Shown here in pieces: positions 1-62,343 of a stretch of DNA of 62,343 bases. The notes beneath the pieces are model-generated. The model did no database searches. It was not told where the DNA came from and was given only the letters and a program-made list of their open reading frames with translations. The stretch covers positions 1 to 62,343 of IMG/VR virus record IMGVR_UViG_3300037851_000300; one strand, 5' to 3'. This DNA comes from a virus. Lineage: Duplodnaviria; Caudoviricetes. The position numbers and the translations under genes were made by a program. Position 1 is the stretch's first letter, and every line of letters starts with the position of its first letter.

Positions 1-6
1 TTTGCT

Positions 7-555
7 ATGGTTAGAAGGAACATCAATGACTACCTTAAGAGAGTTGTTGAGCAGTTTATCGCTCTAGACAAGCAGTTCATAGATACAGAAATGGTTATTC
101 GCATAGTTGGCGAGCCAGCTGACTTCTCAGAGATAGACACCCTTATGAACCTCCCAGTTGAGATAAGAGAGACCCTCGGTAACATGAGATTCATAACAGT
201 TGAGAGCATCAAGGATATAGCTTCAGAGTTCGATGTAGAGGTCGACATCGATAATTCAGTACCAATCAACAAAGCAATGCTTTTGCAGAGCTACGAGAAG
301 TTACTCGCACAATCCATTGCTGACCCAAATTCTGGACTCAATAGAGCAGAGATATACAAGGAATGGGTTAATGCCATGGGACATAAAGGTTCCAGATTCT
401 TCCTTAATACTCAAAACCAGATGTATATGCCAATGCCTGGGCAGATGCCGATGCAACAGGGCCCACAAGGTTCCAAAGCTTCAGCACCAATGCCAGGAGC
501 AGTAACAAACACCATGGGAATGTCTACGAGACAGAATCCAACAATAAATCAATAA
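7..555 (+). CDS. Portal protein, C-terminal part (truncated at window edge)
   Basis: EFDVEVDIDNSVP motif and Q/M/P-rich tail typical of P22/SU10-like portals; lies upstream of scaffold and MCP. Confidence 0.7.
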   Translation: MVRRNINDYLKRVVEQFIALDKQFIDTEMVIRIVGEPADFSEIDTLMNLPVEIRETLGNMRFITVESIKDIASEFDVEVDIDNSVPINKAMLLQSYEKLLAQSIADPNSGLNRAEIYKEWVNAMGHKGSRFFLNTQNQMYMPMPGQMPMQQGPQGSKASAPMPGAVTNTMGMSTRQNPTINQ

Positions 556-557
556 AC

Positions 558-680
558 ATGAAATCAAACCCGAAAAAAGAAAGTACCCGTTCAGTGAAAG
601 TAGGGCATAAGCACCCGATACAGCCTAAAGCGAATCATAACGGACCCAAATCACCACTTCAGCTTAAAAAGCGAAAATAG
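558..680 (+). CDS. Small basic protein (40 aa, MKSNPKKES...LKKRK)
   Basis: Own translation; fills the gap between portal and the next gene. Confidence 0.5.
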   Translation: MKSNPKKESTRSVKVGHKHPIQPKANHNGPKSPLQLKKRK

Positions 681-986
681 ATGGATGCCAACACAAAGAC
701 AACTTACCAGGAGATGATAGACAGAGGACAGAGAGCTCAAGCATGGTTATCCTTAGAAACCACCCAAGAGTTCCTCAAACCCCTTAAAGATAAGATAGCT
801 GAGCTAAAGGCGTTAGACTACAACGATATTCTGGGACTAGACGATAAGACGTTTCGTTCCAAAGTGGAAGCATCGTTCTTGGCGGCCAAGGAAATAGAAG
901 ATTTTTTTGCATATCTAGACGACACATTGTTGGCCGCTGAACAAGCCAGAATTGCACTAGATGGCAAGGACGTGGACGATTACTAA
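681..986 (+). CDS. Hypothetical head-associated protein
   Basis: Helical ~100-aa ORF between portal and scaffold. Confidence 0.6.
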   Translation: MDANTKTTYQEMIDRGQRAQAWLSLETTQEFLKPLKDKIAELKALDYNDILGLDDKTFRSKVEASFLAAKEIEDFFAYLDDTLLAAEQARIALDGKDVDDY

Positions 987-1072
987 TCGTCCCCCCACCC
1001 CAGCACTTGCAGAGTGTTGAGGCGGGGTCGGTCGAACCCCCCTGTTCCTTAAAACTTAACTTCATCGAGTTA

Positions 1073-1837
1073 ATGACAGAATCACAGCAATCCCCCGCTA
1101 CCGTCTCAGCTCCACAAGAGTCTGAAGGCAACGGGAATGCGAACATTCAAAGCGAAGTACGCCAAGAATCATCCGCAGTCCCCGCAAGTAGCGAGGTACC
1201 CAAAGAACTAGAGGTAATCAACAAAGCCGCCAAAAGGCAATATAAGACCCTGGAAGAAGCCGAAAAAGGCATCTCCGAGACTTATAGTTATGTTGGAACC
1301 CTAGGCCAGCGAGCTGCCATAGTTGACAAGCTAGCTGAGCGGATAGCTTCTGAAAATGAAGTGTCCAAAGAGGATGCAACCAAGTATCTTGAGTTGCTGC
1401 TTGAGCAAACACCTGTTGCTCAACCCGAACAATCCTCATCGAGAGCGGATGTGCCAACCGAAACAAAGGTCAGAGTACAGGAGACCTTAAAGGACTACCA
1501 ACTCCAGACTTTGTCTCAGCAAGTACAGGAAGAAAAACTGTTGAGGAAATTCCCAGAAGCTGAAAGCAATATGGATTTAATTAAAAACATTCATAAGGCT
1601 ACTGGTAGGGAATTCTTCGAAATCTACGAGAAGGACATACTTCCCCTCGTGGAGGTAGGCAAAAAGCAAGCGTACGAATCTCAAAGCACTAAGCAGGGCG
1701 CAAGTGTAGTCACTTCGGGGGCAACACCCCCACCAGCCGACCCATACAATGAAACCTTTAAAAAGTTTCAGCGTGGTCAAGCCTCTGTAATAGAGCTTTT
1801 GAAGGCTAAAGGACTTAGGATAGGACCGAAAGAATAG
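1073..1837 (+). CDS. Capsid scaffolding protein
   Basis: Acidic disordered N-terminus, YKTLEEAEKG motif, coiled-coil, directly before MCP; start reassigned to ATG 1073. Confidence 0.75.
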   Translation: MTESQQSPATVSAPQESEGNGNANIQSEVRQESSAVPASSEVPKELEVINKAAKRQYKTLEEAEKGISETYSYVGTLGQRAAIVDKLAERIASENEVSKEDATKYLELLLEQTPVAQPEQSSSRADVPTETKVRVQETLKDYQLQTLSQQVQEEKLLRKFPEAESNMDLIKNIHKATGREFFEIYEKDILPLVEVGKKQAYESQSTKQGASVVTSGATPPPADPYNETFKKFQRGQASVIELLKAKGLRIGPKE

Positions 1838-1851
1838 AACATCGCAAAGAA

Positions 1852-3779
1852 TTGGCAATCGGACTCATAACTTTAATCTCATAGAGTTCGCAGAGAGTAA
1901 TCTCTGTGTAAAAATATTCCTCTGAATTCGGCGAATATCCACATTGTTTCAATGGAGAGATGGTGATATCATACTACTATGATACATCAATCTAACGAGA
2001 CTCTAAGGACAACGCCGAGCGAAAGTAGAATTGCGTGGTTGTCTGGTATTATAGACGGAGAAGGGACTATATGTCGCTATCAGATGGGTAAAAGGTCCCA
2101 TCAACATAGAGGATATATATTAGGAGTAGTGGTCGTGAATACAGACCTAAATATCCTAAACGAAGTCCAGTCTATATATACAGACTTAGGAATTGTAAGT
2201 AAGAGGAATCAAAAAAGTGCTTCCAAAAAACAGCGAGAGGGTTCATATAAATTCACCAAACCTTGTTATGAAATAGTGATAAGGAGAAGAGAAGATATAC
2301 ATACCCTGCTAGACTTATTGATTCCATATCTTATCGGAGATAAGAAACAAAAGGCTATCGATTTAAAAGAATGGATAGAACATAATCCCCGATTAAGAGA
2401 AGGCACCACAAAATTCCGCTGCGTGTAACGACTGAGCGAGGAACTCCCGAGAGGGATGAAGCCACAGTCTGACCTCTATAGTAATATAGAGAGGCAAGCA
2501 GAAATGTCTTGTCCCCGTAATGGGTAACAAAAGTGATGATGACGCTAGTCGTCGTGAAGATTTAGTCGACGTGATTACCAACGTATCTCCCAGCGAAACA
2601 CCGTTGCTCTCTGGATTAGGAGAAGGCTCTGAGGCAACTCAGACCCTGCATGAATGGCTTACAGCCTCTTATGCAGCCTATGCGGATAATGCTCAGGCGG
2701 AATCCTCAGCATTCTCAGCCGTAGACCTTACCCAGCCGACACGTGCAGTCAACAAGACCCAGATTTTCAAGGACGACATTCAAGTGTCGGGAACTGAAGT
2801 CGCGGTCAATGTTGGCGGAGCACAAGGTGCATGGGAATACCAGCTAGAAAAGAACTTGAAGGAACATGCCAAAGACATTGAGCTCGCGCTCATGAATGGC
2901 TCAGTTGCTTCAGGTTCTTCAGGTGTTGGACGCAGAATGGTTGGTGTCATAAATGGCATTACCACTAACGCGACTGCACGTGCATCTGGTTCCTCACTTG
3001 GAGAAACCGACTTCAACAACATCATGGAGATGATTTACAACTCCACTGATACAGTTGCTGATGAGGTATACGTTGGCGCAACCCTTAAGAGAGATATTAG
3101 TGCTTTCACCGCAGGTTCAACTCGCTTCCTTTCAGCTGATGACAAGAGACTTGTCAGACCAGTTGATGTGTACGAGTCTGACTTCGGAATGCATAGGAAA
3201 TACTTTGTGCATTTAAAACTTGGCCATATGCTGGGAACCCCTAAAACTTGTATGACTATTGATTCCAGTGTATACTCAACCAGTATACATCAACAACAAT
3301 AGTAACACCATGCAAGATATTACAATGGGCAATCAGCAGGAAAGGCTTCTGTGTTGGTTAGGAGGTTTAGTAGACGGAGAAGGTCGCTTCTTCATTATAA
3401 ACGAAGTGACCTGAGATTAGCAGAAAAAGTTAGGTCGCTTAACTCACCAAAAAGAAGAATCCTCAGAGACTTTACGCCAAGATTAGCCATGATAGATGAC
3501 TAATATGATAAAGTCCAAACCCTCACAAATACATCGAAAGATGGGGTAGGAGGAATGAAGGTATTCCTCCATAGGACCGTCGGCAATGGCGCAAACGCCA
3601 AAGAGTTGGTGGCAATCAAGAACGAGATGTGGAAAATTAGCTGGCTCAAGGGCCGCCGAACGAAGGTTACTGACCTTCAGAAGGACGGAGACCGCGAGCG
3701 CGCACAGATTATTTCAGAGCTTACTCTGGAAAACCGTGGACAGGCAGCTTCCGCATGCGTTACTGGTTTCACTAGCTAG
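1852..3779 (+). CDS. Major capsid protein (SU10/DUF5309-like), 3 exons: 1852-1873, 2536-3194, 3558-3779; 300 aa after splicing
   Basis: Splicing gives MAIGLIT-Y-DDASRREDLVDVITNVSPSETP and VYESDFGMH-KVFLHR in frame; TTG start. Confidence 0.9.
1874..2535 (+). ncRNA. Group I intron 1 in MCP gene
   Basis: P1 AACUUU/AGAGUU with U1873-G1884 wobble; P3 UUCCUC/GAGGAA; P4 UUCGGCG/CGCCGAG; P7 GACUG/CAGUC; terminal G2535. Confidence 0.92.
1979..2428 (+). CDS. Intron-encoded single-motif LAGLIDADG homing endonuclease
   Basis: IAWLSGIIDGEG motif; lies inside intron 1 between the P4 and P7 elements. Confidence 0.92.
   Translation: MIHQSNETLRTTPSESRIAWLSGIIDGEGTICRYQMGKRSHQHRGYILGVVVVNTDLNILNEVQSIYTDLGIVSKRNQKSASKKQREGSYKFTKPCYEIVIRRREDIHTLLDLLIPYLIGDKKQKAIDLKEWIEHNPRLREGTTKFRCV
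3195..3557 (+). ncRNA. Group I intron 2 in MCP gene
   Basis: P1 AUGCAU/GUGCAU with U3194-G3207; 8-bp P10 AAUACUUU/AAGGUAUU; P3 UUGGC/GCCAA; AAUCAGCAGG, UCAGAGACUUUA, GAUAAAGUCC core; terminal G3557. Confidence 0.92.
3310..3414 (+). pseudogene. Remnant of LAGLIDADG endonuclease in intron 2
   Basis: MQDITMGNQQERLLCWLGGLVDGEGRFFIINEVT* (34 aa): motif intact, rest deleted. Confidence 0.85.
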
Positions 3780-3792
3780 TACATCATACGTA

Positions 3793-3828
3793 CTCTCTCT
3801 ACAGCTCATTAGTGGGCTGTAGGAGAGT
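3793..3828 (+). terminator. Hairpin after MCP (terminator or mRNA-stabilising stem)
   Basis: CTCTC-TACAGCTCA/TGGGCTGTA-GGAGAG inverted repeat; no strong U tract. Confidence 0.45.
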
Positions 3829-3839
3829 GCAGTAGCAAA

Positions 3840-4199
3840 GTGGACGAACACCTAAAAGGTAATAAGATAGTTATAGTGAAGCCCACAGAAGATGTGGGCT
3901 CTTTGGCATCAGATTCAGAAGATATTAAGTGGAAGATAGTGGACACGATGATAAGAGACTACACGAAGGTTCACCCTAAAGAGATGCTTGATTTGATAAA
4001 AGAGAATAAGGCCATAAAGGAATCCATAGAAAATGAATTCGCTAGGTCTAAGGGAGGCGGTCTTAGGTGGGGATTCAGACTTCCCCCTGGGCTGTTGAGA
4101 ATCATAGAGCGCAGGTTCCCAGATATATTTACTGATAAACAACAAATAACAAAATTTATGAAGCAGTACCCTGCACTTAGGGTCTGCGAAATCGTATGA
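3840..4199 (+). CDS. Hypothetical protein following MCP
   Basis: ORF with ATGA overlap to the next gene. Confidence 0.65.
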   Translation: MDEHLKGNKIVIVKPTEDVGSLASDSEDIKWKIVDTMIRDYTKVHPKEMLDLIKENKAIKESIENEFARSKGGGLRWGFRLPPGLLRIIERRFPDIFTDKQQITKFMKQYPALRVCEIV

Positions 4200-6553
4200 C
4201 AATATCATTGAACATGATAGTGAAAAACGAGGCCAGTAAGATAAAAGATGCGCTGGACTCCATACAGGAATACGTAGACAAGATTTACATAACAGACACT
4301 GGCTCTACGGACGCTACCAAGGAAGTTATAAAAAAACTTCCCTATTCTGGGATGATAGAGGTAAGCGATTTTAACCCCACCACCAATCCAGAGGCGTTTT
4401 TTGAAGATGGTAGTATCTATAATTTTGCAGCAGCTAGGGCGTTTAATTTCTCACAATCTAAAGAGGATTGGATAATTTGGATGGACGCCGACGATATCTA
4501 CGTTAATCCAAAGAATATAGGGTTGCTTATAAATGAAGCCAAGGTTAATAATATCTCTGGCTATTTTTTCGATTACTGGTATCAGATAAGCGAGGGTAAA
4601 CCTACGGAGCACCACCTAAAGTTGATGCTTACAAGGAATAACGGTCAGTTCGAATGGAAGGGTAATATCCACGAAGACCTGCTCCCTAAGAGCCCGATGA
4701 GATTGGCAAAGACACAGGCTGTCACCCGTGTGCACAAGCACGGGAAAGTAGACGAAGCCAGTAAGAATATAAGAAATATGAGGATATTGTCTCGCCAGCT
4801 ACAGGAGATGGGAGACAAGCCAGACCCCAGAACACTGTTCTATATGGGACGCTCATTGATGGTGGCTAGACAGAGCATAGAGGCTATTCCGATATTTGAG
4901 AAGTATATGGAGTTATCTGGATGGGCTGAGGAACTATATGAGGCTCGGTTCCTATTGGCAGAATGTTATGTAGATGCTGGGAGATTAGACGACGCCAGAA
5001 ATGCAGCCCTGAAGAACCTTGAGCTCAAGCCCAATTCCCCCGATGCATATCACCAGATGGCCAGGACATACTTAATGGAGCAAGAGTACCAAAAAGCACT
5101 ACAGTGGACTGCCAATGGTCTTAGGATAATTCCCCCAGAAGATGCGGTTACCACATTCCCACACAGATACACTACTCAGCCATATGCCACCCTAGCCACG
5201 ACATACCTTTATATGGGTAAGTTTGATGACGCTAAGATGGCTATAGATAAAGCCCTCTCCTACTCTCCTAAAGATGCTAAACTATTAGAGATACAGCAGT
5301 TAATATCATACCTGAGCGAAAGAAGAAGCGTAGCAGTAGCTTATGCGACTATCGCTGGATATATGAGGAAAAAGAAAGAAGAGTATAGAATCGCCACCCT
5401 GATAGGAAATGTCCCTGGAGACCTCAATGCTGACCCCATTATAGGTAAAATAAGATATGACTATTCTAAGCCCAAGACTTGGCCAGAGAAGAGTATCGCC
5501 ATACTAGCCTTCGGTACCGTAGAAGCATGGTCGCCCAAGAACGAGAAGGCTGGAGGCATAGGAGGTTCCGAAGAGGCTGTGCTTAACTTAAGCCGAGAAC
5601 TAAACAAACTAGGATATAGGGTTACCGTTTATACCAACACTGGTAGTGATGATGGAGTGTACGATGGAGTGGTGTGGAAGATGTTTACAGAGTTTAATGG
5701 CAAAGACAAATTCGACACTATAGTCCTATGGAGGGCTAACGGATTACTTGAATATGAGATAGATGCCAACGTAAAGCTGTTTGACCTACATGACGTCCCG
5801 ATGTTTGGGGACTGGAATGAAGAGAAAAGCAACAAGGTTAATAAGCTGATGGTCAAATCAGAATATCACAAGAGTCTGTTCCCAGAGGTTAAACCAGAGA
5901 AGATAGTAATTTCCACCAATGGAATAAACTCTACCCAATTTAAGAAGAAGATAGACAGGGAAGAATTCAGGTGTTTTTATTCGTCTGCTATAGATAGAGG
6001 ACTAGATATCCTACTGGATATGTGGCCCAAGATTAAAGAGAAGGTTCCCAAGGCTACACTACATATCTACTATGGATTCCAGACCTTTAAGGCATTAAAT
6101 AAGCACAACCCAGAGAGGATGAGGTATGTGAATAACATCGAGAAGAAGATGAACGATATGGCCAGTCTGGGGGTCGTCTATCACGGAAGGGTGTCTCACG
6201 ATGAATTAGCTGATGAGATGCTCAAATCAGATGTTTGGCTATATCCAACCTATTTCCCAGAGATATCTTGTATAACTGCGATGAAGGCTCAGGCAGCTGG
6301 AGCGATACCCGTGTGCACAGACTATGCCGCCCTTGATGAGACGGTTCAGTATGGAAAGAAAATAGGTGGGGATATTTACATAGAAGAGATTCAGGCGGAG
6401 TTCATCAACGCTGCAGTCGAGGTGTTGAACAATTCCAAGTTCAAGAAGGAACAGAGGAAACTAATGATGCCATGGGCTCAGGATAAGTTCTCTTGGACAA
6501 ACGTAGCAAAAGAATGGGATAAAACTATCAATGACGAGCATAATAGAGGATAG
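4196..6553 (+). CDS. Multidomain glycosyltransferase: GT2 (GT-A) + TPR + GT4-like (GT-B)
   Basis: ISLNMIVKNE, DTGSTD, NFAAAR, WMDADD, IHE; central TPR helices; GGSE, YSSAIDRGL, EISCITAMKAQAAG. Confidence 0.9.
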   Translation: MTISLNMIVKNEASKIKDALDSIQEYVDKIYITDTGSTDATKEVIKKLPYSGMIEVSDFNPTTNPEAFFEDGSIYNFAAARAFNFSQSKEDWIIWMDADDIYVNPKNIGLLINEAKVNNISGYFFDYWYQISEGKPTEHHLKLMLTRNNGQFEWKGNIHEDLLPKSPMRLAKTQAVTRVHKHGKVDEASKNIRNMRILSRQLQEMGDKPDPRTLFYMGRSLMVARQSIEAIPIFEKYMELSGWAEELYEARFLLAECYVDAGRLDDARNAALKNLELKPNSPDAYHQMARTYLMEQEYQKALQWTANGLRIIPPEDAVTTFPHRYTTQPYATLATTYLYMGKFDDAKMAIDKALSYSPKDAKLLEIQQLISYLSERRSVAVAYATIAGYMRKKKEEYRIATLIGNVPGDLNADPIIGKIRYDYSKPKTWPEKSIAILAFGTVEAWSPKNEKAGGIGGSEEAVLNLSRELNKLGYRVTVYTNTGSDDGVYDGVVWKMFTEFNGKDKFDTIVLWRANGLLEYEIDANVKLFDLHDVPMFGDWNEEKSNKVNKLMVKSEYHKSLFPEVKPEKIVISTNGINSTQFKKKIDREEFRCFYSSAIDRGLDILLDMWPKIKEKVPKATLHIYYGFQTFKALNKHNPERMRYVNNIEKKMNDMASLGVVYHGRVSHDELADEMLKSDVWLYPTYFPEISCITAMKAQAAGAIPVCTDYAALDETVQYGKKIGGDIYIEEIQAEFINAAVEVLNNSKFKKEQRKLMMPWAQDKFSWTNVAKEWDKTINDEHNRG

Positions 6554-6737
6554 AGGCAGAGAGAAGACTGGCGAGGTGAGCAAGATGTGCCCACATTGTG
6601 GCTTCTACCAGAAACACGAGATATACGAGCATAAGAAGAAGTTTAAGGCTTATGTTTATGTAGAGGTGGTGTATGTATGTATGGCTTGTGGCGCATCTGT
6701 CGTAACGGCTCCCAAGGCATACAAAATTGAATCATGA
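6531..6737 (+). CDS. Small zinc-ribbon protein
   Basis: CPHC...CMAC. Confidence 0.6.
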   Translation: MTSIIEDRGREKTGEVSKMCPHCGFYQKHEIYEHKKKFKAYVYVEVVYVCMACGASVVTAPKAYKIES

Positions 6738-7627
6738 AAATTGCATTCGTATGGGAGGATATCTACAGATATCCAGATGGTTGGAAAGATGGACTATGGT
6801 TGGCCCTTAAACACATTGAAAAGGATGCTGAGGTAAAATATTTTAGCCCAACTCAGATTGTAGAGATAGGAGAATACAGCCCAGATATTATGATTGTTTG
6901 GGGAGCCATGGCTGGATACTACATGCCACAGTTAAAAGAACTCCCGTTTAAGAAGGCATTATGCTTTGGTGGTGGCCCTATAGACGCACAGGGATGCGCT
7001 GGATGGGACTTAGTATTTACTGAGAGTAAATCAGATGAAGATATATTGTCCTGGCTACGAGTTCCATACTTAAGAGCCTTTGGTATAAATGAAGAGATAT
7101 TCAAGCCCCAGAGATTAAAGAAGGAATATTCTGGGATGATAGCTGGAACCTTTGCTCTTTGGAAAAGACATGATTTATTCGCTCAAGCCACTGGCGGGGG
7201 TGGAATAGCCATAGGGATAGTACAGAAGCACGAGATAGAGTGCTATAATGTTTGCAAGACATATGGCAACACTGTCTTAGAAGAGCAACCTAGAGAGAAG
7301 ATAGCCGAAATTATTAACAAGTCACATACGGTTGTGAATACAGCCAATTTGTGGGGCGGAGGGCAGAGACTTACCTTAGAGGCTATGGCTTGTAATGTCC
7401 CTCCGATAGTTATGAAGGATAGCCCCAAGAACTGTGAGTTCTCCCACGAATCTGGGATAGGAGTCATTGTAGAACCTAGTGTAGAACAAATAAGGTGGGC
7501 TATAGGCTCACTTAGGGGAAAACATTGTAATGGAAGAGAGTACATTGAATCAAAATGGACCAGTAGACACTATGCCGACGCCCTCAAGAAAGGAATCGAG
7601 CTTGTTCTTGGCCCCACACAACGATGA
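6734..7627 (+). CDS. GT4-like (GT-B) glycosyltransferase
   Basis: WKRHDLF and GGQRLTLEAMACNVP motifs. Confidence 0.85.
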   Translation: MKIAFVWEDIYRYPDGWKDGLWLALKHIEKDAEVKYFSPTQIVEIGEYSPDIMIVWGAMAGYYMPQLKELPFKKALCFGGGPIDAQGCAGWDLVFTESKSDEDILSWLRVPYLRAFGINEEIFKPQRLKKEYSGMIAGTFALWKRHDLFAQATGGGGIAIGIVQKHEIECYNVCKTYGNTVLEEQPREKIAEIINKSHTVVNTANLWGGGQRLTLEAMACNVPPIVMKDSPKNCEFSHESGIGVIVEPSVEQIRWAIGSLRGKHCNGREYIESKWTSRHYADALKKGIELVLGPTQR

Positions 7628-8063
7628 CGGGTGCCTATTTAGAGGTATTATCATACAGTGATTTAACCCTCTTATTGTTATTGTTACTGATAGTTGGGTT
7701 CAGTATATCCGTGGGGATGGCATTACAGCGGAAGATAGAGGAGAAGAATCAAGAAGAGCGATGTGGTTGCTCGGAGCGGAGTGTAGATTCCCTGGGCTCA
7801 GGGACGACACGCTTAAGGGAGAGAGTCTCTACCGTGCCCTCATTGCCTACAAAGACCAGTACGGTACGATTTATTTACCCGAGTGATAATGGTGGTATGG
7901 GCCCCACGACCTCGTCAATGAATTGGGGCCAAGCATCTGGTCAAGGGCGATACGATGCACAACCCATACAAGAACTGACCTCCGTGCTGAAGAAGAAGCC
8001 CTCGCGTGTTACAAAAGCTAAATCAAAATCAATCTCCCGCACTTCGAGGCGGACAAAAATTAA
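7572..8063 (+). pseudogene. Decayed PIG-L/LmbE-family deacetylase
   Basis: One frame reads LFLAPHNDD..VIVTDS..R.EESRRAM.LLG..HDLV..ALACYKS with stops at 7659, 7884, 7887, 8019. Confidence 0.8.
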
Positions 8064-8076
8064 AAAACCACGATGA
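7624..8076 (+). CDS. Orphan ORF with N-terminal TM helix and basic tail, in the +1 frame of the PIG-L relic
   Basis: 150 open codons with ATGA overlaps on both neighbours. Confidence 0.5.
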   Translation: MTGAYLEVLSYSDLTLLLLLLLIVGFSISVGMALQRKIEEKNQEERCGCSERSVDSLGSGTTRLRERVSTVPSLPTKTSTVRFIYPSDNGGMGPTTSSMNWGQASGQGRYDAQPIQELTSVLKKKPSRVTKAKSKSISRTSRRTKIKKPR

Positions 8077-8516
8077 AGTTAAATCTTGGGTGTGGAGAAA
8101 ATAAGAAGGCTGGTTGGATAAATATAGATTATGTTCCAGAAGTCAACCCAGACCTTATCCTTGACCTAAATAACACCAAACACAATAGACTGCCATATAA
8201 AGATAACGAGATAGAGGAATTAAATGCCGTGGACGTACTTGAGCATATAGAGAATATAATCCCACTAATGAACGAACTACATAGGGTCTTGGTGGTTGGA
8301 GGCGTGATTCACATAGAAGTCCCGCTTGCTGGTACAGTTGATTTCTATAAAGACCCCACTCATGTACGCTCATTTGTGCCAGAGACTTTTAAATATTTTG
8401 CAGAATGGTGTCCTAGGTTTTATGGCATAAAACAATGGAAGATATTAGAGATGAGGTGGACCAAGGGAGGAGATAACCAAAACCGTATCTGGGTGACAAT
8501 GACACCACTAAAATGA
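8073..8516 (+). CDS. Class I SAM-dependent methyltransferase
   Basis: KLNLGCG, VLEHI, LHRVL..GG, DPTH. Confidence 0.88.
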   Translation: MKLNLGCGENKKAGWINIDYVPEVNPDLILDLNNTKHNRLPYKDNEIEELNAVDVLEHIENIIPLMNELHRVLVVGGVIHIEVPLAGTVDFYKDPTHVRSFVPETFKYFAEWCPRFYGIKQWKILEMRWTKGGDNQNRIWVTMTPLK

Positions 8517-9238
8517 AGTTTAGTTCGATAACAAATGTAATGAATGAAGAGGATATCCTATCTGGGTGTCTTAGTCTGCTTGATGTAGATTTTAAGATAG
8601 TGGTAATATCTGACACCACTCATTCTGGTCTATCTTATGTGCCAGATAATAGTGAGCAGATAGCCATAGATAGTGGCGCAATGGTTATTAGGGTAAAGAA
8701 CGTCGACGAGATAGGTATGAGAAATCTTGGCCTCGGTATGTCACTGGCATTGGGGGCTGATTATGCATTTATAGTAGACGCAGATGAGTACTATCCTAGA
8801 AAAACGCTTGAGAATTATAAGAAGTTTATAGAGCAAAATCCCTATTTATCATACAGAGCGAAAATGCTTGTTTCGTTTAGGCAACCCAACTGGGTGGTCC
8901 CTTGCCCCACCGACCATGGGAGTATCGTGGCTATTAGAACAGACCAAAGATTCAATCAACTTAGGTCGCATGGTGACAGCATATCGATTCCAGATGAACT
9001 CGGCACAATCTATCATATATCCTATGCTCGTTCAGCAAAGAAGATAGAGGAAAAGATGAAAAGTTTTTCCCATGCCAGTGAAGTATTGCCGAATTGGTTT
9101 AATGAAGTGTTCCTCCCTGCCACGCTAGAATCACACAACGTTCACCCAACATCCCCCTCTGTATGGCCAGACATAAAAGTGATAGAATTACCAGAAGAAG
9201 TTAAAGAAAAAATACCAAAGAACCTATGGCAAAAATAA
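8513..9238 (+). CDS. GT2-like glycosyltransferase
   Basis: RNLGL...FIVDADE DxD motif, HISYAR. Confidence 0.8.
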   Translation: MKFSSITNVMNEEDILSGCLSLLDVDFKIVVISDTTHSGLSYVPDNSEQIAIDSGAMVIRVKNVDEIGMRNLGLGMSLALGADYAFIVDADEYYPRKTLENYKKFIEQNPYLSYRAKMLVSFRQPNWVVPCPTDHGSIVAIRTDQRFNQLRSHGDSISIPDELGTIYHISYARSAKKIEEKMKSFSHASEVLPNWFNEVFLPATLESHNVHPTSPSVWPDIKVIELPEEVKEKIPKNLWQK

Positions 9239-9900
9239 GCGTAATAGTACCAATTTATGCGTTAGATGAAGAAATCATATCCTATGCAGTAAAATGCCTA
9301 GACTCTATAGGCGACCATGAGATTATTGTTGTAGATAATGGAGGGGCTGAAGAGGTTCTAAAACGCTCCAAGGCGAAGGTATCTATCACGATGTCACTCA
9401 ATGACAATGTGGGCTATGGTATGGCTATCAATATGGGTATGTCGGTTGCTACGGGAGACATACTTGTTGCCTTAAATGACGACGTAATCCTACCAGTGGG
9501 CTGGGAAAGGTTCACCGACATTCTCGTAGACCCCATGGTGGGAGTGGTAAGACCAGGAGAGCTGTCAGAACAGCCAGGGGGCTTGGTGGAAGACCATGCA
9601 TGGTATCATGGATTCTGTTGGGCTATAACCAGAGCTACCTATGAGAGGTTGAGCACTAAGAAGAATGGGCTTATGGACCCAAGGTTTGGACTCGGTTATT
9701 TTGAGGATTTAGACCTTTGGCACCGCATGAGGAAGCGACACCTCAAGATGATGAAAGACTTCAGGGTGAAGGTGTTCCATTATGGAGGATTAACCATACA
9801 CAAAATGGACCATTCTGAATTGCAAAAAATCAATGAACAAAAGTTCATAGAAAAACACAATCTCCCCAACTGGAAAGAAATATACTACCCATGGGAATAA
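9226..9900 (+). CDS. GT2 glycosyltransferase
   Basis: ISVIVP, VVDNG, NVGYG, LNDDV, GYFEDLD. Confidence 0.9.
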   Translation: MAKISVIVPIYALDEEIISYAVKCLDSIGDHEIIVVDNGGAEEVLKRSKAKVSITMSLNDNVGYGMAINMGMSVATGDILVALNDDVILPVGWERFTDILVDPMVGVVRPGELSEQPGGLVEDHAWYHGFCWAITRATYERLSTKKNGLMDPRFGLGYFEDLDLWHRMRKRHLKMMKDFRVKVFHYGGLTIHKMDHSELQKINEQKFIEKHNLPNWKEIYYPWE

Positions 9901-10685
9901 GCGTAATTAACGTCACAAAAAGATACGGAGGTATAGACATTTTATACAACAACATCCGTAAGCAAACATTTAAGGATGTGGAGGTTATAATTGCGGACGA
10001 ATTATACGCTGACCGTCAGCAAGAAGTGAAGGAATATTTCAAGGGGATACCGCTTAAACACGTCCCCACGCGCCCAAAACGGCCTCAGGACGTGTGGAAC
10101 CTAGCAAAGGCGTATAATGACGCCCTAAAGCAGGTAGAGGGTGAATTAGTGGTATCTATAGATGATTTCATATGGACACCCAATAACGCCCTGCAGAGGT
10201 TTTGGGAGGTATATCAGCAGAAGGGGTTGTGCCTTATCACTGGAGTAGGTAACAAAGCTGGATACCCAGAAATAGTAAATCCCACTGGTAAGATAACTAT
10301 TTTTAAGCAGGATTATCGCTCAAAACCACAGGGAGTGATAGAAAGAGATAACAGGATAGATGGTAGAACCAACGTAGAGGAAGTAAATCATAGTTTCTTT
10401 GAACTCGCCTACTCTGCCTTCCCAATGGACATAGCGAGAGGGATAGGTGGATTTGATGAAGAGACTGACCAGTTCTATTGTGGTCAAGATAGGAATTTCG
10501 CCCTTAGGTGTCACTTACAGGGGTTCCCAGTCTATATGGATAGGGGCAATGAGAATATTGGACTATTCCATCAAGGATTCCAGCCGAGACCATCAGATTG
10601 GGAAGAAAGACACTATAACAAGAATCCACGCGCCACTATGGACATAATAGAGGGTAAAAGACCCATAATACAAAAGTGGCTATAA
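9891..10685 (+). CDS. GT2 glycosyltransferase
   Basis: KQTFKDVEVIIAD, SIDDF, IGGFDE, QDRNFALR. Confidence 0.88.
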   Translation: MGISVINVTKRYGGIDILYNNIRKQTFKDVEVIIADELYADRQQEVKEYFKGIPLKHVPTRPKRPQDVWNLAKAYNDALKQVEGELVVSIDDFIWTPNNALQRFWEVYQQKGLCLITGVGNKAGYPEIVNPTGKITIFKQDYRSKPQGVIERDNRIDGRTNVEEVNHSFFELAYSAFPMDIARGIGGFDEETDQFYCGQDRNFALRCHLQGFPVYMDRGNENIGLFHQGFQPRPSDWEERHYNKNPRATMDIIEGKRPIIQKWL

Positions 10686-10699
10686 ACATTGTTTAACAT

Positions 10700-10867
10700 A
10701 TGCGACTTGCTATAATTGAAACAAATGATAAGGCTCAGGTCCTCCTAGAACTATCAGAGGATGAGTTTATCAAGAAACTCAAGAAATACTTTGAAGAAAC
10801 TGGCTCAATAGAGGATGCATTCAGGCTGGTGGCCAAAGAACTCAAAGATTTAACCATCAAACTTTAA
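10700..10867 (+). CDS. Small helical protein (55 aa), similar to 16133-16297
   Basis: Own translation MRLAIIETNDKAQVLLELSEDEF...; TAATG overlap with the next gene. Confidence 0.65.
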   Translation: MRLAIIETNDKAQVLLELSEDEFIKKLKKYFEETGSIEDAFRLVAKELKDLTIKL

Positions 10868-12456
10868 TGCCTGAAAGAAAAACTCCCATTATTGACCGCA
10901 ATGAGCACGAAGAGACGGGCGGTGTCTCTGTGCGTAAGGTGGGTAATTATGTATGGAATCCCAACTCTTTGGGCTGGGAAAGACAAACCGCCACAGCCGC
11001 TGCAGGAGATGGGGCTATAATAGATGGAGAGAACACATCCATAAGAGCCAGTGTTTCGTCTCTGGCGTCCTCTAACCCGCTAAATGTTTCCATAGTAGAT
11101 GGGAGCGGAGCACAAATAACCACATTCGGAGGAGGTTGGGAAAATATGGTTGATACTGGCAACTCAACCACTACACCTTTAGGTTCGTCTGGCACATTTG
11201 TTGGTACTGGGGTGGACTGCATAGAATATGCAAGTGTGGCCGTAACTTTAACATCAGACAAGAGTTCCACTACAGATGGTATGAAGTTCCAGTTTTCTAC
11301 GGATAACACTAACTGGGACGACACATATTCATTTGACTTCGTGGGTGGGACAACCAGAAGATTCCAGTTCCCAGTAACAGCAAGATATTTTAGGGTTAAT
11401 TTTGAGAACACTAATTCTGCTCAAACATATTTTAGGGTTCAAACTATACTACACAAGACGGACCTCCTGACGTCCATACATAGGATGGACGCGGATATAA
11501 AACCAGACAGGTCTGCGACCCTAGTTAAGGCTGGCTTAATTGCACAGATAAATGGGACAGGAGACTTTACTCCAATACAGGCTAACGCAGCTGGTGTTCT
11601 AAAGGTTGGAGGCTCTGTGTCCCTAGATGCTGGTACAAATAACATAGGAGATGTAGATGTCCTGACGATGCCAACAGTGACAGTCACGTCTACGAATCTT
11701 GATGTAAGGGATTTACTATTCGCCTCCGATAAAGTAGATGTATCTGGCTCATCTATATTTGCCTCCCAGGCGGGTACATGGAATGTAAATGTCTCTAATT
11801 CTTCTATCTATGCCATACAATCTGGTACTTGGGCTGTTACTGCTAATGCGGGTACCAACCTGGATACGTCTGGGTTAGCTCTAGAAACTGGGGGTAATTT
11901 AGCTACAATAGCTGGAAAAGATTTTGCCACGCAAACTACCCTAGCTGCTATAAATACAAAACTTGTAACTGGTACAGATATAGGCGATGTTACTATCAAT
12001 AATGCCTCGGGCGCAGCTGCGGTTAATATTCAGGATGGAGGCAATACCATAACCGTAGACGGGACAGTTAATGCTAATGCTACGCTGGCCGCTGAAACAA
12101 CTAAGGTTATAGGGACGGTGAATATTGCCGCCGCACAGACTATAGCCACCACCAACGCTGGCACATTTGCAGTTCAGCAAACCACTTATTCATCTTCATC
12201 TGTAACACAAGTATCCTCCTCGGCAAGTAGCGTGCAGTTATTAGCTTCTACGGCTGGAAGAAGGGGTGCATATTTCTTTAATGATTCAACCTCGGTAGCT
12301 TATATTAAACTAGGGACAACGGCGGCCACAAACTCATATACCGTTAAAATGGCAGCTGGTTCGTTCTATGAACTACCGTATCCATGCTATACTGGTAGAA
12401 TAGATTGTATTTGGGCATCGGCTAACGGCGTAATGGCAATAACTGAAATAACATAA
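10867..12456 (+). CDS. Ser/Thr-rich virion fibre/decoration protein (ERKTP paralogue 1)
   Basis: Beta-rich modular sequence sharing blocks with 16311-17333. Confidence 0.65.
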   Translation: MPERKTPIIDRNEHEETGGVSVRKVGNYVWNPNSLGWERQTATAAAGDGAIIDGENTSIRASVSSLASSNPLNVSIVDGSGAQITTFGGGWENMVDTGNSTTTPLGSSGTFVGTGVDCIEYASVAVTLTSDKSSTTDGMKFQFSTDNTNWDDTYSFDFVGGTTRRFQFPVTARYFRVNFENTNSAQTYFRVQTILHKTDLLTSIHRMDADIKPDRSATLVKAGLIAQINGTGDFTPIQANAAGVLKVGGSVSLDAGTNNIGDVDVLTMPTVTVTSTNLDVRDLLFASDKVDVSGSSIFASQAGTWNVNVSNSSIYAIQSGTWAVTANAGTNLDTSGLALETGGNLATIAGKDFATQTTLAAINTKLVTGTDIGDVTINNASGAAAVNIQDGGNTITVDGTVNANATLAAETTKVIGTVNIAAAQTIATTNAGTFAVQQTTYSSSSVTQVSSSASSVQLLASTAGRRGAYFFNDSTSVAYIKLGTTAATNSYTVKMAAGSFYELPYPCYTGRIDCIWASANGVMAITEIT

Positions 12457-14000
12457 TGGCATACTATCCACCAGAGCTTAATACATCTCAGTATGTCGCT
12501 TCTGTGCAGGGCACTGCTGGTAATATAACTTTTTCCAATTCTAATGGAATAACTTTTGGGGGAAATAATTCCACTATTACTGCCAGCCACAATGCCCTTA
12601 CTACAGCGGCACAATCTAATCATAGTCACGGGAACCCCACGCTCAACCTTACCAATCTCTCTGGCACGACAGGTTCTAATTCTGCTGGATTTACGCTGTC
12701 ATTGTCAGCGGCAGCTCCTGGCGGTGGGGGACTTACAAACATCAATGTTTCCGCGGGAACTACGAGCAACAACCTGTCAGCGATGACGTTCTCGAACTCG
12801 AACGGAATCTCGTTTGGGCTTAACGCTTCTACAATCACCGCTTCACACAACGCACTTACAACTGCGGCACAGTCTGACCACTCGCACGGGAACCCCACAC
12901 TAGCGCTAACCAACCTTACGGGGACAACTGCTAGTGCTTCTAACGGTCTTACGATATCACTTTCCGCTGCACCTCCAGGAGCGGGTGGTGGGTTCGCTGC
13001 CCAGGGTTCGGGAACATATACCCAGAATACTGGCACGATTCAATTCGCTAATTCGAACGGAATCACCTTTGGACTCTCTACGAACCAGATGACTGCAAGC
13101 CATAACGGTCTTACGACCGCCGCGCAGTCAGACCACTCACATGGGAATCCTACGCTAGCATTGACAAATCTCACTGGCACAACGGCCTCTGCGTCGAATG
13201 GGTTTACTCTTTCGTTGAGCGCAGCAGCCCCTGGCGCAGGTGCGGCACCAGTTGTTTCGCGTTATCCGACAGCGGATATGTACTACGGAAATATCTCGTC
13301 CGCACCGCTCTATGCGGGAACATCAGGCTCAACAGGAGGCTCGACACAGTTCACCGTATCAGGTCGTGTGTGGTCTGAGGCTATCCCGTTTGACATCCAC
13401 TACAAGGACCTAGATATGGCTGCAACAATGTCGGCTACAGCATCTGGGACTGGTTCAGCGTCCATTTACCATGCCTTTGGGATTTACACGCTCAATGGGA
13501 ACACAGTCCTTAGCCGTGTAAGCTCCTTCTACCACGGGCAGCATATGAGCCAGAACAGTATTACGGCTCGTACCCACTATGCATGGTGGGGTTCAAACAG
13601 TGCGGCGAATACAACAACAGCTAACGGCAATATCTCAGCATCATGGTCTGGGTTCAGAAGGTTTGACCTACATGATTCTGATGCAACGCTTTCAGCTGGG
13701 AACTACTTCTTCGCACACTTTATGTACCAGAGGTCGTCAGCTGCGAACGTATTCTCCCAAGCGGGTATCGCCCATCGCACTGCCTCGCAAACTTCTGGCT
13801 TCAGTTACTTCGGGACTAATACCTTCGTACAGCCATTTGGCACACGTGGACTTGGCATCTTTTCTACGACAACTAATACAAATACCATCCAACTTGGCAT
13901 ACAGATGCCAGCAAGTATCGCTACATCTGCCATCACGGGAACTGGTGGTTCGTCGCAGAACCTTCAGCCATTCTTCTGGATGTATAGAAACGCAACATGA
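12456..14000 (+). CDS. Repeat-containing fibre-like protein
   Basis: Three ~67-aa FSNSNGITFG...HSHGNPTL...SLSAAAPG repeats plus a C-terminal globular domain. Confidence 0.7.
   Translation: MAYYPPELNTSQYVASVQGTAGNITFSNSNGITFGGNNSTITASHNALTTAAQSNHSHGNPTLNLTNLSGTTGSNSAGFTLSLSAAAPGGGGLTNINVSAGTTSNNLSAMTFSNSNGISFGLNASTITASHNALTTAAQSDHSHGNPTLALTNLTGTTASASNGLTISLSAAPPGAGGGFAAQGSGTYTQNTGTIQFANSNGITFGLSTNQMTASHNGLTTAAQSDHSHGNPTLALTNLTGTTASASNGFTLSLSAAAPGAGAAPVVSRYPTADMYYGNISSAPLYAGTSGSTGGSTQFTVSGRVWSEAIPFDIHYKDLDMAATMSATASGTGSASIYHAFGIYTLNGNTVLSRVSSFYHGQHMSQNSITARTHYAWWGSNSAANTTTANGNISASWSGFRRFDLHDSDATLSAGNYFFAHFMYQRSSAANVFSQAGIAHRTASQTSGFSYFGTNTFVQPFGTRGLGIFSTTTNTNTIQLGIQMPASIATSAITGTGGSSQNLQPFFWMYRNAT
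12522..13235 (+). repeat. Three coding repeats of ~200 bp
   Basis: Near-identical peptide units with diverged synonymous sites. Confidence 0.9.
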
Positions 14001-14725
14001 TAAAACCGCAACTTGTTATCCAAGACTTTGGGGGTGTCAAGAACAAAGATTTGAAATCCACATCTGCAGCACTCTTGAAGGGTGGTAGTTGGAAGAGGCA
14101 ACGTATTGTGGTAATTCTCCCCGCTGGGGAGAGTATCCCAGCCAAGGTGGCTCTTTCACATTGGAATCTTGTGTTCCCCCCCAACAATGGGGTGGTAAGG
14201 ATTCTTGCGCAGGGGATGGAGGTGGGAGACGCCTACTCGGTTGCCATCGAGCAGATTATAGCCCATCCAGAATTCTCAAATTGGGAATACATTCTGACCA
14301 TTGAGCATGATAATATGCCACCACAGGATGGGGTTATTAAACTTATAGAACAGATGGAGAATCATCCAGAACTGGACTGTATCGGAGGCCTCTACTTCAC
14401 GAAAGGAGAGGGTGGCGTGGCCCAGATATGGGGTGACCCAAAAGACCCAGTGTTGAATTTTAGGCCACAGCCACCAGACCCGAATGGTGGGTTGGTGGAG
14501 TGTTGTGGAACTGGGATGGGGTTCAATCTTTGGAGAATGAAAATGTTCAAAGATGACAGACTCAGGAAACCATGGTTCAAAACCCTGAACGGCAAGAATG
14601 GAGATGGGGTAGGGACACAAGACTTGTATTTTTGGGGAGATGCAAGAAAGTATGGTTATAGGTGTGCTGTGGATTGTGGAGTAAAGGTTGGCCATTATGA
14701 TAATATAAACGACATAACATGGTAA
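13997..14725 (+). CDS. GT-A-fold glycosyltransferase-like protein
   Basis: ILTIEHDN, IGGLYFTK, GTGMGF, TQDLYF, VKVGH. Confidence 0.8.
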   Translation: MIKPQLVIQDFGGVKNKDLKSTSAALLKGGSWKRQRIVVILPAGESIPAKVALSHWNLVFPPNNGVVRILAQGMEVGDAYSVAIEQIIAHPEFSNWEYILTIEHDNMPPQDGVIKLIEQMENHPELDCIGGLYFTKGEGGVAQIWGDPKDPVLNFRPQPPDPNGGLVECCGTGMGFNLWRMKMFKDDRLRKPWFKTLNGKNGDGVGTQDLYFWGDARKYGYRCAVDCGVKVGHYDNINDITW

Positions 14726-15246
14726 AAGAAACTAAACAACTTAAGATAGACCTAGGGTGTGGCCCTAACAAAAAGGAGGGATTTTATGGTGTAGATAGTA
14801 TGAAGTTTAAAGGTGTAGATAAGGTAGCAGATTTAACTAAAAAATGGCCATTTAAAGATAATAGTGTAGACGAGGCACACGCCTCGCATGTAGTAGAGCA
14901 TTTTGACGCCAAGGATAGGATACATTTCGCCAATGAGCTTTATAGAGTTCTAAAGAAAGGAGCAAAGGCAACAATTATAGTCCCCCACTGGGCTTCCATG
15001 AGGGCATATGGAGACCTAACACACAAATGGCCGCCCATATCAGAGTTTTGGTTCTATTATCTATCAACCGAATGGAGGAAGGTAAATGCCCCACATAATA
15101 CTGGATATAAGTGTGATTTTGATGTAACTTGGGGGTATTCTATGAGGCAAGATTTGGCCGTGAGGAATCAAGAATATCAGCAATTTGCCATGGCTAATCA
15201 CAAAGAAGCATGCCAAGATACAATAGCTACGTTTGTTAAAAAATAG
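14719..15246 (+). CDS. Class I SAM-dependent methyltransferase
   Basis: IDLGCG, SHVVEH, ELYRVLKKG, DLTH. Confidence 0.88.
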   Translation: MVKETKQLKIDLGCGPNKKEGFYGVDSMKFKGVDKVADLTKKWPFKDNSVDEAHASHVVEHFDAKDRIHFANELYRVLKKGAKATIIVPHWASMRAYGDLTHKWPPISEFWFYYLSTEWRKVNAPHNTGYKCDFDVTWGYSMRQDLAVRNQEYQQFAMANHKEACQDTIATFVKK

Positions 15247-15247
15247 T

Positions 15248-15595
15248 ATGGACGCAATCAAATATAAAAAGCTGTTTGAATACTTCGATGTTCCGCCAGA
15301 GCTCCGTTCCGATGTGAACATTGTCAAGAAAGTGGAATATATCCATAATACCCTTGAGGGTTTAGATGAAGACCAAATCTTCCAAGTCCTCAAGAAATAC
15401 GATGTTATTGGCACCAGCCAGGATAGGTTAGGAGCCATATGGAGACACTTCAAATTCGGAGAGCTAACAAAGGAGTTTATAAGTGAAGTTAAAACGGGGA
15501 GTCCATACTCGCTGTATAATGTCGTTGAAACAATGGTAAAGCCCCAGGAAACGCAAGCAGAACTGCCTGAGGGAGTCACAAAATGGAGCCTTTAA
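15248..15595 (+). CDS. Hypothetical protein
   Basis: ORF in operon; ATG at 15248. Confidence 0.6.
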   Translation: MDAIKYKKLFEYFDVPPELRSDVNIVKKVEYIHNTLEGLDEDQIFQVLKKYDVIGTSQDRLGAIWRHFKFGELTKEFISEVKTGSPYSLYNVVETMVKPQETQAELPEGVTKWSL

Positions 15596-16176
15596 AAGAA
15601 ACCATCCAAAACAGCATCTTAAGTTTTAAATCAAAAGTATTACCCTCTACTCCAGCAGAACAGCCGATGAATATGGAGGGCGGAATACTAAAGTTGCACT
15701 CTTTATATGATTTTTTTAACCTAGACTTTGGCTCGAGGACGGCCAGAGAATCTCAGGAAATCAATAGAAAGCTAAGGGTGGTAGAGGATTATGTAGAAGA
15801 CAACTTTGATGACATGTCAGCTGGATTGGTAGAGCTTAGAAATAAGTTTGGTGCCAATCCGCTGGATGTCACACTATTAGACCATTTTTATCATAATATA
15901 AAGTACTCCAATACTTCATTCCAGAATCTACCCAAAGAGAAAAAAGAAGACGACTACAAATCCCGCATCTCGGAGGCTCAAAACAAGATGGAATCCTTGA
16001 GGAATGAGATTAGGGAAGGTATGGAGAAGATGAAAGAAGCTAAGGAGCTGGAGAAGCTCACGTCTAGGCTCGCTAAGTTAGAGGAGAAAAAGACAAGGAA
16101 CGAGACACGTTTAAATGAATTAGTTCAAAAATATGGCCAAGGGCAACCTCAAGATGGCTCTGATATACGAGGATAA
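15583..16176 (+). CDS. Hypothetical protein with C-terminal coiled-coil
   Basis: ORF in operon, K/E-rich tail. Confidence 0.6.
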   Translation: MEPLKETIQNSILSFKSKVLPSTPAEQPMNMEGGILKLHSLYDFFNLDFGSRTARESQEINRKLRVVEDYVEDNFDDMSAGLVELRNKFGANPLDVTLLDHFYHNIKYSNTSFQNLPKEKKEDDYKSRISEAQNKMESLRNEIREGMEKMKEAKELEKLTSRLAKLEEKKTRNETRLNELVQKYGQGQPQDGSDIRG

Positions 16177-16297
16177 TGAAATCTTCGTTGTACTAGAGCC
16201 AGAATTACTTGTAACAATATTGAAGCAGGAACCCGACCCTGAGAAGGCTCTCGCCCTCATAGAGGAGACCTTAAAAAAAGCGGGTTTTAAAAAATAG
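16133..16297 (+). CDS. Small helical protein (54 aa), similar to 10700-10867
   Basis: Own translation MAKGNLKMALIYEDNEIFVVLEPE... Confidence 0.6.
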   Translation: MAKGNLKMALIYEDNEIFVVLEPELLVTILKQEPDPEKALALIEETLKKAGFKK

Positions 16298-16310
16298 TCA
16301 TCACAATTAG

Positions 16311-17333
16311 ATGGTAGAAAGAAAAACCCCCGCTATAGATGCCATTGAGCACGATGGTTCAACCCCAGCAACAAAAAGAGTATTGATGTATGGTTGGGAT
16401 GGAAGCAATAAGGTAAGATTAAAGACCGACTCAGAAGGAGCTCTCGGTATCTCTGCAACTTTAACTGGAGCAGATGGAGCCATAGTGGATGGTTCAAATT
16501 CTAGTCTAAGAGCTAGCGTTTTGAATTATGCAGCCTCCAAACCATTAGCCGTAAGACTCACAGACACCGATGGTAACTATGTGGCCCCAGCGTCAGGTTC
16601 TTCAATATATGCCCTCCCTGGTGGCACATATGACGTTCAAGCTACTGATTTAGATATAAGAAACCTAGTATTCGCAACTGATAAGGTTGACGTGTCGGGC
16701 TCTTCGATTATTGCATTTCAGGGTGGTTCATGGACTGTCGGACTCCCCGCTAACGCCGCCACTGAGACCACATTGTCTTCTCTGAGAGCATCTCTATTAG
16801 ATGTTGCGACCCAAACAACCCTCTCGGCTATCAATGCCAAGTTAGTTACAGGAACTGACATAGGAGATGTCACAATCAATAACTCCACGGGTGCGGCCGC
16901 AGTCAACATACAAGATGGTGGTAATACAATCACCGTAGATGGGACTGTAACCGCAAACGTAAGCGGTGGTTCACTCAGAGCATTCATAGATGTCACCCCA
17001 GGAGGTATCTGGAGTGCCTATTCAAACGCCTCACTGATAAATACAGCTGCTTTAGTCAAGGGTGCTTCTGGAGCATTCGGAGGATATTACGTCTATAACC
17101 CAAATTCTACCGCCGTATATTTGCAGGTATTTAACCAAGTATCAGCATCTTCTGTTACTGTAGGTACAACTACCCCCGACTACTTCTTCGGAATTCCAGC
17201 AACAGCTGGTGCTAACCTTGAATTCACTCAAGGGGTGGCTCACACAAATGGAATAGTTATTGCGGCAACTGGTGGAGCGACCAATAGCTCACTAATGTCC
17301 CTCCCGATACAGGCATCTGTATTCTACAAATAA
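16311..17333 (+). CDS. Ser/Thr-rich virion fibre/decoration protein (ERKTP paralogue 2)
   Basis: MVERKTPAID start; 44/48-identical block shared with 10867-12456. Confidence 0.65.
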   Translation: MVERKTPAIDAIEHDGSTPATKRVLMYGWDGSNKVRLKTDSEGALGISATLTGADGAIVDGSNSSLRASVLNYAASKPLAVRLTDTDGNYVAPASGSSIYALPGGTYDVQATDLDIRNLVFATDKVDVSGSSIIAFQGGSWTVGLPANAATETTLSSLRASLLDVATQTTLSAINAKLVTGTDIGDVTINNSTGAAAVNIQDGGNTITVDGTVTANVSGGSLRAFIDVTPGGIWSAYSNASLINTAALVKGASGAFGGYYVYNPNSTAVYLQVFNQVSASSVTVGTTTPDYFFGIPATAGANLEFTQGVAHTNGIVIAATGGATNSSLMSLPIQASVFYK

Positions 17334-17351
17334 CCCACTTACTCATATAAT

Positions 17352-17987
17352 ATGGCATGGACATTTGAAGAAACATTTGACTCATTAAGTAATGGAGACC
17401 TAAGTGGCCAGAACTCTTGGAGTGGAAGTACTAAGTGGCAGGTAGTTGGGTCTTCACCAACTCCTGCAGATGGGGCTAAGTGTGTTAATGGGACCACGAA
17501 CGCTGACTATAATCAGCAGTGGGCTTATAGAGATATAACTGCCGTAACCGAGGGGACAGTATATGTCTCTTTACTGAGAAATACGTCTGGAGGTTCAGAT
17601 AAGAGATGCTATTTCAGATTACAGGAGGGGTCAACAGTGGTTACAGAGGTTAAACTTATAAATAACCCGCCTGATGTACATGCAGTTACGTCAGGACCAA
17701 CAAACCAAACTATCGCAACTGGGTTGTCTGATGATACATGGATAAGAATCGGGATATGGTTTAATGCATCTACTGACAAAGTCAAGTTTAATGTTAATGG
17801 TGGGACATGGTCTGCTGAATACACAGCATGGAATGCATTTTCTCAGGTGGATAGAATCGGAATATCGCCAGAGGACAATAATGCATCGTCTGGTGGATAT
17901 GTAGCTGTAGATTCTATTAGTCCAAACTATACTATCTCCTCCACCTCCACTACCCCATCAAGGCTTGGACTCCTAGGTGTCGGCTAA
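17352..17987 (+). CDS. Beta-sandwich (lectin-like) putative receptor-binding protein
   Basis: FDSLSNGDLSGQNSW start, aromatic beta strands, LLGVG end. Confidence 0.5.
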   Translation: MAWTFEETFDSLSNGDLSGQNSWSGSTKWQVVGSSPTPADGAKCVNGTTNADYNQQWAYRDITAVTEGTVYVSLLRNTSGGSDKRCYFRLQEGSTVVTEVKLINNPPDVHAVTSGPTNQTIATGLSDDTWIRIGIWFNASTDKVKFNVNGGTWSAEYTAWNAFSQVDRIGISPEDNNASSGGYVAVDSISPNYTISSTSTTPSRLGLLGVG

Positions 17988-18073
17988 TTGGCCGACAGGG
18001 GAGTTGCCCCATGCCGAGTGCGGAGTGATGACCCGCCATGGTATAGGGCAACCCTTCTGTTCATCAATTAAAA

Positions 18074-18808
18074 ATGGCATACAACACGCTTTCTGATGCA
18101 TTCCAAAACGCCAGATTCAGGACTGGCACTACAACTACAGATTTTGCAGACACAAGTGGTCCGTTGATTTCGCTTGCAAATAAGCACTTTAGGCGGATAG
18201 TAATGTCACTCATCGACAACAATGAAGACTGGTTCGCCAAAATATCCCCCGCGTCCCTCGTTAGCAGTCTATCTGCGTATAATCTTTCTTCTGATTCTGG
18301 TACTAGTGGTGGGGGTAATATTAAGGTCCTCAGGGTAGAAATAAGCTATGATGGGGTGAATTGGTATGTCGCCTCTCCAGTGGATTATGAACAGATAACC
18401 CCAGCCACGGCCCTTAATTCAGACGTGAATGATTACTTCTCTACCGACGAGCCCAAATACGCTATATTCAATAATCAGATAATGCCCCTACCAGTACCCA
18501 CGCAAAACGTCCCTGGTGGCTTAAGGATATTCGAAGTGGTGCGTAGAAAAGAGATATCTGGCTCTTCAATACAATTCATGGATTCAGACGACACCATGAC
18601 CATACAGCTTCCCAAGGAGTTTATGGAGCCCCTCGAAGACTTTATAACCGCAGACATATACGAAAGAATAGGTAAGATGCCAGAAGCCAAGGAATCCAAA
18701 AAGACTGGCGCAGAGAGACTTGAACAACTTAGAAAACAATATACCCCACGTAATAATGACTTTGACTTGAATATGTCAACGTCTGCATATGACGACTATG
18801 GCGACTAA
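18074..18808 (+). CDS. Head-tail adaptor (P22 gp4/T7 gp11-like)
   Basis: ARFRTG..LANK helix, PKYAIFNNQIMPLPVP, LPKEF; precedes the nozzle gene. Confidence 0.7.
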   Translation: MAYNTLSDAFQNARFRTGTTTTDFADTSGPLISLANKHFRRIVMSLIDNNEDWFAKISPASLVSSLSAYNLSSDSGTSGGGNIKVLRVEISYDGVNWYVASPVDYEQITPATALNSDVNDYFSTDEPKYAIFNNQIMPLPVPTQNVPGGLRIFEVVRRKEISGSSIQFMDSDDTMTIQLPKEFMEPLEDFITADIYERIGKMPEAKESKKTGAERLEQLRKQYTPRNNDFDLNMSTSAYDDYGD

Positions 18809-20369
18809 GACTATTGTTATAGACAACCTACACTCTGCTAATAGGGCTGGTAATCCGTATAGGGGCGAGCCGAACCAGATTATAAAAAATACCAATTTTA
18901 ACTATTGGTCTCATCCTGGTCTGATAGTCCCAGATTATGCATATGGAAATACAAACGCGACCACCTCTTCTGGTGTAGATAAGAGATTTTTAGACTTTAT
19001 ATTGGTGACTGGAGATACATCGTATCCGTATTGGGGACTTTCATATACTAGTGATGACCATCCCGTGTTTTCTAAATACACATCAGCAGATACGTGGTCA
19101 CAGCAATATAAGTGTACGCTCAGTGGAGGCTGGACTAACACATGGCGTGGATTTGTAGAATATGGCAGTTCCATAATCGGGTATCAGGGCTCAACCCTAT
19201 ATCAGGTACAGACACCATGGGGTTCTGCTGTGGAGACGACACATTCGTTGAGCCCATCGATAGTAACAGACATGATAGTGGCAAATAATGTGTTATATTT
19301 TTCTCACAACGACCCAGCTGTGGGGTATGGAAGAGTGGGAACATTTGACTATAGCACCTCCACCTTAATTACTGGAGCTGGTAGGACAGACGCATATGTC
19401 GGAATAGATAGGGGGTTCTACATAAACAGCATGTCGGAGGTCGGTGACTACATAGCGATTACGGCATCTAAACCAGCTGATTATACCAATATATCCATAA
19501 ACTCAAATATAAATTCAAGAATATATCTATGGGATGGAGTTAGTAATACTTTCGATAGTAAGATAGATATAAACGAGAGCGATACTTGTTCCTCCTACGC
19601 AATTGACAACTCATTATTCGTATTCAGTTCTGGAAGGGGCGGGAGCCTTAGGGTCCATAGATATGAACCTGGGGCTAGTAGGGCGGAACTTGTTGCTGTT
19701 TTTGAAAACATATCCACTCCAGGGAGCACACCATACGTAAGAAAGCAAGCCATAACTCACGACAAGGACAACTTGTTATTCGGTCTTACTAGTAGCTCGA
19801 GGGGATATATTTATGGAATCAATAGATTGACTGGAAAAACTATAGTTAAGAATTCATGGGCACATGCTGTTAGTCTTCCTACAGATATTTATGCGTTAAA
19901 GACATTAAATTCAAATTTTTCTGTTATTAGTCTGATTAACGATAGTAGCACCAAGTATCTATTAAGGACAGATTCCACATGGAATTATATTCAGGAATTG
20001 GTTACCCCCATAATATATCCATCTCCCAATAAAAGATGTAGGATAAAAAGCGTAAGAATTAGATATAGAGACCTTGGTAGCGGGGCCACCATAATAGTAG
20101 CCTATAACCCAAACCAATCTGCTGATTTATACACTGGAACATTCATAAATCTTATAAATAAGACTGGCTTCGGTACTTCTGCTGGGACTGGGGATGCTGG
20201 AACTAATGAGATACGTACATATACATTTGGTCATGCAGATGGGAGCATCGCCCCAATCATAGACTCTTTCCAGCTCAGTATTTATGCGACCAGTGGAGGC
20301 TCTGAGGGGGAAAATAGAATGATAATATTACCGATAGTAATAGAGGTAGAAGAATTAGATGTTCAATAA
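18789..20369 (+). CDS. Tail nozzle/hub beta-propeller protein (P22 gp10-like)
   Basis: Beta-rich, RIYLWDG motif, KRCRIKSVRIRY C-terminal pattern, position. Confidence 0.6.
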   Translation: MTTMATKTIVIDNLHSANRAGNPYRGEPNQIIKNTNFNYWSHPGLIVPDYAYGNTNATTSSGVDKRFLDFILVTGDTSYPYWGLSYTSDDHPVFSKYTSADTWSQQYKCTLSGGWTNTWRGFVEYGSSIIGYQGSTLYQVQTPWGSAVETTHSLSPSIVTDMIVANNVLYFSHNDPAVGYGRVGTFDYSTSTLITGAGRTDAYVGIDRGFYINSMSEVGDYIAITASKPADYTNISINSNINSRIYLWDGVSNTFDSKIDINESDTCSSYAIDNSLFVFSSGRGGSLRVHRYEPGASRAELVAVFENISTPGSTPYVRKQAITHDKDNLLFGLTSSSRGYIYGINRLTGKTIVKNSWAHAVSLPTDIYALKTLNSNFSVISLINDSSTKYLLRTDSTWNYIQELVTPIIYPSPNKRCRIKSVRIRYRDLGSGATIIVAYNPNQSADLYTGTFINLINKTGFGTSAGTGDAGTNEIRTYTFGHADGSIAPIIDSFQLSIYATSGGSEGENRMIILPIVIEVEELDVQ

Positions 20370-20808
20370 AAACATAAACCCAAAACAGATAAGTCAGTAT
20401 ATGTTCGTTGATACTACGGTAGAGAATACCTCAGCTGCCACAGCTGCTAATTATGGTGTATTCTTTGTGGCCCCATTTATATGTGAGATAGTGGAGGCAT
20501 GGGAAACACACGCTGCGGCTGGGACTAGTGGGAGTGCGGTCACCCTCACTTTAGAGAAGCTATCTCCAGGTGTAGCCCTTGATTCTGGAGTGCAAGTTCT
20601 TAATAGCACATGGGACCTAAAAGCATCCGCCCTATACCCGAGAAGAGTTAGGGCTGCATCAAGTTTAAAAAACAGGACACTATCTATAGGCAATAGATTA
20701 GCCCTTAAGGATTCTGGGACTCTCACGTCAGTAGGCCACGTGAATGTCACAGTACTACTAAAGATATTTAGCACGAATGTATCATCTATCGATAACCCAA
20801 CATCATAA
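20359..20808 (+). CDS. Small beta-sandwich virion protein
   Basis: FVAPFICEIVE..H..AGT pattern. Confidence 0.5.
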   Translation: MFNKNINPKQISQYMFVDTTVENTSAATAANYGVFFVAPFICEIVEAWETHAAAGTSGSAVTLTLEKLSPGVALDSGVQVLNSTWDLKASALYPRRVRAASSLKNRTLSIGNRLALKDSGTLTSVGHVNVTVLLKIFSTNVSSIDNPTS

Positions 20809-20820
20809 CCATCAAACTAA

Positions 20821-22539
20821 ATGGCATTTCTAGACTATTTTAAAAAATTCACGAATCCCACTCCTATTGAGAACTATCTTACTCCAGAAGCTCAACTAAG
20901 AACCCTGGAGAAGTTTGGCTCACAGAGTACATATACTCCCACTAGTGGTGCCTTTCAGTTACCTTCTGCGCCCACTCAACCACTGACAACCCCCACACCA
21001 GCTGCATCTCCAGTTCAGGGAGCTTCATATTCTAGTACATTCTCAGCCCCTAAGCCCGTAGCGCCCACAGTATCTCCTGTTAATCAGGAGGTAGAGGCTG
21101 CAAGGCAGAGGCTGGCTGGAGCTACACAAGCCCCAGGTGGAAGTATGCAGACAGTTGTAGCAGAAGGAGTTGGGCCAGCTAATCCATCTGGTGGTACACA
21201 GAAGAAGAGTGCAACACAAAGCCCTTACCAAACGACTGGTACTATGGAGGGAGACATAGCTGCGGGGCTTATTCAAGGGCCTAATATCCCAGATGATGAG
21301 ACTAATGCTTTAATACTAAAGACAGCAGAAGATGCTGCCAACAATGCCAATCTCAGAACGGTCACAGCTGGAGGTATGTTAGATGGCCAGAAGTCTAAGT
21401 CTCAAGAACTATGGGAGAAGATTATAAACTACTACTTAGGATATGACGTAAGCCCAGAGGCTCAAAGAATAGCTGATATAAGAAAACAACTTGGAAAAAT
21501 ACAGGGGGCCATGGATAAGTCTATGGCAGACCTCTACAACACTCCTGGACTTACGATGTTCCAAAATGCACGAAGACAACAGGCTATAAACCAATCTTCT
21601 GGCATGCTTACCGCACCTCTGACCTCAGAATTACAAGCTCTTACTGGATTACAGTCAGAACAAAACCAAAGGATGAGTGCGTTAACTAACATAGCCCAAG
21701 CGCTCACACCAAACGCAGTAGGCTCACCGATATTAGATGAACAAGGCAATGCGACCATAGTTACCCAAGACCCGATGACTGGCGGATATACGACCCTTAA
21801 TCTTGGTAGACTTGGCTCAGCAAAGCCAGCTTCTACTGAGATAGCAGAGTTTGAGTATGCCGTAAAGCAAGGATTTAAGGGCAACTTCCTCCAATATCTA
21901 GCTGCTAAGACACAAGCCACTACTAAGAGTACGGCTGGAGGCACTGGAGATATAGCTGGATTGGCACAAGCGGTATTAGACAACCCAGCTCTATACAATC
22001 AACTCACGCCCACAATGAAAGGTAAGCTAGCCCCCATACTCTATGGAGCTGGATTCAGTGATTTCGGCAAGATGATGTCTGATAGCGCCCTGGGTAAGGT
22101 TACAGATATACAGACAGCCGTAAGCGAACTACAACAGTTATCAGTGGAAGCTGGAAGCCTAGATGCCTACACAGGACCAGGTGCTAGTATATTAGCTATG
22201 CTCCCAGGCACCCAGACACAGAAATATAAGTCTAGCGTAGACAGAGTAAGACAGATAGTTGGTAAAGCCTTAGAAGGTGGTGTACTCAGAAAAGAAGACG
22301 AAGAGAAATATAAAGCCATACTCCCAACAGTATCAGATACCGCAGCTGTAGCCGCCTACAAGATACAACAGATAATGGAACAAATGACTGGAGATTTAAC
22401 CAGATACATATCCAACCAAGCAGCGGCTGGAAGAGCCACTGGTGGCATAGACCAATACCAAGTTGGTTCGATATATGACTTTAACGGTCTGCAGTATAAA
22501 TACATAGGGAATGATAACTGGGAAGGCCCCATCAATTAA
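20821..22539 (+). CDS. Putative DNA ejection (internal virion) protein
   Basis: Low-complexity helical; EFEYAVKQGFKGNFLQY motif; position. Confidence 0.6.
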   Translation: MAFLDYFKKFTNPTPIENYLTPEAQLRTLEKFGSQSTYTPTSGAFQLPSAPTQPLTTPTPAASPVQGASYSSTFSAPKPVAPTVSPVNQEVEAARQRLAGATQAPGGSMQTVVAEGVGPANPSGGTQKKSATQSPYQTTGTMEGDIAAGLIQGPNIPDDETNALILKTAEDAANNANLRTVTAGGMLDGQKSKSQELWEKIINYYLGYDVSPEAQRIADIRKQLGKIQGAMDKSMADLYNTPGLTMFQNARRQQAINQSSGMLTAPLTSELQALTGLQSEQNQRMSALTNIAQALTPNAVGSPILDEQGNATIVTQDPMTGGYTTLNLGRLGSAKPASTEIAEFEYAVKQGFKGNFLQYLAAKTQATTKSTAGGTGDIAGLAQAVLDNPALYNQLTPTMKGKLAPILYGAGFSDFGKMMSDSALGKVTDIQTAVSELQQLSVEAGSLDAYTGPGASILAMLPGTQTQKYKSSVDRVRQIVGKALEGGVLRKEDEEKYKAILPTVSDTAAVAAYKIQQIMEQMTGDLTRYISNQAAAGRATGGIDQYQVGSIYDFNGLQYKYIGNDNWEGPIN

Positions 22540-22541
22540 AT

Positions 22542-24044
22542 ATGCCCACTACAAAAGAACTATTAAAACTAGGTAAGCCACAACTTGTGCAGTCACCTCA
22601 GCAGGTACAACCAATGACAAGTCAGCAACCAGAGAGGTATGCATCTACTTGGGAAAGACTAAAGGGCTCATTCGGTTCTAAGGCAGATAGGGCCAAGATA
22701 AAAGAAAGACCAGGATTAGACTGGCAGGATTTTACCACTGATTTAGCTGGAGATATATTGCCTATAGCAGGTAGCGTGATTGGTGCACCACTGGGTATAT
22801 TTGGTATGGGCGCTGGAGCTGCGGCTGGAGAAGCTGCTAGGCGTTCCATAGGCAAGAATGCATTTGGTCTACAGCAAGACCAGAGCTTGGGTCAACATCT
22901 TAAGGGAATAGCCACGGAAGGTGTCATAACCGCTGGTACAGCTGGTGCATTTAAATTAGCTGGTGGCGCAGTTAAATCATTCGCTAAACTAGCCCCCAAG
23001 GTGTCTAAGTTCACCACTGGCCAACCAGAAGAAGCGTTCCAGAGAATCTCTAAGAGTAAGACAGCCCAAGAATGGCTCACTGGTAATCAAACATGGGATG
23101 ATTTAATAGCACAAGTTAAGAAGGGGGCGGAGAAGGTGGGTGTCTCGGACCCCAAAGCTGTGTTTGGTGAGGCTATAAAGACTATAAATGAAAGTGCGCC
23201 CAAAGACACCAGAATGATTTTATCTGCTGTTAAGAAAGAAATGGCTAAAAGAGGATTCGCGGTTACAAGAGACAGTGCCACCAAGCAATACATAGTCAAG
23301 GCCATTGAGGGCGGGTCTGGCAAGTCTACGGCTAGATTCAGTCGAAGATTTAGTAATGCCGTAAAGAGAATACTTGACGAACCAGTTATCTCTCATGGTA
23401 GTGCTACATCAACTGAAATAGACGCGTTCCTTAGCAGGATAGGAGATGAGACTGCTAAGCTTTTAGCTAAGAACGACAAGAGTGGAGCTAGGGCCATGAA
23501 TACGATTCTCGCTGTGCTTAGGTCTTCGGCGGAGAAAAGATTACCAAAAGAGCTCGTGGTTGCTAATAAAGCATATAAAGATACGGAGTTACTCGCTAAA
23601 GCGGTTAGGAATTTATTGGGTCCCTCGGCTCGTGGGTCCCTTACTGGTGAACAACAAGATAAGATATTCAGAGGAATCACTTCGTTATTCAGACCATCAG
23701 CTGGCGGTAAGCAAGCCACGATAGATACATTTGAAAAACTCTCTGGAGTCCCAGTTAGGGACGCTCTCGCTGGATTAACACTTAGGCAGGTTGAGCCACA
23801 AGTTATTCGTGGACTTTCTGCCGTGGGTGGAGGATTCGGAGGGGCTATGGCTCTTGGTGGAGGAATTGTGGGGCCATTAGCTAGTGGAGTGGCTGGGTTA
23901 GCAGCAACATCACCATATGCAATGGCAAGACTCAATATGTTGGCTGGTAAAGCAGCCCCCGCAGTTGGAAGACTAGGAGCTAGATATGGACTTCCCGCTA
24001 CACTTAGCACCGCAGAAGTACTAAGAAGAGCATTAAATAGATAA
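22542..24044 (+). CDS. Putative DNA ejection protein with Gly/Ala membrane segments
   Basis: Glycine-zipper stretches GAGAAAGEA and GGGFGGAMALGGG. Confidence 0.6.
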   Translation: MPTTKELLKLGKPQLVQSPQQVQPMTSQQPERYASTWERLKGSFGSKADRAKIKERPGLDWQDFTTDLAGDILPIAGSVIGAPLGIFGMGAGAAAGEAARRSIGKNAFGLQQDQSLGQHLKGIATEGVITAGTAGAFKLAGGAVKSFAKLAPKVSKFTTGQPEEAFQRISKSKTAQEWLTGNQTWDDLIAQVKKGAEKVGVSDPKAVFGEAIKTINESAPKDTRMILSAVKKEMAKRGFAVTRDSATKQYIVKAIEGGSGKSTARFSRRFSNAVKRILDEPVISHGSATSTEIDAFLSRIGDETAKLLAKNDKSGARAMNTILAVLRSSAEKRLPKELVVANKAYKDTELLAKAVRNLLGPSARGSLTGEQQDKIFRGITSLFRPSAGGKQATIDTFEKLSGVPVRDALAGLTLRQVEPQVIRGLSAVGGGFGGAMALGGGIVGPLASGVAGLAATSPYAMARLNMLAGKAAPAVGRLGARYGLPATLSTAEVLRRALNR

Positions 24045-24601
24045 TGACCGAGGTATATTGGAACGGACAACGAATAGGACAGCCAGCCTCAAGCTTTTAT
24101 GATAGATATCTATCTCCAGCCCTAAAAAGCCTGAGGGGGTTATTCAATTCTCCAATACAACAGCCCATGGCTCCATCTCCCTCTCCAACACCAATGCCCA
24201 CTCCATCGGTAGACCAGATGAGACAGGCTATACTTTATAACGAGACAAGGGGTGTTCCAGGGGATAGATATGCGTTTAGGCAACCCAGTGGCTCTAATTT
24301 ATATGGGGATGCGTTGGGGGCATATCAGATTACAGAGGAAAGGCTAGCCAGACAATCCCCTAGGTATTTAGGGACACAAATGGCGCCCCAATCGTTCTTG
24401 CAATCTCCATCATCTCAGGATAGATTTATGACACAATCCCTGACAGCCGCGTTAGGAAAGAGAGATAACTGGGAACAGGCAATATTACAACATAGATTTG
24501 AGAATCCAGCTGCGTGGGATAGGCCAGCAGCTAAAAGATATTTAAGTGGTGCTATGGACTATTTTAAGTCTCAGAATATACAAGCACCCAGAGTAAAATG
24601 A
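24044..24601 (+). CDS. Lysozyme/lytic transglycosylase-like protein
   Basis: QAILYNET and ALGAYQI motifs. Confidence 0.65.
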   Translation: MTEVYWNGQRIGQPASSFYDRYLSPALKSLRGLFNSPIQQPMAPSPSPTPMPTPSVDQMRQAILYNETRGVPGDRYAFRQPSGSNLYGDALGAYQITEERLARQSPRYLGTQMAPQSFLQSPSSQDRFMTQSLTAALGKRDNWEQAILQHRFENPAAWDRPAAKRYLSGAMDYFKSQNIQAPRVK

Positions 24602-24813
24602 CCGACACTGACCACGACAAAATAATAAGAACCGAAGAGAAGGTGGATGCCCTAAGTAAGGTGGTATATGAGATAAAAGACAATCACCTACAACATTTGG
24701 CCGTAGCAGTTGAAGAATTAAGAAGCAACGTCCAGAGCATCAATGTTAAACTTGGACTCTGGTCTGGTGGTATAATGGTGGGTGTATGGTTAATTGATAG
24801 GTTTTTAAAATAA
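24598..24813 (+). CDS. XhlA-like coiled-coil + TM lysis accessory protein
   Basis: RTEEKVD coiled-coil, EIKDNHLQH, C-terminal TM. Confidence 0.55.
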   Translation: MTDTDHDKIIRTEEKVDALSKVVYEIKDNHLQHLAVAVEELRSNVQSINVKLGLWSGGIMVGVWLIDRFLK

Positions 24814-24818
24814 AAGAA

Positions 24819-25586
24819 TTGGCTAAACACAGGAGGGTGATTGTTTGTAATGACTGGCACATCCCATTTCACGACAAGAAATTATACAAGCTATTCAAGC
24901 TTTTTGTAAAAGATTTTAAACCAGAGATTCTTGTCATAAATGGAGACTTTGTAGACTTTTGGGAAATAAGCAAGTTCTCTAAAACGCCAAGGGCTGGTAA
25001 GTCACTAGATGCAGAGCTTAGGGAGGCAAGGATAATTCTACAAGAACTGAGAACCCTACTCCCAAAGACTAAGATAGTATACGTCTTTGGTAACCATGAG
25101 TTTAGGTTAAGAAGTTACATAATCAATAAAGCCCCAGAGCTATATGGCTTAAGGGGCTTATCTGTAGAAGAGCAATTAGAGTTGAAAGATTTAGATATAG
25201 AGGTCGTAGCACCCAGAGATGGGGCAAGTAGGTTCATTGACACGTATTATAAGCTAGGTAAGCTCTACGTGGGCCATTTTAATCAAGTAAATCAGCACGC
25301 AGGATATACAGCCAAGAATCTTGTAGAGCGTAAAAATGCCTCCATATTGCAAGCCCATACGCATAGATATGGAGTATCAGCCAAGAGGACCATTGATGGG
25401 CAGCAGATAGTGGGAGTGGAGAACTTCTGTATGTGCGACCTCAATCCCAATTATGCCTCTGATGTTAATTGGCAGCAAGGATGGAGCGTAGTATACTTAA
25501 AAGAGGATTCTGGTAGATTCCACATATATCCAATTCATGTATTGGGTTATGCGTTTCTCTGGGATAACAAAGAATACTCAATATGA
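24819..25586 (+). CDS. Calcineurin-like metallophosphoesterase
   Basis: DWHIP, NGDFVD, GNHE, AHTHR motifs. Confidence 0.9.
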   Translation: MAKHRRVIVCNDWHIPFHDKKLYKLFKLFVKDFKPEILVINGDFVDFWEISKFSKTPRAGKSLDAELREARIILQELRTLLPKTKIVYVFGNHEFRLRSYIINKAPELYGLRGLSVEEQLELKDLDIEVVAPRDGASRFIDTYYKLGKLYVGHFNQVNQHAGYTAKNLVERKNASILQAHTHRYGVSAKRTIDGQQIVGVENFCMCDLNPNYASDVNWQQGWSVVYLKEDSGRFHIYPIHVLGYAFLWDNKEYSI

Positions 25587-26512
25587 ACGGAAAAGGATTT
25601 ATACCAACACCAATAGAAATTAAAAAAGACCAATTCAGATTGGCCTCATTTGGAGCACCCACCATAGACTGGAGTACGCCATATCACGTCCCAGCTACTC
25701 TTGTACAGAAGAACCAAGACGGCTCAAGTTCCTGTACTGGACAGGCGACTTGCTACTATTGTGAGGTCTTAGACCAGATAGAGCAGAATGAGAGTGAAAT
25801 CTATTCACCACGATACCTATACTCCCAAACTACGCTTGGTTACGGACAGGGAACATACATTTGGAAGCCGATGAAGCTCACGCTCAACGGAATCAAGCTT
25901 GAACAAGACGTACCAGGTGGAGCACAGACTGAGGCAATAATGATAGACCCTTCTGATAACCAGAAAGGGAAACTCGTAGATAAAACAGACAAATATGCCC
26001 AGATACCCAGAGGCTCAATGGATGAGCTGGCTCAAATCATAAAAGACTATCACGGATTCGTGACAGGATTTAATGGCTCAGACGACATGTTTGACTCTCA
26101 GGGTATGGTAATCAAATGGAGCAAGAACGAATGGGGACATGCTGTATATGTCTGTGGCTACGAGATGAGGAATGGTAAAAAGTGCTTAAAGTTCAAAAAT
26201 AGTTGGGGGTCTGGATGGGGTGATAACGGATACGGCTACTTCCCAGAGGAGTTTGTAAACTCTGGTATGGTGTACGACGCATACGTCTTTGCCACAATAC
26301 AAGACCTCGACCCTACGAGTATGAATAATAGATTTGTAAAAGTAAATACAGACGTATGGCTCGTTAAAGACGGAAAAAGGTCTCTCGTCTATAACGCCCT
26401 TGCGTTTGAGTTAATAAGCGGAGAGTGGGATAAAATTGAGACCATAACACAGGCCATGCTTGATGCCATTCCCGACACTGGGAAGGTGATAGCAGGTCTG
26501 TCCCAAGAATGA
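25583..26512 (+). CDS. Papain-family (C1) cysteine peptidase, putative endolysin
   Basis: NQDGSSSCTG, GHAVYVCGY, KNSWGSGWGDNGYG. Confidence 0.88.
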   Translation: MNGKGFIPTPIEIKKDQFRLASFGAPTIDWSTPYHVPATLVQKNQDGSSSCTGQATCYYCEVLDQIEQNESEIYSPRYLYSQTTLGYGQGTYIWKPMKLTLNGIKLEQDVPGGAQTEAIMIDPSDNQKGKLVDKTDKYAQIPRGSMDELAQIIKDYHGFVTGFNGSDDMFDSQGMVIKWSKNEWGHAVYVCGYEMRNGKKCLKFKNSWGSGWGDNGYGYFPEEFVNSGMVYDAYVFATIQDLDPTSMNNRFVKVNTDVWLVKDGKRSLVYNALAFELISGEWDKIETITQAMLDAIPDTGKVIAGLSQE

Positions 26513-26670
26513 CCGTGTTACAGTCAGCAAGTAAAATAGTATTTGTTCTGATGGCGGTAGCTCTTGTTGGATTAACAGCGTGGGGCAAGGTAGACGCAAA
26601 GGACTTTATAACCCTGTGTTCTATGGCTTTCACCTATTACTTCACTAAGAATACGCCCAGAGCATTATAA
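26509..26670 (+). CDS. Small two-TM holin-like protein (53 aa)
   Basis: Own translation ...FVLMAVALVGLTAWG...SMAFTYYF; ATGA overlap. Confidence 0.7.
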   Translation: MTVLQSASKIVFVLMAVALVGLTAWGKVDAKDFITLCSMAFTYYFTKNTPRAL

Positions 26671-26673
26671 CCT

Positions 26674-27126
26674 ATTAGGAAAATCACAGCGTTTCTACTC
26701 TTTCTGTGCCTCGTGCCGACAGCTTTGTCTGCACCAGAGGTGGATGGAGGCCGTATATCAGACCAGTTCGTAGGCCCGTATCCAAAAGAACAGATTGAGT
26801 ATAGCAGGAGTCAAGATAATTTCTTGGCACCAAAGATTAACCCACCGAGCCTAGACGATGCTCCCAAGTGCAGTTGCGTATTATTCGCACGCTGGTACTT
26901 AAATAGAGAAGACATACGGGGCATCGCAGGAGCTATTAAACCCAGCAGTCAAGAACCAAAGATAGGAAGCGTGGTACTGCTCCTCGAAGGCGAATTGGGC
27001 CACACTGCAGTAGTGATAGGAATTGAAGGAGATGATTTGTATCTGATAGAAGCAAACTACAGGTCTTGTCAAATCACTACCAGACAGCTTAAAATGGACG
27101 ATAAGAGGATTAGGGGGTATCTGTAA
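26674..27126 (+). CDS. CHAP-domain amidase, probably secreted
   Basis: CVLFAR, GHTAVV, EANY; frame extends upstream to ATT 26674 giving a signal peptide. Confidence 0.8.
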   Translation: MRKITAFLLFLCLVPTALSAPEVDGGRISDQFVGPYPKEQIEYSRSQDNFLAPKINPPSLDDAPKCSCVLFARWYLNREDIRGIAGAIKPSSQEPKIGSVVLLLEGELGHTAVVIGIEGDDLYLIEANYRSCQITTRQLKMDDKRIRGYL

Positions 27127-27154
27127 GCCCCAAAACTGCCCCACAATCAACGCA

Positions 27155-27184
27155 AATCCCCCAACTGGGGGATTATGTGTTTTT
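27155..27184 (+). terminator. Intrinsic terminator at the convergence point
   Basis: AATCCCCC-AACT-GGGGGATT followed by a T-rich tract. Confidence 0.65.
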
Positions 27185-27206
27185 GAGCTATTTATTCAAG
27201 GTGGGG

Positions 27207-27398
27207 CTAAATTGCCACCAAAGGTTTAGTCTCCTGTAAATTGAATGTAGTCCTCAACTGCGCCCGACAGTTCTTACACCTCCAGACCTGATACTTGGTT
27301 GTTTTGTTACTATAAAATCCTTCTTTATTAAACCCTGTCTTACCACACTTCGGACAGACGTTTGCGATTCCACTTATGACTTCTGGCGATGTTATCCT
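27207..27398 (-). pseudogene. Start-less zinc-ribbon reading frame
   Basis: CPKCGK...YQVWRCKNC in frame directly after the TAG of 27399-27581. Confidence 0.5.
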
Positions 27399-27592
27399 CT
27401 ACTCAACCTCCCTTGTTACCTTAGTATCCTCACTCCCGCAGTGGATACAGACCTCTGGTCCCCGATAGTGCATCTTACAGACCAGACACCACCGCCATTC
27501 TTCTTTAGTCTTTACTGGCCACTTTTGGCTTTCTTCAAGGTCTATTTCTATTGTTTTTTCTGGCATGTTTTGCATTTGCAATCTTGTTTATG
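27378..27592. repeat. Direct repeat, copy 1 (matches 62129-62343)
   Basis: First 88 bp with several mismatches, then 127 bp identical. Confidence 0.97.
27399..27581 (-). CDS. Small zinc-finger protein (copy 1)
   Basis: CLVC..CIHC; differences from copy 2 are mostly synonymous. Confidence 0.7.
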   Translation of the reverse strand: MQMQNMPEKTIEIDLEESQKWPVKTKEEWRWCLVCKMHYRGPEVCIHCGSEDTKVTREVE

Positions 27593-27781
27593 TTTTCCCT
27601 CCCAATAGAAGGTATCGGCTGTCCCTTCTTTCTCTATTAAATCATCTGAGGCATATATGAACGCATATCCTGACCAATTTCTAAGTGCTTGCCAGAATCT
27701 TAGTTCGGGCCATTCTTTACAATACTCCACGAAACTATTTAACACCTCACTGTTTCTTGTTCTTTTCGGTTTAGATTTCAT
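27548..27781 (-). CDS. Hypothetical protein
   Basis: PELRFWQAL motif ORF. Confidence 0.6.
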   Translation of the reverse strand: MKSKPKRTRNSEVLNSFVEYCKEWPELRFWQALRNWSGYAFIYASDDLIEKEGTADTFYWEGKHKQDCKCKTCQKKQ

Positions 27782-28227
27782 CTTCTCTTATTTAAGCAGA
27801 CAGATTTATCACTTGTTAATTGTCAACTATTCATACCACCTCCGCCAGTCATAGCCGATTGAACTATGTTGGCTCTTAACCACTGGCGGAAGTGCGTGTA
27901 TTGTTTCGGCTTTCGCCTCCCACCTATCCGACACCCGAGCCTGATAGGCAACTCCGCTTCAATCATACGAAGGAATTGTTAATTATGACCTTGACCATGA
28001 CCCTGACAAGTAATTCGTACTATTATTCCAAAGTGTAGTAATCATACTATTTATTTATAGCCCTTAACGGAGGCAAGGCGATTATTTGTTTAACTGCTCT
28101 CTTGTAAATACTTCAAACCATTCTTTATGCAGACAAGTCCTATAACACTGGCTACACCTACCATCAACTATTATCGGGGCTAAACAGCAGTAGGACTTTA
28201 AGTTTTTGAACCAGTGTTGGAGGGTGT

Positions 28228-28548
28228 TCATAGGTTTTCTATTACTCCTGTCGCTTCCTCAATATCTATGAGGCAACGGCCATTTGTATCTTTGTGGACT
28301 ATTACATTTAACATTTCAACAATCCTCTCCCTCTCCTTCTTAACTGCTTCTTCTATGTCCTTCTTATAATCGGCCAGTAGTGATTTCTGATACTTAACCA
28401 TTTCTTCTTCTATGGCGTCCCGGATAAATGCTTTGACCGCCTGAACTGAACCCAACTTCCACGACTCGCCATCTTCAACCTTTCGCACAAACCTGTTATC
28501 AAACTCCTTCTCCCACCCCTCAGCTTTATCTGGCTGTTTTTTGTTCAT
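28228..28548 (-). CDS. Hypothetical protein
   Basis: WEKEFD...ERERI small phage ORF. Confidence 0.6.
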   Translation of the reverse strand: MNKKQPDKAEGWEKEFDNRFVRKVEDGESWKLGSVQAVKAFIRDAIEEEMVKYQKSLLADYKKDIEEAVKKERERIVEMLNVIVHKDTNGRCLIDIEEATGVIENL

Positions 28549-28559
28549 ATCATTGTGTC

Positions 28560-28763
28560 TTAGAAACCTTTCATTATGGCCTCCGTGAACTGCATTGTAA
28601 GACAGTAGGCGGAGGCTAAAGCAAAGAACGATATTGCTACGGCTATGGTTAGCTTGTCCATGAGGTCTAGTTTCGTCCGGCGTTCATCTCTGCGACACTC
28701 AGGACAGTTCTTTTTATATGGGCCTTGTATCCAGTTAATTTGGTTTAACATAGTTTTTGTCAT
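28560..28763 (-). CDS. Small membrane protein
   Basis: CPEC plus TM helix. Confidence 0.5.
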   Translation of the reverse strand: MTKTMLNQINWIQGPYKKNCPECRRDERRTKLDLMDKLTIAVAISFFALASAYCLTMQFTEAIMKGF

Positions 28764-28768
28764 TGGCG

Positions 28769-29227
28769 TTAATTAAAATAGTCCTGTAATTCTTTGAGCA
28801 ATCTTCTCATCTGCTCTAATTTATATCTCGGTATCCTATCCGGGGCCGGGATATTGTTCTTTTTAATCTCTAAGAGAGAATACATATCTCCAGCACTGAC
28901 CACAAAAAATACTTCTGGTCTTGCAAATGGACTGTCCGGATTACGGAATCCGAGGATAGTCATATCATTTGCTATGCCCTGTTCTTTTTTAAGATCGGCT
29001 ATCCATTCCGACATACTGTATGTTTTGGCGTTTTTCCACTCTATTGCCACGCCTATTGATGGTATCTGCTGGTCGCCCTTGTTCTTACCTTGTCCGGAGC
29101 CAACAACCTCATAAGTATTCGGATCTAAACTCTTGAAAAATTCTACACCCCACTTAACAAGCTCCCTCCCTTTTTGTCTTGTACTTGTCATATAAGTCGC
29201 GGAGAATAGCCGAGATGTTTGCGCCAT
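28769..29227 (-). CDS. PD-(D/E)xK Holliday junction resolvase-like nuclease
   Basis: QKGRELV, GSG..KGD, IEWKN. Confidence 0.65.
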   Translation of the reverse strand: MAQTSRLFSATYMTSTRQKGRELVKWGVEFFKSLDPNTYEVVGSGQGKNKGDQQIPSIGVAIEWKNAKTYSMSEWIADLKKEQGIANDMTILGFRNPDSPFARPEVFFVVSAGDMYSLLEIKKNNIPAPDRIPRYKLEQMRRLLKELQDYFN

Positions 29228-29508
29228 TCATTCTCATTGATTCTCCGGTTTTTAGCTATATTCCATTCTGTCGGCCAATAATATCCCTCTACATTGAACT
29301 TAGCCCTGATACGTTTGACACTGTCCTCTCTTGGCAATTCATATAAATCTTTTAGATATATCCCAACATCCTTGCCATTAGATGCCTGCTTGAGATATCT
29401 TGGATAATACTTCTTCCATATTTCAATCATCAAGGTTATATCGCTGTTCCTCGATTCCGGTACGGTTTTCAAGATATCTTCTACCTCATACTTCAGATTC
29501 TTAATCAT
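29188..29508 (-). CDS. Hypothetical DNA-binding protein
   Basis: PESRNSD..L, SVKRIRAKF. Confidence 0.55.
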   Translation of the reverse strand: MIKNLKYEVEDILKTVPESRNSDITLMIEIWKKYYPRYLKQASNGKDVGIYLKDLYELPREDSVKRIRAKFNVEGYYWPTEWNIAKNRRINENEWRKHLGYSPRLI

Positions 29509-29520
29509 ATCTATACAATT

Positions 29521-29595
29521 TTAATTGATATGACCAAAAATAAAAACCGATAAATCCCTTGTGGAATGTTCGGTTTTGATAGTTTGGTTTTCCAT
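29521..29595 (-). CDS. Leaderless 24-aa leader peptide MENQTIKTEH..., containing a hairpin
   Basis: ATG 7 nt after -10 TATAAT; AAAACCGA/TCGGTTTT stem. Confidence 0.4.
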   Translation of the reverse strand: MENQTIKTEHSTRDLSVFIFGHIN

Positions 29596-29601
29596 AACCT
29601 T

Positions 29602-29630
29602 ATTATATGACTATACAATTTTTATGTAAA
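29602..29630 (-). promoter_or_regulatory. Sigma70 promoter TTTACA-17-TATAAT with operator in the spacer
   Basis: Near-consensus boxes; AGTTATCAAC just upstream. Confidence 0.8.
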
Positions 29631-29638
29631 GTTGATAA

Positions 29639-30055
29639 CTATGATATCCCTTCCGGCATCGGAATACCAGTAAATATCTCAATCTTTTTAATATAAGCGG
29701 AGAAATCCGCCTTGTCCATATTAGTTGTGCTTTCCGGGCGCGTGAACTCAACTATCTTTCCGCCCGGCAATCTAACCTTATCCTGAACAGCATCCAACAA
29801 CTGACGCTTTAAGAACTCGTGCATACTGTCCATACGGTCTTTAGTTACTACACCATCACACTCCTCAACAATCGTCTTGATGTAATTCCAGTAATATGAA
29901 TTTTGCCGGATAGAACGGATGCTTTTTTTAGGGCCAATAGAAAATTCAACTTCTTTACCATTAAGTGTCCGGATATAATTATTCAGCTTCTCTATCTTGT
30001 ATGGAACAAACTTATTTGAAGCTACCCGGCCATAAAATTTTAATCTATCGTCCAT
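29639..30055 (-). CDS. NinB-like recombination protein
   Basis: RSIRQNSYYW, HEFLK, STTNMDKADFSAYI. Confidence 0.75.
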   Translation of the reverse strand: MDDRLKFYGRVASNKFVPYKIEKLNNYIRTLNGKEVEFSIGPKKSIRSIRQNSYYWNYIKTIVEECDGVVTKDRMDSMHEFLKRQLLDAVQDKVRLPGGKIVEFTRPESTTNMDKADFSAYIKKIEIFTGIPMPEGIS

Positions 30056-30464
30056 ATCTTTTTTGTTTAGTATTTAAGAATAATGAAACAACAGCCATCG
30101 GATGTAGGCAATTCTTTTTTTTGAGCCAATTTAATAAACTCACAGTTTCAAAGTTGGTATGAGAATTCCAATACACCCTTATTGCCATATAGACCTTCCG
30201 GATATGCTCTTCAAATTCAAGCGGGTCGGTGGTATCCCATTTTATATATGGCATATACGGATCTACTACCTCGTTAAAATATGTCTTGGCTTTCGTTTCT
30301 GGCTTCCTTATGGCTATCTTTTTTAAATACCCCGACCAATAATCATCGGATATCGGTCTGACAGGATGAGATAATTCTTTTTGTGTTATGCCACAACCGT
30401 TAAGACACACTCCCCCAACGAAGTTATGACCTAACATTTTGCCTTTGCAATTTTGGTTTTCCAT
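30045..30464 (-). CDS. Hypothetical protein (MENQNC start, Cys/His N-terminus)
   Basis: ORF downstream of the structured region; start reassigned to ATG 30464. Confidence 0.55.
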   Translation of the reverse strand: MENQNCKGKMLGHNFVGGVCLNGCGITQKELSHPVRPISDDYWSGYLKKIAIRKPETKAKTYFNEVVDPYMPYIKWDTTDPLEFEEHIRKVYMAIRVYWNSHTNFETVSLLNWLKKKNCLHPMAVVSLFLNTKQKRYGR

Positions 30465-30657
30465 ATTGATAATCTTAGGGCGAAGCCGGCACGGAGCTGG
30501 CCGTTTCACCGAGACTGGGAATGTCTATAATAAATATCCTTTAGTTTGAGTTACAAATGGGAGGGAATTTTTACTGTGCATAATGAACTGCTCCGCCCTA
30601 AAATTATCAAAGATTGCCCTTACCCATAATAAGCCGGGAACAATCAGATACTAGATT

Positions 30658-30912
30658 AAATAGCTTGCCTATCTCCTACCTCCCGGATGTCCTTTCTTCC
30701 CCCAAGAATCTTGTCTTGGGTCATAGGAAGTAAAACATCTAAGATAATTTTGCAAAAATTGATAATCTATTGAGGAGGGTATATCGGTTTGCGACTGCCT
30801 GATAGGTGCGCTAATAGGATATATGGTCGAACCCTCCCCCTCAATAGATATCAAAATGTAAATTATCTCATCCGGTATGGTTATCAATAGGGCAACTGCT
30901 GAACGTCTATTT
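30658..30912. ncRNA. Large nested stem-loop element (ncRNA or origin candidate)
   Basis: Nested IRs TTGCCTAT/ATAGGGCAA, CCGGATG/CATCCGG, CCCAAGA/TCTTGGG and a long ATCTATTGAGG/CCTCAATAGAT arm. Confidence 0.5.
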
Positions 30913-30964
30913 ATCGGATAAACTTCTTGCGAAGAAACGTGGGCGTTGCGAACCCTATCCTAAA

Positions 30965-31076
30965 GAAAAAACCCTTTGGACGTTCAGTCATAAGTTTTTT
31001 AGACTTATGATAGAACCGCCAAAAGGTTATTTTACCGATTCTATTTTTTTCTGAACGTCCAGAGATTTAATCTCTT
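30965..31076 (-). promoter_or_regulatory. Attenuator-like leader (terminator/antiterminator)
   Basis: AACCUUUUGG..UCAUAAGU/ACUUAUGA..CCAAAGGGUU + U tract competing with UGGACGUUCAG/CUGAACGUCCA. Confidence 0.6.
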
Positions 31077-31082
31077 GTGTAA

Positions 31083-31111
31083 ATCATACTATAAATGAAC
31101 ATAGCGCACAA
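31083..31111 (-). promoter_or_regulatory. Sigma70 promoter TTGTGC-17-TATGAT
   Basis: Correct spacing; AGTTATCCAC abuts the -35 box. Confidence 0.65.
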
Positions 31112-31120
31112 GTGGATAAC

Positions 31121-31384
31121 TCAAGCCACCTTAGATTTAGATAGCGCCTTGATTTCCTTGATATCTTCGGCGTTATATATATCCCAGCAATCAAATAGGT
31201 TGCAGTAATCCATAAGCTTGCGAGCCATATTCGGGGTAAGTATTCTGTATGAACTATGGCCGAGATTATATGCCTCCTGAACTACCTCCAATACCTGTTC
31301 TGGGGCGAACAGCTTTACATCCGCCAGATAGATTGATAGTGGTAATACTTGCGGAAGGAATACTCTTTGTTCAGATGTTGTCAT
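31121..31384 (-). CDS. Hypothetical protein
   Basis: Coupled ORF. Confidence 0.55.
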   Translation of the reverse strand: MTTSEQRVFLPQVLPLSIYLADVKLFAPEQVLEVVQEAYNLGHSSYRILTPNMARKLMDYCNLFDCWDIYNAEDIKEIKALSKSKVA

Positions 31385-31986
31385 TGTTTTAAGTTTATTT
31401 CTTTTATACGGTTTATTATGCCTTCTTGCGCTTGCTCAATGCGTTTTTTCATCTCTATAAGTTGGAGGATGTTTCTTTCAGTTCTGAATGAATATATGTT
31501 ATATCCACCATCCGTTGAGATATGATCGAGCCACATCTCTTTTGGTACTTTACCGGTATTGAGCCATATCATCAGGGCATAGAAGGTTATCTGTCCGAAT
31601 GAATCAACTTTTATCTGTGTCCATTTAGTGCGCCCTGTCTTATATTCCCGGAACCTTCCATCCTCATAAGTGTCTATCTTCCCATACAGTTTTATCTTTC
31701 CTATCTTTGCGCTTATCTCCTTCTCGCTATACTTGTATCTTGGCAAGAATACCTTGCAGAAGTTTATGAGCGGGTCGTCTGAATCAAGGTTATTCTCCAT
31801 TACATCCGCAAACTCTTTACCAAACTCCATAGCATCGCTTACAATACCCTTCTCTCCGAACACATAGCGCCTTATGTATTCATCCTGATCTGATTCCCAA
31901 AGATTAAGCTGTGTCCAAGAGATATACGGCCGGGGAAGCTTAACTCTTTTTTGTTTGCTTTTGGATTTGCGCATTGATGAGGTCAT
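31381..31986 (-). CDS. PD-(D/E)xK (RecB/Cas4-like) exonuclease
   Basis: ISWTQL, FGKEF, GKID, EYKTG, QITFYA. Confidence 0.85.
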   Translation of the reverse strand: MTSSMRKSKSKQKRVKLPRPYISWTQLNLWESDQDEYIRRYVFGEKGIVSDAMEFGKEFADVMENNLDSDDPLINFCKVFLPRYKYSEKEISAKIGKIKLYGKIDTYEDGRFREYKTGRTKWTQIKVDSFGQITFYALMIWLNTGKVPKEMWLDHISTDGGYNIYSFRTERNILQLIEMKKRIEQAQEGIINRIKEINLKQ

Positions 31987-32575
31987 TCAGAATCTTCTTA
32001 TCTTTAATACTGATGGCACTGTTTTTGTTGATTCTGGTTTTCCATTCCACAAGTAACTGCGAATCGTGTTCATCTTCAATTAGTTGTTTAGAGCGTTCCA
32101 CCATTTCAGACATCTCCTTCTTTTTATCTTCCACAACTTGCTTATCTTTCTTAGTGGCTCCGTCAAGCTGATTCCAATATACATCAAGAGCTATACCGAA
32201 TAGCGTGGCGCATTTCTTCAGGGCATCAGTAGAAGCCGCTTTGTAGGTATCTCCCACCGGCACGCCTTCATTCCTATCTGCTTGTCCGTATTGTTCCTTT
32301 GATATCGCGAATCCCTGAACGTGATCTTTTATGGTAAGCGTTCCCTTCACAAAAACCTCCTTGTCGGTTTCCTTCTGATCCGACAATGTAAATTGCCAAT
32401 TAAGAGGCCCGAACACATTGTTCAATTTAGCCACAACATACCCTCCCTCCACATACCTAAATACTCTATTACCCCTACCCTTACGCTCTTTTATGAACTG
32501 TTCCGGGGTCTGGGCGCTTATTACCAACTGCTGTTCTCTGTTCAACGATATGAGTGATAAAGATTTTGTTTTCAT
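31940..32575 (-). CDS. sak: Rad52/Sak-family single-strand annealing protein
   Basis: GRGNRVFRYVEG, LNNVFG, YKAASTDALKKCATLFGI. Confidence 0.85.
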   Translation of the reverse strand: MKTKSLSLISLNREQQLVISAQTPEQFIKERKGRGNRVFRYVEGGYVVAKLNNVFGPLNWQFTLSDQKETDKEVFVKGTLTIKDHVQGFAISKEQYGQADRNEGVPVGDTYKAASTDALKKCATLFGIALDVYWNQLDGATKKDKQVVEDKKKEMSEMVERSKQLIEDEHDSQLLVEWKTRINKNSAISIKDKKILNDLINAQIQKQTKKS

Positions 32576-32577
32576 AT

Positions 32578-33156
32578 TTAGCGTCCGACAACTGTTTTGG
32601 TTATTACTCGCACTCCGGGTACATTCACATTTTCTTTGAGTACATCATTCCTTAACATCACCATATCAAGCATCCAGTATTCTTTTGGTATAACTCCGGT
32701 ATCAACTATTTCTATATCTCGGACGTGTCTGATATTTGAATGTTCTGCTTCTGGAGCTTTTTCTATGGCTTCAACTTTCCTTACAACGGTTTCAACTCTC
32801 TTTATCTTTCCTTCTTCAAACTGCTTCTGCACCTTCGTAGCTTCTTCTCTGGCCTTGCGCTCTTTTTCTGTGTAGTATCTCTCCATCTTTGACTTCACTT
32901 CCGTATCGGCTTGGGCTAAAGCATCCTCGGCCGGCTTCCATCTGTTCCTCTCGGCTTCAACTGCTTCCTTCAACGGAGCAAGAACTTTGTCCTTCTCCTG
33001 CTTGATGGCCTTCTGAAAAGTAAAGACCTGCTTTCTGAATACTGAAGCTTCCTGATATGTAGCGTCATCATTGACCTGCATATTGGTTGCTACTTCAAGA
33101 GCTTTTGTAGCTCTCTTTGGCGCTGTGTCCGCCGTTACTGTCAATTCCTTTGACAT
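32578..33156 (-). CDS. Coiled-coil recombination-module protein (Gp157/Gam-like)
   Basis: Long coiled-coil, IPKEYW and VPGVR C-terminus; next to Sak. Confidence 0.55.
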   Translation of the reverse strand: MSKELTVTADTAPKRATKALEVATNMQVNDDATYQEASVFRKQVFTFQKAIKQEKDKVLAPLKEAVEAERNRWKPAEDALAQADTEVKSKMERYYTEKERKAREEATKVQKQFEEGKIKRVETVVRKVEAIEKAPEAEHSNIRHVRDIEIVDTGVIPKEYWMLDMVMLRNDVLKENVNVPGVRVITKTVVGR

Positions 33157-33184
33157 TGTGCTTTTCCTCCGGGTATGCTATTAT
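33156..33184 (+). promoter_or_regulatory. Antisense promoter TTGTGC-17-TATTAT with extended -10 TG
   Basis: Points against gene flow into a terminator hairpin. Confidence 0.65.
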
Positions 33185-33189
33185 GTAAA

Positions 33190-33240
33190 TGGTTTTCCAT
33201 AATAACGGCTCCGAAAGGGGCTGTTTATTATTTACTTTTT
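33190..33240 (+). ncRNA. Candidate ~50-nt antisense sRNA
   Basis: Promoter, 5' UGGUUUUCC seed, GAAA-tetraloop stem with G-U pairs on + strand, U-rich end. Confidence 0.6.
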
Positions 33241-33411
33241 GTTCCGGGGTGAATCAGTACCACGAACAATCTGCTGAACTCTGGCTCTGGTTATTTTACC
33301 AAAGCCATCACGCTCTAACTGTTCAATTATTTCAGAGAGAGAATATACTCCGCTCCTCCATAATTTCCTGATGTGCTGATTGCGCACCGGATACTTTTCT
33401 TTCTTTACCAT
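33232..33411 (-). CDS. Small HTH transcription regulator (59 aa), leaderless
   Basis: Own translation ...YSLSEII...GKITRARVQQIV; ATG 7 nt after TAAAAT. Confidence 0.8.
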   Translation of the reverse strand: MVKKEKYPVRNQHIRKLWRSGVYSLSEIIEQLERDGFGKITRARVQQIVRGTDSPRNKK

Positions 33412-33417
33412 ACTGAT

Positions 33418-33445
33418 ATTTTACTCCTTTGAATTGTATAGTCAA
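33418..33445 (-). promoter_or_regulatory. Promoter TTGACT-16-TAAAAT overlapped by operator TGACTATACAATT
   Basis: The same 13-mer occurs inverted at 29608-29620. Confidence 0.7.
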
Positions 33446-33506
33446 GAGATACAAAAAATGGCTTATTTCAAGCCATTTTATTGTGCTTATTGTATAGTTA
33501 TCAACA

Positions 33507-36500
33507 TCAGTCCATATTGTCTTTTAATAACTTATACGCCTTATATTCCTGATCCGATAGTTTATTAAGAATAGCTTTCGCTTCCTGATATCTTCCTTCT
33601 TCAAGAAGTTTCTGTATCTCAATATATTTAGGATAGACGATTTTTTTCGCCTCCTGCGTTTTCGCTCTCTTAGCTGATGAGGACAGTGTCTTATATATCT
33701 CGTAGTCAGATTCACTTAATCCTTCGAGCAAGCGCCGGGCTTCAAGTTCGTTGCCCTGATTCCTTAACTCCTGTATCTGTTTGAATACTGGCTCAACTTT
33801 TCTCCTTGCCTCCGCCCGCTTCTTAACTTGTTCGGCAAGAGCGTCAAAGTATTTCTGTGTATCTATCTGGGATTTGGTCTTAAATTTAATCGGAAACTCT
33901 AACGCTTCCAGAGCAGATTGCACCGGGTTCTTTTTATACTGGAAGTCCTTATCCCATAGGGGCTTGAGTACGCGATTATATAGTTCAGTCATATACGGAT
34001 GATTGGATTGCAATCCTACATACTCCGCAATTTTGCCGATTTTGGTCTTGCCCTCGTCTGTTTCCTTATATATTTGTCTGCCAAAGTAATCCTTATTGGC
34101 TATCACCTCGGACACTATCTTCACCGGCATTGAGAATAGCGATCCGAATTTCTGTTCCGCAGTTGAGATATCACCCTTGCCAAGAGCTATGAACCCGGAA
34201 CCGAGATTGCGTGGTAGGGATAATATAGACGGCAAGAGAGCGACATAGGCCGCATCTCCATTTGGCAAGGGAGCTTTAAGCTCAAACTCCTTTCCCGGCT
34301 CATTGTCCCACATATAGTTCCCGGTCAATTTTCTATTCAAGTAATTATATAGGGCATAGGATAGGACGGCTCCGGCGGCAAAACGTCTGTTCAGCTTAAA
34401 CGCCGGATTACGGAATTCAGTTGTCAGAGACTTAGCCGTATTGAATAGCATATTGATTATGCCTTCCCTGAATTTTGGAGCAAAGAACATTGTTGTAAGA
34501 ACATCTTGAGATAGTTTAGACCTTGCAAGGTTATCAGATAGACCATAGAAGGCCTTGACCGTATCCCCAGCCAGTTGCTTTGCTTGTCCTTCCGGCAAAC
34601 CTTTCTTTAGAGCTGATTTGTATGTCCGCTCAAAAGCATCAACATATAGTTGAGGCATAAATGAGGCAAATGTCTTTTCGTTGAAAAGCTTGTCAAAAGA
34701 TTCCCCGGCAAGTTCTGTCATCTTCTTATTCGCCACCAGATTCTTATATACCTTATCCAAGCTTCCTACCCTATGGCTTACATCAATACCCTCCTCCGCC
34801 ATCATCTTTAGATACGGAGCTTTTTCGGTGAAGTATTTTATAGTTGATGAATTGAAGTTGGCCCGGACAAATGGAATAACAGCTCTCGGATTAAACGAGG
34901 ACAGCTCTTTAAGAAACTGCCCGAACACAAAGAAGTTGATTGAAGATTTTGGAACACCAGCCGATAATCTCAATTCTTGGACAAAACGGTTAGTCCAAGC
35001 TCCGGTGGAGAATACCTTATCCAAAAACCCTAAGTCCTCCTCTTTTCTAAATATACCGTTTAGGGCATTGGCTACCTCTGGAGTGGCTGAATACTTTTCA
35101 TTGGCAAAGGGAAGATTAAGCGGCTTGAATGAATCCGGCGCCAACTCTGTCGGGAACACCTTACCTGCCTCAACAAGATTTGTCATAAATTTCTTGTTAG
35201 CAATCGTCTTTTCCATCTCACCACGATAGTATGCGATGAGCTGTGCCGGATTGGTGTATTTAGGATTAAGTCCGAATTTGATGGCCGTTTCATAATCCGG
35301 GAATGTCCTCTCCTTACTGAATGAAGGATTTATTTTAAGCCGTGCCGCCACATCACCCGGCAAAGTCCCATTACCGCTTATATACGCGTCAATAGCATCG
35401 TCTGATACATTGTTCTCGCGCATATATTTTACTATGGCCGCCTTTATTTCTTCGGCGCTCTCTTTATATACCTGCGGCAAATAATTCTGCCAGTAATTCA
35501 CGGTAAGACCTCTCTTATTCGCTTCACGGAACATAGAATCAAAAGCATCTTTGATTGCCTGATTGTATGGCGTATTCTCCCCGGCCTGATACTTCTTTAT
35601 AATCTCCCACCCTTCCTTCTCTGGTATCTTATACTTTGCGATTTCTGCATTGGCAAATTCTTTGGCGGACAGAATCTCTTTAGTCCAGTCAGAATATATC
35701 TTGCGGGATTTATCGTCCATATACTTCGCTGGAGCTAAGAATTCTTTTAGCTTCTGAAACATACCGGTATTCTTTGCCGGACGGCCCATAGCCACTTCGT
35801 CAAGTTTTGCGGTAATGGTTTTGAGATACTGCTGATATTCTTCGGCCCTCTGCGCATTTCTTACGCCGGCATCAAAGATGGCCTCCTCCGGCTTATATAT
35901 CTCTTGTTTTGGTAATTCAGGAATGGCCCCGGTCTTGCTATTGAACATCTGAATCTCCTTATTTATCCGTTCTATTGTCTTTTCAGAATACTCTTTGATC
36001 TTACTGCCTATTTTATATTCCGGGGTTGATTTCAAAAGCTGAAGCTCCGCTTTTAATGCCTTAAATTCCCTTCTCTTGATTGCAAACTGTTCGTATATCT
36101 CTCCAAGCTCATTGGCATCTTCTGGATATTGAGGATAGATAGAATGGAACTCTTGGGCTATCTGATCGCCCTCTCTCATCCATATCGTTCGCCCCTTACC
36201 AAGTCCGCCTTCCCCGAGTTTTCCTTCACGCTTATTAGCATATTTATCCAAGCGTTTTAATGGATTGTCGGCCAGATACTCTTCAAGTGCCTCCACTTCT
36301 CTTTGCAAGTTTGGGATGTCTTTAACGTTCCGTATTGCTCCAAGAGCAAGCACACCAGCTCCGGCCTTTAGGGGATTGAATTGTATTTTACCGTCATCAT
36401 CTACTTCTACGCCGGCAACGGCTCCAAATGCTTCCTTTTTTCCTACTTTTCTAAGAGCTTCTAATCTTGATGCCTCACTACCCTTTTTGTATTTAACGAT

Positions 36501-38900
36501 AGATATTCCATGATTTTTAAGGTTGTCTATGGTTTCTAATGATGTTCCTTCTGGGACTACCGCATACTTGAATCTGCTTATTCCTATCGGTTTTCTGAAT
36601 TTAGTTTCAAAATACTCCGTAGGCATCTCAATTATCTCCTTTTTTAATTTTAGAAGGTCGTTAATAACATCTTCTGTTATACCTTTGGGTAGATATTGTC
36701 TTTCGCCGGTAACAAGAAACTCACTCACCCCTGCCGCCACTTGGTCGTTATGTATAAATCTGTTTGAATTTTCAGAAGCCGGATTGAATTCCAAGACCTT
36801 ATCTATCACACCTTCATACCTTTTCCACATATCATCCTTAACTTTCTCGAATTCATCGCTCGGTAAAACATAATTTTTGAGAGAACTTTTAATCTTTTTC
36901 TCTCCGCTAATTGTCGGAACCAGTTTAGCCCTCAACGACGGTAAGCCATAATCAAAACCCTCTCCCGCCCTTACGCCTCTACTGTTCATTATCTTTGAAG
37001 CATTTTCAAGAGTATTCGGCTTATATACCGGTCGGCCCATGTAGGTATTGTGGGAGTATATCTTCTCCTCTACGTTAAATTTACCCAATATGTCTTGGAT
37101 ATAGTTATCAAACTTAGCTTGAAGCTTATTTTTCTGTATGATATCCCGGAACTTGCTAAGCGTTCTATATTCGGCTATCGTTCCATCCGCCTCTTTGACA
37201 ATAGGGTATTTTATTCCATTCTTATCAAAGAAATCAGCCATAGCCAAAGACGAATTATCTAAGCTGCTCTGGACTACCCTGTCAAGGTCAAGATTCGTGG
37301 CCCTTGCACCAACAATCGGTTCGTACTTTTTATAGTATTCTATCAACCTATCCTTATCCTCTCGCTTCATTATCTGCACCGTTGAGGGATATCTCGGAGT
37401 ATATACATCGGATCTGAATGTTCTTCCCTCGGATAAAATATCTTTCGGAGCAACGAGTGTTATATCTCCATATCCTGTAACGTGTGCCTTGTTCAAATCG
37501 GCGACAGCCATTGACGGATTCGCCAGCCCGCCTTTCTTTATAGCGAAATTTAGCTTACTTTCCGTAAGGTTATGCGTTACGATAGCGGACTTATCTAATG
37601 GTTTCAGCTTTGGATTAACAATCTGCTTCTTCAAGACCGTTAGATAATTCCTTACACCTTCGGGATTATTTATCTTTGATATATCTCCCGATGCCTTACC
37701 TAACAGCTCACCCGATACACCGGCTTTTTTAAGCAGTTTAGAAATTACTCCGGGGTCGGTTTCTTTTACCAACAGATTCACAAGATTCTTACCACCCCCG
37801 GCTTCAAAATTGAAATACTGCTCCAAAGCAGTTGCACCGACAGCCAAAGGTAAAGCTGACTTGCCTACATACGGCCTAAATAGTTGTTCTCTTTCTGCGA
37901 CACTTGTCACCGTACTCTTGATAGGTTCTTCACCGAATATGGACTTACCAATTTTAGATTGTCCGAATTCTGTCTTGGTAATATCCTGCCGACCCTGTTC
38001 ATCAATAAAAGCTTTAAGGGCTTTTACCGGGGATAATGTCCTTCCGAAAGTTTCAGCTCCCGACCCTATACCAGTGGCAAGCTCTGATATGGCCGTCCCG
38101 GGGCCTGCACCGGCCTGTATTGTCCAACGAGCTACATCCTTCACTAAAGGGCTAAAAGTCCTCGCCTCGGCCAATCTTGAAGCATCCGGAAGACCATAGG
38201 GCTTGGCTTCCTTATACACCTGCCTTGTTTTGGCTATATCCACCCCAGTTACATATCGGACAATGTTATTTATCTTATCACCCAATATAGGCAAGCGGTT
38301 CACGCCTTTATCACTTAGGATAGATGATGCGGATGCTTGAGATGTCTTGGCGGGTTCAAATGAAACAGATAAATTTTTTGTAGGAGCTACATACTTTTCT
38401 CTATCGGCGTTAAATCCTTCTATCTGTGCGATAGTTTCGGCAATCTTTGATAACCTATCCTCCGGTGTATTGAGAGAAAAAGGAGTTATAAATTCAGATA
38501 TCTTCGCTTTTGGAGATATGCCGGATATATCCTGTATCATTCGGACATATTGTGCCGTATTGTTGTTGTCCGATGCTGGAGCATAGACATTTACGAAATC
38601 TTTTATGTTCCACTCCGGATTATTCTTTACTTTGCTTAGAATATCGTTTCGTAATGCCTTCATACCAGAATCAGTGCTATCAAATTTAGCCCAATACAAA
38701 GGACTGCCGTTGTTATATCCCTTTAGCTCCCCCCTTGTGGCACCTTCTTGGCCCATAAAAATTAGGTTGCCGGGATTATTATGACGCTGTGAGATATTGC
38801 CGGTAGGTTTTACGGATGCCAAAGACGGCTTTTTTGCTATGTCCTGTTGAGCAGGCGTTGGCTTGCTGAAGATGTTTTGTAGAGTTGTTAAGATTGACAT
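33507..38900 (-). CDS. Giant polyvalent ejection protein with N-terminal muramidase-like domain
   Basis: RHNNPGNL..F...G..AL...YAPASDNNNT..Y; 1797 aa; last gene of the virion operon. Confidence 0.75.
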   Translation of the reverse strand: MSILTTLQNIFSKPTPAQQDIAKKPSLASVKPTGNISQRHNNPGNLIFMGQEGATRGELKGYNNGSPLYWAKFDSTDSGMKALRNDILSKVKNNPEWNIKDFVNVYAPASDNNNTAQYVRMIQDISGISPKAKISEFITPFSLNTPEDRLSKIAETIAQIEGFNADREKYVAPTKNLSVSFEPAKTSQASASSILSDKGVNRLPILGDKINNIVRYVTGVDIAKTRQVYKEAKPYGLPDASRLAEARTFSPLVKDVARWTIQAGAGPGTAISELATGIGSGAETFGRTLSPVKALKAFIDEQGRQDITKTEFGQSKIGKSIFGEEPIKSTVTSVAEREQLFRPYVGKSALPLAVGATALEQYFNFEAGGGKNLVNLLVKETDPGVISKLLKKAGVSGELLGKASGDISKINNPEGVRNYLTVLKKQIVNPKLKPLDKSAIVTHNLTESKLNFAIKKGGLANPSMAVADLNKAHVTGYGDITLVAPKDILSEGRTFRSDVYTPRYPSTVQIMKREDKDRLIEYYKKYEPIVGARATNLDLDRVVQSSLDNSSLAMADFFDKNGIKYPIVKEADGTIAEYRTLSKFRDIIQKNKLQAKFDNYIQDILGKFNVEEKIYSHNTYMGRPVYKPNTLENASKIMNSRGVRAGEGFDYGLPSLRAKLVPTISGEKKIKSSLKNYVLPSDEFEKVKDDMWKRYEGVIDKVLEFNPASENSNRFIHNDQVAAGVSEFLVTGERQYLPKGITEDVINDLLKLKKEIIEMPTEYFETKFRKPIGISRFKYAVVPEGTSLETIDNLKNHGISIVKYKKGSEASRLEALRKVGKKEAFGAVAGVEVDDDGKIQFNPLKAGAGVLALGAIRNVKDIPNLQREVEALEEYLADNPLKRLDKYANKREGKLGEGGLGKGRTIWMREGDQIAQEFHSIYPQYPEDANELGEIYEQFAIKRREFKALKAELQLLKSTPEYKIGSKIKEYSEKTIERINKEIQMFNSKTGAIPELPKQEIYKPEEAIFDAGVRNAQRAEEYQQYLKTITAKLDEVAMGRPAKNTGMFQKLKEFLAPAKYMDDKSRKIYSDWTKEILSAKEFANAEIAKYKIPEKEGWEIIKKYQAGENTPYNQAIKDAFDSMFREANKRGLTVNYWQNYLPQVYKESAEEIKAAIVKYMRENNVSDDAIDAYISGNGTLPGDVAARLKINPSFSKERTFPDYETAIKFGLNPKYTNPAQLIAYYRGEMEKTIANKKFMTNLVEAGKVFPTELAPDSFKPLNLPFANEKYSATPEVANALNGIFRKEEDLGFLDKVFSTGAWTNRFVQELRLSAGVPKSSINFFVFGQFLKELSSFNPRAVIPFVRANFNSSTIKYFTEKAPYLKMMAEEGIDVSHRVGSLDKVYKNLVANKKMTELAGESFDKLFNEKTFASFMPQLYVDAFERTYKSALKKGLPEGQAKQLAGDTVKAFYGLSDNLARSKLSQDVLTTMFFAPKFREGIINMLFNTAKSLTTEFRNPAFKLNRRFAAGAVLSYALYNYLNRKLTGNYMWDNEPGKEFELKAPLPNGDAAYVALLPSILSLPRNLGSGFIALGKGDISTAEQKFGSLFSMPVKIVSEVIANKDYFGRQIYKETDEGKTKIGKIAEYVGLQSNHPYMTELYNRVLKPLWDKDFQYKKNPVQSALEALEFPIKFKTKSQIDTQKYFDALAEQVKKRAEARRKVEPVFKQIQELRNQGNELEARRLLEGLSESDYEIYKTLSSSAKRAKTQEAKKIVYPKYIEIQKLLEEGRYQEAKAILNKLSDQEYKAYKLLKDNMD

Positions 38901-38902
38901 AG

Positions 38903-40273
38903 TTAAAATTCACGGCCACCCTGTTGTATCTCAATACGCGCTTCGTCCCACAGTTTTTGAATCTCCGCCGGATCGGTAGCTATGTTAAGTTCTTTCATAC
39001 CATCTACAAACCATTTCGGAGGAGTGGCTTTTCCGGCATCAGCAAGTATATCAGCTTGGCTCATACCGATAGTAGTAGTCGGAAGCCCTGATTCCGAAGC
39101 TATGTTAGCCGTTATCTTGGCGGTTCTTGATATGGAATTTTCATAGTTATCCGGCACTCTGCTATATATATCTCTGGAAACATCGGTTCCGGGGAATTCT
39201 GATTGCAGTATCTTAATGGCCTGTTCGCGCGCACCTTCTCGGCCATAGCGTCCGGAATATACATTATTCACTTCTTCTTTTAATCTTGAAGCATAAGTTC
39301 CGGTCGGACTTGTCGTTGTGGTAGAAGCAGGTTTAAGTCCGGTATATGTCTTGCCACCTACGGTAAATGTACTTCCTTTAGGAGTGTCATTTCTGATCTG
39401 CTGGATTCTTATTTCATAATCTCTCTTATCTGCTTCAGTTCTGTTCGATTCCTGAAGCTGACGATATGCTTCATCGGCTTGGCGTTTTACTTCATCTATG
39501 GCAAGACCGGCATATTTAAGATATCTGTCCTCGGCTCTTGATTGTGAATCCACCAAGTCATTGTATGCTGATTGAGCTTTGTTCACATTATTTGTAAGGG
39601 TTTCAAGCATCGCCTGATTGTCTTGAGCCACCCGGCGCTTTTCTCCCAATATCTCTGAAGATATGAGGAAAGGGTTATTTTCTATGCTTACCAAGTCCTT
39701 CTTCAATTTACTATTGAATTCATCCAGCGCCGCTTGCGCCTTTTCCATCTGGCTCTTTGCCTCCGATACGGCAGTTCCATCGGATATAGATGGCATAGAT
39801 ATACCAAGACCCTTTAAGACGCTATCTACGGTTATATTGCTTCCGGCAACACCGGCATTATCAGTCGGAGCTGATGTCTGGCTTCTCGGTATTCTCGGCA
39901 AAAATACAGTATTTAGTCCTAATTGACTGCTTTGCTCCGGGGTTAGCGCCTGTCCTGTTTGAGTATCATATTGTGTAGTTCCGTCAGAATCTATGGCGTA
40001 TCTGCCTGATTTTGAGAGTTCCACATTCTCATAGGGCTTTTGTGCGGTAGAAACGATAGGTGCCGGAGCTTGGATAGGTTGCGGTTTTATCTGCGGAGCT
40101 GGAGTTGGTAATGGAACAGGACTTGCATCAGGAACGGCCAAAGAAGCTCCTGAATATATAAGGTTCGGATTTGATATTGACGGATTTAATCTAAGAAGCT
40201 CCGATACTCCTGTGCCATACTGTTTTGCTATCCCGGAAAGTGTGTCCCCTGATTTTATTGTATATTGTGCCAT
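38903..40273 (-). CDS. LysM-domain ejection/virion protein
   Basis: [17 protein letters not shown]...[14 protein letters not shown]. Confidence 0.85.
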
Positions 40274-40284
40274 AGTTTTTGATG

Positions 40285-40620
40285 TTAAAAGTTTTGGTCA
40301 AAGTCAGGGAACAGTCCGGCATCGTTAGGGTTTGATGATTTCTTTACTTCCGGTTCTTCAATGATTCTATGATTTTGGAATAATGCCTTATCTCCTATTT
40401 CAAAATACTCTCCGGAACAAGTCGGTTCCTGATATCGTTTGGTCAATTCAAGCGAGGTTGCCGAATCAACACGATTGATTACATACCACTTTCCGTTCTT
40501 ACCTATGCGGATTAAACACCCTTCAAGAGTTGAATCCCAATCGGTTCCGGAGCCGGTTAAAACGGCCGAGTATTGAGTAGCTGATAATGTTCCTACAAGT
40601 CCTCTGATAGTTCTGCTCAT
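40285..40620 (-). CDS. Small beta-domain tail protein
   Basis: LTGSGTDW...[15 protein letters not shown]. Confidence 0.55.
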
Positions 40621-40651
40621 AAAATTATTATATTATATTTTTTATACTTTG

Positions 40652-41287
40652 TCATCCCCACGGGAGCAGGTTCGGCATATTAGATGGTATCTTTTTGAGA
40701 GATAATCCTATCTGCAACGTATATGCCGCACTTCCGGTTTTATCTATGGCCCAAGTCATAGTCGTTGATGATGCCCCATCTTTATCTGATGACACAAAAC
40801 GATAATTCCCATTCCATTCCACACTACCCCTCTCTGTTTGCCCAGCTCCGGCAGTAACGCTATTGTGAGTTCCTTCGTCAGTTGCCATCATAAAATCTAT
40901 GACCTGTGATGTAGAATCAGATGACACAGATACATCCGGATCGTTTGTTATGCCAGAATCGTTTACGGAATTTACGGCATCTATCACTCCCCTGTATGTC
41001 TTGATAATTGTCAGTATGGCCACACCACCACTACCGTTTACTGAAATATATACCGAGTTGGTTCCTGATGCAGGACTGCGGTATTTATAAACGTGTAGAT
41101 AATATGAAGTTCCCACATTGACTGAATTAACAAATTCTGCATCATCTCCATCAACTGTTACAGTCAAAACATCGAGATTGCTTGAGATGCCGATGAGCAT
41201 AAAGGAAGCGTTATCAGATGTATGGCTAACCGTGTCAGTTGAGGAACCGAAGGTGAATTTAGTTGTGGTATTATCGTACTCTATCAT
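40652..41287 (-). CDS. Beta-rich tail/receptor-binding accessory protein
   Basis: TAGAGQTER motif; ATG at 41287. Confidence 0.55.
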   Translation of the reverse strand: MIEYDNTTTKFTFGSSTDTVSHTSDNASFMLIGISSNLDVLTVTVDGDDAEFVNSVNVGTSYYLHVYKYRSPASGTNSVYISVNGSGGVAILTIIKTYRGVIDAVNSVNDSGITNDPDVSVSSDSTSQVIDFMMATDEGTHNSVTAGAGQTERGSVEWNGNYRFVSSDKDGASSTTMTWAIDKTGSAAYTLQIGLSLKKIPSNMPNLLPWG

Positions 41288-41757
41288 TATGTAAAGTCGG
41301 GAACATATCCTATGAAGTCCCATTTATCATCGTCTTTGTGGTATGCGAATATAAGAACGTCAAAATGGTTGGCAGTAGTCGTTATAGTAGGAGAAGGAAG
41401 TCCAGTTGAGAATCTATATTTTGTATCATAAGCCAAAGTTCTTCCGCCTGTTCCGTCCTGTTTTACGATGAATTCAATGCGCTGTCTATCGCCTTGAGGA
41501 TTGGTAGGATTGCCAAGAGTTCTATTACCTCCGAGAGTAATTTTGAATGTATCGCCCCGGAAAACATTTACAGCTATTGTAGCTTCATCGGTAAGGGTTT
41601 TCACATAAGGCAATCTTCTTGATTCTACATATCCCACATCCGAATTATCAGATAAGTTCGGAGTGTCGCTTTTAGATTTTAACTCCGGAGTATATGAAAG
41701 CCCCTCCATTAGAGCTTCGTATTTCTCGTCCGAAGATTTAATAATTTCATCAGCCAT
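41287..41757 (-). CDS. Tail-fibre-associated domain protein
   Basis: ITLGGNRTLGNP..QDGTGGRTLAY. Confidence 0.65.
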   Translation of the reverse strand: MADEIIKSSDEKYEALMEGLSYTPELKSKSDTPNLSDNSDVGYVESRRLPYVKTLTDEATIAVNVFRGDTFKITLGGNRTLGNPTNPQGDRQRIEFIVKQDGTGGRTLAYDTKYRFSTGLPSPTITTTANHFDVLIFAYHKDDDKWDFIGYVPDFT

Positions 41758-43495
41758 TTTTGCGTGTTGCGGTTACTGATACTGTTATATTTCGCAGTTC
41801 TATACCAGTTGTTCCTGTTTGACCGGTAAATGTAATGACGAATATCGGCTGGAATAACACGGCATCGTGAGATATATTTACATCTTTATATGCCAGATCG
41901 GCACTCTTTTCGGTTATAGCTTCAATAAATATGTATGGCAACCATTCTATGTAAGAATCAGTTGTAGGATTAGTGTCCCAATTTCTATCAACCGTGAATA
42001 TGGTATAAGAACCGTCTATTGATGTCGAGATGATGCGCCTTACCTGTCCAGCACCGGTACCGCCAGTTACTCTTACATAATCACCCACCCTCACCCCGGC
42101 CATATTTTCACTTGATGTCGCACACTTGAAAGTATTTGCTGTTATGGCGACAAGCGAAGGCGTGCTAATGACGGTATTCTCTCTTGTAAAATCTCTCCTC
42201 CATACTTCTATTCTTGGACTTAAAGATGCCAGCGTAAGCAGGTTATGATTAAAAGATAGTTGGCTCCAGTGTTTTTTATCTTTACTATCCCATCCCAAAA
42301 TAGGCCCTACAAGTTCGTTTCTTATTGTCAAAGATGAATTCTGTTTATTCAAAACCTGAATATAATATGAAGTAGTTGAATAATCTACCGTCGTAAAAGA
42401 TGCCCTGAGTTCTCTATCCTCCCGGACGTGAACGGAATTTACTATGACATTACGCAATTCTCCGGTGCTTGGTGTCATCCAGAAAAATAAAGCTCCATTT
42501 GCAGGATTATAAGCCCATAGTCCAGGATAATATCCATATCCAAAATTGACTATATCTCGCGTACCACTCACGCCCAACAATATCAATCCAAGATAGGAAC
42601 CTTTGAATTTGGCTGTCGGAGCATCTGCGCGCAAAATGACATTCTGAAGTACAGATGAAAAATCAGATACAGGACTTGGCCCGGTGTCTGTAAGCGGAGC
42701 TACGGTTATTTTATTGCCATAGCACGCATAGATTATTCCCTTATCTGAATAAATATCGTAGAGATACGGAACAGGTATAAAATCAATCGGAGCAGGATCC
42801 TCCAAATCCCAAACATAAACACCATCCATATTTCTGTCCGGAGTGTATTGTACGGCTATATACGCCTTTCTTATCCCACCCGACTTAGTACCTACGACAT
42901 TTATTGCTACTGAACCGGGCTTGAAATCAAGGAGGTTGGTACTGAATGTATCTGATGTACTACTGAACTTCCATCCTCCAAGATTTTGTCCGAATGTAAA
43001 CAGAACCCAATCTCGTATTACTGCCATTCTTACTGTCTTTGAAGCTCCACCGGTGAGAGTTTTCCAAGAATCGCTGAAATCTCCATCGGCATACGGAGTG
43101 GGGCAAGTACCTATGAAAGCATCAGAGCCTTCGTTGGCTACATAATATAGATTTGTAGCCGTGGGACTGGTATATAGCGGAGCCATTATAGCGTCCTGAT
43201 GGCCGTCATTCTTTGCGTTAGTATGTAAAAGCGACCACCCCCCGGCGAATGAAGTTGATTTATATATCTCACCTCCAACGGCATTGAAAGCATATCCATT
43301 ACCTCCCAGCTCTACGAATTTTGCTATACCCTTCAGAGAAGTAAGCACACCGGAATTGGCCTCACTCTGAAATTCATATTTGGATATCAATTTACCGTTT
43401 TCAAGAAACGGATTTAATCCGACAGAAGAAAAGAATGTATCCTTGAATGGCACATTTGATTTACCCCTTGTGAATTTTTGAAGCTGTATATCCAT
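41750..43495 (-). CDS. Tail nozzle beta-propeller protein with an inserted domain
   Basis: VYVWD motif; insert VTGGTGAGQVRRI..VDRNWDTNP. Confidence 0.6.
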   Translation of the reverse strand: MDIQLQKFTRGKSNVPFKDTFFSSVGLNPFLENGKLISKYEFQSEANSGVLTSLKGIAKFVELGGNGYAFNAVGGEIYKSTSFAGGWSLLHTNAKNDGHQDAIMAPLYTSPTATNLYYVANEGSDAFIGTCPTPYADGDFSDSWKTLTGGASKTVRMAVIRDWVLFTFGQNLGGWKFSSTSDTFSTNLLDFKPGSVAINVVGTKSGGIRKAYIAVQYTPDRNMDGVYVWDLEDPAPIDFIPVPYLYDIYSDKGIIYACYGNKITVAPLTDTGPSPVSDFSSVLQNVILRADAPTAKFKGSYLGLILLGVSGTRDIVNFGYGYYPGLWAYNPANGALFFWMTPSTGELRNVIVNSVHVREDRELRASFTTVDYSTTSYYIQVLNKQNSSLTIRNELVGPILGWDSKDKKHWSQLSFNHNLLTLASLSPRIEVWRRDFTRENTVISTPSLVAITANTFKCATSSENMAGVRVGDYVRVTGGTGAGQVRRIISTSIDGSYTIFTVDRNWDTNPTTDSYIEWLPYIFIEAITEKSADLAYKDVNISHDAVLFQPIFVITFTGQTGTTGIELRNITVSVTATRKNG

Positions 43496-43695
43496 TATTT
43501 CAATTCCTGTTCTATTTCTTCTATCCGGGCAAGCTGTTCATCCACACCGTCCATCTCCGCCTGTAATACCTGCTTCTGTTTTAGCAATCTTGCTTTTAGT
43601 TGCGGAAAATCTGAAGTGTCAATCTTGCGCACTTCCTTTACACTCACCTCTTCCTCAACTATCGTATCCGACACTTTTGTGAATTTCTTAGCCAT
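43495..43695 (-). CDS. Small coiled-coil protein
   Basis: Coupled ORF. Confidence 0.55.
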   Translation of the reverse strand: MAKKFTKVSDTIVEEEVSVKEVRKIDTSDFPQLKARLLKQKQVLQAEMDGVDEQLARIEEIEQELK

Positions 43696-43710
43696 ATATA
43701 TTCGTTAGGA

Positions 43711-43995
43711 TTATTCCTTCGGCATATTATCCGACACATATCTCCTCAATGCTTCCAATCCACCGGATGTTATAACGAAGCTCAATGCCATATACAAAAT
43801 CTGGTATTCGCCAAAATCTTGTGCCGTTAGGCCGGTCAGGAATTTGATTACTGTATCCAATAGCGCCGACACCGCGGCTCCGGACACCACAATCACGAGA
43901 TGACGACCCCATTTGAGAAGATCAGTTTTATTGAATACTCCGGAAGGACTGTCTGATGCAGGCAACGAACCGAACAAAAATGTTTTTGTGTTCAT
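43711..43995 (-). CDS. Holin-like membrane protein
   Basis: Two hydrophobic helices beside the endolysin. Confidence 0.65.
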   Translation of the reverse strand: MNTKTFLFGSLPASDSPSGVFNKTDLLKWGRHLVIVVSGAAVSALLDTVIKFLTGLTAQDFGEYQILYMALSFVITSGGLEALRRYVSDNMPKE

Positions 43996-43996
43996 T

Positions 43997-44125
43997 TTAT
44001 TTAGACCAACGATTATAATACTGGTTTAATACAGCTCGGGTCCATTTGAATTGCGACCTATGGCATTTGACACATAGGGTTCTGCCATTATTCAAATCCC
44101 AAAGTTTATATGGTAATAATCTCAT
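43997..44125 (-). pseudogene. HNH endonuclease remnant fused to a displaced endolysin 3' end
   Basis: LWDLNNGRTLCVKCHR followed by TRAVLNQYYNRWSK. Confidence 0.8.
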
Positions 44126-44126
44126 A

Positions 44127-45194
44127 TCATTTTGACCAAATATTGTAGTATTGATTCAAAATAGCACGCGTTTTTGGGCCTACGACCTTACCCCTAAGAG
44201 CGAATAACTCCGCCAACGTGCTTGGCGTTCTAAATATATTCCCAAGCTGGAAGTTAAATACTACCTTGGCCAATCTGTCGTCATAGACATCATTCCCAAC
44301 GATATCGCTCATATCTGCCCAAGCGAGCTTCCAAAGAGCGTGTTTAAGTTTCGCAACCTCCGCCCCGCTCTGCCCATATCGGAGGTCTTGGTTAAAAGTT
44401 GTTAATCCTATCGGCTCAACTCTCTTAATTGGATAAAGCACCGCTTTATACGCTACGGCAATTACATAATCCGGAGCTAAGACTTTATTAAACGGCTGAT
44501 AGTGGTCAAAGATTATATACCCATCACCGGCTATTTCATCAAGGAGAACACCATGGTTCGGTTCCATTTTGCAGGATGCCACTTGTCCATCGTGCCAATC
44601 GGGACAAGTCCCCACCCCTATATGTATCGGAGCGTTTTGTAATTGCTCCTGCAATATTTTCTTGGATATCGGATATATATTCTCATACTGCCAATTAAAG
44701 TATTTAAGCGATTCAAGCCCTACGACCTTTACTTCTTCCCTGACATTAGAATAGAATGTTTCCCAGGTAAAATCCTCACTAGCCGGCCACATCGTCTCAG
44801 GAACCACTCCATGATTACGGATTGAATCGTGAACACGTCCGAATGTATTTCCTCTTGCAGTGGTCCCGGACATTTTAGCGGTGAATCTATCCGATAATTC
44901 AAACTTGCCGTCCACTATGTAGCCGTGCTTATTCCAGAACTTGAGAGCGTCTTCCGGCCATAGATTATTTACAAGCATCCAGTTAGCCTGCTCTTCCCAA
45001 TCATTAAGACCCGACATAGTTACACAATCCATGGCATCAAAAAACCTATATGACTGCCTCTCGTCCCTTGAACGAAACTGCTTCCAGTTACCTGTTATAT
45101 TGCGCTTTTCAAATACGATAGGAGAAGCCCCCAAGACATAATCTTCTGGTTTTAGGGGTTCTATTATTATCCCATGGTTCTTCTTTAAGTCCAT
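44127..45194 (-). CDS. Papain-like cysteine peptidase with C-terminal peptidoglycan-binding domain (endolysin)
   Basis: Q..MDCVT, LSDRF, NHGV, FDHY; LRYGQSGAEVAKL..FQ..GKVVGPKTR. Confidence 0.8.
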   Translation of the reverse strand: MDLKKNHGIIIEPLKPEDYVLGASPIVFEKRNITGNWKQFRSRDERQSYRFFDAMDCVTMSGLNDWEEQANWMLVNNLWPEDALKFWNKHGYIVDGKFELSDRFTAKMSGTTARGNTFGRVHDSIRNHGVVPETMWPASEDFTWETFYSNVREEVKVVGLESLKYFNWQYENIYPISKKILQEQLQNAPIHIGVGTCPDWHDGQVASCKMEPNHGVLLDEIAGDGYIIFDHYQPFNKVLAPDYVIAVAYKAVLYPIKRVEPIGLTTFNQDLRYGQSGAEVAKLKHALWKLAWADMSDIVGNDVYDDRLAKVVFNFQLGNIFRTPSTLAELFALRGKVVGPKTRAILNQYYNIWSK

Positions 45195-45195
45195 A

Positions 45196-45474
45196 TTATT
45201 GTTTTAATAAAGTTAGTATCTTTTGTATGGCTAAATCCTGCTGTTTATCGCTGGCGATCAATTTATCTATATTCGCCTGAACATGGACTAAATGATTACT
45301 TTTTATCTCCAAAACATCCCCAGCCACGGAATCTATTTTATCATTAAGGCGGTCTATGCTACCCAGAATCTGCATATAGCCAGCTACCACACTTGCAGTC
45401 ACGCCTATTATAGCCGCAGTTCTGACTACTATTTTTACTATACTGCCGTCCACTTGTTCGGAGATGCTCGTCAT
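45196..45474 (-). CDS. TM + coiled-coil lysis accessory protein
   Basis: EIKSNHLVH shared with 24598-24813. Confidence 0.55.
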   Translation of the reverse strand: MTSISEQVDGSIVKIVVRTAAIIGVTASVVAGYMQILGSIDRLNDKIDSVAGDVLEIKSNHLVHVQANIDKLIASDKQQDLAIQKILTLLKQ

Positions 45475-45517
45475 ATTACTATTATACCATTTTTAGCTGA
45501 TATTGGCTATTTAATTA

Positions 45518-46801
45518 TTACTCATTCATCCAGATTATACTCGCCCCAGTTTTTACCTGAGACACTGGAGCTGTGCCATCCACCCACTCCACAAGACAAT
45601 AGACACCTTTTATCCAGGTATCAGGTGAACCATCTGTCGTGCCTGCTCCGCACTGCATACTGTCTATTGAGTTGGTGCCTGTCGGTGTCCAAGCTGTAAG
45701 AGTAGTCGGGTCACGATACATTGTTTTTCTGTTTGTGAACGATGTCGTGCTATTATTATTCGTTCTAACCACTAGGTTACCGGCATCTACCGAAGCCGAA
45801 ACAGATGCCGTTCCACCATTTGAGTTCACTCTTATCGTATAATTTGTAGTACCAGAAGTATCCTCCCTCACTCTCAATAGTGGTTCAACAAGGGTGATAG
45901 TGTCATAGCTGTCTATGCCAAGAGTTGAGCTATCAGTCATATTGAAAAGTCCATTTGTCGGATTAACATCAAGTTCGCATTGTTCCACACCTGGCGAAGA
46001 ACCTGCATCTGTGGGCGGGATTTCGTCAAGGTCATCATAGGTTCCGGAGGTACAAGCTGAAGCACCTGCACCAGTAGGAACGGCAACGGCTACCTTGCCC
46101 TCGCCCGGATAACTCGTCTGGGAACTTTGGCCAGGATTTGCACTATCATTTATAGCGATGTCATCATAATACACGGTTGTCCCGCTTATCGTACCAGCCG
46201 TTCCATTATATACACCTACGCCAAAAGTATTTACGGTCTTCGTAGTAAACGTTAAAGCGCTTGAAGTTGAAACGCTTGAGCCGTCTTTGCGAATCGTCAG
46301 AACTTCAGAGCCGTCTGCAGGAGAAGTATCATAAAATATCTCAAGCATAGTCCATGTGTCAGGACTAATAGTAAATGTACTGGTTGAACCACCGAAACTA
46401 TTGTACCATGGGGTACAGGTATATGTTCCTCCCACATTAGAGCATTGTAGATTCACAACGTTAGTCGCTGTACTATATAGCTCAAATGTAGTTACTACAC
46501 TAGCGGAATCATCTTGGCTGTCTATGTAAACATACGTCCGAGCATAGATAGTTGCACCAGCCGTAAAAGTACCCCTCTCGTATTCAAAGACAGTAGTGGC
46601 GATACTTCCGCTTATCTCAAGAGATTTAGCCCCTGAGTGTACGGTTGTGGTATTTATGGTCGGGGTATTATTTAATGATGCAAACTCAACTCCAGCAGAA
46701 GTTGATGCAAGTTCAATACCGGAAGTAAATAACCTAGCCGCTGAAGCTGTACCGGATTGCAAGAAAAATAGAATAGGAATTATGAGAAGGTATTTCTTCA
46801 T
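45518..46801 (-). CDS. Signal-peptide-bearing beta-sandwich (lectin-like) protein
   Basis: MKKYLLIIPILFFLQSGTASA; VHSGAKSL, YYDDIAIND. Confidence 0.7.
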   Translation of the reverse strand: MKKYLLIIPILFFLQSGTASAARLFTSGIELASTSAGVEFASLNNTPTINTTTVHSGAKSLEISGSIATTVFEYERGTFTAGATIYARTYVYIDSQDDSASVVTTFELYSTATNVVNLQCSNVGGTYTCTPWYNSFGGSTSTFTISPDTWTMLEIFYDTSPADGSEVLTIRKDGSSVSTSSALTFTTKTVNTFGVGVYNGTAGTISGTTVYYDDIAINDSANPGQSSQTSYPGEGKVAVAVPTGAGASACTSGTYDDLDEIPPTDAGSSPGVEQCELDVNPTNGLFNMTDSSTLGIDSYDTITLVEPLLRVREDTSGTTNYTIRVNSNGGTASVSASVDAGNLVVRTNNNSTTSFTNRKTMYRDPTTLTAWTPTGTNSIDSMQCGAGTTDGSPDTWIKGVYCLVEWVDGTAPVSQVKTGASIIWMNE

Positions 46802-47154
46802 TTGATTATGGTCTTAACATAAGCCCTTGCTTCACCATTTTGAGATAGCCAAGAAGCTACCGCAGTATCGGGGTCAATTCCACGAGGGACAATCAACATC
46901 TTACAAGTTCCATCTAAAGACCTTTTAAGAGCAAGCGAAGTATCCTCAGATATAACACAGAAGTTGGTCTTGCCAGAGAATTTGTCCTTTTCAGAGTGTA
47001 TGCGTATGTATTCTGCCTCTGACCACTTTATGTCATCAATAACCAATACGCCGACCTGTTCACCCGCACCAAGTCTTTGCGCACCGAATACGATAGCTCC
47101 TGCTACGCCTATTATTGCTACACCATTACGAATTTTACTCCGAATAATAACCAT
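46798..47154 (-). CDS. Small protein with N-terminal membrane anchor
   Basis: GVAIIGVAGAIVFGAQRLGA. Confidence 0.55.
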   Translation of the reverse strand: MVIIRSKIRNGVAIIGVAGAIVFGAQRLGAGEQVGVLVIDDIKWSEAEYIRIHSEKDKFSGKTNFCVISEDTSLALKRSLDGTCKMLIVPRGIDPDTAVASWLSQNGEARAYVKTIIK

Positions 47155-50100
47155 ATATCGTGAATATTAAATAATCGGGTTCACCTGTTACAGTTCCGAA
47201 TTCAAGTGAGCTTGATGCTTTGGTGTATGAGGTGTATCGGGCATTAGTATCAATACTTGTATCTTCCTGTCCATCTATGTCGCAGGTGACTGTTTCCGTA
47301 TCATTATTACCATTCATATTTGAAACATTTATTATAACGCTTGTACCCGAATCAACGGCACAAGATACACCGGTAATTATATATTTCCAGCCAGAGGGCT
47401 TTGGAGGTAACGGTAATCGTCCACCACTTATGAAATCAAGCGAGCCCGAGGGAACGGTAGCAGACCATAGTATAGGTTTCATTGGGATAGCGGCGGCTGC
47501 ACCACCGGATTGAGTAGCTATTTTGAAGAATTCAAGAGTTGAATCATAGGCAATATCCCCGATAGCTGAGAATGTTGGAGAACCACCATCGGGGATATTT
47601 AATCTGGTATTAAAGAATCCCATTGATGCCGATGCATAAGTCTTGGCTTCAAAGCCGAGTGATAATGTAGCACCGGAAGCCGTCCAGTTAAGTGTCGGGT
47701 CGCCAGCGGACAGATTAAACGTCCAGAGATTAGAAGCGTTACCGCCAGCGCCCCAAGTTTGAGCTTCAAGTTCAGTAGTATTCACCGAGAAGTCATTCGT
47801 GGATATCGTGATACCCGTGCCTCCAGTAGCATTTGTATCGTCTGATATATCAAGTTTATTCAGGGTTATAACCTGTCCCAATATAGTCAGATAATTCGGA
47901 GTTCCTGAGAGCGTTACATCTCCACTATTAGTACCCGATAAGTTAGTTATCGTAATGGAATCTGGGATGTCGTTATCATCAAGCGTTTGGCAAGAGAATA
48001 GTCCAGTATTAGACCAAAGGAGTTGTGAGCCATTGGAATCACAATCAGTAAGTGAAGCTCCAAAGTATTTAGAAGCAGAAGCATACCCAATAGCTTCAAA
48101 GTTCGTGGACGAAGTAGCCCCTAAAGTAAATGTCTGAAGTAAGTCCCAAGTATTAGCCATCGCACGAGAGGCGGGACCGTTAGTATAATCAAGTTGTATG
48201 AACGCATCTACTGTACCCGAAGCTGTTACATTGAACGCTCCGGCATCAAAGGAGATAGAAGCGACGGGGTTTACTTTATTAGTGAAGCCCTCTTTTATCT
48301 GTAGGGCAGAACCTCCACCACCGCCCGCACCCTCTGCATCAGTACCACAGGAGAACACACCATTAGCCCAATTCAGGGTATCGCCAGCATCAGAACATTC
48401 GTTACTCGGAATAGAAGAGAACGCTGCACCGTAGTATTGAGAGGCGGAAGCTCTCCCCCGCACTTCAAAAGGCATAGAGAGCGTTGCGCCATCCGGATAT
48501 ATTATCAATTCAGTTCGCGTGGAATCTCCAAATCCAAACCTAAGAGATCCACTTGAGGTGGGAGATGGCCTTGTGAATGTTTCTATCTTTGGGCCATAAA
48601 ATATAGTACCAGTAAAACTATTTTCATATCTTCCGGAATCTAGTATAAACCCGCCAGCTATACCCTCATAAGCGGAGCCACCTAAAATCTCTATATCTCC
48701 ACCGGTATATACTTCGCATCCATCAAAACATCCTATATATGTAGCACCGCCAAATATACCGACATCGCCCCCATAAGATAAACTGCCCGAACCACTGGTG
48801 CCAAACATCTCAAGGCCGCCGCCACTCCAATCACCATTCACCGGATAATCTCCGTCAGTATCCAACACTGTCCCAGCACTTATACCTAGCCATTCTGAAC
48901 TCACTCCTGACGGCGTATTATCTATCACATTTTGACCAGATATACTTATCGCATACACATCACTTAGGGTCGTATCTCCGGTAATTTTCACATTATTAGA
49001 GAATGAAGCACCAACCGAAAATTCAGCGTGTTGGTCTATGTAAATAGTATCTGTACCATCACCATTGTCTGCTATCTCTATCGCATTTTGGTTGCCCCCA
49101 ATCAATAATCTATCGTTGGTATAATCTATCCATCCACCAGCACCGTGATTAAAATAAATACCATTCTCATTCTCAAATACAACATCTGAATTAACGAGGT
49201 CTAATTGACCACTATTGAGTAACAGCTCGGTGGAGCCCCAATCCCAGGTGTATCCCCCGGAAGATACGGAAATATTTGTATCAAGCACGAGGGGATTCTG
49301 AAATTCATCAAAATTCAGAGAATTAGAAGATACACTGCCGCCAACTCCCGTGTCATCATCGCCACAGAAGAATCTCTTATTCGTGCTGTCCCAACCTAGG
49401 GCTTGCCCATCTCCATCGCAATCATCCATCGCTATTCCAGTCGCAGAATCAACAAGATTGAATCGTGATATTGAAGCAATATTCTTTACTTCAAAGTTCC
49501 CTACCGATACCGAAGCCCCACCCTGAAAATCAATCAGACCGGTAGCTATATCTCCACCCAAGAGCAGATAAATATCATCTACATTTAGGGTGTTCGTGCT
49601 CCAATCAATGCCAGTCCCGGCAGTTATTACACTAGATGGATTATCTTTGAAACCCTCCCAAGCAGAAACTGATGCAGTAGGCGGAATCGTCAGCCCGGAG
49701 GCCAATCCGACAGTGTAAGTAGAATTTGCTCCACCATCAGTCAATGTAAAATTAGCAGTATCCACGGCTAATGAACGCTCGTAAGCAAGTGAGGCCGTAT
49801 TTCCAAGAGTGAGGAATGGGATGTTTGAATTAGTTGTATCTGTATTGGTATCTATGTCAGTACCACAGGAGAAGACTCCATTAGACCAGAGGAGTTTGTT
49901 TGTACCCACACATGAGGAAAGGCCTGCACCATATAGCTTGGATGCAGATGCATAATTAGAAGCTTCAAAGATTCCTGATACGGATGCATTGGTTAGTGAA
50001 GCCAGTCCGGAAGCACTTAATGTAGAGAGAGTGGTATTGCCTGTTACTCCGAGGGTAGAACCGAGAGTTGTTGCTCCTGATATGGATGCGGTACCTCCTA

Positions 50101-51706
50101 CCTCTAAGGCTGCGGTGGTTGCGGCTCCTGCGTTGATACCTAATCTGTTTGTACCTGTCAGCTCAAGGTTGGATGAGAAGGATGCTCCTGCATTGAAGGT
50201 ATTCAAAGCAGTCCATGTGTTCTGTGTAGCTCTGGAGGCAGGACCATTTGTCCAATCAAGCTTCACGGTTGCCTCCCCGGTAGTATCGGTTACCGTGAAA
50301 TGTCCAGCGTCAAAAGATATAGATGAGAAGCTACCCAAATCTGTATAACTATTTTGAATCTCTATTAAGGCGCCCCCGCCACCGCCACCTGTTGCGTCAG
50401 TATCACAGGAAAACTGTCCAGCATCCCAAAGAAGTTTATTCCCTCCAGTGCAAGATGTAAGCCCAGCACCGTAGAAATTACCAACCACCTCAAAATTCTC
50501 TGATACGGACGCACTCCCAAATATGTCTACTATACCATTTCTACTCGTGCCAACCCCCGGAAGCAAATTTATATTCCCGCCCGCGCCATCACCAGTAGCT
50601 TCGCCGCCATAGATGTTTATTACTCCACCATCACCGCTAGTCAATCCACCAGCACCAGCAGATAAGCTGAATCCTCCGCCTTGTCCGGTGCCAGCACCAG
50701 CAGAACCGGCATACATATCATAACCGCCACCTTCTCCGTCACCATCGCCATCACCAGCGAAAAGAACTATACTGCCACCACCAAGACCACTGCCGACAGA
50801 TTCTCCTGCGGTTATATTTATATCTCCAACTATTCCAGTGGCATACCCTATATTCATAGAGGGACTATTTGATAATAGACTAGAAGTAAAAACGGTAGAG
50901 GCAGAAGCATATCCGATGGCTTCAAAATCTAAAGAAACAGAAGCCCATCCTTTATTCCAAACCAAACCATTACCTAATGATTGCATAATTACATTCCCAG
51001 CCAAACCGGATGAAGATTGACCGCCATCAATAGTCACAGTACCACCAACGCCAGAACTGTTCCAATTACCATTTATGGTTATATTTCCGCCAATAGTCGC
51101 GGCACTACCGTGTCCAATGCCGATATTACCTCCGTCATTTTGGGAAATGTTCAAATCCATACCGGCAGTCATCCCGCGAATTCCATTAGAGCCATCAATG
51201 TCAATATACTGTCCGCCGGTATTACCAAAAGTCGCCCCCGGTACAAAATTCCATTCACCAGATATTGTTTGCGCGATAGCTCTTGAAGCTGGCCCATTAG
51301 CATAGTCCAACTGTACAAAAGCATATCCAGTTGGATTCGTTATATTAAAAGCCCCCGCATCAAAAGATACAGAGGAAACAAGGATACCAGAGTTAGGATT
51401 ACCGGCACCGATCTCTATCTGAGTGCCACCACCACCGCCTGAACCCATGTCATCATCAGAACAAATCACCTGTCCGGAACCGTTTATGGTCAAAGCTCCA
51501 CCATTTGTGTTGCCAGTACAGTCATAGGAGGGCAACCGACTAATTATATTAGTCCCAGAGATGGTAAAAGCCGGAAGAGTTTTGAGCGAATCCCCAAGTT
51601 CAATATCGGCAGATCCTTTTAGATACCCCACGATGCTATCAAAAAATCCCCCAAATACGATTGCTGGAATAAGGAATATAAAAAATGGTATCAATATTTT
51701 CTTCAT
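47135..51706 (-). CDS. Long modular fibre protein (1523 aa) with signal peptide
   Basis: Repeats SISFDAG.F..LDY.NGPASRA, C....KLLW..G.FSC.TD, FEA..YASAS; Gly-rich blocks. Confidence 0.75.
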   Translation of the reverse strand: MKKILIPFFIFLIPAIVFGGFFDSIVGYLKGSADIELGDSLKTLPAFTISGTNIISRLPSYDCTGNTNGGALTINGSGQVICSDDDMGSGGGGGTQIEIGAGNPNSGILVSSVSFDAGAFNITNPTGYAFVQLDYANGPASRAIAQTISGEWNFVPGATFGNTGGQYIDIDGSNGIRGMTAGMDLNISQNDGGNIGIGHGSAATIGGNITINGNWNSSGVGGTVTIDGGQSSSGLAGNVIMQSLGNGLVWNKGWASVSLDFEAIGYASASTVFTSSLLSNSPSMNIGYATGIVGDINITAGESVGSGLGGGSIVLFAGDGDGDGEGGGYDMYAGSAGAGTGQGGGFSLSAGAGGLTSGDGGVINIYGGEATGDGAGGNINLLPGVGTSRNGIVDIFGSASVSENFEVVGNFYGAGLTSCTGGNKLLWDAGQFSCDTDATGGGGGGALIEIQNSYTDLGSFSSISFDAGHFTVTDTTGEATVKLDWTNGPASRATQNTWTALNTFNAGASFSSNLELTGTNRLGINAGAATTAALEVGGTASISGATTLGSTLGVTGNTTLSTLSASGLASLTNASVSGIFEASNYASASKLYGAGLSSCVGTNKLLWSNGVFSCGTDIDTNTDTTNSNIPFLTLGNTASLAYERSLAVDTANFTLTDGGANSTYTVGLASGLTIPPTASVSAWEGFKDNPSSVITAGTGIDWSTNTLNVDDIYLLLGGDIATGLIDFQGGASVSVGNFEVKNIASISRFNLVDSATGIAMDDCDGDGQALGWDSTNKRFFCGDDDTGVGGSVSSNSLNFDEFQNPLVLDTNISVSSGGYTWDWGSTELLLNSGQLDLVNSDVVFENENGIYFNHGAGGWIDYTNDRLLIGGNQNAIEIADNGDGTDTIYIDQHAEFSVGASFSNNVKITGDTTLSDVYAISISGQNVIDNTPSGVSSEWLGISAGTVLDTDGDYPVNGDWSGGGLEMFGTSGSGSLSYGGDVGIFGGATYIGCFDGCEVYTGGDIEILGGSAYEGIAGGFILDSGRYENSFTGTIFYGPKIETFTRPSPTSSGSLRFGFGDSTRTELIIYPDGATLSMPFEVRGRASASQYYGAAFSSIPSNECSDAGDTLNWANGVFSCGTDAEGAGGGGGSALQIKEGFTNKVNPVASISFDAGAFNVTASGTVDAFIQLDYTNGPASRAMANTWDLLQTFTLGATSSTNFEAIGYASASKYFGASLTDCDSNGSQLLWSNTGLFSCQTLDDNDIPDSITITNLSGTNSGDVTLSGTPNYLTILGQVITLNKLDISDDTNATGGTGITISTNDFSVNTTELEAQTWGAGGNASNLWTFNLSAGDPTLNWTASGATLSLGFEAKTYASASMGFFNTRLNIPDGGSPTFSAIGDIAYDSTLEFFKIATQSGGAAAAIPMKPILWSATVPSGSLDFISGGRLPLPPKPSGWKYIITGVSCAVDSGTSVIINVSNMNGNNDTETVTCDIDGQEDTSIDTNARYTSYTKASSSLEFGTVTGEPDYLIFTIYGYYSE

Positions 51707-52503
51707 TCAGGTTTTTTCATTATAAATGTTACTCCATCAAGCTTCTGACTGACTGCATTAAGAGCCGACATAAAATCTTCTATGCCCGGTATTACTGCGT
51801 CCATCATCTTCTGGAATATACGTATCTCCTGCGATAACTGCTTGAGTAGTTTTGTTCTGACAGTAGCATCTTTTGACATATCTTTTACATTCCTGTCAAT
51901 GACGGTTAAATCGATCTTCTTTATACTCTTGGACATATCCTGCAAACTTGCTACAAATCCACTGTTTGACTTGCCCTGCAATGACTTGAGAAAATCAGTA
52001 TCATTCTTCAACCTGTCTATGGCATTTGATATCGCTGTCAAATCAACGACCGGTATTTTTGCTACCTTTTCTTCAAGCTCTTTCTTAATCTCCTCCAAGT
52101 CCTTTTTCTGTATCTTCTTATAAACATCTTCGATGATGTTGGCAATCGTAGAGTAATCTATCACCGGGCCGGGGCCGGGATGTATGGCGGCGACTTGCTG
52201 AATATACTCCGTTACCTGATATATTGCGTGGCTATCCGCATATTGAGTGCCTTGAGTAGTGTGGCCTGAATCGGAATATACCTGTATGAATTCGCTTATA
52301 TAGTATCCCAATCCTGACCTGTCCTGTGGAATTGTATATGAACCTCTGAAACGTCTGCCATCCGTAGATGACAAATCAACGGTTGCGATTAAATCATCTG
52401 TTTCCAGATTGCGAACCGTTGCTTGAGGATAGACCGTGCTTGAATCTGCCGGATCATCTTTAGCCCATTCAATATATCTTGTTGTACCGGGACGTATAAT
52501 CAT
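51703..52503 (-). CDS. Virion protein: Ig-like N-terminus + coiled-coil
   Basis: Sequence pattern and position. Confidence 0.5.
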   Translation of the reverse strand: MIIRPGTTRYIEWAKDDPADSSTVYPQATVRNLETDDLIATVDLSSTDGRRFRGSYTIPQDRSGLGYYISEFIQVYSDSGHTTQGTQYADSHAIYQVTEYIQQVAAIHPGPGPVIDYSTIANIIEDVYKKIQKKDLEEIKKELEEKVAKIPVVDLTAISNAIDRLKNDTDFLKSLQGKSNSGFVASLQDMSKSIKKIDLTVIDRNVKDMSKDATVRTKLLKQLSQEIRIFQKMMDAVIPGIEDFMSALNAVSQKLDGVTFIMKKPE

Positions 52504-52504
52504 T

Positions 52505-52921
52505 TTATAATCCTTGCTGACAAGTTATTCTAACACTTGAACTTGCTGTTGAACCGCCTGTTTCCCTACCTAATCTGTTCACGGCGGTAATAACTCCGAA
52601 ATATGGAACGCTATCGTCAATAGTGAACGATTGTGATGCCCTCAAATAGAACCCACCTCCGACAGAGGCGGTACTCCCGAACATAACCCAAGCTCCATCA
52701 CCGGAACCGCCTTCTCTATTCTGGCATAGGACAAACTTCCTGTTTAGGTTTTCAGCCAATAACTGCGTTGATACACTTGCAACCTTAACAAGAGTTGCTG
52801 TCGAGCTACCAGTCCAGACAGTATCTACCGAAGCTCCAAACGGTTTTTCCCTAAGAAACTGCGCCGCCACGACCGCTACCACGACTGTTAAGAACGATAC
52901 TACAAGTTTATTTTTACCCAT
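52505..52921 (-). CDS. Membrane-anchored or secreted decoration-like beta protein
   Basis: Start reassigned to MGKNK; LLAENLNRK..QN domain resembles the C-terminus of 10867-12456. Confidence 0.65.
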   Translation of the reverse strand: MGKNKLVVSFLTVVVAVVAAQFLREKPFGASVDTVWTGSSTATLVKVASVSTQLLAENLNRKFVLCQNREGGSGDGAWVMFGSTASVGGGFYLRASQSFTIDDSVPYFGVITAVNRLGRETGGSTASSSVRITCQQGL

Positions 52922-52994
52922 TGTTTTGTTTTTGTTTATACATATTCCTATTTCTGAAGCCGAGAAGAACGGCTTCAGAGTAGAAACAGAAGGT

Positions 52995-54083
52995 TTATGC
53001 CTTCCAGAATCCGTGTGCCAGTACCTTTCTGCGCTCGTCAATAATCTTCGCACCGAATACCCAAAGGGCTTTGTAGGCCTCTTCGAATTCTCCGGTAACA
53101 TTCTCTACGCCCTCTTTCTTGAGGCCCATCGCGAATGTTATGGCGGATTTGTGTCCGGCCAAAACGTGAGAACCATTGACTGAATCGCCAGCAACCTGTT
53201 CGGAGGTAAAGACGCTGAACTTTGCAATCTTACCGATATTTCCATTGAGGACTACATCAGAGTAGGCCACTGGAACTGCCGGGATAAGTTGCGACGTTTG
53301 AAGCGCTATATTCTCCAACCAGGATGGGATTACAAGCCACCTGTCGCTCTTGGGAGCTTTTCTCTGATCCAAGAACAACTTGAGTGCCAACACGCGCGCA
53401 TAAAAGTTACTTGCGGTAACCTGAATTGCTGTGTTCGCCTGTATCTCATAAGTAGCACCTGCTCCGATTGCACCTCCGGTATAAGCGGATGTGTCATCGT
53501 CCTTATCATCTTCAATGACTATTGCGGTCGTTGAAGAGAAGGTTTTGACCCTATACCAAGAAGTGTGGCCAAGCGCCTTGAAGGGCTTACCCACCATTCC
53601 TGATGTAAAAGTCGTGCCTGCTCCGGCAACGGCTCCTGTCGTTACCGTAACCTCAACGGTTCCAGTAGTATAAGAAGTTCCGTCCCAGTTTCCGGCACCT
53701 GCATCGGCATAAAGCCCCAAGACATAGGTATCTACCTTTTCCTGAAGCTGATTAGCCGCCTGTTGCATAAGAGCTGACTTCGGATCGGATACATAAGACA
53801 TAAACTTGTCCATATCAAATATACCGATATAGAAGGCCTTCTTCTGCGAGAGAGTAAGGTCTGCTTCCGAATCTGCCACATTCTGCAAAGTAAGCGGGGT
53901 ACCTTGTGTATAATCAACAATGTTGACGCTACCAAATGTAAGGATTTTCATCCTGTCCGCTCCGCCTGCCTTCAATTCACCCTCGTAATCATCATTAGTG
54001 ATTGCTGGTGTTACTGATTGCTCAAAGTACGGTTGTAGTACAGATTTGGCGAATTTAACGCCAAGATTTGACATACCTGCCAT
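52995..54083 (-). CDS. Major capsid protein (HK97 fold) with inserted beta domain
   Basis: TNDDYEGE, DRWLVIP, GNIGKIAKFSVFTS, AGHKSAITFA, VFGAK; follows the scaffold. Confidence 0.88.
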   Translation of the reverse strand: MAGMSNLGVKFAKSVLQPYFEQSVTPAITNDDYEGELKAGGADRMKILTFGSVNIVDYTQGTPLTLQNVADSEADLTLSQKKAFYIGIFDMDKFMSYVSDPKSALMQQAANQLQEKVDTYVLGLYADAGAGNWDGTSYTTGTVEVTVTTGAVAGAGTTFTSGMVGKPFKALGHTSWYRVKTFSSTTAIVIEDDKDDDTSAYTGGAIGAGATYEIQANTAIQVTASNFYARVLALKLFLDQRKAPKSDRWLVIPSWLENIALQTSQLIPAVPVAYSDVVLNGNIGKIAKFSVFTSEQVAGDSVNGSHVLAGHKSAITFAMGLKKEGVENVTGEFEEAYKALWVFGAKIIDERRKVLAHGFWKA

Positions 54084-54123
54084 CGTACCAAACAGCTATG
54101 AACTGTTTTAACTTACGATAGAG

Positions 54124-54879
54124 TTAGCGACCTGTACCGAGAATTCGTTCGTTTATTTTACGATCTCTTTCTCTTTCTACATTCTGTTTTTGCACTCGCA
54201 TAAACGTCTTAGGGTCCTTTAACCTAAGCACCTCAAGCTGTTCTTCGTCTATGTCGGAGGGAATACCCGCCGGCATACCGCCGAAGCCCGGCTTTTCTGG
54301 GCTTTGAAGGGAAGCTCTTTCGGCTGTTTCCTTATCGGAAACACCTCGCTCCTTTGACTTTTCAAAAAGGAATGATTTAGCTAACACATCAACCGGGGTG
54401 TCTGGGTGCCTTTCGGCATATTCCCGGAACGCCTGTTGATCTGCCTGAAGTTCTTTGAATTCGCTCTTATTAAGAGTATTTTCAATCTGCCTTCGTAGCT
54501 CATCTTCCTTATCTCTTGTCCGGAGTTTTGCTTCTGCCGCTTCTTTCTCACGCCTTAGGCGGAGATTATTCACAGCAAGCTCTCGCTCCCTCGTATCTAA
54601 AGAATCATAATCAGGTATTGTTTCGCGCAATTCAGATTCTAACTCTATTTCGGCAAATTTCTCTGCCTTCGCTTTTGCCTCTGCCAGTTGCTCTTGAAGC
54701 TTCTTGTTCTCTTCTGCAAGACGCTTTGCTTCACTGGAAGAAGCTCCATAGCGCTCTTTTATTTCCTCAAGTTCTTTGAGGGCAAGTTCGCTATTACCAT
54801 CCTGCTCGGACGTGGTTTTTACAGTTGCGCCTTCTGCGCCGGTTGGGGCAATTTCTGCCTCCAAGTTGGGCTGTGTCAT
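54124..54879 (-). CDS. Capsid scaffolding protein
   Basis: RYGASSSEAKRL motif, acidic coiled-coil, before MCP. Confidence 0.75.
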   Translation of the reverse strand: MTQPNLEAEIAPTGAEGATVKTTSEQDGNSELALKELEEIKERYGASSSEAKRLAEENKKLQEQLAEAKAKAEKFAEIELESELRETIPDYDSLDTRERELAVNNLRLRREKEAAEAKLRTRDKEDELRRQIENTLNKSEFKELQADQQAFREYAERHPDTPVDVLAKSFLFEKSKERGVSDKETAERASLQSPEKPGFGGMPAGIPSDIDEEQLEVLRLKDPKTFMRVQKQNVERERDRKINERILGTGR

Positions 54880-55162
54880 TGTGGGATGTCATCGGGCCGG
54901 GTTCGGGCCAAACAAGTTGAGCCGAAGTTGCGGATACGACAACTGTTATCTCCACCAGAAGGCAATCGTGATAGTTGCGGTCATAGTCCGCTCCGCGCAC
55001 TATTGCCTACCGGTAGAGATAGCCCCTACTGCCTATGTTGTTAATATACTGCTCGCTACCCCATCAAAATTGACATTACCGAAGCTTTTATATGCCTATG
55101 GCACATAATACGCTCTACTCATCTTTGCTCTTGTCCTGAACGATTTTTGACATATCTGATAA

Positions 55163-55522
55163 TCATTGTAGTTTAGACCTACGCTTTAGCTCATTATCAA
55201 GTTCAGTCAAAGATTTCTCCGGGTCATACCCCATCAGTTTATACAGGTCCGAACAGATACCGAGCTGGGCCTTTAGTATCGCCTGCACAGGGTCAAGACG
55301 GAAGAAGCTAAGTATCGTGGCCCCTAATGACTTCTGTTCTGCAAGTTTAGCTGATATTGCCATCACCTTGCTTATAAGGAACGAACGGACTTCATTCTGA
55401 TTCAAAGGTTCTTTGGATAATATCCGGCTCCAAGTTTCAAGCTGGTCTAAAGGCACCTCAGATATTTGCTCTTCAGAAAAACCGAGTGTCTTTAGGTATG
55501 TGCTGGCATTTATCTTAGGCAT
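55163..55522 (-). CDS. Hypothetical head-associated protein
   Basis: Coupled to portal. Confidence 0.55.
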   Translation of the reverse strand: MPKINASTYLKTLGFSEEQISEVPLDQLETWSRILSKEPLNQNEVRSFLISKVMAISAKLAEQKSLGATILSFFRLDPVQAILKAQLGICSDLYKLMGYDPEKSLTELDNELKRRSKLQ

Positions 55523-57251
55523 TTTGTTGAGCGCCGGCCATAGCTTGCGCTACTCCAAGCGTCCTTATTGTTTGATTCACTGGCTGGGATTGCATACCCC
55601 TCATTGAATTCTTGATGTTCTTAATCTCTTCCGGGGTAAATAACTCAAGCTCTGTAATAAGTTTCTCGCTAATTATATTCATAGCGATCGGATCGTTGGC
55701 GAATTGCTGTCGGGCAAATGCTATCTTCTGAAGCTTATCCTTAGTTTCATCTTCCTTCTGGCTCTTCTGCGTAACCTTTACCCTGTATTGGCTCTTATCA
55801 TTCAAACTCTTGGGCTTTAACTCAAACTGATACATCTGTGAGTTATTGCCTCGCTTTTCAAGCTTTACTCTGTCAGACGATATGGCCTTTGATATGGATA
55901 ATTCCTTCCACATATTCGCTATATCATACCAGTAACGGCTATAAAACTTCTGGAGATTATTCACTTGTCTTTGGGAACGGTTGGCAAGTATCTCTATTTC
56001 ACCCTTTGTCCTATTGCCGGATGGTGTCATACCCTTATCAATATCGGTTGTTATCATCCCACGCGAACCCATAGTCCGCACATACTCAAGTTCATCAAGT
56101 GATTCGCTCATCTCCAATACCGGTACGGATTTTATGATGTCATTAGGATTGCCCGGTAATCCATAGAAGCCAAATGGTCTTGGTATGAAAGCATCCGGGC
56201 TGAATTCCTCATTCGTAGCATCGTAAAAGTGCATCTGATAGTTCCGGAGTGTTCTGTTCTCCAACAACTGTGAAAGCCACAAATTGCTTATCTTATTTGG
56301 ATTGCGCGTGATATCTCCCGGCCCTAATTCCCAATACAGTTGAGTATCGGGGTTGTAACACCAAGTCGCATAGTTTATCCAATCAACGCCGAGTGCCTCT
56401 CTCATCGTCCTCTTCTTGAGAATGACAGTATCAAATGCCTGTAAGATTACATACAAATCAAATTTTTGCGCCTGCTTATTCCATAATCTTCGGACTGTTT
56501 CGGTACATTCAATCAAGATGTCCGTGCCGATTATAGAATCATAGTTGTTTATATTCAGAGCGCTCAGTCGTTCCATCTTTGCTTTTATCTGGTCTGCCGT
56601 ATCACTTGTGCTGAACATTCCCTTATTCGTGGCGATATAACTGTTAAGCTTGCTCTTGGCTTCTTTGGATATGGTGTTATCAGCCAATACTTCTCGGAGG
56701 GTTTTGTAGATATGCATATTGTGAATGTGCATAGCACTCTGCAAATCAAGCGGGTCGGTCTTTGGATCAACTACAACATCAAATGGATCGAGGGGCCACA
56801 CCATAAACTTGCCATCTTTAATTCCTATCTTTGAATGAGTGCGTCCAGTGTAGAACACTATGCGCTTGCCGATAAAATCAATACCAGCCATATTTAATCT
56901 GTCGTAATCCTTCTGCCAGTATTCGTTTATCAGAAGCTCATTCTTCTGCGCAAGCTCCATATCTTCGCTTATGCAGTCAAAATATATTTCAGGAACATCG
57001 TCTATCTTACCGAGCCAAGCTAATTCGTTCTCTTTCATCAAAGGAACATTCACCGGATGGCGTTGTATGAGAGGATTATTTACTACCCTGTCGCGAGCAA
57101 GGTTATAATTCTCAGTCCACGCCCCTTGACGCGGTTTCTGATATTCAATAGCGGCGTTCTTATCTTCTATAATCTGCTCAAGAATGACCTTATCTTCGGC
57201 TCTTGTATCTACGCGCATTGATTCCTGTGTTGTCGGCATCAAGTTATCCAT
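55515..57251 (-). CDS. Portal protein (P22/SU10-like)
   Basis: 578 aa, LDPFDVVVDP, RTKGEI, Q-rich tail, between TerL and scaffold. Confidence 0.82.
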   Translation of the reverse strand: MDNLMPTTQESMRVDTRAEDKVILEQIIEDKNAAIEYQKPRQGAWTENYNLARDRVVNNPLIQRHPVNVPLMKENELAWLGKIDDVPEIYFDCISEDMELAQKNELLINEYWQKDYDRLNMAGIDFIGKRIVFYTGRTHSKIGIKDGKFMVWPLDPFDVVVDPKTDPLDLQSAMHIHNMHIYKTLREVLADNTISKEAKSKLNSYIATNKGMFSTSDTADQIKAKMERLSALNINNYDSIIGTDILIECTETVRRLWNKQAQKFDLYVILQAFDTVILKKRTMREALGVDWINYATWCYNPDTQLYWELGPGDITRNPNKISNLWLSQLLENRTLRNYQMHFYDATNEEFSPDAFIPRPFGFYGLPGNPNDIIKSVPVLEMSESLDELEYVRTMGSRGMITTDIDKGMTPSGNRTKGEIEILANRSQRQVNNLQKFYSRYWYDIANMWKELSISKAISSDRVKLEKRGNNSQMYQFELKPKSLNDKSQYRVKVTQKSQKEDETKDKLQKIAFARQQFANDPIAMNIISEKLITELELFTPEEIKNIKNSMRGMQSQPVNQTIRTLGVAQAMAGAQQNA

Positions 57252-57253
57252 TG

Positions 57254-58078
57254 TTAGGGAAGTTCAACTATTCTGTAAAGTACGTCAAACTTAAAATATG
57301 TATCACCATCAATCGTGGGATTAGAACCGGAAGTGAAATATACCGCCTCGGAAGGAGAGGCTTTATTTACATCTATGGCATATCTTGTCTGATATGAGGG
57401 GGAAGCCGTTGAACTTGAGCCGTTGCCGGTTATAAAGCCAGTAGAGAACGAAGCAGTCAAAGCCACGCCTGTTGCTCCGTCATATTTTACTTCAAGTCCG
57501 TCCAATATACCGTGCCAAGAATCAGAAGAGAAGTACCTGTATCCAGTTATAGCCACAAGTTCAATCACTTTGCCATCTCCCGGATCGGCAATAACCTGTA
57601 TCGGTGTGGCGTTAATTGTATCTAAAGATGCACTTGCTAATGTTACGCTAACACTTTGTAATCCAACTGCTTTCCAGACAGAAGTTGTTTCATCTCCGGT
57701 ATTCTCATAAAGACCGCGAAGTGAATAATCTGCATTGAGAAGGTGAAACGTAGCACCCTTCAAAAACCCGGATGTACCGGATGGGAGAGTATTGCCTTGT
57801 GCCTCTACTATATAGCCATCATCATTCTCCTGAATGACCGCATTATATTGATACTGCTCTCTTGTGGCTAACCAAGCTGATTCGCTGGCCGTGCGTTGAG
57901 CAACAGGGATACTTACCAATCTGTCTATCTCCTCCTGATCGGTGAATGGTAAGTCCTTCTTGAGAGCAAAAGGAACACTCCCTAAATTATCCTCTACTTT
58001 TGACGGAAGAGCTTTTATAAACAGAACGAGCGACAGTCCTGCGAATAAAGCTACGAATACGATTATAAATTTTTTCAC
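57254..58078 (-). CDS. Signal-anchor virion-region protein
   Basis: MKKFIIVFVALFAGLSLVLF; LYENTGDETTSVW; INATPIQVIADPGDGK. Confidence 0.65.
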   Translation of the reverse strand: MKKFIIVFVALFAGLSLVLFIKALPSKVEDNLGSVPFALKKDLPFTDQEEIDRLVSIPVAQRTASESAWLATREQYQYNAVIQENDDGYIVEAQGNTLPSGTSGFLKGATFHLLNADYSLRGLYENTGDETTSVWKAVGLQSVSVTLASASLDTINATPIQVIADPGDGKVIELVAITGYRYFSSDSWHGILDGLEVKYDGATGVALTASFSTGFITGNGSSSTASPSYQTRYAIDVNKASPSEAVYFTSGSNPTIDGDTYFKFDVLYRIVELP

Positions 58079-58150
58079 AGTTCTACCGCTATGAACGGAT
58101 AATGTGATAACCGATGCCGGTAATCTGTAATACCGACATCCGTAATTACA

Positions 58151-58381
58151 CTATTTAACCTTCGGCTTTTTTGGCTTTGGCTCTTCTTCGCTCTCTTCCA
58201 CTTCACCGAAAAATATCTCTTTCTCGGCCGGTGTCAGATATGGACTGCGAGCTTTCAGAAAACCCTTCTCGGCTTCTGTCAGATTCAATGGAGAACCTGT
58301 ATTCAATAATCTGCTAAGCTCTTCCTGCACATCTTTAGGCAGTCCCGATTTTGGAAGCGCCGGATTCTGTGTTGATGGCAT
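58151..58381 (-). CDS. Hypothetical protein
   Basis: FLKARSPYLT ORF. Confidence 0.55.
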   Translation of the reverse strand: MPSTQNPALPKSGLPKDVQEELSRLLNTGSPLNLTEAEKGFLKARSPYLTPAEKEIFFGEVEESEEEPKPKKPKVK

Positions 58382-58877
58382 CTTTTGTTACCGCCTCATC
58401 CTCCGGAGTGCTATCCGTTTCTACGGATTCCACTTCGTAAGAAGATGGTACAGTTTTTAATTTTGTTTTGATACGATTTAGAAATTCGTTCTTTGCCCTC
58501 AATAGCTTATTAGTAGCATCAAGCTTCTCTGCGTGAACCTGCGTTGTCCTCAATGATGCCTTTGCCGTGTCTATAATCTCCTCTACCCTCTCAAGATTGA
58601 TTTTAGTTCTCTCGTCATTGTGCCCGGTAGATAGGCGAGCTTTCATCCGGTCATACCTTTGCTGGTTATATTCAATGATGTTATTGATTCTCTTCTCTTC
58701 GTGTTCTTTGAGGAAGTTGAGAGTAAGTTCGTTATCGAGAATATCCTGCTGTTGCTGATTTATGAGTTGAGTAAGCCGTCTGCGCTTCTCTGAAAATAGC
58801 AAACCATTTTTTACGGCGACAAAAGTTATCGCTGTTCCAATCTCTATCGCTATGATTGCTAAGAGTATTATTGTCAT
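58335..58877 (-). CDS. TM + coiled-coil protein
   Basis: Hydrophobic N-terminus and heptads. Confidence 0.55.
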   Translation of the reverse strand: MTIILLAIIAIEIGTAITFVAVKNGLLFSEKRRRLTQLINQQQQDILDNELTLNFLKEHEEKRINNIIEYNQQRYDRMKARLSTGHNDERTKINLERVEEIIDTAKASLRTTQVHAEKLDATNKLLRAKNEFLNRIKTKLKTVPSSYEVESVETDSTPEDEAVTKDAINTESGASKIGTA

Positions 58878-58909
58878 CTATTTATATTTTACTGCTTTTT
58901 TACAAAAAA

Positions 58910-59215
58910 TCAATATGTGTTGATAACTTCATCAAGTTTCTTGGAACAATCTGAACATATACCCGGACGACCACTGCTCTCTCTGGCGTGATATTTTCCA
59001 CATCCATCTGAAGAGCAGATGTTGTTGCTGAATTTTATCGTACACCTTGAACACCGTGTGTTATCGTTAGCATACAAAGCTCTCGTTTTTCCAAAATAAT
59101 AATCATCTTCGCTGGATATATTCAAATCTTCTAATTCATCTTCAACAAGGATGTTGCATTTTGGACATTCATCCACCGGCAAAGTATATCCGTGCAAACG
59201 ACATATTTTTATCAT
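58910..59215 (-). CDS. Cys-rich zinc-binding protein
   Basis: Multiple CxxC. Confidence 0.55.
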   Translation of the reverse strand: MIKICRLHGYTLPVDECPKCNILVEDELEDLNISSEDDYYFGKTRALYANDNTRCSRCTIKFSNNICSSDGCGKYHARESSGRPGICSDCSKKLDEVINTY

Positions 59216-60622
59216 TTAGGTTATTACCTCCCAATCTATGCCACCGACTACGGTGTTGCGCATAGGCCCGGAGCGTTTATATTTTTTATTCGTATCAACT
59301 TCAAATAACATTCGCATTATAAGCATATCGGAATAATCCGGTGAACGTCCGATGTTTTCCTTAATCATATCCTTTGGAACAAGGTCAAGCTTACCGTCTT
59401 TGTCCGGGTCTTTGCGCTTAATCTGTTCAAGCTCCTGAATTATCTTCTCTCTCAATGCTATGTCATCTGTCAAAACTGCCACTTCACGGTTATTCACTTT
59501 CTCTGCAAACAGATAAGCACATTGAGCTTTGAGGTTCGCATAGTTCTGCGGAATATATACTTTCTTGCCGGCCTGCTTCTCTTCCTGCTTGAATGGAGAA
59601 GCATTTGCTATGAAGCCCCTTACGCCTCCGCCAAGCATATCTATTACGCCTCCGCCTACACCACCCTCATCAATGGCAATTCTTGAATATGGAACGCGGT
59701 GATCCGTTGAAATCTGCCTTATGTCCTCCGCCGTAATGTTCAACCCTTGCTTCTCTTTGGTTATGATGGGCGAGCAAACGAAACCAGACCAAACACCGAT
59801 TGTTGTCTTGTCCTTACCGAACCGGGCAATATCGCCGGTCATATACTTCGGGCCGTCATCTACGACATTATGAAATATATCCATTATGGCATCATACGGC
59901 ATCAATGCGCTCTTATCGTTATCGTATTCCCAATTACCACGCAACAACCTTTCCTTCTGAACAGTATCGGTCAAAGATAGCAAAGCATCCTTATACCCGG
60001 ATTCACCAAACAGGTTATCATCCACAAGAGATTGTATGAACGCTCTGTTCTCCGGTAACTTACCTTCCCGGAACAGTTTATAAAATAAAAGATACTGCCA
60101 GTTCTTTGAGGGGTTACCGGTTACGAGTATCTTGCGCATTAGTCCATAGCGGTCGTTCAGATGCCTGCCCACTCTGGTTTTGAGAATATCATAAGCTCCG
60201 AAATGCACATCTCCACCTTCTTCTATCCAGCCCACCGTGTATTCAGAAGATCCGAAGCGTTCATATAGCGGATCGGAAGGCATATATCCTACATCAAGCA
60301 AATCTATCCGGCTCTTATTCTTGAACTCAATGTAATTGTATTTACCATCCAAGCGCCATTCCGATTGAGGCACTTCCATAGCTGTCATTACCTTATTGAA
60401 AGTAATGAATGTCGTCTGCATTATTTTCTTTAGTTCATCGCGAGCTATAAAACTCTTAATGCCCGGATAGGCCAAAGACAGAATCGATTGCCAAATACAA
60501 CCGAGAAAGGTTTTACCCCCTCCAGCACCACCGCCAAAGAGAAGCTCATTCGTCTTGTTGTCCCGCAGTAACTCCAACGCTTGCTGTTGCTTCGGAGTTA
60601 CTTCTATCCTTAATGTTGCCAT
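59216..60622 (-). CDS. terL: Terminase large subunit
   Basis: GGGAGGGKT Walker A, WIEEG, TGNP, GDIARFGKD, GRSPDYSD. Confidence 0.95.
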   Translation of the reverse strand: MATLRIEVTPKQQQALELLRDNKTNELLFGGGAGGGKTFLGCIWQSILSLAYPGIKSFIARDELKKIMQTTFITFNKVMTAMEVPQSEWRLDGKYNYIEFKNKSRIDLLDVGYMPSDPLYERFGSSEYTVGWIEEGGDVHFGAYDILKTRVGRHLNDRYGLMRKILVTGNPSKNWQYLLFYKLFREGKLPENRAFIQSLVDDNLFGESGYKDALLSLTDTVQKERLLRGNWEYDNDKSALMPYDAIMDIFHNVVDDGPKYMTGDIARFGKDKTTIGVWSGFVCSPIITKEKQGLNITAEDIRQISTDHRVPYSRIAIDEGGVGGGVIDMLGGGVRGFIANASPFKQEEKQAGKKVYIPQNYANLKAQCAYLFAEKVNNREVAVLTDDIALREKIIQELEQIKRKDPDKDGKLDLVPKDMIKENIGRSPDYSDMLIMRMLFEVDTNKKYKRSGPMRNTVVGGIDWEVIT

Positions 60623-61109
60623 TTTTTACAATGATCTCAACTTTATCAACTTTGAAAGGAATACCACCCATTCCCACATCACCATTCCATTCGTGATTCT
60701 TCAGCCAGAAGATAGCCCCGGTTACTTGCGCCCCATACAATCTGCTCTCCCAATACTCAATAACAATACTCTGTGCCTTCTTTATTATGACGGCCAAAGC
60801 ATCTTTACCCTTTCCATAATTCAGTAGAGTTTCCCTGTCAGTATCTAAGGCATTTGCCAATCCTGTCATCGTGAGAGGACGCCATTTCTCTATGCAGTCC
60901 TGAAAGTAATCAGCGATAATAGAGGCAATCTGTTCAACAGTGAACTTTTCTAAGATAGCACGGCCCCGGCCCTTGTCTGCTTTCTTGAGCGGATGATCCT
61001 TCATTAGCTTTTTGATATCCAAATCTTTTATCCGGTTTATGGGATAACTCTTACCTTTGGCTTTTGACTGCTTCTTACGCTTTTTGGGCTTTGGTGCCAT
61101 ATTTATCAA
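60546..61109 (-). CDS. terS: Terminase small subunit (P22 gp3-like)
   Basis: LTMTGLANAL.TDRETLLNY, GAIFWLKN; upstream of TerL. Confidence 0.85.
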   Translation of the reverse strand: MINMAPKPKKRKKQSKAKGKSYPINRIKDLDIKKLMKDHPLKKADKGRGRAILEKFTVEQIASIIADYFQDCIEKWRPLTMTGLANALDTDRETLLNYGKGKDALAVIIKKAQSIVIEYWESRLYGAQVTGAIFWLKNHEWNGDVGMGGIPFKVDKVEIIVKNGNIKDRSNSEATASVGVTAGQQDE

Positions 61110-61199
61110 TGTTATATTGCCCTATACGCTGTTATTTACGACAGGCCTTGCATATACCACCTTTTGTTTTACGGTGCCGGCGACATTTTATACACTTGG

Positions 61200-61559
61200 T
61201 CATTTTGAACTTTTTTCTGACTTATAAAATTTATTACGAACCTTCTTGGTTATCGGCTTGGCTTTCTTGAGATACGCCCGGATTACTTTCTTCTTTGACT
61301 TTGAGGACATACTCTCCATCACTTTCTTGGTTATCCTCCTAACTGTTCTTTCGTGCGCCTTTGGATGTTCGAGATGATATCTTTCGTGGTAAATAGTATC
61401 AGCAAGTCCGTGATAACCTATTTTCGATTTCTTAGTGAAGGGCCGGCGCTTAGACATTCTGGCATTAACCCTTATTATTCTGTTCCCGGTCAATGTTTCA
61501 CCATATACCTTACTCCGGTTATCTATATATAGTTTTGGAGATTTGTTTTTCATAAGCAC
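61200..61559 (-). CDS. Small basic HExxH zincin-like protein
   Basis: YGET..IRVN..DTIYHERYH. Confidence 0.6.
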   Translation of the reverse strand: MLMKNKSPKLYIDNRSKVYGETLTGNRIIRVNARMSKRRPFTKKSKIGYHGLADTIYHERYHLEHPKAHERTVRRITKKVMESMSSKSKKKVIRAYLKKAKPITKKVRNKFYKSEKSSK

Positions 61560-61600
61560 AAAAAAGCCGGGGCCTATTTTATGTTGGATCTCCCCAGCTT
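61558..61600 (-). terminator. Intrinsic terminator just downstream of the putative late promoter
   Basis: AAGCUGGGG...CCCCGGCUU + U tract. Confidence 0.6.
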
Positions 61601-61638
61601 CAAAACTCTTATTTTTTGATTTACGATGCGCATATCCT

Positions 61639-61667
61639 ATTATACACTATTTTTTAATGTCAAGCAA
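61639..61667 (-). promoter_or_regulatory. Putative late promoter TTGCTT-17-TATAAT
   Basis: Upstream of the packaging operon. Confidence 0.55.
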
Positions 61668-62118
61668 CTCTATCTCCCAAGTATCCTGTAATTTCATCAC
61701 CACACTACCGAACGCTGGAGATTTACCTTTCTTTCCTAATCCGCTTTCAAATTTAATTCTGCCATTTGGAATATATAATTTTCCCCCCCCCTACTGAACT
61801 ATGAAATCTCTCTGTTGTTATGAACTCAATAGGGAATAGAATATAAATATCGTTCTTTACTTTCTGATATGTTTCTACGGCCTTAATCATAAATTCGTGC
61901 TTTCTTGTGAATGGAGGATTGATCCAGATCCGCTTATATATTGTCCAGTCTTTGGCAAGTCCGTCTGTCTTTATAGTATCATAAGTAATTATCCCAAACT
62001 CTTTTGCCTTCTCTTCGGTAGTTGCTGGATCATAATCAAAACTACCAAATCGAGCTACAAACTCTCTCGGCGTATAATACTCATTGTCTTTCGTAAATTG
62101 AACTTGCGACTTTGCCAT
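61647..62118 (-). CDS. Phage N6-adenine DNA methyltransferase, frameshifted at a G9 tract
   Basis: YYTP, YDPA, DGL, WINPPF; C-terminus GRIKF..KSPAFGS in the shifted frame. Confidence 0.85.
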
Positions 62119-62128
62119 ATATGCTTAG

Positions 62129-62343
62129 GACTTCTGGCGATGTTATCCTCTACTCAACCTCCCTCGTTACCTTCGTCTCCTCACTCCCGCAGTGGATACA
62201 GACCTCTGGCCCTCTGTAGTGCATCTTACAGACCAGACACCACCGCCATTCTTCTTTAGTCTTTACTGGCCACTTTTGGCTTTCTTCAAGGTCTATTTCT
62301 ATTGTTTTTTCTGGCATGTTTTGCATTTGCAATCTTGTTTATG
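62129..62343. repeat. Direct repeat, copy 2 (window end)
   Basis: Offset 34,751 from copy 1. Confidence 0.97.
62150..62332 (-). CDS. Small zinc-finger protein (copy 2)
   Basis: 59/60 identical to 27399-27581. Confidence 0.7.
   Translation of the reverse strand: MQMQNMPEKTIEIDLEESQKWPVKTKEEWRWCLVCKMHYRGPEVCIHCGSEETKVTREVE

Follow-up and report, generated by a model that had tools for sequence, protein, structure and literature searches.

Phage group I introns are best known from T4 td, nrdB and nrdD and from the DNA polymerase gene of SPO1, and the passages of PMC3984707 that deal with them describe a stop in frame shortly after the 5' splice site as a known feature of such introns, and endonucleases that are mostly of the GIY-YIG, HNH, PD-(D/E)xK or EDxHD types rather than LAGLIDADG. 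An intron in a capsid gene has been described in LittleE, a Cluster J mycobacteriophage, where splicing was established by RT-PCR and N-terminal sequencing; the section concerned also cites a capsid-gene intron in the lactococcal phage Tuc2009 (Pope et al., 2013; PMC3706429). The Jug jumbo gut phages, in the relevant passages of PMC12880540, have essential genes (terL, nrdD, DNA polymerase) broken up by numerous group I introns that covariance models brought to light, and 37 of the 76 predicted introns were confirmed as spliced by metatranscriptome reads.

The DNA analysed here (“the window,” 62,343 nucleotides from an uncultivated freshwater phage) carries at 1852-3779, on the plus strand, a single SU10-type major capsid gene in three exons, which is very probably interrupted by two unrelated group I introns:

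1852..1873, plus strand: exon 1, a TTG start, six more codons, then base 1 of codon 8 (22 nt, TTG + 19 nt, encoding MAIGLIT and supplying the T of TAT)
1874..2535, plus strand: intron 1, group I, 662 nt, terminal G2535
1979..2428, plus strand: reading frame in intron 1 for a 149-aa single-motif LAGLIDADG homing endonuclease, intact
2536..3194, plus strand: exon 2, from the last two bases of codon 8 to His226 (SU10_MCP profile positions 11-225, E 2.2e-53; 68% identical to homologue L001)
3195..3557, plus strand: intron 2, group I, 363 nt, terminal G3557
3310..3414, plus strand: LAGLIDADG remnant in intron 2, with CWLGGLVDGEG among its 34 codons and a stop after them
3558..3779, plus strand: exon 3, Lys227 to Ser300 plus TAG (SU10_MCP profile positions 227-291, E 1.1e-11)

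Joined by script, the three exons, all without frameshifts or stops, give 903 nt, that is, a 300-aa protein plus stop, just as the initial annotation had claimed. The ORFs of exon 2 and exon 3 match Pfam PF17236 SU10_MCP (formerly DUF5309, the family then proposed for the check) at 182.1 and 45.3 bits, above the Pfam cut-off of 24.1 bits, and the profile runs unbroken over junction 2, from position 225 to 227. Neither insert reads as an intein, since the frame of exon 1 ends in a stop at 1882, 9 nt inside intron 1 (whose 662 nt are not a multiple of three), and that of exon 2 stops at 3300, within intron 2. Peptides predicted from the spliced protein are AIGLITYDDASR and SDFGMHK.

The intron-less homologues L001 and L002, uninterrupted proteins of 287-291 aa that are 66.7% and 65.3% identical to the spliced protein over residues 1-300, start with MAIGLITY, which is exon 1 plus the junction codon; another homologue, L003, starts with MAAGLITY. 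Exon 1 has 18 of its 22 nucleotides in common with L001 (counted by hand from the sequences), and a Tyr or Phe at residue 8, which the T|AT junction alone recreates, is kept in 19 of the 20 homologues inspected. The nucleotide comparison with the closest homologues shows zero indels at both junctions. Searched by tblastn against the 160 closest homologue loci, the spliced protein gave one contiguous match in every one (80/80 from IMG/VR, 80/80 from metagenomes); junction 2 is spanned in 79 of the 80 loci in each set (L003 and L216 end at a contig end), exons 2 and 3 are contiguous in all homologues that cover it, and capsid sites 1 and 2 are empty in all loci covering them. A profile was made of 60 distinct homologues that lack the introns; against it, the protein with both introns removed scores 378.3 bits and covers positions 4-291 of 293; the unspliced ORFs, which would have had to align better for the splicing proposal to fail, score 305.6 and 53.3 bits. 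Junction 1 moved by one base (1872 to 2535, still in frame) was rejected: the score falls to 372.7 bits, 5.6 below that of the chosen junction, the intron would end in U and the conserved Tyr8 would become Asp. The predicted 22-nt first exon is thus upheld by homologue N-termini, nucleotide comparison and profile gain, and the proposed junctions ACTT|ATGAT and GCAT|AAGGTA agree with the homologues and, at site 2, with an intron-less allele (below). The scan of metagenome contigs yielded no relative above 64% identity, hence no sister phage either carrying or lacking the introns, and a megablast of positions 1-8000 against 50,697 phage records returned zero matches.

Both inserts follow the group I splice-site rules (a U ending the upstream exon, a U.G wobble in P1, a P10 guide and a terminal G) and both contain the P3-P9 core, with its P4-P5-P6 stack, A-rich J4/5 and J5/4, P3-P8 domain and P3/P7 pseudoknot; in both, P7 has the form N-[bulge]-GACU/AGUC-N. 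The pairing of the helices given here was confirmed base by base, which bears out the P1 wobbles, P10 guides, P3/P4/P7 cores and terminal G noted, with no helix coordinates, at the outset. For intron 1 they are:

1869-75/1882-88: P1, 7 bp, with the U1873.G1884 wobble at the splice site
2536-39/1879-82: P10, AUGA/UCAU, 4 bp
1889-96/1901-08: P2
1917-22/2438-43: P3
1927-33/2013-19: P4
1938-40/2007-09: P5, with an extension at 1941-2006
P6 region: carries the endonuclease ORF
2428,2430-33/2466-70: P7, with C2429 bulged
2445-56: P8
2474-80/2485-91: P9, followed by P9.1 and P9.2 at about 2493-2524

and for intron 2:

3187-97/3204-14: P1, 11 bp, with the U3194.G3207 wobble at the splice site
3558-63/3201-06: P10, AAGGUA/UACUUU, 6 bp
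3219-24/3476-81: P3
3229-34/3333-38: P4
3238-40/3327-29: P5, with P5a-c at 3247-3316
3344-50/3453-62: P6
3466,3468-71/3512-16: P7, with A3467 bulged
3484-3502: P8
3532-43: P9

J4/5 and J5/4 are AAUA and CAA in intron 1, and GAA and CAA in intron 2, which has no P2, AAAA running directly from P1 into P3. On its 3' side the endonuclease ORF of intron 1 is followed, at 2428-2470, by the 5' strand of P7, the 3' strand of P3 and P8; P6 is filled by the ORF, which makes its drawing uncertain. An earlier model of this intron (P7 at 1998-2002; P3 at 1928-33/2013-18) was dropped because its relatives place a conserved AACGACU-P3'-P8-P7' block 3' of the ORF; the pairing 1927-33/2013-19 is P4.

The ORF of intron 1 begins in the P5 extension and has its stop codon in J6/7. 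It matches Pfam LAGLIDADG_3 (PF14528; E 3.5e-8; 34 bits, the cut-off being 22.5), carries the motif WLSGIIDGEG and is about 31% identical, over residues 10-134, to the intron endonuclease ORFs of two other loci (L091 and L082); its matches to PDB sequences are weak (I-CreI, I-AniI and an I-DmoI/I-CreI chimera, E 0.1-0.85). The remnant in intron 2 belongs to an ORF at 3259-3414, the endonuclease frames of related introns being 189-194 aa long; a Pfam search of the remnant gave no match, and we do not count it as an endonuclease. The window has only two LAGLIDADG motifs, one per insert.

When 4227 Rfam families were searched against both strands of the window, only two matches to E 0.1 were obtained, both of them to Intron_gpI (RF00028), on the plus strand and within the two inserts: 31.8 bits over 2258-2491 for intron 1 (E 2.8e-4) and 32.5 bits over 3170-3546, the full model length, for intron 2 (E 1.7e-4), the E-values referring to the whole window. 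The E-values at both inserts are significant, and both scores are under the gathering score of 50 bits. These scores are lowered by the ORF insertions, and scores below threshold are typical of the class to which intron 1 belongs: in 15 loci of its relatives, RF00028 at the gathering threshold detected none of the pattern-matched introns, its sole match there being a different element, in L099.

Distant blastn searches of each intron against the 50,697 phage records gave zero matches, and 19 nt taken from the J8/7-P7 region of intron 1 had no exact occurrence in IMG/VR. A degenerate P8...P7 pattern, on the other hand, located the P8-J8/7-P7 core of intron 1 in at least 120 IMG/VR loci, and the intron of the window fits the consensus of this class helix by helix, the 3' ends of its relatives being alike (..AACAGGGGUG^). 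An alignment (A2) of 25 members without an ORF has 97.0% of its cells paired, where shuffling gives 84.7% and a slid-partner control 34-48%; 0 of 500 shuffles reached the observed values. Both sides have changed in 17 of 29 pairs, and in 10 of the 14 pairs of P4, P5 and P6, which played no role in selecting the sequences. P7 and P8 are uninformative on covariation here because the search pattern fixed both, and the P3 pairing is partly built in because the sequences were selected for it; in an independent test, 44 of 65 relatives had the P3 complement, whereas the control gave 4 of 65.

The core of intron 2 was found, by exact pattern, in 11 IMG/VR loci. One ORF-less relative (L085:10741-10976) scores 70.9 bits with RF00028, above threshold; an E-value scan of the ORF-bearing relatives, which did not give 5' boundaries, found of the pattern-matched introns only L087:5714-5873 (28.6 bits, below threshold); its other match was a second intron in L086, at 45.1 bits. 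P3 of this class occurs as eight distinct complementary strand pairs, each directly 5' of the J3/4-P4 motif (CUUGGC/GCCAAG, CCGAGC/GCUUGG, CAGGUC/GAUCUG, UUUCGC/GCGAAA, CUGAAC/GUUCGG, GGUGGC/GCCACC, UCGAGC/GCUUGA and UCAAGC/GCUUGA), and its P8 hairpins all differ in sequence and keep their pairing. Compensatory changes are thus present in both classes, counted for that of intron 1 and read by eye for that of intron 2. With the splice-site rules, the cores, these covarying relatives and the only Rfam matches in the window all in agreement, the claim of two group I introns is well founded.

An intron-less allele exists at site 2. Two metagenome runs (X1, X2) each hold one DNA contig that lacks intron 2, cut at the predicted site: 3193 is joined to 3561 with four letters between them, which encode His-Lys with two synonymous third-position changes. 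Both contigs are short and of low depth (X1: 64 nt, depth 3.1, shorter side 30 nt; X2: 151 nt, depth 2, shorter side 70 nt, one differing letter in 147 aligned), their reads were placed at 85% likeness, and X1 is probably the source sample itself. X1 reads give zero cover over 1700-3105, a gap that carries no weight either way, and a near-identical intron-less allele was seen at site 2 but not at site 1. At site 2 the presence/absence polymorphism at one and the same site is that of a mobile intron. Another X1 contig, of 427 nt, spans 3164-3590 across intron 2 with zero differences, so that this junction is not an artefact of the assembly of the window.

Other readings of the locus have to be weighed against these data. 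Exon 1 could be unused, the capsid protein starting at ATG 2520 and the 660 nt upstream being an intergenic mobile cassette, that is, a LAGLIDADG gene with intron-like flanks lying between a scaffold-like gene and the capsid gene. The long ORF does open at ATG 2520 (its Pfam match begins only at residue 11), the homologue profile still gives 369.9 bits when exon 1 is skipped, and the TTG of exon 1, although the first start codon of the frame that opens after TAG 1816-1818, has only AAAGAA upstream and no clear Shine-Dalgarno sequence. ATG 2520, however, likewise lacks a ribosome-binding site, its first six residues (MGNKSD) have no counterpart in the homologues, and the homologue matches to this ORF begin at residue 7-8, which is precisely the proposed 3' junction. 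The 22 nt that encode the N-terminus of L001 and L002 lie directly 5' of a canonical P1, the T|AT junction supplies the residue 8 kept in nearly all homologues inspected, and exon 1 contributes 8.4 bits, and we therefore regard a start at ATG 2520 as very improbable. It is hardly more credible that the introns are dead, or the assembly defective or chimeric, so that the capsid gene would be a pseudogene from which nothing is spliced. The sub-threshold Rfam scores, the decayed endonuclease gene of intron 2 and a CheckV completeness of 77% for the record would fit such a state, but the exons are intact and reach 378 bits with the profile of intron-less homologues, the core helices of both introns are all preserved, such Rfam scores are usual for the class, and the exact match of the 427-nt X1 contig to the intron 2 region speaks against an assembly artefact at least at that junction.

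The least credible reading, which we consider extremely improbable, concerns the second insert: ATG 3555 would start a separate 74-aa C-terminal fragment, which would assemble with a 260-aa N-terminal one, the situation known from phage genes that free-standing endonucleases have divided. At its 3' end the insert (3195-3557) reads GGAGGAATG, and AGGAGG at 3548-3553 stands just 5' of an ATG that is in frame with exon 3. Ribosome-binding sites require a minimum spacing from the start codon, and the single base between GGAGG and ATG 3555 is too short for a normal site; the N-terminal ORF would hold 35 intron-encoded residues without counterpart in homologues, a full ribozyme core, its P1 and P10 both correct, lies on either side of the insert, and 158 of 158 homologue loci covering site 2 encode one chain.

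If, as we prefer, two introns of group I split the gene, the late pre-mRNA would lose both by two-step, guanosine-initiated self-splicing, in which the internal guide would pair first with the end of the upstream exon (P1, U.G being at the cleavage point) and next with the start of the downstream exon (P10), while the 3' cut would be marked by the terminal G. The 300-aa capsid protein would be encoded by the spliced mRNA only, starting at TTG 1852, and ribosomes that start on unspliced RNA would be expected to halt at the stop codon (UAG 1882-1884) just inside intron 1. In unspliced intron 2 the exon 2 frame meets its first stop only at 3300, so translating ribosomes could traverse P1-P5 and disturb folding. 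The LAGLIDADG enzyme of intron 1, presumably a dimer, would make its cut near codon 8 wherever a co-infecting relative has a capsid allele free of the intron, and repair after the cut would copy intron 1 in (homing); intron 2 would have lost most of its endonuclease gene and remain as a passenger.

On this reading, the most abundant virion protein is predicted to depend on two RNA-catalysed reactions, and the 22-nt exon 1 places start codon and 5' splice site within about one ribosome footprint, a convenient natural case of competition between ribozyme folding and the initiation of translation. The long ORF opens 668 nt downstream of the true start, the final 74 residues resemble a separate small gene, and the suggestion that gene callers miss exon 1 is plausible; the capsid gene here, and probably those of many environmental phages, will be mis-called unless introns are modelled. 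Such introns are also under-counted, since the single Rfam model stays under threshold for both introns and for most relatives of intron 1.

The sampled relatives of intron 1 have 84 distinct neighbouring ORFs, of which 61 belong to major-head clusters, tape-measure and major-tail genes coming next, and all five distinct protein-coding hosts of the sampled intron 2 relatives are major-head genes, from at least four families; SU10-type capsid genes alone have at least four different insertion sites. It is possible, though on balance we think it unlikely, that both introns belong to deep, largely uncatalogued lineages that favor virion structural genes, especially those of unrelated major capsid families. 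If this bias were real and not a sampling effect, the capsid gene would be a preferred arena for endonuclease-driven conflict between co-infecting phages and the LAGLIDADG enzyme of intron 1 a weapon against the capsid gene of intron-less competitors, a role in which a different intron endonuclease, that of PhiPA3, has been shown to act in the passages concerned of PMC11620839. Confirmed on an unbiased sample, capsid and tail clustering would revise the textbook picture of introns in nucleotide metabolism.

The relatives of intron 2 in five loci (L085, L083, L088, L090 and L092) we take to be compact bacterial or phage tRNA-gene introns, putatively of subgroup IC3, their tRNA-gene context being a reading by eye of flanking D-arm-like and T-arm-like sequence. 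Intron 2 agrees with them exactly in the J6/7-P7-J7/3 and J8/7-P7 strings, shares the J3/4-P4 motif and, like them, has no extra elements between P3 and P8, but it differs from the tRNA-gene type in the absence of P2, its long P5 extension and its protein-coding host. Like the classic phage introns, as portrayed in the passages on them, those described here lie in a protein-coding gene, are several to a gene (Twort orf142 reportedly has three) and would be mobile via intron-encoded endonucleases. The classic cases sit in genes of nucleotide metabolism or of replication, as initially pointed out, or in genes of unknown function, and here the host is a capsid gene; this location is not in itself unusual, however, because there are published cases and because the relatives are mostly in major-head genes. 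The fragmented genes in the Jug passages are terL, nrdD and polymerase genes, and both phages and habitat differ from ours.

With capsid-gene introns, selfish elements of this same kind, already in print, the novelty of the locus is modest. Its nearest counterpart is LittleE, which, in the section devoted to its intron, shares with it a major capsid location, a U before the intron and a terminal G, a LAGLIDADG-type ORF and intron-less relatives. LittleE is a high-GC temperate siphovirus with a capsid protein of another family, in which splicing is proven, whereas our case is built from sequence; it has one intron with the ORF on the opposite strand, and the phage described here has two introns from two ribozyme lineages, ORFs on the sense strand and a first exon of 22 nt.

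The window spans one IMG/VR virus record from end to end (62,343 bases; CheckV completeness 77%) and carries four plus-strand ORFs between a scaffold-like gene and a large glycosyltransferase gene, the two neighbors of the split capsid region:

1007-1837, scaffold-like gene, upstream neighbor
1979-2428 (+), 149-aa ORF, LAGLIDADG endonuclease (LAGLIDADG_3, E 3.5e-8)
2520-3302 (+), 260-aa ORF, SU10 major capsid family PF17236 (residues 11-224 match profile positions 11-225)
3259-3414 (+), 51-aa ORF with a LAGLIDADG motif and no Pfam match
3555-3779 (+), 74-aa ORF, PF17236 (residues 2-72 match profile positions 227-291)
4196-6553 (+), large glycosyltransferase gene, downstream neighbor

As the first PF17236 match stops at position 225 and the second resumes at 227, a single capsid protein is interrupted at exactly this point. 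The glycosyltransferase gene, directly 3' of the capsid gene and a small ORF, encodes a 785-aa fusion of a family-2 glycosyltransferase domain, TPR repeats and a group-1 glycosyltransferase domain, an unusual neighbor for a capsid gene. Farther along, 33507-38900 (-) encodes a 1796-aa protein with a PBECR5 (Barnase/EndoU/colicin-like) nuclease domain at residues 436-553; seven further ORFs of 500-1522 aa in the window had no Pfam match.

The initial annotation had proposed that the capsid gene is split by two group I introns behind a 22-nt first exon. With the introns at 1874-2535 and 3195-3557 and, as it had noted, an in-script join of 1852-1873, 2536-3194 and 3558-3779 restores a capsid frame (903 nt, 300 aa). 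The spliced protein gave one unbroken tblastn match in all 80 of the IMG/VR capsid relatives taken (best 80 of 372) and likewise one match in each of 80 metagenome loci; of the latter, 79 span junction 2 and 66 span residues 7-12. Its residues 1-300 align with the closest homologues, L001 and L002, at 66.7% and 65.3% identity; the match to a third, L003, stops at the end of that contig. In the 20 closest homologues, the frame 5' of the match is open for a few codons only, with Met at its start, and the N-termini read MAIGLITY (L001, L002) or MAAGLITY (L003). In the window, the first start codon past an in-frame TAG (1816-1818) is TTG 1852; 1852-1873 (TTG GCA ATC GGA CTC ATA ACT T), completed by AT at 2536-2537, encodes (M)AIGLITY followed by DDASRREDL, with 18 of the 22 exon 1 bases identical to L001. 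Junction 2 reads DFGMH/KVFLHR against DFGLHKIFLHR in L001 and L002, with no indel, and neither insertion site is occupied in any of the 160 closest homologue loci examined. We scored the alternative readings against a profile of 60 distinct homologues without introns.

Scores of capsid readings on the homologue profile
Both introns removed: 378.3 bits
Junction 1 moved by one base: 372.7 bits
Exon 1 skipped, start at ATG 2520: 369.9 bits
Unspliced long ORF (2520-3299): 305.6 bits
Unspliced short ORF (3555-3776): 53.3 bits

The initial annotation had named a spliced protein that aligns worse than the unspliced ORFs as an outcome that would count against it; these scores go the other way.

Both inserts have the hallmarks of group I introns that had been claimed for them, and the pairs were checked: a U precedes each 5' cut, paired with a guide G (U1873.G1884 in intron 1, U3194.G3207 in intron 2), the last base of each intron is a G (2535, 3557), and the first bases of the following exon are complementary to the guide (P10; 4 bp in intron 1, 6 bp in intron 2). 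Rfam at its gathering threshold reported nothing in the whole window; in E-value mode, over both strands, the only two matches were to Intron_gpI (RF00028) and fell on these two inserts, one over 3170-3546 (+; E 1.7e-4, 32.5 bits, the whole length of the model) and the other over 2258-2491 (+; E 2.8e-4, 31.8 bits), both under the threshold of 50 bits.

For intron 1, a comparison with the IMG/VR locus L086 and then a degenerate P8...P7 pattern brought together at least 120 IMG/VR loci (L093 to about L211). They share a block consisting of AACGACU, a variable P3 3' strand, CCCGARAGGG, J8/7, AGUCUGAMC, P9, P9.1 and P9.2, which in the window lies at 2427-2524, 3' of the endonuclease ORF. The 5' part of the core comprises P1, P2 (with a GUAA loop), P3 (UUCCUC 1917-22/GAGGAA 2438-43), J3/4 (UGAA), P4 (UUCGGCG/CGCCGAG), J4/5 (AAUA), P5 (UCC/GGA) and J5/4 (CAA); the endonuclease ORF begins in the P5 extension, continues across the 3' strands of P5 and P4, occupies P6 and has its UAA stop in J6/7. 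A 6-bp complement of the intron's own P3 3' strand followed by UGA was found upstream in 44 of 65 distinct relatives, against 4 in a reversed-strand control, and P3 takes 15 different strand pairs among the relatives, the window's pair being unique. In an alignment of 25 ORF-less members of the class, 97.0% of cells are paired (84.7% in shuffles, 34-48% with slid partners), with changes on both sides in 17 of 29 pairs. Selection of this alignment used P3, and the search pattern fixed P7 and P8; P4, P5 and P6 played no part in either, and 10 of their 14 pairs covary. In three SU10-type relatives the upstream exon ends in U and the intron in ..GGGGUG, similar to the ..AAAAGUG of the window. When RF00028 was run at its gathering threshold on 15 loci of this class, none of the pattern-matched introns was detected; Rfam thus covers this class poorly, and that accounts for the low score in the window.

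Intron 2 is built differently, with P1 leading through AAAA directly into P3 and no P2. It has an A-rich GAA/CAA internal loop between P4 and P5, a long P5 extension, a P6 that houses an endonuclease remnant, and a P7 of the form G-[A bulge]-GACU/AGUC-C, followed by P8 and a GAAA-capped P9; every pair checks. Its exact J6/7-P7 and J8/7-P7 strings recur in 11 IMG/VR loci; one of these introns, the ORF-less L085:10741-10976 (236 nt), clears the RF00028 threshold of 50 with 70.9 bits. Nine loci share the J3/4-P4 motif, and in these the six bases 5' of the motif complement the six 3' of the P7 5' strand, so that P3 is formed by eight different sequence pairs; the P8 hairpins of the relatives all differ in sequence. 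The last bases of intron 2 (3548-3557, AGGAGGAATG) are strongly Shine-Dalgarno-like, with an ATG in frame with exon 3 one base past GGAGG; in the minimum-free-energy fold this 3' end is paired with the start of exon 3 (3551-3566).

A close relative that lacks intron 2 is present as DNA. Logan contigs of two DNA metagenome runs, X1 (labelled freshwater metagenome, and probably the source sample of the window) and X2, were placed on 1700-3900 at 85% likeness. One 427-nt X1 contig spans 3164-3590 across intron 2 with zero differences. A 64-nt X1 contig (depth 3.1, 30 nt on each side) joins 3193 to 3561 with four letters between, and a 151-nt X2 contig (depth 2, 70 nt on the shorter side, one other letter in 147 aligned) has the same join, exactly at the predicted site. 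The four letters correspond to T3194, A3558, A3559 and G3560 of the spliced window; at two of these, each the third base of its codon, the contigs have another letter and still encode His-Lys. As these contigs are short and shallow and were placed at 85% likeness, we take them as support and not as decisive. Other contigs of both runs match pieces of the intron cores only (1882-1935, 2423-2479, 3204-3245 and 3447-3523), which fits related introns elsewhere in those communities.

With a single LAGLIDADG motif, the 149-aa ORF of intron 1 is as large as enzymes of the I-CreI type, which act as dimers. It shares about 31% identity over residues 10-134 with ORFs at L091:6507-6878 and L082:6669-6995, both of which lie in introns that belong to the ribozyme class of intron 2 rather than to that of intron 1. 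This points to a transfer of endonuclease genes between intron lineages. Intron 2 retains 34 codons of a LAGLIDADG gene, including the motif, and then a stop, where related introns have open frames of 189-194 aa; judged by this remnant, it is probably no longer mobile by itself.

Among the sampled relatives of both classes, protein-coding hosts are mostly capsid genes. The protein-coding hosts of intron 2 relatives are five distinct genes, all major-head: SU10_MCP (L086), phrog_267 (L089 and L082, the latter identical to L084), phrog_14242 (L087) and phrog_1357 (L091). Its closest ribozyme relatives (L083, L085, L088, L090 and L092) are flanked by apparent tRNA halves, read by eye, on contigs of 48-230 kb rich in tRNA genes, and all but L085 carry an ORF. 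For the intron 1 class, the 119 pattern matches listed gave 112 ORFs just 3' of the cores, 84 of them distinct. Major-head PHROGs families among these were as follows:

phrog_1357: 24 ORFs
phrog_9953: 14 ORFs
phrog_283: 14 ORFs
phrog_1328: 6 ORFs
phrog_267: 5 ORFs

By clustering, 61 of the 84 fall into five disjoint clusters (26, 13, 11, 6 and 5), one representative of each matching a major-head family; the remainder are mostly tape-measure, major-tail and endonuclease genes. Coming from a single degenerate pattern and from the matches listed, the share of 61 in 84 gives an indication rather than a census. Six SU10-type capsid genes (L086, L116, L120, L129, L194 and L196) carry an intron of this class at the same site, which falls between the counterparts of window residues 27 and 28 (SP[ST]/[DE]TP), unlike either window site; three of them are the SU10-type relatives whose introns end in ..GGGGUG. 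The SU10-type capsid gene at L086:5700-8650 (-) is interrupted by at least two introns and probably by three: exon 1 encodes MAVPAGTFTTVTAIGNREDLEDVMYQISP, an HNH-type ORF follows, RF00028 matches 7643-8107 at 45.1 bits, a second small core lies near 7400-7620, and profile positions 211 and 217 flank a relative of the window's intron 2; none of these insertion sites is shared with the window. L099 may be another two-intron capsid gene, with a second group I match (5723-6002, 53.3 bits) about 300 nt 3' of the first intron and adjoining a major-head ORF of the phrog_9953 cluster.

The gene anatomy, junctions, intron architecture, covariation among relatives and empty second site in DNA are shown here, and from them we infer the splicing steps. 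In the late transcript both ribozymes would fold, exogenous guanosine would attack after U1873 and U3194, the freed exon ends would attack after G2535 and G3557, and the ligated mRNA would be translated from TTG 1852. Unspliced, the frame from TTG 1852 meets UAG at 1882-1884, and the frame out of exon 2 stays open to 3300, across P1-P5 of intron 2; a ribosome running ahead of splicing could disturb the folding of intron 2 by this read-through. With 22 nt from start codon to 5' splice site, we speculate that initiation probably competes with the formation of P1.

Capsid genes of phages have been reported to contain group I introns before, so the present case adds to a known phenomenon. Splicing was shown for a capsid intron with a LAGLIDADG-like ORF in mycobacteriophage LittleE, and that paper also mentions one in the capsid gene of lactococcal phage Tuc2009 (PMC3706429). 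Introns have been described in other phage late genes, including terminase genes, and phage introns are mostly associated with endonuclease families other than LAGLIDADG, according to a review (PMC3984707). What is particular here is the presence of two unrelated introns in one SU10-type capsid gene, with a first exon of 22 nt, at two sites (codon 8 and codons 226/227) that are empty in all 160 of the closest homologue loci examined.

Follow-up and report, generated by a model that had tools for sequence, protein, structure and literature searches.

An orphan open reading frame over a dead deacetylase gene in a phage glycosylation operon: apparent gene birth in the +1 frame

In a freshwater phage, the DNA between a glycosyltransferase gene and a methyltransferase gene can be read in two ways. 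One frame resembles a sugar deacetylase of the LmbE/PIG-L type and is interrupted by stop codons; the frame one base downstream (in the following, the +1 frame) is open over its whole length. This raises the question which of the two readings is in use today, i.e., whether the open frame encodes a new protein, serves ribosomes only as a passage between the two neighbouring genes, or is open by accident within a decaying gene, and whether the enzyme might still be made. All coordinates refer to the window, i.e., the complete analysed stretch of 62,343 nt, and the features under discussion are collected in Table 1.

Table 1. Position and basis of the features of the locus within the window
Feature	Position	Strand	Basis or remark
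GT1-type glycosyltransferase gene	6734..7627	+	Pfam Glycos_transf_1, E 8.6e-6
Stretch under the minor variant contig	7595..7773	+	179 nt, depth 2.7, same sample; 12 differences, 10 listed
Dead LmbE/PIG-L-type deacetylase frame	7596..8072	+	in phase with 7572; phmmer and alignment
H-N-D-D codons (CAC AAC GAT GAC), presumed metal-binding motif of the dead enzyme	7617..7628	+	sequence and alignment A1
New 150-codon +1 ORF, orphan	7624..8076	+	ORF list
TGA in PIG-L frame	7659..7661	+	at near-invariant Arg (R30)
Predicted transmembrane helix of the new ORF, residues 14-34, LTLLLLLLLIVGFSISVGMAL	7663..7725	+	Kyte-Doolittle
TGA TAA pair in PIG-L frame	7884..7889	+	at 'I-Q' before the family's GGNxHHD motif (here WWYGPHD)
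TAA in PIG-L frame	8019..8021	+	at near-invariant Gln (Q150, 97% of 119 homologues)
TAA in PIG-L frame	8061..8063	+	in the family mostly Lys/Arg; homologues end ~8 residues later
SAM-dependent methyltransferase gene	8073..8516	+	Pfam Methyltransf_11, E 6.8e-5; ATG within ATGA shared with the new ORF's stop

The operon and the relatives of the locus

The window is a phage contig that contains a tightly packed glycosyltransferase operon for sugar modification (glycosylation) in which SD sites are almost absent. Eight consecutive gene junctions overlap between 3840 and 10685, and SD-like motifs precede only 3 of 30 starts; upstream of the starts at 7624 and 8073 none was found. No promoter was seen before the +1 ORF, and the counts of the promoter/terminator scan are at shuffle level and thus uninformative. 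Beside the operon genes, annotation of the whole phage gave weak matches to a terminase large subunit (59216-60619) and to a galactose-binding domain (10867-12453).

The +1 frame is indeed open for 150 codons and overlaps both neighbours by an ATGA (7624-7627 and 8073-8076), as had been stated in an earlier note on this DNA. The upstream junction lies within former enzyme sequence: the last five codons of the glycosyltransferase gene (GPTQR) and its TGA stop fall into the dead deacetylase sequence at its 5' end, and its relatives at three other loci (L002, L003 and L057) stop about five residues sooner. The stop itself (TGA 7625-7627) is formed by GAT GAC, the Asp-Asp codons of the HNDD motif, and the ATGA within these codons now ends the upstream gene and at the same time starts the new ORF. 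With regard to the downstream neighbour, a tblastn search of 58 loci found methyltransferase homologues at 11, each of which is a PIG-L locus. In other phages, these homologues adjoin intact PIG-L genes. At one locus (L011), the intact PIG-L gene overlaps both of its neighbours by 4 nt, and the downstream neighbour is a methyltransferase.

The same slot is filled differently in other phages. In the syntenic relatives L051 and L052, only the first 31 PIG-L codons are left and are fused to the next glycosyltransferase, and L002, L003 and L057 carry nothing in the deacetylase slot. Judging by these remnants and empty slots, the deacetylase is dispensable in this lineage. The nearest PIG-L relatives of the dead frame show just 37-45% identity, such that dN/dS values against intact homologues would be saturated. 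Closer relatives were not found with the methyltransferase as query against viral contigs. When searched by DNA, the phage GenBank collection gave just a short match to the upstream fusion glycosyltransferase, and tblastn of the read-through translation against this collection gave no match. A glycosyltransferase search of metagenomes returned three loci (L057, L058 and L059); on reading, the insert is absent from L057 and L059, and L058 has the same match statistics as L057. We also considered a 13-nt deletion at the junction relative to L051, which would have taken out the stop of the glycosyltransferase and the start of the deacetylase in one step. The alignment is compatible with it, but the two glycosyltransferases are only ~26% identical and an indel placed on this comparison is therefore untrustworthy, such that the deletion is speculation.

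Identity and decay of the deacetylase frame

The earlier note had recognised a PIG-L/LmbE deacetylase in the stop-containing frame, and homology search strongly agrees. We translated this frame through its stops, with each stop written as X (query P0001), and compared it with 1.84 billion representative proteins using phmmer. This yielded 193 matches at E<=1e-3, among them 53 at E<=1e-10. The best match (E 6.7e-20, 40% identity) covers query residues 6-142 in a single stretch, and other matches reach residue 162-165, i.e., they cross all stop sites. Such single-stretch alignments also confirm the reported absence of a frameshift; the frame does show an in-frame deletion of ~16 residues relative to its homologues after residue 133, near 7970. 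Against Pfam, the read-through matches PF02585 with E 0.0081 and 17.1 bits, below the gathering cut-off of 28.2 (13.8 bits in the version of the genome search), and the same family is found in 21 of 21 aligned homologues. Named relatives are called 'LmbE family N-acetylglucosaminyl deacetylase'.

The HxDD motif that had been read from the letters is present as H16-N17-D18-D19. Together with H112, its H16, D18 and D19 are invariant columns of alignment A1, and all four are kept in the query; we take H-x-D-D and the downstream His to be the metal-binding or catalytic residues of the LmbE/PIG-L family. The residue after the Asp pair is G, which is usually E in the family, and the family's 'HHD' reads 'PHD' here. 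The family profile matches PDB 1uan, 2ixd and 6p2t. That is, the dead frame resembles LmbE/PIG-L proteins (PF02585; TT1542, 1uan; BcZBP, 2ixd; BshB, 6p2t) in its full-length alignment to a short (~180 aa) phage subfamily and in retaining H-x-D-D plus the invariant downstream His. It differs from them in that it evidently cannot make an enzyme, given its five stops, its missing start and the loss of near-invariant residues.

Four internal stops had been counted in this frame. All four sites are there, but the number of stop codons is five, since those at 7884 and 7887 are adjacent. The stops at 7659 and 8019 are each one first-position change away from CGA/AGA and CAA, respectively, and our codon check agrees with the proposal that, if they arose from CGA and CAA, both changes were synonymous in the +1 frame. 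The wider pattern of decay is similar: of 17 differences to the family consensus, 11 consist of one change at the first PIG-L codon position, i.e., at the wobble position of +1, and 10 of these 11 are synonymous in +1.

Decay is also reflected in the conserved columns. The dead frame keeps 74% of 42 such columns, compared to 89 +/- 7% in 119 homologues, and lies below 118 of these 119. The near-invariant residues R30, G108, Y129, Y132, K140, Q150 and E166 are lost, with the substitutions G108W, Y129C, Y132H, K140E and E166K among them. Furthermore, an ATG is missing where the homologues start, and the deacetylase frame offers no credible start codon. With five nonsense codons, a lost start and key conserved residues gone, the deacetylase frame is dead.

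The +1 ORF, its product and the variant strain

With regard to relatives of the +1 ORF, a search of 5.8 billion proteins found only the ORF itself, and none were found in viral, metagenome and genome contigs or among shorter proteins. Likewise, no family of Pfam, PHROG or NCBIfam matched. No RNA run was listed as containing the stretch, which speaks neither for nor against expression. The transmembrane helix that had been claimed for the product is borne out as a hydrophobic helix, the best 19-residue Kyte-Doolittle window scoring 2.73 (residues 16-34). Comparison of the two frames shows that the DNA encoding it specifies, in the PIG-L frame, the hydrophobic beta-strand 'PLIVIVTDSWVQY' of the enzyme. 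The tail that follows the N-terminal helix is Ser/Thr-rich, basic and probably disordered, and the Atlas model of the product is of low confidence and mostly disordered (pLDDT 0.51, pTM 0.21). From these features, the product would be a small single-pass membrane protein, its membrane location being predicted from the helix. What it does is a matter of guesswork; it could assist the glycosylation module as a membrane-anchored accessory, or be some other small membrane protein of the phage. Leads from the Atlas were rejected, as the feature matches (0.76-0.77) stay under the level that shuffled proteins often reach and the structure matches stay below TM 0.45. A holin-like role, for which one might consider the single helix and charged tail, was also dropped: nothing supports it, and the gene lies in a glycosylation operon.

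The codon model does not separate the two frames: the +1 ORF receives the same score, -4.201, when taken as 'coding' and when taken as '+1 of a coding frame', while true genes differ between the two by 0.31 +/- 0.09 and the true frame is picked in 219 of 219 control windows. The first-position G content of the +1 ORF is still like that of the PIG-L frame.

How surprising is the openness of this frame? The off-frame stop frequency over 43 ORFs of the window is 0.073 per codon, which gives a P of ~1e-5 for 150 stop-free codons. The window has another +1 open run of 150 codons, at the 3' end of the gene at 12456..14000, and the codon model treats it as ordinary off-frame sequence. The empirical base rate is thus ~1 in 43 genes rather than 1e-5. 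Randomising the synonymous codons of the PIG-L frame left the +1 frame stop-free in 0 of 20,000 cases (mean 11.2 stops, minimum 2), and shuffling the codon order did so in 0.7%. We also assessed whether the +1 frame is equally open in intact homologues, which is not the case: of the 53 viral loci, we examined 35 and left out 18 with short matches; all 35 genes are intact in their own frame, and all carry +1 stops (1 to 28). The 11 loci with a GC content of at most 0.41 have 12-28 such stops, and the sole locus that comes close to being open, with 1 stop, has a GC content of 0.68, compared to 0.476 in the segment of the window. The openness of the +1 frame is thus unlikely to be due to chance. 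For a +1 frame of ~150 codons with ~11 expected stops, no stepwise route to opening is obvious.

A minor contig of the same sample represents a second, co-occurring strain over the first 50 codons of the ORF. Two of its 12 differences to the window are too close to the contig ends to be listed, and the retention of ATG 7624 lies outside the listed sites. Among the 10 listed differences, 9 fall on +1 third positions; the probability of at least 9 out of 10 differences in one phase is 3.6e-4, or 1.1e-3 when any phase is allowed. Read in the +1 frame, seven changes are synonymous and the others give E>D and V>I. Read in the PIG-L frame, the change is nonsynonymous in each of the 9 altered codons, one of which has become TAG (7701) and constitutes a sixth stop; the site at 7659 shows no listed difference. 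The helix at 7663..7725 takes 7 of the 10 listed differences, with six synonymous changes in +1 and two changes that together make V>I, and six consecutive codons of the hydrophobic helix are altered at the wobble position only. For the +1 frame, variant versus window, we obtain dS 0.27 and dN 0.022, i.e., an omega of ~0.08 for codons 1-50 from this single 179-nt contig. Between these two strains, the amino-acid sequence of the first 50 +1 codons thus appears to be under purifying selection.

Competing readings of the locus and comparison to known systems

If the deacetylase were still made, its stops would have to stem from errors in sequencing or assembly, or ribosomes would have to pass them through recoding or with the help of a suppressor tRNA. 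TAA accounts for three of the five stops and is aligned to Gln of the homologues in two or three cases, which superficially looks like a code with TAA=Gln. But TGA and TAA both occur in frame, the TGA sites align to differing residues (R and I/L), TAA and TGA terminate most neighbouring genes, long ORFs are intact under table 11, and the window has no tRNA gene. Nor are sequencing errors supported, as a second assembler's contig of the probable source run (23,847 nt, depth 11.3; same sample) is identical over 7300-8400 and the variant strain adds its TAG to the stops. Since near-invariant residues are lost as well, we regard continued production of the enzyme as next to inconceivable. A recently dead pseudogene that awaits deletion, with a +1 frame that is untranslated and open by accident, is hardly more convincing and in our view very improbable. 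The second 150-codon run in the window, ordinary by the codon model, and the stop-free fraction of the codon-order shuffles speak for such an accident. The synonymous randomisations, none of which is stop-free, speak against it, as do the 12 or more +1 stops that homologues carry at similar GC and the exact bounding of the frame by ATGA junctions. Furthermore, a period-3 variant pattern that fits the +1 frame (P ~1e-3) is not expected of a neutral pseudogene.

More weight has to be given to the proposal that the +1 frame is only a bridge, i.e., that it is kept stop-free for the passage of ribosomes from the glycosyltransferase stop to the methyltransferase start while the peptide has no function. 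This is consistent with the ATGA at both ends in a chain of overlapping genes that is nearly devoid of SD motifs, and with the 4-nt overlaps on both sides of the intact PIG-L gene of L011. The product is an orphan of odd composition with a poorly folded model, and its +1 codon usage is not gene-like, which also fits. However, a bridge needs just the absence of stops, such that +1 substitutions should be near-neutral with an omega near 1, in contrast to the ~0.08 observed, and six consecutive helix codons should not be altered at the wobble position alone. The variant covers the first third of the ORF, and its tail could still be a bridge. Overall, we consider a functionless bridge unlikely. 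The earlier note had left the choice between gene birth and a frame kept open for coupling. The low omega over the first 50 codons favours a selected protein over a coupling-only frame; the coupling part of that alternative survives as a likely co-benefit, given the architecture of the operon. We thus favour as the probable explanation that the enzyme frame is dead and that the +1 ORF is a translated, selected new gene which also preserves the operon's translational coupling.

According to this favoured explanation, a gene for an LmbE/PIG-L-type sugar deacetylase would once have been located between the GT1-type glycosyltransferase and the methyltransferase. The enzyme frame would have died, and the same DNA would now be read one base downstream as the 150-codon ORF; the +1 frame may have opened before or after the death of the enzyme. 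Having terminated on the glycosyltransferase at TGA 7625-7627, ribosomes would begin anew at ATG 7624, which overlaps this stop in an ATGA derived from the GAT GAC codons for the catalytic Asp-Asp of the enzyme. They would follow the +1 frame as far as TGA 8074-8076 and initiate once more at ATG 8073 of the methyltransferase, which overlaps that second stop. That is, the ORF is presumably translated by termination-reinitiation and would also keep the downstream genes coupled. The product would owe its helix to DNA that encodes a hydrophobic beta-strand in the enzyme frame, with the basic disordered tail after it. As the frames read today, the new frame is a replacement of a dead one and not one of a pair of working frames. 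A bolder version, which we put forward tentatively and stop short of calling probable, is that we see gene birth in the act: a single-pass membrane protein from the +1 frame of a Rossmann-type enzyme gene, with a helix from a shifted beta-strand and with its start, like the upstream gene's stop, made from the Asp-Asp codons, has fully taken over the slot since the enzyme died, and coupling and a function of its own act together as selective pressures.

De novo genes are usually hard to prove because the parent, the polarity or the selection on the product is uncertain. All three are legible here, i.e., a parent family with intact relatives in many phages, a parent that is plainly dead, and strain differences that are biased towards synonymous changes. 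Judged by its sequence, the locus appears to be a clean case in nature of a gene born from an alternative frame. It also suggests a possible mechanism of protection from stops, as in an operon without ribosome-binding sites the +1 frame would be the only path of ribosomes between two coupled genes, and it suggests that a beta-strand, when read in a shifted frame, can yield a membrane helix. If the bolder version is true, it would mean that, where phage operons are tightly packed, an alternative frame can stay open through the need for coupling until it becomes a gene. For annotation, the locus is a warning: gene callers call the orphan ORF and miss the pseudogene, and homology searches find the pseudogene and dismiss the ORF.

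Membrane-protein genes embedded in the +1 frame of another gene are known from phages, e.g., Rz1 within Rz of lambda and E within D of phiX174. There, the host gene stays intact, each of the two products is required, and the function is lysis. The ORF described here is like Rz1 and E in that it encodes a small phage membrane protein (here predicted) in the +1 frame of another gene. It differs in that the host frame is a pseudogene within a glycosylation operon, and a role in lysis is not indicated.

A wider comparison is offered by viral genes born by overprinting, i.e., de novo ORFs in an alternative frame of an older gene, as reviewed by Pavesi 2021 (PMC8227390) and also treated by Sabath et al. 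2012 (PMC3494269) and Pavesi et al. 2013 (PMC3744397). The likeness is threefold: an orphan ORF of narrow phylogenetic distribution occupies the +1 frame of DNA that has widespread homologues in its other frame; its product is short, has a biased composition and is, one helix apart, predicted to be disordered; and the +1 codon usage is farther from that of the genome than the usage of established genes. The present case differs in that the ancestral frame is evidently dead and not co-functional, and in that the new ORF fills the entire slot from the neighbour's stop to the next neighbour's start, which amounts to frame replacement. In the consulted parts of PMC8227390, which is one review and not the whole literature, we found no discussion of a loss of the ancestral frame; 'lost' refers there to the new ORF.

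Among prokaryotes, Vakirlis et al. 2024 (PMC11293555) give out-of-frame family matches for 1.34% of species-specific orphans. Our locus is like these orphans in that the DNA of an orphan protein matches a known family out of frame. Most of theirs are inferred from paralogous or distant copies, whereas here both frames are found in situ in the same DNA, the polarity of old and new is unambiguous, and a selection signal comes from within the sample.

Decay of the deacetylase frame

Translation in phase with position 7572 reads '...SSLFLAPHNDDGCLFRGIIIQ*FNPLIVIVTDS...'. The earlier note had seen here a PIG-L/LmbE deacetylase interrupted by four internal stops without a frameshift; there are indeed four sites, but the stop codons number five, since two of them are adjacent (see table). 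Pfam PF02585 matches this frame with E 0.0081 (17.1 bits, cut-off 28.2; profile positions 1-100 of 129), which is only suggestive when taken alone. The frame's translation with X at stops (query P0001) was searched by phmmer against 1.84 billion representative proteins. At E<=1e-3 this recovers 193 proteins, of which 53 reach E<=1e-10; the top match has 6.7e-20 and 40% identity. Most matches are ~175-195 aa long and aligned in a single stretch, i.e., they start at their own residue 2-4 (query 10-11), reach near their own ends (query 160-165) and cover every stop site. PF02585 is present in 21/21 aligned top matches, one source annotates relatives in a 90%-clustered collection as 'LmbE family N-acetylglucosaminyl deacetylase', and the alignment profile matches the solved LmbE-like structures 1uan, 2ixd and 6p2t. 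These matches place the frame, over its full length, in a subfamily of short phage LmbE/PIG-L proteins; as the note had seen, it has no frameshift. Relative to its homologues, the alignment shows an in-frame gap of ~16 residues near 7970.

PIG-L homologues were found at 53 viral loci; the family is common in phages. Fused forms of the short deacetylase also exist: three viral loci (L006, L007, L037; matches 3001-35xx) carry the domain inside much longer ORFs (449-562 codons), and the representative search has 345-689 aa matches with the domain at either end.

TGA 7659 aligns to a near-invariant Arg, TAA 8019 to a Gln found in 97% of 119 homologues, and TAA 8061 to a mostly Lys/Arg position, while TGA-TAA 7884-7889 replaces the 'I-Q' ahead of the family's GGNxHHD motif (WWYGPHD in the window). 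At the homologues' start position, neither the alignment nor the comparison with locus L051 reveals an ATG in this frame. Among 42 columns each conserved in >=70% of the 119 homologues, the window keeps 74% vs. 89 +/- 7% for the homologues, only one of which is lower; losses include G108W, Y129C, Y132H, K140E and E166K. Overall identity to the family is close to normal (34.5% vs. 36.9 +/- 2.2%, 16/119 lower), which indicates that the enzyme's death is recent on the scale of family divergence. We consider the frame almost certainly a dead homologue.

Assembly errors and stop recoding were both rejected as sources of the stops. A 23,847-nt contig of a second assembler (probable source run) is identical over 7300-8400; being from the same sample, it tests the assembly and not the biology. 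TAA and TGA also end neighbouring genes, table 11 leaves ORFs as long as 1,797 codons uninterrupted, and the two TGA sites align to different residues. The window holds no tRNA gene and hence no gene for a suppressor tRNA.

Features of the deacetylase region, its neighbours and compared loci
Feature	Coordinates	Strand	Remarks
Glycosyltransferase + methyltransferase gene block	3840 to 10685	+	nine consecutive genes
GT1-type glycosyltransferase	6734..7627	+	5' neighbour of +1 ORF
+1 ORF	7624..8076	+	150 codons open
PIG-L-frame stops	TGA 7659, TGA 7884, TAA 7887, TAA 8019, TAA 8061	+	five codons at four sites
Small SAM methyltransferase	8073..8516	+	3' neighbour of +1 ORF
169-codon off-frame ORF	13579-14088	+	+1 frame of 514-codon gene 12456-14000
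Chimeric PIG-L N-terminus/GT2 ORF	L051:2992-3732		first 31 residues MLKLFLSPHNDDESLFGAYTLMREKPLVVVV; same arrangement in L052

Openness of the +1 frame and probable selection on its predicted product

As the note had seen, the +1 frame is open for 150 codons and overlaps by ATGA at both ends, i.e., with the TGA of the glycosyltransferase and the ATG of the methyltransferase. Stops number 11 in the third forward frame and 14, 5 and 7 in the reverse frames. Given the off-frame stop rate in 43 window ORFs (0.073 per codon in +1, 0.083 in +2), 150 clean +1 codons have a probability of about 1e-5. When the present PIG-L-frame residues are recoded with synonymous codons following this phage's codon usage, the +1 frame shows 11.2 +/- 2.3 stops (minimum 2) and is stop-free in 0/20,000 trials; when the existing codons are instead permuted, 0.7% of the shuffles lack a +1 stop.

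An equally open frame in intact homologues, which the note had named as a refuting outcome, is not seen in homologues of comparable GC. We examined 35 viral genes of the 53 loci (18 with matches under ~100 residues were excluded); all 35 are intact in frame and have 1 to 28 stops in +1, with 12 to 28 for the 11 loci at GC <=0.41. The only nearly open one (1 stop) has a GC of 0.68, compared to 0.476 for the window segment.

The chance estimates are tempered by a second 150-codon stop-free +1 run within this phage, at the 3' end of gene 12456..14000, where the codon model clearly favors the main frame (-4.065 vs. -4.336) and Ser, Thr, Gly, Ala and Asn abound in the main-frame product. This ORF is probably a chance open frame, so long off-frame runs arise by chance in about 1 in 43 genes. 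Its host frame is alive, and the ends of the run do not lie on gene junctions.

Comparing contigs of one run with the window revealed a variant of 179 nt (depth 2.7) that spans 7595-7773 with 12 differences and no gaps. Ten of these are listed, the other two being too close to the contig ends. Nine of the ten are at third positions of the +1 ORF, i.e., first positions of the PIG-L frame (p=3.6e-4 for at least 9/10 in one given phase, 1.1e-3 for any phase). Read in the +1 ORF, the nine affected codons comprise seven synonymous changes and the replacements E7D and V30I. Every one of the nine is nonsynonymous both in the third frame and in the PIG-L frame, where CAG to TAG at 7701 adds a further stop. 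Along the hydrophobic segment, six codons in a row (G-F-S-I-S-V/I) have changed at the wobble base with the peptide kept. Nei-Gojobori estimates over the 50 covered +1 codons are dS 0.27, dN 0.022 and omega 0.08, vs. no synonymous and nine nonsynonymous differences in the PIG-L frame. Sequencing errors cannot give such a period-3 pattern. The variant, a single 179-nt, depth-2.7 contig of the same sample, represents a diverged relative that has conserved the +1 protein and not the PIG-L frame. Since no difference is listed at 7659, it appears to have the first nonsense codon too; at 7674 it carries G, in agreement with the family-consensus Val codon. Coverage comprises codons 1-50 of 150, and the substitution pattern argues that the peptide is kept by selection in at least this first third.

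The decay itself is as expected if the DNA evolved under +1 constraint since the enzyme's death. Of 17 positions with consensus departures or stops, 11 are single first-position changes in the PIG-L frame, four are single second-position changes and two need two changes, with ancestral codons inferred from the consensus and not observed. Ten of the 11 are synonymous in +1 when CGA rather than AGA is taken as ancestor at 7659; with the same choice, the note's proposal that stops derived from CGA and CAA are silent in +1 holds.

Proposed translational coupling and the putative new protein

All eight junctions of the glycosyltransferase block overlap (4, 23, 4, 4, 4, 4, 13 and 10 nt), and SD-like motifs precede only 3/30 + strand starts in the first 26 kb of the window. 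Such an arrangement points to a host that makes little use of SD sites and depends strongly on translational coupling. Given this architecture and the near-absence of SD sites, ribosomes terminating GT1 at TGA 7625-7627 would reinitiate at ATG 7624 and read the +1 ORF through to TGA 8074-8076, where ATG 8073 would let them start again on the methyltransferase. If the +1 frame served purely as a bridge between coupled genes, its openness would be accounted for, but not the low omega; the tail could still have this role. The main difficulty for any scenario is the avoidance of ~11 expected +1 stops. By codon geometry, each of these is removable by changes synonymous in the PIG-L frame, such that a period of true overlap of both frames is feasible.

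The 5' ATGA is cut from the GAT GAC codons of the enzyme's invariant Asp-Asp, and 'LLLLLLLIVGFSISVGMAL' is the +1 reading of 'PLIVIVTDSWVQYIRGDGI'. The shift moves T from codon position 2 to position 1 (Leu, Phe, Ser). The predicted product combines a short acidic N-terminus with a single, strongly hydrophobic segment (Kyte-Doolittle 2.73) and a tail of 114 residues (24 K+R, 10 D+E, 29 S+T), which by the positive-inside rule would presumably face the cytoplasm; its Atlas model has a pLDDT of 0.51. On balance, the +1 ORF is reasonably likely to be a gene that is translated and under selection. As the peptide, at least in its first third, appears to be kept by selection, we take the product to be a functioning small membrane protein. 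The note's interpretation is thereby supported; of its two alternatives, the variant favors a selected protein over a frame kept open for coupling only, while the architecture makes coupling a likely added benefit.

Viral overprinting is well described (PMC8227390, PMC3494269, PMC3744397) and for gut bacteria there are counts of orphan genes that stem from other frames of pre-existing genes (PMC11293555). Our case is of the same kind but unusual within it: the parent frame has died in place, its slot is occupied by the new frame precisely between the two gene junctions, the start of the new frame comes out of the parent's catalytic motif, and a coupling requirement possibly keeps the new frame open. 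Open-access keyword searches did not find this combination, which may still be published.

The deacetylase slot in related loci

The window is a viral contig of 62,343 bases with an estimated completeness of 77%; matches to known phage families were obtained for few ORFs. In L011, a locus on a 57%-GC phage contig (2303-4456), GT2, an intact PIG-L gene and two methyltransferases are joined by 4-nt overlaps at every junction, so that the deacetylase slot is ordinarily one link of a chain of coupled genes. At 11 PIG-L loci, the fetched flanks contain methyltransferase homologues. The two genes form a recurring pair, which looks like a mobile two-gene unit of phage glycosylation clusters.

The gene order of the window (GT2-TPR-GT4 fusion, GT1, three GT2 genes) recurs in loci L051 and L052. 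There, only the first 31 codons of the deacetylase remain after GT1 and before the first GT2. They run in frame into the glycosyltransferase, whose own N-terminal strand and helix they replace; in L051 the glycosyltransferase part is a homologue of the window's GT2 gene 8513..9238 (37% identity). The chimera looks like an independent loss of the deacetylase by deletion. In three further loci (L002, L003, L057), the gene after GT1 follows with nothing in between. Given remnant and empty slots, the deacetylase seems dispensable and lost at least twice in this group, seemingly by deletion in L051/L052, whereas in the window nonsense mutations removed it and another frame took over. The window's GT1 is five codons longer than in its relatives and extends into the dead gene's 5' end. 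A 13-nt junction deletion would explain both the longer GT1 and the lost deacetylase start, which is speculative given that the GT1 proteins of the window and L051 are ~26% identical.

Upstream of GT1, a 68-codon ORF (6531-6737, +) encodes two CxxC pairs with weak zinc-ribbon matches (E about 0.004-0.02). The ORF shares 23 nt with the end of the 785-codon GT2-TPR-GT4 fusion gene, and an ATGA with the gene that follows. L002 and L003 show no counterpart; there the fusion gene directly abuts GT1. Segment 7572-8076 has a higher GC than the window as a whole (0.476 vs. 0.433), which fits a later acquisition of the deacetylase-methyltransferase unit.

Follow-up and report, generated by a model that had tools for sequence, protein, structure and literature searches.

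The DNA analyzed here, referred to as the window, is the complete 62,343-nt record of an uncultured freshwater phage belonging to the Caudoviricetes (IMGVR_UViG_3300037851_000300). At the locus of interest, a 59-aa gene precedes a set of recombination genes encoding a 192-aa protein, a Rad52-like annealing protein and a PD-(D/E)XK nuclease, and the same strand carries a 139-aa Cys/His-rich gene and a 106-aa gene with its own upstream promoter (Table 1). Searches of Pfam and PHROGs returned no family for the 59-aa, 139-aa, 87-aa or 106-aa proteins. The predicted structure of the 59-aa product comprises three helices (pLDDT 79), and its best Foldseek matches are DNA-binding domains, with E values of 0.4 at best and none at E<=0.001. 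Nearby lies a conserved, structured non-coding region of approximately 650 nt, which may merit as much attention as the antisense locus, or more.

Table 1. Coordinates of genes, predicted regulatory elements and motif sites discussed in the text
Feature	Position	Strand	Details
Terminator-like hairpin with U tail, between site 3 and the 106-aa gene	29536..29577	-	-12.2 kcal/mol, z -2.8
Site 3, TTATGGAAAACCA	29585..29597	-	4 nt downstream of the -10 box of the region's strongest promoter (transcript 5' end)
Promoter upstream of site 3 and the 106-aa gene	29602..29630	-	TTTACA-17-TATAAT; 11/12, best in 6 kb
139-aa Cys/His-rich gene	30045-30464	-	Start at site 2
Site 2, ATATGGAAAACCA	30454..30466	-	Across the start codon of the 139-aa gene
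Site 4, ATGGAAAACCA	32035..32045	-	Inside the Rad52-like gene, out of frame (codons E-W-K-T)
192-aa gene	32578..33156	-	ORF; first gene downstream of the locus
Predicted small-RNA promoter, sigma-70-like	33150..33184	+	Scan and reading of the sequence
Predicted single-stranded 5' part of the RNA	33187..33203	+	Contains the seed TGGTTTTCCATAA (33190-33202)
Site 1, TTATGGAAAACCA, perfect cis target	33190..33202	-	On the transcript from the 59-aa gene into the recombination genes
Terminator-like hairpin with T-rich tail	33204..33240	+	Intrinsic-terminator pattern
59-aa gene	33232..33411	-	Just upstream of site 1; three-helix, helix-turn-helix-like product
Promoter of the 59-aa gene	33418..33445	-	TTGACT-16-TAAAAT; conserved, 10/12 in both genomes

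Comparative evidence comes from one informative relative, a single IMG/VR contig that was the sole one found across all searches. Protein and alignment scans of viral contigs, searches of metagenome and genome contigs, and DNA-pattern searches yielded no relative beyond this same contig. Word-indexed protein searches returned one and two proteins, and an additional DNA-pattern match (L009) proved to be an unrelated terminator, with a lysis-type gene on one side and a tail-type gene on the other. A HMMER search with an alignment of the 139-aa protein recovered 45 relatives, among which, besides the query's own P0002, only two were full length with E <1e-20. A third phage, approximately 90-95% identical, was detected in a sediment run; it has 22 differences from the window in 33155-33600, four of which are not itemised, and no listed difference over 33155-33256. 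In the informative relative, the 59-aa protein is 63% identical, and the locus sits at a mosaic border, downstream of which the recombination genes are either 22-25% identical or truncated, and the only counterpart of the 192-aa protein is the product of a 69-aa gene homologous to its C-terminal 48 residues alone. A motif located in promoter spacers switches as a set between the two phages, from ATTGTATAG in the window to ATTGTAAAG in the relative. The promoter ahead of the 106-aa gene has a counterpart there (TTAACA-17-TAAAAT). The relative lacks the hairpin at 29536..29577, which might act as an attenuator of the leader or else terminate a sense RNA of approximately 60 nt bearing the perfect target of the seed.

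On the plus strand, the initial annotation had placed a promoter driving an RNA of approximately 50 nt that ends in a GAAA-loop hairpin, cis-antisense to the leader of the recombination operon. The unit is located as described, antisense to the interval separating the 59-aa gene from the first recombination gene, and promoter scanning, strand-specific folding and conservation bear out its components; the transcript itself is a prediction. The scan detected TTGACA (33150-33155) and TATGCT (33174-33179) separated by 18 nt (10/12), and reading of the sequence offers an alternative, an extended -10 element, TGcTATTAT, at 33176-33184 with TTGTGC 17 nt upstream. Promoter spacing predicts a transcription start at approximately 33187-33192. 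The promoter overlaps the Shine-Dalgarno sequence (33166-33170) and start codon (33154-33156) of the 192-aa gene on the opposite strand. At the other end of the unit, nine pairs capped by a GAAA loop form the hairpin (33204-33225), with TATTATTTAC next to it downstream; the T tail extends over the 59-aa gene's stop codon (33232-33234). The plus strand folds at -16.6 kcal/mol (z -3.7), a value matched in none of 200 shuffles, versus -7.6 kcal/mol (z -1.2) for the sense strand of the locus. The hairpin's G-U pairs and GAAA loop exist only on the plus strand; the sense strand has two A-C mismatches in their place and no U tail. We also considered two open reading frames at this position and rejected both. 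A 60-aa plus-strand frame (33189-33371) stops after four codons in the relative, and a potential leader peptide at site 1 spans 19 codons in the window versus 6 in the relative and is not conserved.

The relative keeps the promoter, the hairpin and the seed. Its antisense promoter, TTGATA-17-TATTAT with TG (10/12), ranks within the top three promoter-like sites of 4.1 kb, its antisense terminator is also among the top-scoring sites in that interval, and the -10 palindrome is equally far from the ATG in both genomes. Across 16 predicted pairs of the hairpin, the two genomes differ by one compensatory and two one-sided (G-U/A-U) changes, with no pair broken, and the relative's plus strand again folds better than its sense strand (-19.1 kcal/mol, z -4.3, versus -8.9 kcal/mol). 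The 75-nt locus is 83% identical, so that in this one relative conservation of seed and terminator exceeds the background of 62-67% in the neighboring coding sequences; the other two intergenic stretches are 26-50% identical. The seed is identical save for one inserted base. Because folding is strand specific, G-U pairs are involved, and promoter, hairpin and seed are conserved in one relative, a discrete plus-strand unit is favored.

The seed belongs to a repeated motif. As the initial annotation had stated, the 13-mer TGGTTTTCCATAA at 33190-33202 recurs exactly at 29585-29597 (13/13) and, over 12 of 12 positions with the thirteenth base different, at 30454-30465. On the minus strand, these copies do coincide with start codons, at 30464 for the 139-aa gene and at 29595 for a 24-codon ORF, the latter not conserved in the relative. 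The count was an understatement, as a fourth exact copy of the 11-mer TGGTTTTCCAT (plus strand) at 32035-32045 had been overlooked. The four copies, starting at 29585, 30454, 32035 and 33190, share one orientation and lie inside 3.6 kb; on the minus, mRNA strand they read ATGGAAAACCA. Only two 11-mers in the 62-kb window have four exact copies, and TGGTTTTCCAT is one of them. In order-2 Markov simulations, some 11-mer occurred four times anywhere in 16 of 200 runs, and none of the 200 contained any 11-mer four times within 4 kb. Allowing up to one mismatch, TGGTTTTCCATAA has 3 matches against 0.13 expected, a number reached in 1 of 100 shuffles. The recurrence of the motif is real and non-random. 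It does not reflect a general start context, an idea ruled out by the six occurrences of ATGGAAAA on the minus strand of the window and zero on the plus strand.

The phage's own predicted transcripts thus contain four copies of 11-13 nt complementary to the seed, one in cis and three in trans, and these rank near the top of 31,160 windows by predicted duplex energy: site 1 is first (-21.2 kcal/mol), site 3 second (-18.9), site 2 fourth (-17.0) and site 4 fifth (-15.9). A G-U-rich site at 9577-9600 (plus strand) outranks two of them. Site 2 lacks an upstream Shine-Dalgarno sequence and is predicted to be nearly unpaired in its local fold. The start codon it spans is corroborated by three homologues of the 139-aa protein (P0003, P0004 and P0005), which begin at the equivalent position, upstream of a conserved Cys. 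Sites 2 and 3 have 14 nt in common, more than either shares with site 1, a likeness that a common sense-strand motif could explain equally well. Two further candidate pairings were discarded: a long-range pairing of site 2 with 30876-30895, which direct reading shows to be lost in the relative, and an 11-nt complementarity between the leader hairpin loop (29558-29568) and 32043-32053, beside site 4, of which a rough estimate expects a few by chance in 5.5 kb.

The base inserted in the relative's seed permits a check of seed-target covariation, within this single pair of genomes, and the outcome is divided. Site 2 tracks the changed seed: the start of the relative's 138-aa homologue matches its 14-mer at 13 of 14 positions and is the only copy with at most one mismatch on either strand of 18 kb, an agreement reproduced in 4 of 300 simulations. 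The one difference falls at the inserted base and leaves a central C-U mismatch. Site 3 does not follow, as it pairs better with the window's seed (-14.7 kcal/mol) than with the relative's own (-10.9 kcal/mol). By duplex energy, the relative's site 2 ranks fourth among 11,968 windows, with two unrelated sites placed above it. The predicted advantage of the cognate seed falls from 3.8 kcal/mol in the window to 1.0 kcal/mol in the relative (-15.2 kcal/mol cognate versus -14.2 kcal/mol non-cognate). In these models, the energetic specificity of trans pairing is weak.

We infer from the sequence the production of the RNA, its start position and every regulatory effect set out here. The plus-strand unit is probably a new phage countertranscript that resembles sar in its layout and c4 and CI in having several targets, and its features suggest that one small RNA controls several phage genes. 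In the reading we prefer, to which we give somewhat less than an even chance, a countertranscript of approximately 50 nt with a 5' seed acts in cis on read-through into the recombination genes and in trans on distant sites. The plus-strand gene between the 59-aa gene and the recombination genes would yield a non-coding RNA of approximately 45-55 nt, starting near 33187-33192 and ending at the GAAA-loop terminator around 33235-33240, with its first 12-17 nt essentially unpaired and serving as the seed. In cis, this RNA would be fully complementary to transcripts running from the 59-aa gene into the recombination genes, for which the promoter at 33418..33445 would be the source. At the first recombination gene, the ribosome-binding site and ATG lie beneath the small-RNA promoter, and therefore the two directions of transcription should interfere; the RNA duplex would additionally mark the read-through mRNA for cleavage. 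Because its own promoter occupies that position, the RNA itself would leave this ribosome-binding site uncovered.

In trans, the seed would pair with AUGGAAAACCA at three places. The best supported is the start codon of the 139-aa gene, where initiation would be blocked, and trans control of this gene is plausible on sequence grounds. A weaker candidate is the 5' end of the leader transcribed from the strong promoter at 29630-29602, and a possible third is the internal site in the Rad52-like mRNA. If true, a primary transcript with a 5' seed, acting in cis and on distant start codons, would extend seed-type small-RNA regulons to phage genomes beyond the model systems. The locus would also constitute a compact test case, with a 50-nt RNA, a 12-nt seed and three candidate targets, and is small enough for a heterologous host.

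Several other readings accommodate part of these data. The RNA might act only in cis, a real convergent countertranscript that relies on transcriptional interference and cleavage of the duplex to damp read-through from the 59-aa gene into the recombination genes, with the other motif copies having other causes. The promoter-terminator unit supports this reading exactly as it does the preferred one, trans specificity is weak in the relative and site 3 does not follow the seed, and the classic phage countertranscripts sar and OOP act on overlapping mRNA (PMC12197685). We nevertheless regard it as unlikely: it leaves unexplained the four exact same-strand copies within 3.6 kb (0/200 simulations) and the likeness of sites 1 and 2 after both have changed. 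About equally unlikely, in our estimate, is that ATGGAAAACCA is read by a phage or host protein, either as the DNA palindrome TGG-N4/5-CCA or as a tiny sense-RNA hairpin. Site 1 would then be just one of four, with the neighboring helix-turn-helix-like 59-aa protein, given its predicted three-helix, DNA-binding-like fold, as the obvious candidate reader. The evidence from the relative counts against the preferred reading here and fits a hairpin or palindrome read by a protein as well: sites 1 and 2 keep ATGG...CCAT, and because these arms persist while the center lengthens from 4 to 5 bases and differs at one central base, the pattern is the one that two arms and a spacer should produce. In addition, sites 1 and 3 adjoin -10 boxes. 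Sites 2 and 4, however, are not at promoters, all four copies in the window have the asymmetric center AAAA in one orientation, and three of the four lack the full CCAT arm. The spacer motif ATTGTATAG/ATTGTAAAG already fits an operator role better and is the better candidate for a protein operator, and a protein site would leave the strand-specific hairpin and the promoter around site 1 without explanation.

We consider it improbable that no plus-strand RNA is made at all. The hairpin would then be an ordinary, possibly two-way, terminator after the 59-aa gene, TATTAT would belong to a sense promoter for the recombination genes, and the repeats would reflect shared ancestry of short N-terminal "MEN" starts or linkers at module borders. 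In the window, the hairpin does share sequence with a sense promoter-like TAAACA-17-TATTAT (9/12). Three ORFs located at the sites begin with MEN, and the locus lies at a mosaic border. But the sense hairpin, with its two A-C mismatches and no U tail, folds no better than shuffles (z -1.2), and the sense -35 element is lost in the relative, where the scan lists no sense promoter, in contrast to an improved antisense one. Neither the ORF at site 1 nor that at site 3 is conserved, and identities of 12-14 nt are too short and too exact for protein-level ancestry, with site 4 out of frame.

A more elaborate possibility, to which we assign a low probability, is an RNA-based circuit of an undescribed kind that unites a cis- and trans-acting countertranscript, a start codon locked in an RNA of approximately 650 nt and a decoy sense RNA. 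Here, the start codon of the 139-aa gene would also lie in the closing helix of the conserved, ornate RNA of approximately 650 nt upstream, and the strong promoter elsewhere would give a short sense RNA that stops at a terminator; containing the perfect target of the seed, this RNA may serve as a decoy. Together, the three RNAs would set the timing of the recombination and early genes, beside a separate protein operator.

The preferred cis- and trans-acting countertranscript resembles several characterized systems in part. The initial annotation did not recognize the RNA as P1 C4 or P4 CI, and the searches agree: a scan of 28000-35000 against Rfam 15 gave no matches at E<=1, a scan of the whole window gave none at the gathering score, and the relative's region gave only two miRNA-type chance matches elsewhere, far below threshold. 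Because there is no Rfam match at E<=1, the RNA is not a member of the c4/CI family, and the Rfam sar model likewise has no match at E<=1. In P22, sar occupies the arc-ant spacer. It is a short primary countertranscript (68/69 nt, immI) whose pairing interferes with translation initiation (PMC12197685). The arrangement here shares with sar a convergent promoter, in the interval that separates a very small regulator gene from its neighbor, and an intrinsic terminator, both predicted in two genomes. Whereas sar is complementary to the adjacent ant translation start, the RNA here is predicted to begin at least 16 nt upstream of the adjacent Shine-Dalgarno sequence, and its start-codon matches lie 2.7 and 3.6 kb away; unlike the sar setting, the window has no lysogeny or antirepressor genes among the proteins scanned.

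With c4 and CI, the shared feature is a single small phage RNA to which transcripts of the same phage offer two or more short complementary sites, here judged by sequence. The c4 RNA is processed from a longer transcript. In the ant operon, c4 anneals in the neighborhood of the ribosome-binding site; the pairing partners of CI are seqA and seqC (PMC12197685, PMC4825925). P4 CI is likewise cut from a longer transcript, has its targets upstream and downstream on that transcript and acts by premature transcription termination (PMC4825925). By contrast, the RNA proposed here has its own predicted promoter, lies on the strand opposite all of its targets and carries its seed at the 5' end rather than in loop sequences, and, unlike those of CI, its targets are on other transcription units. 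Lambda OOP (77 nt), likewise a short antisense RNA with a terminator at its end, comes from the early region of its phage, overlaps the end of a regulatory gene located upstream and acts by duplex-dependent cleavage of the sense mRNA (PMC12197685, PMC5415839). OOP, however, overlaps the cII 3' end extensively and has no known trans sites, whereas here the T tail alone reaches the stop codon of the 59-aa gene.

Site 3 invites a further comparison, being located at the 5' end of a leader with a terminator before the gene. In the countertranscript-driven attenuation of plasmids pT181 and pIP501, an antisense RNA binds the leader and shifts it towards termination. RNAIII/repR of pIP501 is tabulated in PMC5415839. 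Unlike in those plasmids, the antisense RNA here would be encoded 3.6 kb away rather than opposite the leader, and the leader terminator is absent in the relative. To our knowledge, phage antisense RNAs directed at the phage's own genes come from only a handful of enteric model phages, and those we know to hit several sites, c4 and CI, are processed immunity RNAs.

The initial annotation had reported repeats of a short sequence at 29585 (13/13) and 30454 (12/12), and a sequence search bore this out: the 13-mer TGGTTTTCCATAA occurs in full at both 29585 and 33190, and the copy at 30454 keeps 12 bases of the 13. All three positions were correct; what had been overlooked was that the 11-mer core recurs exactly a fourth time, at 32035, out of frame in the interior of the Rad52-like gene. 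The observation is confirmed and extended. The four copies share one strand, lie no more than 3.6 kb apart, and read ATGGAAAACCA on the mRNA (minus) strand. When the window was simulated 200 times with an order-2 Markov model, four copies of some 11-mer arose in 16 simulations and fell within 4 kb in none. Because ATGGAAAA is scarce in the window (minus strand 6, plus strand 0), the motif is not the phage's usual gene-start context. The core is one of two 11-mers with four copies in the window; the sole other at four exact copies, AATATATCCAT (15336, 19488, 20012, 59874 (+)), is dispersed and unclustered.

The window, 62,343 bases long, covers an entire IMG/VR virus record, which is linear and an estimated 77% complete; the window sequence is contained in DNA runs from metagenomes labelled freshwater and sediment. 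Scans of the whole window found neither a tRNA nor, at gathering score, an Rfam family. The late block ends with a gene for a 1,797-aa protein (33507–38900, minus) whose residues 437–554 match a nuclease domain, PBECR5 (Barnase/EndoU/colicin-like); the protein seems to be a large, polyvalent component of the virion. Several common 11- to 12-mers at a constant offset of ~34,751 nt point to a direct repeat of ~190 nt (about 27390–27585 versus 62140–62336) shared between the strand-switch region and the record's 3′ end; either a terminal repeat or duplication of the end of a gene might account for it.

Features of the window and of the related contig (window coordinates unless marked relative)
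Feature	Position	Strand	Basis or remark
Late genes	62 kb down to 33.5 kb	minus	large terminase, major head protein, LysM/transglycosylase protein
Two-way hairpin ending late block	33455–33479		hairpin scan
59-aa gene promoter, TTGACT-16-TAAAAT	33445–33418	minus	promoter scan
59-aa gene	33411–33232	minus	
75-nt spacer carrying small-RNA locus	between 59-aa and 192-aa genes		
Predicted antisense promoter, TTGACA-18-TATGCT	33150–33179	+	scan, 10/12
Extended −10, TGcTATTAT	33176–33184	+	by reading sequence
Hairpin, 9 pairs, GAAA loop, then T-rich run	33204–33225	+	scan
192-aa gene	first gene after spacer	minus	
Rad52-like annealing protein	after 192-aa gene	minus	Pfam E 1e-10
PD-(D/E)XK nuclease, weak match	same block	minus	E about 1e-3, under Pfam cut-off
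87-aa ORF, then ~650 nt without ORF	upstream of 139-aa gene	minus	
139-aa Cys/His-rich gene, then NinB-like gene		minus	
Second strong promoter, TTTACA-17-TATAAT	between NinB-like and 106-aa genes	minus	11/12
106-aa gene	after second strong promoter	minus	weak RusA-like match (PHROG E 0.0025)
Site 1 (cis)	33190	minus	duplex −21.2 kcal/mol
Site 3	29585	minus	duplex −18.9 kcal/mol
G-U-rich site inside 224-aa ORF 9226–9900	9577–9600	+	duplex −17.8 kcal/mol, third best
Site 2	30454	minus	duplex −17.0 kcal/mol
Site 4	32035	minus	duplex −15.9 kcal/mol
ATTGTATAG or complement	33433–33441, 33489–33497, 29511–29519, 29611–29619; also 21991		
Relative antisense promoter, TTGATA-17-TATTAT	relative 2541–2513	opposite	blind scan, 10/12
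Relative terminator, 13 pairs, GAAA loop	relative 2495–2466		3′ of antisense promoter

Both a + strand promoter and a terminator with a GAAA loop, as the annotation had proposed, were predicted by scan, and the strand-specific fold agrees. The + strand RNA (33187–33240) folds at −16.6 kcal/mol (z −3.7, equalled by 0 of 200 shuffles) and the sense strand at −7.6 kcal/mol (z −1.2, 29 of 200), a difference that arises because two G-U pairs of the + strand stem would turn into A-C mismatches in the sense transcript. The sense strand likewise lacks a U run downstream of the stem. A 60-aa + strand ORF spanning the locus was rejected as a coding gene; it is not conserved in the relative.

Our search for further related genomes found one, IMG/VR contig 3300045741_000098 (loci L004–L008), which is collinear with the window (identity 63% for the 59-aa protein, 58% for the 139-aa protein, and 64% for the NinB-like protein). 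The spacer is the region's best-conserved DNA at 83% identity, with coding sequence at 62–67% and the other two intergenic stretches at 26–50%. We ran a promoter scan of the relative blind over 4.1 kb, and the three promoter-like sites that scored highest (10/12, every one with TG) are homologous to the three in the window, namely that of the 59-aa gene, that ahead of the 104/106-aa gene, and the antisense promoter on the opposite strand. The same scan found no sense promoter at the homologous spot, and direct reading shows that the −35 of the sense promoter at the locus is lost in the relative. The relative's RNA folds at −19.1 kcal/mol on the antisense strand (z −4.3) and −8.9 on the sense strand; in the 16-pair hairpin consensus, one pair had both bases replaced (C-G to U-A), two had a single base replaced (G-U/A-U), and none was broken. 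A third phage, ~90–95% identical, exists as contigs in a sediment run; it has 22 differences across 33155–33600, and none of the 18 itemised falls within 33155–33256. These comparisons give good support to a predicted + strand RNA gene. A conserved small antisense RNA gene likely occupies the locus, and the predicted RNA is probably made.

A mosaic border falls exactly at the small-RNA locus: the 59-aa, 139-aa, and NinB-like proteins are 58–64% identical, and the recombination genes between (31381–33156 versus L004 2541–4066) are replaced or very distant, with annealing protein and nuclease at 22–25% identity. The relative's first gene after the locus encodes 69 aa, whose homology to the 192-aa protein is confined to the latter's C-terminal 48 residues.

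We scanned the 17-nt 5′ part of the RNA, which includes the predicted single-stranded seed, against both strands (31,160 windows; mean duplex energy −5.0, sd 2.2 kcal/mol). The + strand site within the 224-aa ORF probably represents a scoring off-target. Site 2 is the real start of the 139-aa gene, as three homologues of its product (P0003, P0004, and P0005) begin there with a conserved Cys downstream; it lacks a Shine-Dalgarno and is almost unpaired in the predicted local fold. Site 3 lies 4 nt past the −10 box of the second strong promoter and is therefore at the 5′ end of that transcript. Between site 3 and the 106-aa gene is a terminator-like hairpin (29577–29543, minus) with a U tail. The second strong promoter is the strongest in the region, and this hairpin follows it within ~60 nt; the stretch concerned (29536–29598, minus) could be either a leader subject to attenuation or a distinct short sense RNA bearing the seed's perfect target. 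The relative has no leader terminator after site 3. The leader hairpin loop (29558–29568) has an 11-nt perfect complement at 32043–32053, abutting site 4 in the Rad52-like mRNA; by our own rough estimate, chance alone would yield a few matches of this sort in 5.5 kb.

In the relative the seed is one base longer (ATGGAAAGACCAT), and the 138-aa gene starts with ATGGAAATACCAT, which matches the seed 14-mer at 13 of 14 positions, the preceding T included. Three nucleotide changes, altering two codons, separate site 2 of the two phages. Across 18 kb of both strands, the relative's site 2 is the sole copy with at most one mismatch, and such a copy occurred anywhere in 4 of 300 simulated sequences. 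The duplex energy of this site ranks 4 of 11,968 windows, surpassed by two unrelated internal sites as well as by the cis site. Match, scarcity, and rank together argue that the likeness of sites 1 and 2 was kept while both changed. Three observations weigh against a straightforward interpretation. The single mismatch is mid-duplex. The cognate seed gains only 1.0 kcal/mol at the relative's target (−15.2 versus −14.2 for the window seed), compared with 3.8 at the window's site 2 (−17.0 versus −13.2). The relative's site 3 lies on the 104-aa gene start codon and retains the sequence of the window type, and its duplex with the relative's own seed is weak (−10.9 kcal/mol). The seed/target covariation check that the annotation had suggested, applied here to one comparison, is therefore positive for site 2 and negative for site 3, and its claim that a single RNA would silence three units is not established.

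The likeliest interpretation is a countertranscript that acts in two ways. In cis, the RNA's promoter would overlie the 192-aa gene's Shine-Dalgarno and ATG, opposing transcription that starts at the promoter of the 59-aa gene. The small RNA itself would be complementary to the spacer of the read-through transcript and not to the ribosome-binding site, so interference and duplex-dependent cleavage would be expected, not direct occlusion. In trans, the 5′ seed would cover the AUG and next three codons of the 139-aa gene and block initiation, and pairing at the extreme 5′ end of the 29630-promoter transcript could alter stability or terminator choice; alternatively, a short terminated RNA from this promoter could serve as a decoy that draws off the seed. 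Control of the 139-aa gene in trans is plausible, with somewhat less than an even chance, and action in cis only remains a rival, as does the absence of any + strand RNA. Recognition of the repeated motif by a protein also remains, and the relative's ATGG/CCAT arms, kept around a variable centre, speak for it; however, the four window copies share an identical asymmetric centre and one orientation, and another motif, ATTGTATAG, is the better operator candidate.

Four of the five window copies of ATTGTATAG lie in the 29.5–33.5 kb control region, two of them within promoter spacers, and all homologous copies in the relative have switched to ATTGTAAAG (three copies; L004 about 2255, 5844, 5899). 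The pair is a candidate protein operator that covaries between the two phages and may serve the 59-aa helix-turn-helix-like protein, whose predicted model has three helices (pLDDT 79); its best structural matches were DNA-binding domains, none significant (best E 0.4). The spacers are those of the 59-aa- and 106-aa-gene promoters; the motif or its complement also adjoins two further control sites. A 12-nt perfect inverted pair, ATAGTTATCAAC (29631–29642 and 33494–33505), lies upstream of both sense promoters, and a kindred AGTTATC(C/A)AC block starts the 650-nt region in both phages (about 31095–31115); we take these to resemble a DnaA box.

The ORF-free stretch 30465–31120 (minus) is conserved in the relative (L004 4350–5000). 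Its consensus fold has 141 pairs at −128.4 kcal/mol, 29 of them changed on both sides and one broken, against −38.6 ± 5.1 kcal/mol and 13.3 ± 3.3 two-sided changes (maximum 21) in 30 column-shuffled alignments; the reverse strand of the alignment folds at −115.5 kcal/mol. The predicted closing helix pairs 31095–31083 with 30477–30463, including the AUGGA of site 2. No Rfam family matched the stretch in the window or the relative. The stretch is a candidate for a new phage RNA, large and structured, or for a structured leader, and it merits separate study; the large ornate RNAs already known are GOLLD, ROOL, and OLE (PMC12286853).

The small RNA falls outside the known families (sar, c4/CI, and OOP) on their defining tests, because it has no Rfam match (window at gathering score, region scan, and the relative's region), has its own predicted opposite-strand promoter, unlike RNAs processed from the target transcript, and is not complementary to the ribosome-binding site of the neighbouring gene. 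A search of open-access text yielded no described phage RNA combining these features. The annotation's view that the RNA is c4/CI-like in concept yet neither of the two holds, with several targets present and no Rfam match. P22 sar is nearest in layout (PMC12197685), P1/P7 c4 and P4 CI are nearest in having several short targets among the phage's own transcripts (PMC12197685, PMC4825925), and lambda OOP shares the overlap with the end of a small regulator gene (PMC12197685, PMC5415839).
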